Source: Bacteriovoracaceae bacterium
GTDB lineage: Bacteria; Bdellovibrionota; Bacteriovoracia; Bacteriovoracales; Bacteriovoracaceae
NCBI GenBank assembly: GCA_049599895.1
Contig: JBMYPC010000047.1
Location: 1-22,042 of the forward strand
DNA: 22,042 bases
Direction of reading: 5' to 3'
Positions 1-22,042 of the stretch are shown here, one piece after another. The notes beneath the pieces are model-generated. The model had not been told where the DNA came from. It did not search any database and worked only from the letters and a program-made list of their open reading frames with translations. The number at the start of each line of letters is the position of its first letter. The stretch's first letter is position 1. Made by a program: the position numbers and the translations under genes.

Positions 1-6
1 TTTACC

Positions 7-1320
7 TTAGCGGATGGCACTTGTATTCAAGCGAAAGGCAATGAAGAACTCATGGATATCTTTCCAACTCTCAAAGTTTTTCATATTCGAGCTTTCAAGC
101 TCAAGCTCATGCTCTCCCCACTTGATTTTAAGTTTTGGACAATCCTGCATAAGAGAATCGAGATAATTATTGAGATAGGCCCCAAAAAATGACTCATCAT
201 CTGCGTTTAAAAAGCCATTCTTTCGTAAGGCCTTATTCACTTCAGACTTCTTTAATGAGATCAGAGAAAAACCGATCTTATAAAGATCAACAAAGTCTAA
301 AAAATTAAAAAAGTCCTTTTGATGATCAGAATATTGAGTCTTCACAAAATCAATTCCAAGATCAAGATGATGCATGACTTTTTTTGCCGTTCGATTCATG
401 GCGAGTCGTCCAGACTTTAAGGCCTGGTCTAACTCTAGGGAGCCATTGATAAGACGAAGGAAATTAAACTTAAGATATGGAATGCGTCCATCTTCAATCG
501 TCTCAAATAACTCTTTATCATAACTTTGAATTTTGTCTTCATAAGGAATAAGAGCATCATGGTGAAGAATTTGATTTTGCCCCTCAAGGTCAATGGCCGG
601 AGTCAAGTTCTCTTTAATTCGAGTTTTTACGTGATAGTGAATATGACTTTCACTTGGAAAAGCTGAAACAAACTCAAGAGCATCAAAATAATCAACAAAA
701 CCGTAATCTCTTAAGCGCTCTTTTTTATTTCGATACTCATCCTCTTGAAAAGAAGAAAAGGAATCAACTGTTAACTTAAAGAGATAGCTATAGGCCTTCT
801 CGACACCCATTTGATAATAAAGAAAACGAATTCCCTCTTGAAGTTCTTTGGCGTAGGGAAAATTCTCTTCATATTCAATGAGAAGAAGATCATCATCAGT
901 TAAAAAGAAATGTTCGTGTTCTGGATACTGTGGATCTTCTTTATCAAAAGTTGAAATATTAAATCGCCCTTTCAGAAAAAGCGCAAATTCAGAGCTTTTA
1001 AGAAATTCCGTTTTAATATCATCGACTGAAACTCTATCAAATATGGCAAGCCATGAATCAAAGCCTTTAACATCAAGATCATCTTTACTCCAAAGATCAA
1101 TGTCGAGAATCGCTTGCCTTTGTTCTTTTGAAAGTGCTGGAATGAGTTCAGAAGTTCTTTCAATCGTTTGTCTTTTCAAATAGAAATAAAGTGGCTGCAC
1201 AGGAAGTGATTGAAGCCCCTCTTTTGTCTCCACTAGGGATTGAATATTTTCGATATCAGAATAGGCTTTTGATTCCAGCAAAAGTTTATTAAAAAAACTT
1301 CCTAATTCATTTTTTCCCAT
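7..1320 (-). CDS. DUF6178-like protein of unknown function
   Basis: 437 aa. Motifs 'LDIDLWSKDDL', 'FFLTDDDLLLIEY' and 'EDEYRNKKERLRDYGFVDYFDAL' resemble the DUF6178 family as I recall it from delta-proteobacteria/Bdellovibrionota. The stop lies 6 nt from the window edge. Confidence 0.65.
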   Translation of the reverse strand: MGKNELGSFFNKLLLESKAYSDIENIQSLVETKEGLQSLPVQPLYFYLKRQTIERTSELIPALSKEQRQAILDIDLWSKDDLDVKGFDSWLAIFDRVSVDDIKTEFLKSSEFALFLKGRFNISTFDKEDPQYPEHEHFFLTDDDLLLIEYEENFPYAKELQEGIRFLYYQMGVEKAYSYLFKLTVDSFSSFQEDEYRNKKERLRDYGFVDYFDALEFVSAFPSESHIHYHVKTRIKENLTPAIDLEGQNQILHHDALIPYEDKIQSYDKELFETIEDGRIPYLKFNFLRLINGSLELDQALKSGRLAMNRTAKKVMHHLDLGIDFVKTQYSDHQKDFFNFLDFVDLYKIGFSLISLKKSEVNKALRKNGFLNADDESFFGAYLNNYLDSLMQDCPKLKIKWGEHELELESSNMKNFESWKDIHEFFIAFRLNTSAIR

Positions 1321-1363
1321 AGAAAACCTCTACTCAATTGTAATTTAAAGACGGCCCAGTAAT

Positions 1364-2401
1364 TTACGATAAATTTGATCTCCAATCAATCAATACTTTT
1401 CCCTGACTCTTACGATTCTCAATATACTCATGAGCCTTGGAAACATCTTCTGGAGCAAAGACTTTATCTACTTTAGGCCTAAACTGATAATCATTCCATT
1501 TACCAAGATAACTCTTTAAAAACTCGTCTTTTAAAAAGAGTGTCAGAACATTAAGGCCATGGACCCCATGATTCTCATTCATCAGATCAATCGAATTTAT
1601 TGAGCGAATCTTTAAGAAAGTCCCTATTGCCTTAAAAAGATCCCTTCCCCCTGGGGAGATCATAGAGCTCACTCCTAAATTAACGACTTTGCCTAGAGGT
1701 TTAAGATGACTTTTAAGACTCGTATAAGGAAGTCCTCGACTATTGATAATAAGATCAAACTGCTTATTTGAAGCTTTAATTTCTTCATAACTTAAATAGG
1801 CCTTAAGACCTAAGTCCTTTAAACCTTTAAGTTTTCTCTCACTGGTTGTAAGACCTGAGATTGAAGTTTCAAACTGAAACTCTTGATTCATAAGATGGAT
1901 CATCATCTGTCCCAACGCTCCAGTAGCACAATCAATCAAAACTTCATCAGTGCCTCGAATTCTTCCAAGCTCAAAAAGGGCAATATAGGCGGTCATAAAG
2001 CTTACGGGAACAGAAGCCGCTTCTTTTAAAGAAAGGGAATCAAGAGAAATGGGAATCACTTGCCACGCTGGAACTCGGATATGTGAGCTATAGCCACCAA
2101 ACATAGCTCCCGCCATCACAGGGTCTCCAGGCTTTAAATGTTTTACTTTTTTTCCGACTTTTGAAATCGTTCCTGAAACTTCATAACCAGGAACAAAGGG
2201 AAACTTTGGAGCATCTTGGTAAAGACCTTGTCTCATATGAATGTCTGCAAAGTTAAGCCCTGAAAATGAGGTCTCAATTTCAACCTCATTTTCTAGGAGT
2301 GAGTCTCGACTCTGCTGGAAGCTTTCCAACTTTAAGACATTTGAATCCCCAGCTTTGGTGATTATGATTCTTCTCAAGCTATCACTCACTTTTTTACACA
2401 T
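1364..2401 (-). CDS. Medium-chain dehydrogenase/reductase, VAT-1 / quinone-oxidoreductase-like (NADPH-dependent, non-Zn)
   Basis: MDR motifs 'SGLNFADIHMRQGLY', 'PFVPGYEVSG', 'GGYSSH', 'AASVPVSFMTAYIAL', nucleotide-binding 'DCATGALG' and C-terminal 'AHEYIENRKSQGKVLI'. The true start may be the downstream GTG or TTG (before RRIIIT). Confidence 0.85.
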   Translation of the reverse strand: MCKKVSDSLRRIIITKAGDSNVLKLESFQQSRDSLLENEVEIETSFSGLNFADIHMRQGLYQDAPKFPFVPGYEVSGTISKVGKKVKHLKPGDPVMAGAMFGGYSSHIRVPAWQVIPISLDSLSLKEAASVPVSFMTAYIALFELGRIRGTDEVLIDCATGALGQMMIHLMNQEFQFETSISGLTTSERKLKGLKDLGLKAYLSYEEIKASNKQFDLIINSRGLPYTSLKSHLKPLGKVVNLGVSSMISPGGRDLFKAIGTFLKIRSINSIDLMNENHGVHGLNVLTLFLKDEFLKSYLGKWNDYQFRPKVDKVFAPEDVSKAHEYIENRKSQGKVLIDWRSNLS

Positions 2402-2479
2402 TTCTTCTAATTTTTAATTATTTACAGCACCTTACTTACTAAGTTTTGGGGGCTACGTCACTGAAAGATCTCAATTATT

Positions 2480-2508
2480 TTGACTACTAGCATCTGAAAA
2501 AGTATAGT
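2480..2508 (+). promoter_or_regulatory. sigma-70-type promoter for the desaturase gene
   Basis: TTGACT (2480-2485), 17-nt spacer, TATAGT (2503-2508), 35 nt upstream of ATG 2544. Confidence 0.65.
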
Positions 2509-2543
2509 CCACCATCTTTATAACCATGCCGTAGGGATCTTTA

Positions 2544-3644
2544 ATGACGCAGGACTACACGATATCTCAATCTAAGCCGAATCCAGAAGACAATTTTGAA
2601 TATTTTGCCAGTGAAAATCCTCACCCAGCAAGGGCCCGGGAGATGATCAAAAAATATCCTGAGCTTAAAAAATATATGGGCCATTACCCAAAGACAGCTC
2701 TTATTGCACTGGCAATTTTCACAGCCCAAGTTGGACTTGGTGTCTTCTTTGCGACAGATAATGTTTCTTGGCTTTATATTCTCGCTACTGCTTATCTTTT
2801 TGGAGCTTTCCTTCATCACTGTCTTTTTGTGATTATTCATGAAGCTGCTCATAACCTCATCTTTAAACCAGCTTGGGCCAATAAAGCAGCTGGGATTTTC
2901 TGTGATTTCTGCCAAGCGGTTCCTACTTCAATTAGTTTTAGATTTTATCACCTAATCCATCACTCAAATATGGGTGAATATGATTTGGATGCGGATCTTT
3001 CTCACGACAAAGAGGCAAAGCTTATTGGTAACTCATTTCCTAAAAAGATCCTTTGGTTTCTCTTTTTCTTTGTCGTTGAAGCCTTAAGACCTCTAAGGCT
3101 TAAAAGAAAGCAACCTATTGATGTTTGGTTTGTTGCAAGTATCGTCTTGGTCATCGCCTTTAACGTCTCTTTAGGTTATTTTATTGGGGCAAAAGCGATT
3201 TCTTATCTTCTTCTCTCTACTCTGTTTTCAGTTGGGCTTCATCCGGTAGGAGCAAGATGGATTCAAGAACATTATATTCTTCGAGAAGGACAACAGACTT
3301 ATTCTTACTATGGACCACTTAATAAACTGGCCCTTAATGTCGGTTATCATAATGAACACCATGACTTCTTTAGAATTCCTTGGGTTCACCTGCCAAAGAT
3401 TACTGAGACAGCTCCAGAATATTACAAATCACTTCTGGCCTACAGAAGCTGGTCGAAACTTCTTTGGAGATTTTTAACAGATAAAGACCTTAGTCTTTAC
3501 TCTAGAGTGATTGTGAAAAAATCGAGAGCTGGCCAAAAAGCTTCTCAAGAGAAGCAAGAAGGCCAAGGGATTATTGCTGATCCTAGCGCTATGCCGCAGT
3601 TCACAAAAAGCTCTGAACAAAACCCAGAGCACATTAACGCTTAG
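2544..3644 (+). CDS. Membrane fatty-acid desaturase, sphingolipid delta-4 desaturase / C4-hydroxylase (DEGS/DES1)-like
   Basis: Three His boxes: HEAAH, HLIHH, HNEHH. The N-terminal 'PHPARAREMIKKYPELKKYMG' resembles the Lipid_DES segment. 'GLHPVGARWIQEHY' and 'TYSYYGPLNKLALNVGYHNEHHDF...APEYY' closely follow DEGS1 signature stretches. Confidence 0.85.
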   Translation: MTQDYTISQSKPNPEDNFEYFASENPHPARAREMIKKYPELKKYMGHYPKTALIALAIFTAQVGLGVFFATDNVSWLYILATAYLFGAFLHHCLFVIIHEAAHNLIFKPAWANKAAGIFCDFCQAVPTSISFRFYHLIHHSNMGEYDLDADLSHDKEAKLIGNSFPKKILWFLFFFVVEALRPLRLKRKQPIDVWFVASIVLVIAFNVSLGYFIGAKAISYLLLSTLFSVGLHPVGARWIQEHYILREGQQTYSYYGPLNKLALNVGYHNEHHDFFRIPWVHLPKITETAPEYYKSLLAYRSWSKLLWRFLTDKDLSLYSRVIVKKSRAGQKASQEKQEGQGIIADPSAMPQFTKSSEQNPEHINA

Positions 3645-3665
3645 CGAGCAAACAAATTTGTTAAA

Positions 3666-3694
3666 CCTTGACTAATTTAAGCTTTAGTCTAAGG
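3666..3694 (+). terminator. Hairpin downstream of the desaturase (possible weak terminator or operator)
   Basis: CCTT-GACTAA (3666-3675) pairs with TTAGTC-T-AAGG (3684-3694), 8-nt loop, 21 nt after the stop. There is no clear U-tract. Confidence 0.3.
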
Positions 3695-3749
3695 CAAAAT
3701 CCATAAATTATTGGTCTTCATGAGATAAATAAGTAATAATATTAGATAC

Positions 3750-5525
3750 ATGGCTTCGAATATTACAGAAACTGCTTCGGTACTTTCAGCTACCGTCCCC
3801 CTAATGGGCCTTGCCCTTGCCGCTGCACTTGCAGTTGGAAAACTAGCATCAAAGTTTCAGGTACCAAAAGTTACAGGATTTATTCTTGTTGGCATACTCC
3901 TTGGCCCCACTGGTGCAAATCTCATCACCGCAAAAATAGCCCATAATCTGGAGTTTATTAATCAGATAGCCTTCGGTTTGATCCTCTTTAATATCGGCGG
4001 TGTCTTTAACCGTGAAATTTTCCAATCTGTTGGACGAAAACAAGTTAAGTTTTCGTTGGTTCTCGGACTCTTTATTTGGATCTCAACCTTCCTTATATGT
4101 TCGATTTTTGGTTATTTAAATTATGGAACTTGGTATCAGGCTTTCGTTCTTGCCGGTTTCCTTGCCATTGTCGCCATCGATCCTGCACCACCAACTTCTC
4201 TCCTTGTGATTAAAGAGGTTGATGGAAAAGGGCCTCTTACTCAATCAATTTTTATTTTCCTCGTGGTTTCAACATTATTAGGAATCACTGTTTCTGAGCT
4301 TACAGTTATTGGTTACCAATCAATGGAAATATGGCCAAGTGAAGTTCAAGCAACATTAACGACCCGTTTGACAGATCTTGGTATTTCATTTCTAGGTTCT
4401 ATTCTTGCTGGTATCGGGCTCGGTTTTATTCTGAGTTATTGGGAACAAAAAGAAAAAAACCAATACGAAATCCTTCTTGGAGTTGTCACAACTCTTATGC
4501 TCGGGCAAACTCTGGCCCATTACTTTAACCTCAATGCCATGCTCATTAGTTTAACTCTTGGCTTTATCATTATTAATATTTCAAATACTGGAAATGCGAT
4601 TCATTCCGCAATTAAAGGAATGGGGCTTTCAATTTATGCTCTTTTCTTTGTCCTGGCCGGTGCTCACATTGACCTTACGACCCAGCTTGCTTCATTAGGT
4701 ATTGCAAGTCTTGGTTACGTTCTCGCAAGATTTATTGGTATTCCTTTTAGTTCAATCCTCGCAGCAAGAATTGTTGGAGAATCAAAAGAGCTTGGAATGA
4801 GAAAGGGACTTTCAGTTCTCTCTCACGCAGGTCTTGCCATGGCCATGGTTCTTAACCTCAAGCCAATCGATGATAAAATTGCAAAAGATATTATTGGAAT
4901 CGTTATGAGCTCCATTTTTATCTTTGAGATCGCTGGCCCTCTTCTTTTAAGATTCTCAATTATGAAGGCCAATGAAGCAGACATTCTTTCAGGAAAAGAT
5001 ATTACTTCAAAAGCGACAATCACTTTTAAAGATCTCTTTCGAAATCTTTTATTCAACCTTCACATCATTAAGCCAAAGTCGACCTCTCATATCAATAGTA
5101 TCCGTCACCTTATTAAAAGAGACATTATTGCGATTCAAGAAAATGCGACTCCAAAAGAGATTGCAAACTTTGTCAAAACTCATCACGCTTTTATGTACGC
5201 GATCGTTGACGAGGAACATAAGTATAAAGGAATTCTTGATATTTCGGCTCTTCATCAATCACTTAATGACAGCGATGAATTTCAATTTGTTAAGGCAAAA
5301 GATCTTATCGGTCCCACATATTTAATTAAAGAAAATGTGAAATACCATGAGGCCCTACAAATCTTTGAGCAGCTTGGAGTGACAGAGCTTCCCGTTGTGA
5401 ATTGTGACACCCGAGATCTTGTTGGATCTATCCACCATAAAGATGTTGTCGTAGCAAACTCGACACAGAAACCAGCAAATGTGAAAACTTCAGAGTACCA
5501 AGTAAGCTCTTATTTCGATGATTAA
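3750..5525 (+). CDS. Cation:proton antiporter (Na_H_Exchanger / CPA2-like) with C-terminal CBS pair
   Basis: About 12 hydrophobic segments, with 'PKVTGFILVGILLGP', 'LFFVLAGAHIDL' and 'IFEIAGPLLLR'. The soluble C-terminal ~150 aa has CBS-like 'AIVDEEHKYKGILD' and 'LPVVNCDTRDLVGSIHHKDV'. Confidence 0.85.
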   Translation: MASNITETASVLSATVPLMGLALAAALAVGKLASKFQVPKVTGFILVGILLGPTGANLITAKIAHNLEFINQIAFGLILFNIGGVFNREIFQSVGRKQVKFSLVLGLFIWISTFLICSIFGYLNYGTWYQAFVLAGFLAIVAIDPAPPTSLLVIKEVDGKGPLTQSIFIFLVVSTLLGITVSELTVIGYQSMEIWPSEVQATLTTRLTDLGISFLGSILAGIGLGFILSYWEQKEKNQYEILLGVVTTLMLGQTLAHYFNLNAMLISLTLGFIIINISNTGNAIHSAIKGMGLSIYALFFVLAGAHIDLTTQLASLGIASLGYVLARFIGIPFSSILAARIVGESKELGMRKGLSVLSHAGLAMAMVLNLKPIDDKIAKDIIGIVMSSIFIFEIAGPLLLRFSIMKANEADILSGKDITSKATITFKDLFRNLLFNLHIIKPKSTSHINSIRHLIKRDIIAIQENATPKEIANFVKTHHAFMYAIVDEEHKYKGILDISALHQSLNDSDEFQFVKAKDLIGPTYLIKENVKYHEALQIFEQLGVTELPVVNCDTRDLVGSIHHKDVVVANSTQKPANVKTSEYQVSSYFDD

Positions 5526-6189
5526 AAAATCATGCCAAACATCGATTCCGCTTGAAGGCCATTGCCTTTATAATTTCGATCTCTCATCACCTCCTGAAAC
5601 GATTAATCTTTATTTACATGGGTTTGGCCAAACTGCTGAGCAATTCTCTAAAATTATTGAGCCTATACTCACAGACAAAGATCTTATTCTCAATGCTCCA
5701 TTTCCCATTCCCAATATCTTTGAAAAGAAAATCGACTTTGCCAGTATGAGGTCTGATTTTCGCTTCACATGGTATTTCTACAATAAAGAAAATGATACTT
5801 ATCTTATTAAGATGGACTCAGCTCTTGAGTATATCCAAACTCTGCTACAATCATTAAACCTTCTCGATCATAAGTTTAATATTATTGGCTATTCTCAAGG
5901 GGGTTATCTCGCGCCTTTTCTTGGACAAGCTCTTAAGAACGTCTCAAAAGTTTTAAGCTGTCATGCGAGTCTAAGAGAAGATAAACTTTTTTCAGAAAAA
6001 GCGCAGAAGCTTCCCTTTTCCTTCTATCAAATAAACGCTAATCAAGATGAGTTCATCGACAACGAGCTCGCAAAAGAACGCTTTAACCTTGCAAAAGAAA
6101 AGTTTTCTGAAGCCCAGTTTATTGAAGTGAACTCAAAACATCGGATAAAATCAGAGACTTTAGAAGCGATTTCAAAGATTTTAGACTAA
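5518..6189 (+). CDS. Alpha/beta hydrolase (phospholipase/carboxylesterase-like)
   Basis: Oxyanion 'LHGFGQ', nucleophile elbow 'GYSQGG', candidate Asp ('QDEFI') and His ('SKHRI'). Overlaps the antiporter 3' end by 8 nt. Confidence 0.8.
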   Translation: MIKKSCQTSIPLEGHCLYNFDLSSPPETINLYLHGFGQTAEQFSKIIEPILTDKDLILNAPFPIPNIFEKKIDFASMRSDFRFTWYFYNKENDTYLIKMDSALEYIQTLLQSLNLLDHKFNIIGYSQGGYLAPFLGQALKNVSKVLSCHASLREDKLFSEKAQKLPFSFYQINANQDEFIDNELAKERFNLAKEKFSEAQFIEVNSKHRIKSETLEAISKILD

Positions 6190-6360
6190 AACATCCTTTA
6201 TCGTGAAAATAACGATTTAAGTTCCTATAAGCAAAAATAGTTGTCGATTTTCAAGATATCTTAAAGAACATCTAAGTTGTTCAAAAAAGCTGTTTCAAGA
6301 TTGTATCTATCTAAAATTATTCATGTTCAATCAAAAACTTCGACATTTATCCTAAGGCCC

Positions 6361-6388
6361 TTGAACGACTTTTTCGAAATGTTAATCT
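6361..6388 (+). promoter_or_regulatory. Candidate sigma-70 promoter with extended -10 for the adhesin-glt operon
   Basis: TTGAAC (6361-6366), 16-nt spacer, TAATCT (6383-6388) preceded by TG at 6380-6381. Confidence 0.3.
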
Positions 6389-6546
6389 AGCTGGGAAATA
6401 TTTTTTTCAGTTAACGTTTGTCCGCTGTACGTCCGCTCCAACCTGTACGTTTGATAAGAACAATACAAAATCCTAAGTTGAAAACTGAGCATGGTTCATT
6501 ACTAATGAGACTATCGTCTTGGTTGATCGACCCCTAGGAGTCTGTC

Positions 6547-8025
6547 ATGAAATCGAACAAAGTACACTCTTCACTATTTACTAGTGTTATTTTGCTTTTA
6601 GGACTTACCTCTTGTAACGAAGCTCAATTCTATGAAAAAGAACTGACCAATTCTGCCTTAAATGCAGACGAAGTTATCACTGATGAGCTCTTAATTGTTT
6701 CAGAGCCGGGTGACTCTCAGTCTGGTTCGGGATCAGATTCTAGCTCAGGATCGTCTGGATCCAACAATGACTCAGGTTCAGGTTCAGGTTCAGGTTCAGG
6801 TTCAGGTTCAAACATTATCATTATCTCTGATTCAGACTCTGGTTCAGATTCTAGCTCAGACTCTAGCTCAGACTCTAGCTCAGACTCTAGCTCAGACTCT
6901 AGTTCAGATTCTGGTTCAGATTCTGGTTCAGACTCTAGTTCAGACTCTAGTTCAGACTCTAGTTCAGACTCTAGTTCAGATTCTAGCTCAGATTCTGGTT
7001 CAGATTCTAGTTCAGATTCTAGCTCAGATTCTGGTTCAGATTCTGGTTCAGATTCTAGTTCAGACTCTAGTTCAGACTCTGGTTCTGACTCAAACTCAAC
7101 TTCTGATTCGAGCTCTGACTCTGGATCAAATTCTGAATCAAACGCAGATCCAAATGCAGATTCAGACTCTGACTCAACAGGTGCCCCAGTCATCCTCACT
7201 GATTCATTTACACAAAATGTATCAGAAGAAAAAGCCGTTGATATTCTTTGGGTCATTGATAACAGTGGCTCGATGTCAGACAACCAAAGAGCATTGGCCA
7301 CAAATTTTAAATACTTTATTGACGAGTTTATTCAAAGAGATCTCGACTTTCAAATGGCGATCACAACCACTGATGCCACAAGAGATGACTCTGGAGATAT
7401 GATTGGAGACTACACGAGACTAGATTCAAAAGCTGCAACAGATGATGAAGCTGATTTTTTAAATTATTTTGCCAATACTGTCAGAGTTGGAACTTATGGA
7501 TCATCTTATGAAAAAGGTCTTCAAACAATGGAGAAGTTTCTTGAACGCCATAGTCGCTACTGGCTTAGAGACGACGCTTATCTTGTTGTTGTGGTTCTTT
7601 CAGACGAAGATGAACAATCTCGAAAATCAGCTTCATATTACTATGACGTCTTAGCTGACTATAAATCTGATATGAGATACGTAAAAGTTAATAGTATTGT
7701 TTCTTATAGAACAGCGACTTTCGGTGATGAGTCTGAAGGATTTAAGTATAAAGAGATCTCGGAGCTTACCGGTGGTGAATCTCATAATATCGAAGAAGAC
7801 TTCTATGAAACATTAAGTGATATGGGTGGAACCATTGTTCAACTACTCTCAAGTTTTGCTCTTTCAGAAAAAGCGATTGAAAGCAGTATTGTTGTTGAAG
7901 TGAATGGTAACCAAGTTCAAAACTGGGAATACAACTCTCAATCAAAAAGTATTGAGTTTGATAATGGGTCTCTTCCTGAGGAAGGAAGTGATATCCAGAT
8001 CACGTACCAAAAGGATGAGTCATGA
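6547..8025 (+). CDS. Lipoprotein with Ser/Asp-repeat stalk and VWA (MIDAS) domain; CglB/CglD-like adhesin candidate
   Basis: RBS AGGAG at 6536-6540. Signal peptide II ends in LTS-C23. About 150 aa of S/D/G-rich linker is followed by 'VDILWVIDNSGSM' (DxSxS MIDAS), 'GTYGSSYEKGL' and 'VVVLSDEDEQS', then a C-terminal beta-rich domain. ATGA overlap with the next gene. Confidence 0.85.
   Translation: MKSNKVHSSLFTSVILLLGLTSCNEAQFYEKELTNSALNADEVITDELLIVSEPGDSQSGSGSDSSSGSSGSNNDSGSGSGSGSGSGSNIIIISDSDSGSDSSSDSSSDSSSDSSSDSSSDSGSDSGSDSSSDSSSDSSSDSSSDSSSDSGSDSSSDSSSDSGSDSGSDSSSDSSSDSGSDSNSTSDSSSDSGSNSESNADPNADSDSDSTGAPVILTDSFTQNVSEEKAVDILWVIDNSGSMSDNQRALATNFKYFIDEFIQRDLDFQMAITTTDATRDDSGDMIGDYTRLDSKAATDDEADFLNYFANTVRVGTYGSSYEKGLQTMEKFLERHSRYWLRDDAYLVVVVLSDEDEQSRKSASYYYDVLADYKSDMRYVKVNSIVSYRTATFGDESEGFKYKEISELTGGESHNIEEDFYETLSDMGGTIVQLLSSFALSEKAIESSIVVEVNGNQVQNWEYNSQSKSIEFDNGSLPEEGSDIQITYQKDES
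6772..6810 (+). repeat. 6-bp tandem repeat (TCAGGT)x6 + TCA encoding (SG)6S
   Basis: Perfect in-frame hexamer repeat read directly from the sequence. Confidence 0.95.
6832..7083 (+). repeat. 12-bp tandem repeat TCAGAYTCTRGY x21 encoding SDSS/SDSG
   Basis: 252 nt = 21 in-frame units in the order G,S5,G2,S5,G,S2,G2,S2,G. Degenerate units continue to about 7175. Confidence 0.95.
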
Positions 8026-8738
8026 AATTGATTCGAATTGTGCTAAAAATAATGGCAGTTGGTCTTTTGACCAACTGCTACTCTGCCTACTCCTCTGAAA
8101 AAGACCTCTATGACTTTCTCTGGTTGGATCAAGACAAAAGAGTCTATGTCCTTCAAAACAAAGTTTTTAAAAAGAAAAAATCTTTTTTCTTTCAGGCAGG
8201 ATATCTCATTGGACTCTCAAATGAATTCCAAGACACAAAAGGATTTCACTTTGGAGCTGGTTATCACTTTACAGAACAATTAGGTATTGAGGTTATCTAT
8301 AATTCCTATAGTAACTCTGATAACGATGCCACGATTAATCTTCGAGAGATTAACGAAGAGGTTCCCTTCACAAGAAAGTTTAACTCTCTTATGGGAGTCA
8401 TGGTTCGTTGGGATCCCTTCTATGGGAAATTTAATATTTTCAACAACATCATTTACTTTGATTGGACCTTCGCGGCGGGTCTCGGAAAAATTGAAACAGA
8501 GTCAAATGCTAATACAGTTGCAGATCCGAATTCGGCAAACGCTTTTACTTCAGAATCATACTCAGCTGGGCTTGTAAAAACAGCTTTTAAGATTCATGTA
8601 ACCGAGAGATGGTCTGTCGACACCCAACTTTTAAGAACGATCTACAATGCTCCTGGCCCTAAATCAACAACAGGACTTCAAGAAGATAGTTGGCGAGGAA
8701 ATTCTGACTTTATCCTATCTGTGGGGTTTTCGTTTTGA
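8022..8738 (+). CDS. Outer-membrane beta-barrel protein, GltA/GltB-like
   Basis: Signal peptide, 'VYVLQNKVFKKK', 'YHFTEQLGIE' and 'WDPFYGKFNIF...IIYFD' (typical of the myxobacterial/Bdellovibrio OMP family), alternating beta-strands and a terminal aromatic BAM signal 'VGFSF'. Confidence 0.8.
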   Translation: MKLIRIVLKIMAVGLLTNCYSAYSSEKDLYDFLWLDQDKRVYVLQNKVFKKKKSFFFQAGYLIGLSNEFQDTKGFHFGAGYHFTEQLGIEVIYNSYSNSDNDATINLREINEEVPFTRKFNSLMGVMVRWDPFYGKFNIFNNIIYFDWTFAAGLGKIETESNANTVADPNSANAFTSESYSAGLVKTAFKIHVTERWSVDTQLLRTIYNAPGPKSTTGLQEDSWRGNSDFILSVGFSF

Positions 8739-10183
8739 ACAAAAAGACATTCTTAGGATTGCTCCTATTTTCATTCATGCAACACTCAGCTTTTGCTTCA
8801 ATGAAAAAAGCTGAAAGATATTACAACAAGGACCAAAAAAAGTACCTTGAAAAGATCGTTGAAGAACTTATGAAATCAAAGTATTTCTTCTCAGCTTCAT
8901 TGTTTGCAAAAGAAATTCTGATTTCAAGAGACAAGCTTCCAACTTACTTTGAGAGTCGTCTTGAGAAACTCATTCTCAAGACAGGAACTCAGTCTTTTCT
9001 CCCTCTTTCTAATAATGTTCTTGAAAAACATAAATCTCCTTCACTCTCTTTAGTTCTTGGCATTAAATATTTTCAAAAAGCAAGATACCAAGATGCAATT
9101 AGAGTTTTAAATCGAATCCCAGAAAATCACCGGTTTTCGCCTGAAGCCTTTATGATGAAAGCTTCTGCGCATAATCTTCTTAAGCAGCACGAAAAGTCTT
9201 TAAATGTTTATCAGCAATGTATTGAAAGTTCTTCAAACTTTGAAGAAAAAGCAAAGCACAAAAAACTTAAAAGATACTTTGCGATCATTAGAGAGAACTG
9301 CCATATCCATGTGGCGAGGGCCTATTACACCCAAAAAGATTATGAAAAGGCAATGGAACTTTATGAAAAGATTCCTAAAACTAGTTATAGATGGCCTTAT
9401 ATAATACTAGAGAAAGCATGGACTCATTACTATCTCAAAGACTATAACAGAACCCTTGGTTCTCTTGTGACTTATAAGTCCCCCCTACTTAGTAGTTATT
9501 TCTTCCCAGAAGCAGAGATTTTAAATGCTCTCTCATATTACCGCATGTGCCTTTGGAATGATTCTTTGAAAAAGATTGAAGAGTTTTATAAAGTTTATAA
9601 GACGAGAAGTGATGAACTAAAAGGTCTTCTTCTTCAGCACAAGACCTCGCAAACATTTTTTCTTAAGCTTCTTTTTACTCCTCTTGCTCAAACGGAAAAA
9701 GCAAACCCCTTTATTCGTAACCTTGTCACTCAAGTCAAAAAGCAGGTAAAGTTTTCTGTTGATGTTGTGAATTACAAAAAAGCTCAACATGAGCTCAAGT
9801 TTATCAAATCTTTAAAGAAGGGAGCTTTTCAAAGGGAACTCCTCTCAATGATCAAGACGGAAGTTAGCTGGCGAGCAAAACATCTCAATTATTATTTAAA
9901 AAAGAATATGTTCCATTTTCTCAATGAGATTCATCGCTTCTCCTATGAAATGTTTAATATCAAGCTCGAGATTTTCAGTCAGCAGCGAAACCTTGTCTAT
10001 AACAATAAGCGCCTCGTCTCTTATCGAAATCGAGGAAGTGATAAAAATGTAAATCGTCAGGATCACCAACAATTCTATGACTTTCGCGGAGAATTTTGGG
10101 GAGATGAACTTGGAGACTATTCCTTTGGTTTAAAATCCAATTGCAAAACCATTGATAAAAAGAAAAGAAAGGCAAGAAAATGA
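8735..10183 (+). CDS. gltC: Periplasmic TPR protein, GltC-like
   Basis: TTG start overlapping the upstream stop; signal peptide (AFA); TPR helices; 'WPYIILEKAWTHY', 'FFPEAEILNALSYYRMCLW' and C-terminal 'FRGEFWGDELGDYSFGLKSNC' match the GltC signature as I recall it. Confidence 0.75.
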   Translation: MNKKTFLGLLLFSFMQHSAFASMKKAERYYNKDQKKYLEKIVEELMKSKYFFSASLFAKEILISRDKLPTYFESRLEKLILKTGTQSFLPLSNNVLEKHKSPSLSLVLGIKYFQKARYQDAIRVLNRIPENHRFSPEAFMMKASAHNLLKQHEKSLNVYQQCIESSSNFEEKAKHKKLKRYFAIIRENCHIHVARAYYTQKDYEKAMELYEKIPKTSYRWPYIILEKAWTHYYLKDYNRTLGSLVTYKSPLLSSYFFPEAEILNALSYYRMCLWNDSLKKIEEFYKVYKTRSDELKGLLLQHKTSQTFFLKLLFTPLAQTEKANPFIRNLVTQVKKQVKFSVDVVNYKKAQHELKFIKSLKKGAFQRELLSMIKTEVSWRAKHLNYYLKKNMFHFLNEIHRFSYEMFNIKLEIFSQQRNLVYNNKRLVSYRNRGSDKNVNRQDHQQFYDFRGEFWGDELGDYSFGLKSNCKTIDKKKRKARK

Positions 10184-10443
10184 AAATTCTCTTTTTAAGT
10201 CTCACATTTTTAATTTCTCTAAATAGCTACTCACAAAACAGCACCGAGGAGAATAAAAATGTTGTTGTTCAATATAAAAAGTATGAAAGCTTTGACCTTG
10301 GTGAACTCGAGGTTAAAGGTCGAATCATTGCACCAGGAGATCTGAGTGTAAAAGAGAGAAGCCGCAAGGTTTTTAAGAGAGATCTCTATGAGAGATACAA
10401 TTTTGATCAAGAAATCAAGGAGGACATCAAAAACTTGAGATAA
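10180..10443 (+). CDS. gltF: Small secreted protein, GltF/CglF-like
   Basis: 87 aa with signal peptide. 'YKKYESFDLGELEVKGRIIAPG...R.NFDQEIKEDI' parallels the CglF pattern (Y-K-x-T-x-I-D-F...I-E-G-x-L-x-x-P-x-G...R-x-x-F). ATGA overlap with gltC. Confidence 0.65.
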   Translation: MKILFLSLTFLISLNSYSQNSTEENKNVVVQYKKYESFDLGELEVKGRIIAPGDLSVKERSRKVFKRDLYERYNFDQEIKEDIKNLR

Positions 10444-10460
10444 AGACTAAACTTTAGTCT
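10444..10460. repeat. Perfect inverted repeat AGACTAAA-C-TTTAGTCT
   Basis: 8-bp arms with a 1-nt spacer, immediately after the gltF-like stop. Confidence 0.7.
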
Positions 10461-10563
10461 CGCCCAAAATTCATCGCGCTGCTCACATCTGCACGTTACC
10501 ACCCTATCCCAGCAAACCTAGCTCAAGTAATTGAAAAAACTAGGCAATTTTTTCCATTATTTT

Positions 10564-10590
10564 TAAGTCGGTTTTAAAAAAAACCGATAA
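10564..10590 (+). promoter_or_regulatory. sigma-28 (FliA)-type promoter upstream of the motor genes
   Basis: TAAG (10564-10567), 15-nt spacer, ACCGATAA (10583-10590), versus consensus TAAA-N15-GCCGATAA. Lies 78 nt upstream of ATG 10669, whose RBS AAGGAG is at 10657-10662. Confidence 0.6.
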
Positions 10591-10668
10591 AGAAGCTAGA
10601 TTTATAAGATTTTTTGATTCTCAAATCATTTAAATTAGGTTGATTTGAACTTAGATAAGGAGTGAATA

Positions 10669-11382
10669 ATGGAAACAGAACTGGCAACTCAGGCTGCTAC
10701 AGCAGCTGCTGCAGATCCAAGTTTTTTAGAAAGCTTAGCGCTTTTTATGCACGAAGGTGGATCATTTATGTGGATTATTCTTTTGGTTTGGGCCATTGGA
10801 ATAGCGATCTCACTAGAAAAAATCAAAAGCCTTCTCAGCTATGATGTTGATGGAAACAGTCTGATGAATCTTGTCAAAAAGCATGTTCTTCTTAACGACG
10901 TTGCTGAAGCGATTAAAGCCTGTTCAAACACAAATGCTCTTCTTCCTCTTGTTCTAAGATCGGGACTTAAGCGTGCAAATCAATCTAAGGAACAAATCCA
11001 AGATGCTGTAGAGGCCTCAATGCTAGAAGTCGTTCCTAAAGTTGAAAAAAGAATGAACTACCTAGGACTCCTAGCGAATATCTCAACTCTTTGTGGTCTT
11101 TTAGGAACGATCTATGGTCTTATCCAATCATTTGCCGCTGTGGCAACTGCCGACCCTGCTTCAAAAGCAAAACTCCTCGCTCTTGGTATTTCAAAGGCCA
11201 TGAACACAACTGCTGCAGGACTTATTGCAGCGATTAGCCTTATGATTATTCACTCAATCCTCACCAGCAAAGGTGAGAAAATTCTCAATGAAATTGAAGA
11301 GTACTCAGTTAAGCTTATCGATCTTCTTGGAACGAAGAAAAACTATAAGACTGATCAAGATGAGACTCAGGCCGCTTCTTAA
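10669..11382 (+). CDS. aglR: MotA/TolQ/ExbB proton-channel protein, AglR-like
   Basis: 'EGGSFMWIIL', 'LGLLANISTLCGLLGTIYGLIQSF', 'LALGISKAMNTTAAGL'; three TM segments. The aglR name rests on the glt context. Confidence 0.9.
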   Translation: METELATQAATAAAADPSFLESLALFMHEGGSFMWIILLVWAIGIAISLEKIKSLLSYDVDGNSLMNLVKKHVLLNDVAEAIKACSNTNALLPLVLRSGLKRANQSKEQIQDAVEASMLEVVPKVEKRMNYLGLLANISTLCGLLGTIYGLIQSFAAVATADPASKAKLLALGISKAMNTTAAGLIAAISLMIIHSILTSKGEKILNEIEEYSVKLIDLLGTKKNYKTDQDETQAAS

Positions 11383-11426
11383 ATGAATCTTTAAGATTGC
11401 CTTAATACTCAATTAAAGAGGTCGCC

Positions 11427-11948
11427 ATGAGAATGAAAAGAAGTATGAAGAAGATTGAGAAACTTAACCTCATCCCTATTCTGGATGCGGTTTTCATCTT
11501 TATCTTCTTTCTTTTAATGTCAGCACAATTTCTTGAAGTCTATGAAATTGGAAGTGATGCACCAGCTGTCAAGATGGTGGAAAAGGACAATAAGGATAAA
11601 AAAGATCCTCTTAATCTGACTCTTGAAATTAGCAAAAAAGAAATTAAGGTTCTCACGGGGTTAAACTCAAGAACCGTCGCTTCAGTTGCTTTTTCAAAAG
11701 ATGCGAATTCTTATGACCTTGATAAGCTCAAAAAGGTCTTAGTCGATATCAAAGTAAAAAACAGCGAAGAAGAGTCTATTATCCTTAGGCCAAAGGCCAA
11801 TGTTCCTTATAAATCAATCGTTAAGATTATGGACACTGCAAGAAAGCTTGAACGTAGTGAAACAGAGCTTGTCATTGAAAACAAAAATGGAACAAAAGTA
11901 AAAACAAGAAAGCTTTTTGAGCAAATTGTTTTTGAAACATTGATCTAA
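11427..11948 (+). CDS. aglQ: ExbD/TolR family protein, AglQ-like
   Basis: TM 'LNLIPILDAVFIFIFFLLMS' with conserved Asp; 'IILRPKANVPYKSIVKIMD'; RBS GAGG. The aglQ name is positional. Confidence 0.85.
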   Translation: MRMKRSMKKIEKLNLIPILDAVFIFIFFLLMSAQFLEVYEIGSDAPAVKMVEKDNKDKKDPLNLTLEISKKEIKVLTGLNSRTVASVAFSKDANSYDLDKLKKVLVDIKVKNSEEESIILRPKANVPYKSIVKIMDTARKLERSETELVIENKNGTKVKTRKLFEQIVFETLI

Positions 11949-11968
11949 TAAATCAATAAGGACACCCA

Positions 11969-12490
11969 ATGAAAAAGCGATTTGGAAGAATGCGAAAGAA
12001 ACCTGAAAACTTTGAGATTGATATCACATCACTCCTTGATATCCTTGTCATCCTTTTGGTGTTTCTTTTAAAAAGTTATAACCCAAGTGATCTGACTGTC
12101 GACCTTGTTGACTCTCTAGAACTTCCTGATAGTCGTTCCGAAGATCTCGGTTCAAGTAATGTCATGATTCAAGTGAATAAGAACAAAGAAGTTTTCATTA
12201 ATAATAATCGCATTGGTTCACTTAATGGACAAAGAGGTGAACAAGTTTCATTTCTCTATGAAAAACTTGTTGAGTTAAAAAAGCAAGAAGATGCAAAGCT
12301 TGATAATGTTATTGATAGAGATCCTTCATCTTTGACTTCCGTTGAAGCCCTCAAAAGAAAAAATGCCAAAAAAGTTAATATCGTTCTAGACCAAGGTCTT
12401 TCTTATCAGATCATGAGAAAGATCATGCACACATCAACGATGGCAGGTTTTCCAGAATTTAAGTTTATCGTTAAGGGGAGTCATCAATAA
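11969..12490 (+). CDS. aglS: ExbD/TolR family protein, AglS-like
   Basis: TM 'IDITSLLDILVILLVFLLKSY' with conserved Asp, 'LELPDS', 'VNIVLDQGLSYQIMRKIMHTSTMAGF'; RBS AAGGA. Confidence 0.85.
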   Translation: MKKRFGRMRKKPENFEIDITSLLDILVILLVFLLKSYNPSDLTVDLVDSLELPDSRSEDLGSSNVMIQVNKNKEVFINNNRIGSLNGQRGEQVSFLYEKLVELKKQEDAKLDNVIDRDPSSLTSVEALKRKNAKKVNIVLDQGLSYQIMRKIMHTSTMAGFPEFKFIVKGSHQ

Positions 12491-15420
12491 TGAAGTTTCT
12501 CTTTAAGATCCTTCATATTCTCGTTCTATTCCCCTTAGTTGCTCATTCGTTAACTAAGACAGCAGAGTCTTCATCTGCACAGACGAAGATGTCTAAAAAA
12601 TGGCATCAGCTTCATAAACTTATTGATAAAGAGATCAGAACGATTAATCACCTTAAACGAAAAGGTCCTAGGTTAGAATACAGATTATTAGAGCTTCATA
12701 CTGAAAAAATCAACCTTCTTAAAGAAAAAGAAAATGCTCAATTTCTTAACAGTGATGGGAAGAGAGCGAAATCTTCTTTCTTTAAGAAATCCATTGCTCA
12801 CACGAAAAAAACGGAACAATTTGGTCTCAATCTTATTAGACGTTACCCTAATTTTATAAAAAATGCTCAAATCTATTACACACTTGCTCTGAACTCTCGA
12901 GATTTTGGGCATAAAAAGAAAGTTAAAACTTATCTTTTAAAAGCTCTCAAACTTGCACCTTCAGGAGATCCAATTGTTTATGACATTAAACTTGCGATAG
13001 CTGAACAGTTCTACAATGATAAGAAATATCGACCTGCAGTGAATTATTATAGAGATGTTCTTCGTAATAAAGACGACAATTGGCTAAGTAAACATCATTT
13101 TAACGTGGCCTGGTGTTATCTTAAACTTGTTAATTATCAAAAAGCATTGGATCATCTCAAAACCGCTCATAATCTGAGTAAAAAGCCTGGAATGGCCGAT
13201 GTTCGAGAGCAAGTCTTTAACTCTGCTCCAATTTTTTATCTTTATGCTGGTAAAGTTCAAGCGGGTGTTAAGTTCTTACTCAAAAATGCTAAACAGCCTG
13301 GAAAGTACCTTTCAAAACTTGCAAGTCTTACTGCTGAAAGAGGTGCATTAAAAGACTCTGAATATGTATTAAGAAAAGCTTTCAAAAAAGCTCTCAGTGA
13401 TAAGAACGCTGATGATCTCTACACCATCACACTTAAAATGTTTGAAATTTTTCGAAGCTATAAGCAAAACAAAAAACATTTTAAAACGGCAAAGCTTGTT
13501 CGTTCATTAAGAAGAAAAATTCCAATGCCCAAACATCTTGTTGCTCCAACGATGGATCAGCTCAAGGGTCAAGTTGGCTACCTTCAAATTCGTCTTAAGG
13601 CGCATCCCAATAGAAAAAAGCAGTTTCTCTACCCTATTATCGCTTATTTTGACCTTATGATTGATATTACTCCAAAAGAAACTGATCAGTACCGCTATCT
13701 CCAAGGTGAGACCTATTATCTTGCAAGTGAGAAAAAACCCGCTCTTGAGTCGTACCTTAAGGCCATGGCCTTCACTCAAAAGACAAGCGGCAATATCAAG
13801 CTGAAGCAAAAAATTATTGATGCCCTTTTTTACTCACTTGAAGACATTAAATTTGATGATACAAACTACAGGCAAAATCTCTATACAAAAGCTTATAATT
13901 TTTATCTCAACTATTGGCCTAAGAATAAGAAATCAGAAGTTATCTATCAAAAGCTTTTTAAAATTTACATCCTGCAAGGAAAAGATGCTCTCGCATATAA
14001 AACCTTTCAAAGGTATCAAAAGTCATATCCAGCAAACTTTGAAAAACAAAGGGCCCTCATGGCGATGCTTATTGATCGTTATGTCAAAACAAAAAACATT
14101 GAGAGACTTTCTCATTGGATGATTCAGTTAGATTCAGGTTACCTTAAGTTTGAAAGGTCATATATCGAAAAAGGATTAATCCTCTTAGGACAAATTCTCT
14201 TTGAACAGTATGAAAACCAAAGAAAGAAAAAAGAGTATGATAATGCTGTTGAAGGCTACCAAGCTCTTTACGAAAACGAGACCTATCCAAGAAAGATTAA
14301 GGCCAATGCCGCTTTTCGTATTGCGCTCATTGAACTTGAAAGATCTCATACCCAAGACTCATTCAAATGGATAAAAAACTATCTTTCTCTTTCTGATTTT
14401 AAAGAAGTCCAACTTGCCAAGGAGAATCTCTTTCGAATCACTGAAAACATTCTTCTTCTCCAGGACTTTAAAACAGCATCTGCGATGAGTTTGGTCATGG
14501 GGCAGAAGTTTTGTAAAAAACCTTCAAAAACCTTAGATCAATTCGTAAAGTTTGCAATTACTCTTCCCGTTTATGAAAAGGACTTTAAGAAAACGATTTT
14601 ACATTATAGAAAGCTTTCTCAATGTGCTCAAAAGAAATTGGTCAACAGAGAGTCTCTTGAAACTTTGATTGATTTTTCTACGGATCAACGAGAATATGGT
14701 TATTTTCTTGAACTTCATCGATCATTTAAAAATCAACCTCAACTTATTAATAAATTCTCGACAGCAATGCTTGAGCTCTACTGGGACGCAACGCTTAACA
14801 ACAAACATAAACTTTCTCACTTTGCAATGTCTGAATTAAAGTCATATGCTTCAAAGAAGAAAGCTATTGTTTCTAATCAACTGACTCACATTCTTCATTT
14901 TGAAAGATTTCAAGGTTATGTTGATGGCAATAAGTTTTTATTCCAAAGCCAGAACAAGTTCAAAGAAGATGTCTTTAACAGCGATCTTGTTTTAAACCTT
15001 AAAAAGATTGAACAAATTGACTCTGAGGCGAATCGACTTCTCAACTACAAGCATCCCGTTATTTCTTTATTCGTCTTTTCAAAACTTAAAATCAAGTATG
15101 AAGAACTCTCCAATGAACTTAAAAAAGTTTCTGTAAAAAACATGCCAAAAGAATTTATCAAGAGTTTTAATCAGCAGATACAAAACATTACCTCTTCGCT
15201 TGATCAGAAGGCCCGTGAATATCAAAAGTTCTCAAATCAAGCCAGTGTAAAAGAAGGTATTTTTAATCAATACGGAATAGAGCTTACCAATTTAAATGAA
15301 CTTTCTAAAAACTACCACTTTGAGTACCCCGCTTCTGAATTTCTTTTCCCTGTGAATCGATTTCAAATCCAGGAGCAAACAGAACGTTCTCCAAGTGAAA
15401 CAAGTGAGAAAAGAGATTAA
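12490..15420 (+). CDS. Large periplasmic TPR protein, GltD/AgmU-like
   Basis: 976 aa with signal peptide (AHS) and many TPR-like helices ('LAIAEQFYNDKKYRPAVNYYRDVL', 'HFNVAWCYLKLVNYQKAL', 'YLQGETYY'). TAATG overlap with the upstream gene. Size and position fit GltD. Confidence 0.75.
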   Translation: MKFLFKILHILVLFPLVAHSLTKTAESSSAQTKMSKKWHQLHKLIDKEIRTINHLKRKGPRLEYRLLELHTEKINLLKEKENAQFLNSDGKRAKSSFFKKSIAHTKKTEQFGLNLIRRYPNFIKNAQIYYTLALNSRDFGHKKKVKTYLLKALKLAPSGDPIVYDIKLAIAEQFYNDKKYRPAVNYYRDVLRNKDDNWLSKHHFNVAWCYLKLVNYQKALDHLKTAHNLSKKPGMADVREQVFNSAPIFYLYAGKVQAGVKFLLKNAKQPGKYLSKLASLTAERGALKDSEYVLRKAFKKALSDKNADDLYTITLKMFEIFRSYKQNKKHFKTAKLVRSLRRKIPMPKHLVAPTMDQLKGQVGYLQIRLKAHPNRKKQFLYPIIAYFDLMIDITPKETDQYRYLQGETYYLASEKKPALESYLKAMAFTQKTSGNIKLKQKIIDALFYSLEDIKFDDTNYRQNLYTKAYNFYLNYWPKNKKSEVIYQKLFKIYILQGKDALAYKTFQRYQKSYPANFEKQRALMAMLIDRYVKTKNIERLSHWMIQLDSGYLKFERSYIEKGLILLGQILFEQYENQRKKKEYDNAVEGYQALYENETYPRKIKANAAFRIALIELERSHTQDSFKWIKNYLSLSDFKEVQLAKENLFRITENILLLQDFKTASAMSLVMGQKFCKKPSKTLDQFVKFAITLPVYEKDFKKTILHYRKLSQCAQKKLVNRESLETLIDFSTDQREYGYFLELHRSFKNQPQLINKFSTAMLELYWDATLNNKHKLSHFAMSELKSYASKKKAIVSNQLTHILHFERFQGYVDGNKFLFQSQNKFKEDVFNSDLVLNLKKIEQIDSEANRLLNYKHPVISLFVFSKLKIKYEELSNELKKVSVKNMPKEFIKSFNQQIQNITSSLDQKAREYQKFSNQASVKEGIFNQYGIELTNLNELSKNYHFEYPASEFLFPVNRFQIQEQTERSPSETSEKRD

Positions 15421-15421
15421 G

Positions 15422-16291
15422 ATGATGGAACTGAGATTTAATAAAGCACATTCATTAATCCTTTTTATGGCATTTCTCAGTATGAGCTGTTCTCTTAACA
15501 GGCTTTCGACAACAGGCAGCCAATCTTCAGAGCTTCTCAAAAACGAAACTCTCTTAAGATACAATTCCGACGAGATTCAACAAATTGCCGAAAATGACAA
15601 TCCTCTCACTTCGGCGCTTGCAGAATGTCATCGAGGAAATGCAAAAAATGCACTCAATAAGCTTAAAAATGAGCTTGAAGAAAATCGTGAAAATTTTGAG
15701 TACTGGAATAAAGTTGGTACTTGCTACTACTTATCTAAAAATGACTCTAAGGCGACTTTTTTCTTTGAACACGCTTTAAATATTTCAAAGAAGACCAAGA
15801 AGAAAAACCCTTACTCTTATAATAACCTTGGAATACTCTATTTAAAGAAGAGACATTTTGCAAAAGCTAAAACAGCTTTTGAACTAGCACTAAAGACTTC
15901 CCCAAACCTTTTAACTCCTAAATACAACCTCTCACAGCTCTATCTTCAGTTTGGCCAAATAGCGCCGGCTAAAAAGATTCTGCTTGATCTTTATGGTGAA
16001 GATTCAAAAGATATTGACCTCATCTCTTCTCTTGGTGTTTTGGCCATAATTGAAAAAGAGTATGACCTTGCTATCAAATATTTCAATATGATTCCTGAAG
16101 ATGATCAAAAGAGAGCTGACATTGCGGCACACTTCTCTTTAAGCCTTTATCTCAAGGGAAATTATTATGAGGCCAGAGAAGCCTTAAAAAAACAAAAAGT
16201 AACGACTCTTAAGCCATTTTACAAACTCAACCGTAAGCTTTCGAGCCTCATTACTGAAGCAATAAAAAAAGAAGAACAAAAGAATAAATAG
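15422..16291 (+). CDS. TPR lipoprotein, GltE/AglT-like
   Basis: The likely start is ATG 15422 or 15425 rather than GTG 15395, giving signal peptide II '...LILFMAFLSMS-C'. TPR motifs 'YWNKVGTCYY', 'YNNLGILYLK', 'YNLSQLYLQFG'. Confidence 0.75.
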   Translation: MMELRFNKAHSLILFMAFLSMSCSLNRLSTTGSQSSELLKNETLLRYNSDEIQQIAENDNPLTSALAECHRGNAKNALNKLKNELEENRENFEYWNKVGTCYYLSKNDSKATFFFEHALNISKKTKKKNPYSYNNLGILYLKKRHFAKAKTAFELALKTSPNLLTPKYNLSQLYLQFGQIAPAKKILLDLYGEDSKDIDLISSLGVLAIIEKEYDLAIKYFNMIPEDDQKRADIAAHFSLSLYLKGNYYEAREALKKQKVTTLKPFYKLNRKLSSLITEAIKKEEQKNK

Positions 16292-16318
16292 AGATAATAA
16301 AAAACCGAGGGTAACCCC

Positions 16319-18235
16319 GTGCATACGATGAAAGACAGTCTTAAAACCGGTTACAAACTGACCTCCTATTCTTCGGGAAAGGTGGTTCATGAGTTTGTTC
16401 TGGAAAAGCGAAAACTGATTATCGGCAGGAGTGAAAAATGTGATCTCCAAGTTGATGATGATCGCATCTCTCACTATCACGCATTTATTGAAATCCTGGA
16501 TGAAGGAATTCGAATCATTGATCTTTCAAGTATTAATGGAACGTATATTAATGGAGATAAGATCGAGTCTGCTTTTGTCACCTTTGGAGATCAAATCTCA
16601 TTTGGAGGACTTGAATTTCAAACCACTGAGATCATGGGAGAATCCTTAGAGGTTGAAGATTCTGATGAGAATCAGGTTCGTAAGGTTGATGCAGCAGAGC
16701 TTACGGCATTCACACCTCGACTGACTCCTGCTGAAGGTCTCGTGGTTATCGATGGCGAATATTGTGACATTAATTTTGACGAGTCTGAATTTAAAATTGA
16801 ATCTGAAGTTGAGGCCTTTACAAGAAATCTTTCAAAAGAAGACTATGTCGATGCTTTTGATGAAAGACAAATTAAACCAATTCTAAAAGAAGCAAATGGA
16901 AAGGCCATTCGTGTGACGATGCTCACGATGGGAAATATTCTTTCAGTGGATTATTTGCCTCTTAAAGCAAATTCGACCTATTTTATGTCACAAAGTCGAA
17001 GTGATAAAAAGACCGTTCTCATCCCGACTCTTTCCACAACTGAACGGGTTCCTTTTATTAAGATCGCAGGAGATCAAATTACAGTGATCAAACCTGAACA
17101 CTTTGAATATTTTGATGATGCCAAAAATGAGTCTTTTAAAGCTTATGACTGCGAGAATATCCCTTATCAAGAAGGACAACCACTTCATTTTATAATGGGA
17201 ACAGTGGAAATCCGCATCGAAACGGTTGATGCTCCAGACTCTCTTAAAAAAGCCACCTTCTTTGACCATGATAAAAAGCTTCACAAAGAGGCCGCAAAAG
17301 TTTTTTCTGCAGTTCTTAGTATTCTTCTTCTTTTACTCTTCGTTGATCTTCCAGAGCCAGAAGAGGAAGAAAAGAAAATTGCTGTTATATACCGCCAGAA
17401 AATTCAAAACAAAAAGACCACAGAACCCAAGTTTTCAAAAGAAGTTGCTAAAGAAAATGAAAAAGTGGGTCAAAAGAAAGTAGAGCAACCTAAAGCTGAT
17501 AAAAAACCACAATTTGCAAAGAAAAATAGAACTCCGGTGAAGACTCAAAAATCACCACAGAAAAAAGTCGCAAAAAAACAGGCGAAAAAATCTCCAAAGA
17601 AGACCTCAAGTCGAAGAAACAAAAGAGTGGCCAAAAAACCAATGAAAACCTACAAGCTCAAACTTGATCGTTCGGTTGCTTCATTTTTGACATCGAAAAA
17701 CAATTTAAAATCACCAACTGTTGAAAACAGTGCTAGTGCTTCGAGTATTGGTTCAAGTAGTGTTAAGGTCTCTGATGGTAAAGTTTCAACTCAGTCAAAT
17801 ATAAATATGGGGACATTTGGACAGGACTATAAAGGAAAACTTGCAACCTCAACAGGAACAAAGGGTCTCTCACGCAAGAAAGGTTTTGACACAACTTATG
17901 TTGAACCTAAAACTGTTGTCCTTGGCTCTATGGATCCAGAGCTTCTGAGAAAGATCCTAAGAGAGTACTTACCTCAATTCCGTCATTGTTATCAAAAAGA
18001 ACTTGAACATCATAGCGATGAAATCTCAGGTGTTTTAGACCTTGGCTTTAGAATTAATCCTAATGGAGCTGCAACAAAAGTCAGCATTCGAGCAAAGGAT
18101 TCACAATTCTCGAGAAGAGGAACAAAATGCATGAGTTCAGTTCTTAAGCTTATTAAATTTCCAAAACCGAAAGGTGGTGGTGTTGTTGATGTTAAACAAC
18201 CACTTAACTTTTCATCTGAAAGAGGAAAAATCTAA
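16319..18235 (+). CDS. gltG: FHA + TM + AgmX/PglI (TonB_C-like) protein, GltG-like energy transducer
   Basis: N-terminal FHA ('IGRS..CDLQVDDDRISHYHA...DLSSINGTYING'), single TM 'VFSAVLSILLLLLFV', Lys-rich linker, and C-terminal 'GSMDPELLRKILREYLPQFRHCYQKEL...C...FPKPKGGGVVDVKQPLNF'. GTG start with GAGGG RBS; ATG 16328 is an alternative. Confidence 0.85.
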   Translation: MHTMKDSLKTGYKLTSYSSGKVVHEFVLEKRKLIIGRSEKCDLQVDDDRISHYHAFIEILDEGIRIIDLSSINGTYINGDKIESAFVTFGDQISFGGLEFQTTEIMGESLEVEDSDENQVRKVDAAELTAFTPRLTPAEGLVVIDGEYCDINFDESEFKIESEVEAFTRNLSKEDYVDAFDERQIKPILKEANGKAIRVTMLTMGNILSVDYLPLKANSTYFMSQSRSDKKTVLIPTLSTTERVPFIKIAGDQITVIKPEHFEYFDDAKNESFKAYDCENIPYQEGQPLHFIMGTVEIRIETVDAPDSLKKATFFDHDKKLHKEAAKVFSAVLSILLLLLFVDLPEPEEEEKKIAVIYRQKIQNKKTTEPKFSKEVAKENEKVGQKKVEQPKADKKPQFAKKNRTPVKTQKSPQKKVAKKQAKKSPKKTSSRRNKRVAKKPMKTYKLKLDRSVASFLTSKNNLKSPTVENSASASSIGSSSVKVSDGKVSTQSNINMGTFGQDYKGKLATSTGTKGLSRKKGFDTTYVEPKTVVLGSMDPELLRKILREYLPQFRHCYQKELEHHSDEISGVLDLGFRINPNGAATKVSIRAKDSQFSRRGTKCMSSVLKLIKFPKPKGGGVVDVKQPLNFSSERGKI

Positions 18236-18241
18236 ACTGTC

Positions 18242-19399
18242 ATGAAAAAACATAATAATGCTCTCGACTCTTTTCAAGAGACAATATTTGCAGTGATGAG
18301 CCGTAAGGCCATCGAAAATAAAGCGATCAATCTCTCACAAGGCTTTCCCGATTTTCCTGGACCAGAATGGTTAACAGAACTTGCCGCTGAGGCCTTCGCT
18401 TCTTTGAAGTATCAACAGTATGCTCCATCTCCAGGAATCCTTTCTCTTCGAGAGGAGCTTTCAAAAATTTATAATGATCGCTACGGCTTAAATTATGACC
18501 CTGCTCATGAAGTTACAATTGTAAATGGTGCAACCGAGGGAATTTTCTCTTCACTTATTGCTCTTCTAAACCCAGGTGATGAAGTTATCATATTTGAGCC
18601 CTATTATGATTCTTATCTCGCTTCAATAAAGCTTGCGGGAGCAATTCCAAAGATTGTCACTCTGCACGCACCAGAGTTTCAGTATCGCTCTAATGAGCTA
18701 GAAGAAGCTTTTACAGATAAGACCAAATTAATCATTCTTAATACTCCTCATAATCCCAGTGGTAAGGTTTTCAAAGAGGATGAACTCAAAGAAATTTATA
18801 ATCTTGCACTTCAAAATGACTGTTATATTCTAAGCGATGAGGTCTACGAATACCTCACCTACGATCTTTTAAAGCATCAATCAATTGCACAAATTGAAGA
18901 CGCAAAAGAGAGAACTCTCGTGGTCTCATCAGCAGGAAAAACCTTTGGAACAACTGGCTGGAAAGTTGGTTGGGTGATGGCGCCAAAGGCCTTATCAAAG
19001 AGTCTTCGACTTGTTCACCAGTTTAATACATTTAGTGTCTCTCACGCCTCTCAAGTTGCTGTCTGTAAGGGACTGATGAAGATTGATCAATATCTTCCAG
19101 AGTTTCAGTTTCTTTATCAAAGAAAAAGAGACTTTTTCTTAAAGGGGCTTCAATCTCTTGGCTTTAATACTGTGACTCCTGACGGAACCTATTTCATTCT
19201 TGCTTCATTTGAAAAGTTCTCACAAAAAAATGATGTGGACTTTGCCTTAGAACTTATTGAAAAATATCAGGTCGCAACAATCCCTCCTTCCGCTTTTTAT
19301 CAAAACTCAAACGACGGACAAAAGTATCTAAGGTTTTGTTTCGCGAAAAATGACGAAACACTCTTAAACTCACTTGAGAACCTTAGAAAACTAAAATAA
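18242..19399 (+). CDS. PLP-dependent class I/II aminotransferase (YbdL methionine aminotransferase / DapC-like subgroup)
   Basis: 'INLSQGFPDFPGP', 'NGATEGI', 'LNTPHNPSGK', 'SDEVYE', PLP-Lys motif 'SSAGKTFGTTGWKVGW', 'LRFCFAK'. Confidence 0.9.
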   Translation: MKKHNNALDSFQETIFAVMSRKAIENKAINLSQGFPDFPGPEWLTELAAEAFASLKYQQYAPSPGILSLREELSKIYNDRYGLNYDPAHEVTIVNGATEGIFSSLIALLNPGDEVIIFEPYYDSYLASIKLAGAIPKIVTLHAPEFQYRSNELEEAFTDKTKLIILNTPHNPSGKVFKEDELKEIYNLALQNDCYILSDEVYEYLTYDLLKHQSIAQIEDAKERTLVVSSAGKTFGTTGWKVGWVMAPKALSKSLRLVHQFNTFSVSHASQVAVCKGLMKIDQYLPEFQFLYQRKRDFFLKGLQSLGFNTVTPDGTYFILASFEKFSQKNDVDFALELIEKYQVATIPPSAFYQNSNDGQKYLRFCFAKNDETLLNSLENLRKLK

Positions 19400-19400
19400 C

Positions 19401-20405
19401 CTAGGCAGCATCTCTTTTAATTTGTTGTTTAAGACGACGCTCATCAAGAAGACGGTCAGTAAGATATTTCAGGACATCAAAGACTCTCACAATGGCCATG
19501 GGAAAATCGTCCTCATCCATAATGAGAACTCTTTCATTTCTGGTTTTTTTTATCAGTCCAATTGCATGAGCAAGAGTGTGTTTATACATAACAGCAATAA
19601 AATCTAAGTTCATAATTTCTTTAACTGGAATTCGAGGGTCTGGTTTAAAATCAGTTTGAATTAAGTAATTGATAAGCTCTCTGGCTGAAAATACTCCTTG
19701 AACCATTGTCTCATTCTTAGTGATGACACATTGAGGTTGACGGTTTTTCTTACACTTCTTTATAAGGTCTTTAAGAGAGAGTGACTCATCCACAGCAAAG
19801 GCATCAGTTCGAATAAGCCCATTACACTGAGTTTTAAATACTTCAAAGTCCAATTGGCCAAACACAAGTTCATTAAAATCAATCTCCATAATATGCTCAT
19901 CGAAATGAGTCCACTGAAGGAGATCATCCCCTTGATAAAAAGAGATGTCTCTCTCTTCTATCAGCCAATCAAAAAACTGGTCACAATCAATTACGTTTAA
20001 GAATTCACCTGATTCATTATTAACGGGAATAGAACTAATTTCCAAGCGGGCCATGATATTAAGAGCATTAAGAATAGAATCACTTTCGTTGAGGGCCATA
20101 GGATTGGAGATCATTAGTTTTTTTGCCTCTCCCCCATCTTCAGTAATAAAGAAGTTTGTAAATTGATAGACGAGATCGTTTCGACTAAAAACCCCTGAAA
20201 GCTTTTTTCCATCGAGAACAGCAAGACATTGATCCTGAGTCTGGTGGAAATGATGGACAAGATCTCTAAATGAAGCTGTTTCTTCAAATGAATGAGACTC
20301 AGATATTTTCATAACCTTTTTAAGGCTATTGTCTCTTAAAAAGTCTAGATACTTTGCCATATTCTCAATATCTCCAATGAACTTATCGGAAACTTGAGTA
20401 AACAA
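19401..20405 (-). CDS. Tandem CBS-domain protein (two CBS pairs)
   Basis: CBS-like segments 'LAVLDGKKLSGVFSRNDL', 'ISSIPVNNESGEFLNVI', 'VQGVFSAREL', 'VLIMDEDDFPMAIVRVFDVL'. The true start may be ATG at 20360, which has GGAG upstream, rather than TTG 20405. Confidence 0.75.
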   Translation of the reverse strand: MFTQVSDKFIGDIENMAKYLDFLRDNSLKKVMKISESHSFEETASFRDLVHHFHQTQDQCLAVLDGKKLSGVFSRNDLVYQFTNFFITEDGGEAKKLMISNPMALNESDSILNALNIMARLEISSIPVNNESGEFLNVIDCDQFFDWLIEERDISFYQGDDLLQWTHFDEHIMEIDFNELVFGQLDFEVFKTQCNGLIRTDAFAVDESLSLKDLIKKCKKNRQPQCVITKNETMVQGVFSARELINYLIQTDFKPDPRIPVKEIMNLDFIAVMYKHTLAHAIGLIKKTRNERVLIMDEDDFPMAIVRVFDVLKYLTDRLLDERRLKQQIKRDAA

Positions 20406-20439
20406 CTTTAGCCCTAACCACCCAGAATTACTAACCTTT

Positions 20440-21138
20440 TCAGGAAGAATGAAGCCTTTGCCAAAAAGAATAAAGCCCGTAAATAATGAGAACTAAGCCC
20501 AAAAGAAAAGTCATCACGTTCAACGTTTGAAACTTCGAACCTCTCAAAAGTAAAAGACGAGCATATTTTTTTTTACTGAAAGGCTGATCTGAAAGTAAAG
20601 AGTTAAAATGTTCCTTAAATTCTTGCCCACTGCTGAGCTTGGCGTTCACATTTTTTTGTTCCAAGGTTTTAACAATATCAAAAATTGATTTTGAAACTTC
20701 TGAGAGCTCAACATTTAAGATTCTTGCGACCTCTTTGAGATCTTTTCCTTCTTTGAACCAAAAGAAAAGAATCTCTCTTTGAAATTGAGAAGTGGTGATT
20801 TCTTTAAGCTCATCTAGAGTTTCAACTTTTGGCCATTGGATCGAATCCAAAGTGTTTAAATTAAAACCTAAAACATTACTTTCAGTATGAGAAAGATTTT
20901 TTTCTTCAAGACCTGGTTCGAACTCTTTTAATTTCTTTCTTAAAAACCTTAGTAAATAGAGTTCTTGATGTTCAGACTGTTGTAAATAAAAATTCTTCCA
21001 TCTTAAAATCACTTGATCAAAGAGATCTTCTGAGGTTTCTGTCTTATCAGTGACAAAGAAAAAGTATTGATGGGCATTTTGAACTTCCTTAAGAACTCTT
21101 TTTCGATCAATTTCTTTGTTTTCATATGTCTTGAGCAT
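20440..21138 (-). CDS. Degenerate ECF sigma-factor-like protein with C-terminal transmembrane helix
   Basis: Region-2-like 'AHQYFFFVTDKTETSEDLFDQVILRW...YLLRFLRK', region-4 HTH-like 'QREILFFWFKEGKDLKEVARILNVELSEVSKSIFDIVKTL', terminal TM 'VMTFLLGLVLIIYGLYSFW'. Confidence 0.55.
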   Translation of the reverse strand: MLKTYENKEIDRKRVLKEVQNAHQYFFFVTDKTETSEDLFDQVILRWKNFYLQQSEHQELYLLRFLRKKLKEFEPGLEEKNLSHTESNVLGFNLNTLDSIQWPKVETLDELKEITTSQFQREILFFWFKEGKDLKEVARILNVELSEVSKSIFDIVKTLEQKNVNAKLSSGQEFKEHFNSLLSDQPFSKKKYARLLLLRGSKFQTLNVMTFLLGLVLIIYGLYSFWQRLHSS

Positions 21139-21143
21139 TTTAT

Positions 21144-21965
21144 TTACGAGACGTCTTTTCTTGAGAAATAAAATCGATAAATAGCAAGAAAGCCCCCTGT
21201 CACAAGGAGAAAGTGTCCTATTTGAAGGGCAATTGTTTCTGCAGGAAGTGACTCTTCACTAATGAACGAAGAAGATATTTTTCCAAGTACAGAAAACCGA
21301 GGAAAAATCATGTAAAGAACGACTGCAATTGATTTGAGAATAGTCATATCACCATTAAATCTTTCGGCAATTTCTGCACCAAAAAAAGCTTGTGATGAAA
21401 GAAAAAGAGTGAACATTAAGATAAACATAGAAACAAAGTTGGCGAATCGAGGCAACCAATTTGAAAAGAACATAGAAAGTACAATGACCCCAAGGCATTT
21501 AAGGACATTGGGCAATGTGGCCAAAAATAAATCCATGCCAAGAATCGATTCATTTGAAGTGATTGAAAATAGAATCCCAGCAAAAAGGAGGGTCACGAAA
21601 TAATAACCTAAAACAATAATCCAGGTGCCAAGAACTCTCGCTAACAGATAAGTCGTTCTCGATATTGGTTGAGTTAGGATAAGAGGAAGAATTCGTGTCT
21701 CTTCATCAAAGTTCACACTCGATGTCCCTAATATAATGGCAAGAAATATTGACCAGAACTCAAGAACACCATTAACAATAAATAAAGACTGGTTTCCAAT
21801 CATACTCCCAAGGCTTGGATCAACCAGGTGCTCAAAGATGAGATTGATACCTAGGTTCACAAGGCAAATCAGAATTAACGAAAAGAATGTAAACAGAAAG
21901 AGGGCCTTAGACCTAATTTCTCTGAGAATGGAATTTGTCACAATTGTTTTAAATACTTGCATCAT
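21144..21965 (-). CDS. ABC-2 type transporter permease
   Basis: About 6 TM segments, N-terminal 'IVTNSILREIRSK' and the ABC-2 motif 'DEETRILPLILTQPISRTTYLLARVLG'. Confidence 0.85.
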   Translation of the reverse strand: MMQVFKTIVTNSILREIRSKALFLFTFFSLILICLVNLGINLIFEHLVDPSLGSMIGNQSLFIVNGVLEFWSIFLAIILGTSSVNFDEETRILPLILTQPISRTTYLLARVLGTWIIVLGYYFVTLLFAGILFSITSNESILGMDLFLATLPNVLKCLGVIVLSMFFSNWLPRFANFVSMFILMFTLFLSSQAFFGAEIAERFNGDMTILKSIAVVLYMIFPRFSVLGKISSSFISEESLPAETIALQIGHFLLVTGGFLAIYRFYFSRKDVS

Positions 21966-21968
21966 GAA

Positions 21969-22040
21969 CTAACCCTCATTGTCTTTTTTCACACTTTTGT
22001 AGAAAAATTCCTCAAGAGAGTTTTCCCCCAACATCTCACT
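21969..22040 (-). CDS. Partial CDS (3' end), probable ABC transporter ATP-binding subunit
   Basis: The minus strand reads ...SEMLGKNSLEEFFYKSVKKDNEG*. 'SLEEFF' is the usual C-terminal motif of ABC-2 ATPases. The stop is 3 nt before the permease start, and the CDS runs off the window. Confidence 0.6.
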   Translation of the reverse strand, partial: SEMLGENSLEEFFYKSVKKDNEG

Positions 22041-22042
22041 CA

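Follow-up and report, generated by a model that had tools for sequence, protein, structure and literature searches.

A tethered VWA/MIDAS lipoprotein at the head of a Bacteriovoracaceae Agl-Glt operon and the variable linker of its homologues

The window analysed here, a stretch of 22,042 nucleotides of DNA from a Bacteriovoracaceae bacterium, contains a gene (6547..8025, + strand) encoding a lipoprotein of 492 amino acids, in which a VWA/MIDAS head follows a long tract consisting mainly of serine, aspartate and glycine. In a first-pass annotation, this architecture had been interpreted as a convergent, inverted counterpart of the MSCRAMM adhesins of staphylococci. The locus raises the question whether the Ser-Asp chemistry of this tract has been selected, or whether the tract is one lineage's version of a tether in a more widespread type of protein.

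The lipoprotein gene and its operon

The open reading frame begins with a predicted type II signal peptide (6547..6615, +), read from the sequence as a basic and then hydrophobic leader ending in the lipobox L20-T21-S22-C23. The cysteine (codon 6613-6615), which is followed by Asn at position +2, is conserved in ≥90% of the 112 homologues in the alignment. The lipobox noted in the first pass is thus upheld, with lipidation itself being predicted. Behind Cys23, a tract of 159 residues leads to a head of 280 residues. Two overlapping reading frames (6695-7402, +; 6717-7301, −) were judged to be shadows of the repeat encoding this tract. A promoter scan gave 3 sites compared with 1.8 ± 1.3 in shuffled sequences, and nothing usable.

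In an AlphaFold2 model based on the alignment of 112 sequences, residues 213-489 fold confidently into a Rossmann-type head (pLDDT mostly >90). In VIA-align, VWA and integrin I domains are its best structural matches, with 177-187 aligned residues at an rmsd of about 3 and Z 14.8-15.8 (top match with Z 15.8, rmsd 3.0 and 179 aligned residues), and Foldseek aligns it with integrin β chains at E values of about 1e-9. The VWA domain comprises approximately residues 228-435 (7228..7851, +) and contains the invariant residues D238, S240, S242 (7258-7272), E322, D353 and E354; D238-x-S240-x-S242, E322 and D353 are found in 112 of 112 aligned sequences. The VWA domain with an intact DxSxS motif that had been read from the letters is therefore confirmed by both the predicted fold and the invariant motif. 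β-Strands are predicted on both sides of this domain, namely residues 216-222 (7192..7212, +) as the N-terminal strand of a small β-domain, which is also indicated by the structure matches, and residues 449-489 within the C-terminal part (7852..8013, +). Since integrin β chains align over both domains (model range 210-489), the VWA domain is inserted into the small β-domain. Accordingly, the first-pass description of a β-domain behind the VWA domain was correct for the C-terminal strands but not for the strand that precedes it. This layout resembles the I/hybrid domain pair of integrin β chains. A sequence search of solved structures with the head gave no matches at E values up to 1, and a profile search gave four weak VWA matches (E 0.1-1.6); neither an ADMIDAS-like D245 nor an integrin-β-type register for E322 and D353 is therefore claimed here.

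The head belongs to a large family, as its profile matches 4,676 clusters at an E value of 1e-30 or better among representatives at 50% identity. At 1e-20 or better, it was found in 77 of 100 sampled genomes of the Bacteriovoracaceae. Named homologues come from Halobacteriovorax, Bacteriovoracaceae and Peredibacter, which points to a host in the Bacteriovoracaceae (Bdellovibrionota).

Judged by its gene content, the locus is an Agl-Glt operon with the adhesin gene in first position. The adhesin stop codon overlaps the start of the next gene (ATGA), which encodes an outer-membrane β-barrel similar to GltA/GltB (8022..8738, +; TIGR04565, 101 bits, cut-off 60). This is followed by genes for a GltC-like TPR protein (8735..10183, +; NF033756, E 1.2e-30, below cut-off) and for an 87-aa protein that has no library match but is conserved in orthologous operons and may correspond to GltF by size and position (10180..10443, +). 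The motor genes encode AglR of the MotA/TolQ/ExbB family (10669..11382, +) and two AglQ/AglS-like proteins of the ExbD/TolR family (11427-11948 and 11969-12490, +). Further downstream are genes for a 976-aa TPR-like protein with weak TPR matches, which is also conserved in orthologous operons and would be GltD-like by position (12490..15420, +), for a GltE-like TPR lipoprotein (15395..16291, +; TPR matches, NF033758 with E 0.0027) and for a GltG-like protein with FHA and TonB-type C-terminal domains (16319..18235, +; NF033760, E 1.3e-37, below cut-off; NF033768, above cut-off). The assignment to a Gram-negative motor system thus holds. Profile searches did not recognise a GltK-like gene in this operon.

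The association with the barrel gene is found in most close relatives: it lies directly downstream of the adhesin gene in 40 of the 44 best-scoring loci, which were picked by score in two sets of 22 and are therefore biased towards close orthologues. Among the eight best family matches, inspected over 20 kb each, the full gene order is present in four and rearranged in one, while three genes lie outside such an operon; the five barrel-adjacent loci fetched at this size thus comprise four with the full order and a rearranged fifth. In one genome (L055), the adhesin, barrel and gltC genes are kept, and a different aglR is located separately.

The Ser-Asp linker and its counterparts in homologues

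The low-complexity linker (residues 54-212; 6706..7182, +) is predicted to be disordered, and the AlphaFold2 model folds the head and leaves residues 23-212 unfolded (pLDDT about 40-56). It contains 88 serines, 32 aspartates and 20 glycines but neither Lys nor Arg, corresponding to a share of S/D/G of 88%, which rises to 97% in residues 96-196; the tract of about 150 residues that had been reported is therefore real. In six-frame reading frames of at least 120 aa, it also contains the 40-residue segment with the highest S/D/G content of the entire genome (40/40; runner-up 30/40). A 12-bp tandem repeat (6831..7091, +; 21.8 copies, 91% matches) encodes the tetrapeptide DS[S/G]S, which occurs 21 times as DSSS or DSGS in residues 97-180, and a 6-bp repeat (6772..6810, +; 6.5 copies) encodes Ser-Gly, with copy numbers given as assembled. 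As (SD)n runs reach a maximum of 2 and the Ser:Asp ratio is 2.75:1, the linker is not a Ser-Asp dipeptide repeat. A chain of 159 residues has a contour length of 57-60 nm and, by the scaling law for coils, an end-to-end distance of roughly 9 nm. Unless it is modified, the linker would be a slack tether rather than a rod.

The window protein shares a long, acidic, Ser-rich and disordered spacer between anchor and ligand head with the staphylococcal proteins ClfA, ClfB, SdrC and SdrD. MSCRAMMs of the Sdr/Clf type have an IgG-like N2N3 ligand-binding region and a C-terminal LPXTG wall anchor. The window protein, in contrast, has neither an N2N3 region nor an LPXTG-type anchor; its head is a VWA domain, its C-terminus is formed by the β-domain, its polarity is opposite, an SD dipeptide array is missing and the linker composition is not conserved in orthologues. 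The ClfA, ClfB, SdrC and SdrD models match only residues 51-220 with 48-73 bits, far below their cut-offs of 999-2500, and such matches occur in one of 112 family members; they are therefore to be regarded as compositional, and the case for an MSCRAMM-like Ser-Asp stalk is weak. A glycosyltransferase of the SdgA/GtfA type scoring above cut-off was not found in the genome, which is 97% complete; three weak TIGR02918 matches lie below the cut-off, and matches at the same level occur in 14 of 14 control genomes. The genome has no match to the O-oligosaccharyltransferase family PF11846, but as the controls are equally blank, this result is uninformative. Staphylococcal stalks of unrelated sequence have been reported to behave alike as extended disordered chains (PMC10367597). 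Hence, the notion that the window linker works like a stalk survives, and a role as a spacer is plausible by this analogy.

A comparison of linkers was based on 121 proteins, i.e., the query and 120 of 269 matches, one of which lacks the MIDAS pattern while five are partial. Of the remaining 115 proteins, 75 have the motif C-x3-6-[FY][FY]xK behind the lipobox, 22 have a motif of the SFSLL type and 18 have neither. In 74 proteins with the FYxK motif (one with a large inserted domain was dropped), the distance between Cys and MIDAS ranges from 67 to 237 residues with a median of 149.5; it is 215 residues in the window protein and 34-36 residues in the 22 SFSLL-type proteins, which were selected by their motif. 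Among 69 linkers of at least 40 residues, the query alone reaches a Ser+Asp fraction of at least 0.5 (0.69; next 0.36, median 0.22), and some orthologous linkers have fractions down to 0.02-0.06. Glycine is the most frequent residue in 44 of these linkers, threonine in 9, proline in 5, glutamate in 4 and serine in 2, and repeats in orthologues are composed of Gly/Thr, Pro/Thr, Pro/Glu, Val/Pro or Asn/Asp. The median Lys+Arg fraction is 0.01, the median Ser+Thr content is 30%, and 68 of 69 linkers are net acidic, often weakly so. At the level of genome loci, which partly overlap with this protein set, one of 39 orthologues has a Ser+Asp fraction of at least 0.5, in an Asn/Asp/Ser repeat. Two more representatives reach 0.48-0.49, one of them with short true SD runs. 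Within one genus, the linkers of five genomes vary from 99 to 115 residues and differ in their repeat units. Since fractions of at least 0.5 are rare among homologous linkers, Ser-Asp-rich versions look sporadic. As far as this comparison goes, the conserved feature is a long, low-complexity, disordered and Lys/Arg-poor tether of variable length, and the Ser-Asp composition appears to be the repeat expansion of one lineage. The homologue comparison thus argues against Ser-Asp chemistry as the design principle. A prior description of this stalked family was not found in the literature searched, which did not cover subscription journals.

In contrast to the linker, the twelve residues starting at the lipobox cysteine are conserved among homologues. 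They form the motif C-N-x-[ED]-[ED]-F-Y-[EQ]-K-[ED]-[FY]-L (6613..6648, +), from which the window copy diverges at some positions, and which is a candidate segment for barrel docking or export. F or Y is present at position +5 in 72 and at +6 in 74 of 74 proteins, while K occupies position +8 in 72 and L occupies position +11 in 63 of them; as this set was chosen by the FYxK pattern, only the other motif positions are independent. A general export signal is disfavored because the FYxK motif turns up in only one of 111 lipoproteins that were crudely predicted in this genome. The lipoprotein export signal of Bacteroidetes has been described as K-(D/E)2 or Q-A-(D/E)2 behind the cysteine (PMC5080379). 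K or Q followed by two acidic residues at positions +2 to +4 is found in many homologues but not in the window protein, and the Bacteroidetes-type motif occurs in none of the 111 predicted lipoproteins. An AlphaFold model of the Myxococcus platform has residues 4-9 of CglB inserted between GltA and GltB (PMC11761067), and by analogy the FYxK motif may dock on the barrel in the manner of this first strand of CglB. In the AlphaFold2 monomer model the motif segment is unfolded; in the model of a stalkless relative, the matching segment and also the strand following it are unfolded, so that little can be concluded from the motif being unfolded. Two stalked homologues located away from the operon (L015 and L017) also keep the motif.

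Relation to Bd1483 and to other VWA lipoproteins

In Bdellovibrio bacteriovorus s4, three of four agl clusters examined contain a gene for a VWA lipoprotein. The cluster in which this gene comes first has the order VWA, GYF-PilZ, aglR, two aglS, a 1242-aa protein, an 82-aa protein, gltG, barrel and gltC. With Bd1481 as aglR, Bd1477 encoding 82 aa, Bd1475 as barrel and Bd1474 as gltC (PMC3169522), gene order and sizes of this cluster fit Bd1483 to Bd1474. Of the three VWA proteins of strain s4, the one in the Bd1483 position is closest to the window head (E 3e-32, compared with 1.5e-13 and 2.6e-4 for the others), with an identity of about 31%; it was identified by gene order, and these values refer to the s4 protein rather than to the sequence of Bd1483 from HD100. 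In a midpoint-rooted tree of AglR and both AglS proteins with 12 rows, the window group and the VWA-first cluster of Bdellovibrio are split from the other four rows with a support of 100/100. The window motor thereby groups with the Bd1479-1481 motor, and as a second paralogue on contig C23 falls into the same clade, orthology to the Bd1483 cluster is one-to-many at best. The window barrel is not joined with the Bd1475-type barrel in a barrel tree, and Bd1475 has been listed against MXAN_2539 (GltB) as the barrel of the Bd1473-83 cluster (PMC3169522). In a quick head tree without bootstrap, from which Bd0875 and L052 are absent as they were missed by the motif filter, the stalked family forms a family-level clade separate from the head in the Bd1483 position.

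Bd1483 (PMC11003981, PMC2277423, PMC2797640) and the window protein have in common the lipobox, a VWA domain within a β-domain contributed by both termini, and the first position in an Agl-Glt operon; the insertion of the VWA domain into a β-domain has been described by Tyson et al. for Bd0875 and Bd1483 (PMC11003981). However, proteins of the Bd1483 type lack a linker, with about 34 residues separating Cys from MIDAS, and carry the SFSLL motif, whereas the window protein has 215 residues and the FYxK motif. Also, the next genes are GYF-PilZ and then aglR in the Bd1483 type, while the barrel gene follows directly in the window operon. From gene order and motor phylogeny, the window protein is likely the Bacteriovoracaceae counterpart of Bd1483, and because of its Cys-MIDAS spacing and its FYxK motif it is best described as a variant of this type. 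With the varied linker compositions of its relatives, such a variant is more likely than a copy of the staphylococcal Ser-Asp design.

Some functional information is available for the Bd1483 system. Transposon mutants in Bd1483 and in the aglR gene Bd1481 cleared thick biofilms poorly but formed halos on lawns (PMC2277423), and invasion was normal in a bd1483 deletion mutant. Bd1483 has been reported in a secretome of the cell surface, where antibodies also detected Bd0875 (PMC11003981). The Bd1483 operon is upregulated in host-independent growth and downregulated after prey entry (PMC2797640), and the Bd1481 protein is abundant in attack phase and decreases during growth inside prey (PMC12546842). 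According to a review, construction of a gliding engine has yet to be demonstrated for any agl operon of Bdellovibrio, and some may be transporters (PMC13689555).

Three further systems resemble the window protein. CglD of Myxococcus xanthus is described as a lipoprotein of the cell surface whose acidic repeats precede a C-terminal integrin-β-like head (bioRxiv 10.1101/2023.10.19.562135). Both proteins combine a lipid anchor, acidic repeats and a head consisting of a β-sandwich and an integrin-β-I-like VWA domain, and 110 of 112 family members match the CglD model NF033765 on the head at E values of 0.1 or less, which supports a relation to CglD-type heads. The isolated window head scores E 1.3e-6 and 26.5 bits, the cut-off being 400. 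CglD differs in its size of 1130 aa, its COMP-like DxDxDG and EGF-like repeats and its many disulfides, whereas the window protein has a single Cys, a simple repeat and, on reading its sequence, no DxDxDG array. CglB of M. xanthus is likewise a VWA/MIDAS lipoprotein adhesin and is held on the GltA/B barrels (PMC9946355, PMC11761067), with its first strand behind the lipid as the modelled barrel contact (PMC11761067). Compared by description rather than by alignment, it differs in being Cys-rich and in requiring GltK, and the extracts of these papers do not mention a long linker; a model named for CglB was not among the family matches listed. The Bd0875 model NF052240 matches 112 of 112 family members on the head. 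The window protein scores 55.9 bits against a cut-off of 700, which is exceeded only in the two Bdellovibrio genomes among five genomes searched. Bd0875, a MIDAS-family invasion adhesin, has the same head architecture but is described as having a unique cap and disulfides (PMC11003981), whereas the window head is free of Cys. Because the order of lipid anchor, acidic repeats and C-terminal head is already known from CglD and the head is of the Bd1483 type, convergence need not be invoked.

Proposed mechanism and its alternatives

The reading that we prefer, with a probability of about 0.6, is that of a lipid-anchored surface lipoprotein docked on the barrel, whose MIDAS head, carried on a generic tether, holds on to substrate or prey as the motor pulls. 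Its starting point is the lipobox, the linker, the VWA head and the overlap with the barrel gene. By comparison with CglB, Bd0875 and Bd1483, we infer that the 492-aa product receives a lipid and is exposed on the cell-surface side of the outer membrane. The FYxK motif beside the lipid would then dock on the GltA/B-type barrel, as in the CglB model, and the head would bind ligands on surfaces or prey via the MIDAS cation. The proton-driven AglR/Q/S motor would pull through GltG, GltC and the barrel. The linker comparison suggests that tandem-repeat expansion regenerates a generic tether, acidic and poor in Lys/Arg, of which length and disorder would matter and the Ser-Asp letters would not.

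Selection for Ser-Asp chemistry, resulting in a stiff Ca2+-binding or O-glycosylated stalk of the MSCRAMM or phosphoprotein kind that lifts the head above the LPS, is improbable. Although the tract has a charge density of 0.21 with 55% Ser, matches the Clf/Sdr models and has counterparts in the acidic DxDxDG repeats of CglD and in the net acidic and Ser+Thr-containing linkers of homologues, and although the source sample was possibly seawater, the model matches cover the low-complexity tract only, (SD)n runs do not exceed 2, some orthologous linkers are nearly devoid of Ser or Asp, and the genome lacks a GtfA/SdgA-type match over cut-off. An even lower probability is assigned to a periplasm-facing protein, in which an ordinary lipoprotein tether serves Lol sorting or bridges the periplasm, with peptidoglycan or subunits of the machine as binding partners of the VWA domain. 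Roughly half of the outer-membrane lipoproteins of E. coli have disordered N-terminal linkers in which length and disorder matter rather than sequence (bioRxiv 10.1101/2021.01.05.425367), and GltK, required for retention of CglB in Myxococcus, has no recognised counterpart in the operon. However, the stalkless Bd1483 type, with its spacing of about 34 residues in 22 proteins, indicates that sorting in this family does not depend on a long linker, the more than threefold range of linker lengths does not suit a fixed periplasmic span, and relatives have been reported at the surface (PMC11003981).

Rather unlikely, but deserving more weight, is a surface MIDAS adhesin that serves as cargo or accessory of an Agl-Glt transporter or envelope-assembly machine, as in an Nfs-like system or in prey attachment, and not in gliding traction. 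Paralogous Agl-Glt clusters have non-motility functions, the gliding cluster proposed for Bdellovibrio is Bd0828-0838 (PMC3169522), and the counterpart of the latter (L053) has no VWA gene nearby. The transporter role allowed for some clusters (PMC13689555) and the function of the related Bd0875 in invasion (PMC11003981) point in the same direction. Against this stand the failure of Bd1481 and Bd1483 mutants on thick biofilms, which does not extend to thin lawns (PMC2277423), the abundance of Bd1481 in attack phase and its decrease inside prey (PMC12546842), and the lack of an invasion defect in the bd1483 deletion mutant.

Building on the preferred reading of a barrel-docked, motor-driven adhesin, a more far-reaching proposal is possible, though we hold it only tentatively and consider it more doubtful than probable. 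The Agl-Glt adhesin would be split across Bacteriovoracaceae into a fixed barrel-docking peptide and a free integrin-like head. The tether connecting the two would be encoded by repeats, with a sequence that is replaced between genera and a length that differs between species. It would be a tunable element of reach and compliance, determining as an entropic spring the load on a catch-bond MIDAS head.

The stalked family provides a concrete candidate for the substrate-gripping part of Agl-Glt machines in Bdellovibrionota, and its Ser-Asp composition should not be ranked as MSCRAMM convergence. Culturable strains of Halobacteriovorax, Bacteriovorax or Peredibacter would allow a test of its modular design of lipid, conserved 12-residue motif, swappable tether and MIDAS head, with natural linkers of diverse length and composition as ready swaps for relating tether length to traction or to predation on biofilms. 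If the proposal is true, the tether could replace the rigid GltK-CglB coupling of myxobacteria in a bacterial focal adhesion, and as an entropic spring it could adjust the range of surfaces, capsules or prey that the predator can grip.

Genes upstream of the adhesin gene

Two genes upstream of the adhesin gene were assigned on the forward strand of the window. The one at 2544-3644 encodes a sphingolipid delta4-desaturase-like protein, in which the domains Lipid_DES and FA_desaturase both score above the Pfam cut-off. Some predators of the Bacteriovorax type are known to contain sphingolipids. The second gene, at 5518-6189, encodes an alpha/beta hydrolase. A gene of this type is also the adhesin gene's neighbour at 6 of 29 further head-gene loci compared with the window, including L017, which lies outside the operon.

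Further Agl-Glt parts and variation among homologues

Additional Agl-Glt parts are encoded elsewhere in the genome of the window (contigs C66, C23, C187, and C5). Contig C66 carries a cluster ending with a gene for a stalkless VWA lipoprotein (5151-6224), a sister aglR/S/S and gltD/E/F/G set is located on C23, and separate barrel-gltC pairs are found on C187 and C5. In another genome, G019, the operon at locus L055 retains the genes for the adhesin and the barrel as well as gltC, gltF, gltD, and gltE. Downstream of these, the MotA/TolQ gene is divergent and gltG is short; no aglS pair was detected within this region.

In some homologues of 700-1500 aa (P0066, P0084, P0242, P0243, P0324, and the one at locus L025), the linker slot is filled by folded domains, Cys-rich repeats, or tandem F-x-Q strand-like units. 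Copy number also varies, as some genomes (G012, G099, G116) encode the head gene in several nearby or tandem copies. At the one G012 locus checked, the barrel gene is absent downstream of the head gene.

The agl/glt clusters of B. bacteriovorus s4

Of four agl/glt clusters examined in B. bacteriovorus s4 (L035, L051, L052, L053), three contain a VWA lipoprotein gene, which is the first gene in one and the last in two. The cluster without a nearby VWA gene appears to be of the Bd0828-0838 type, which is put forward as the gliding cluster in PMC3169522. A gene for a GYF_2 and PilZ protein, of which no counterpart was recognised in the operon of the window, occupies the Bd1482 position in the VWA-first cluster (L035:11087-11707), and its product could possibly provide a c-di-GMP input to the motor.
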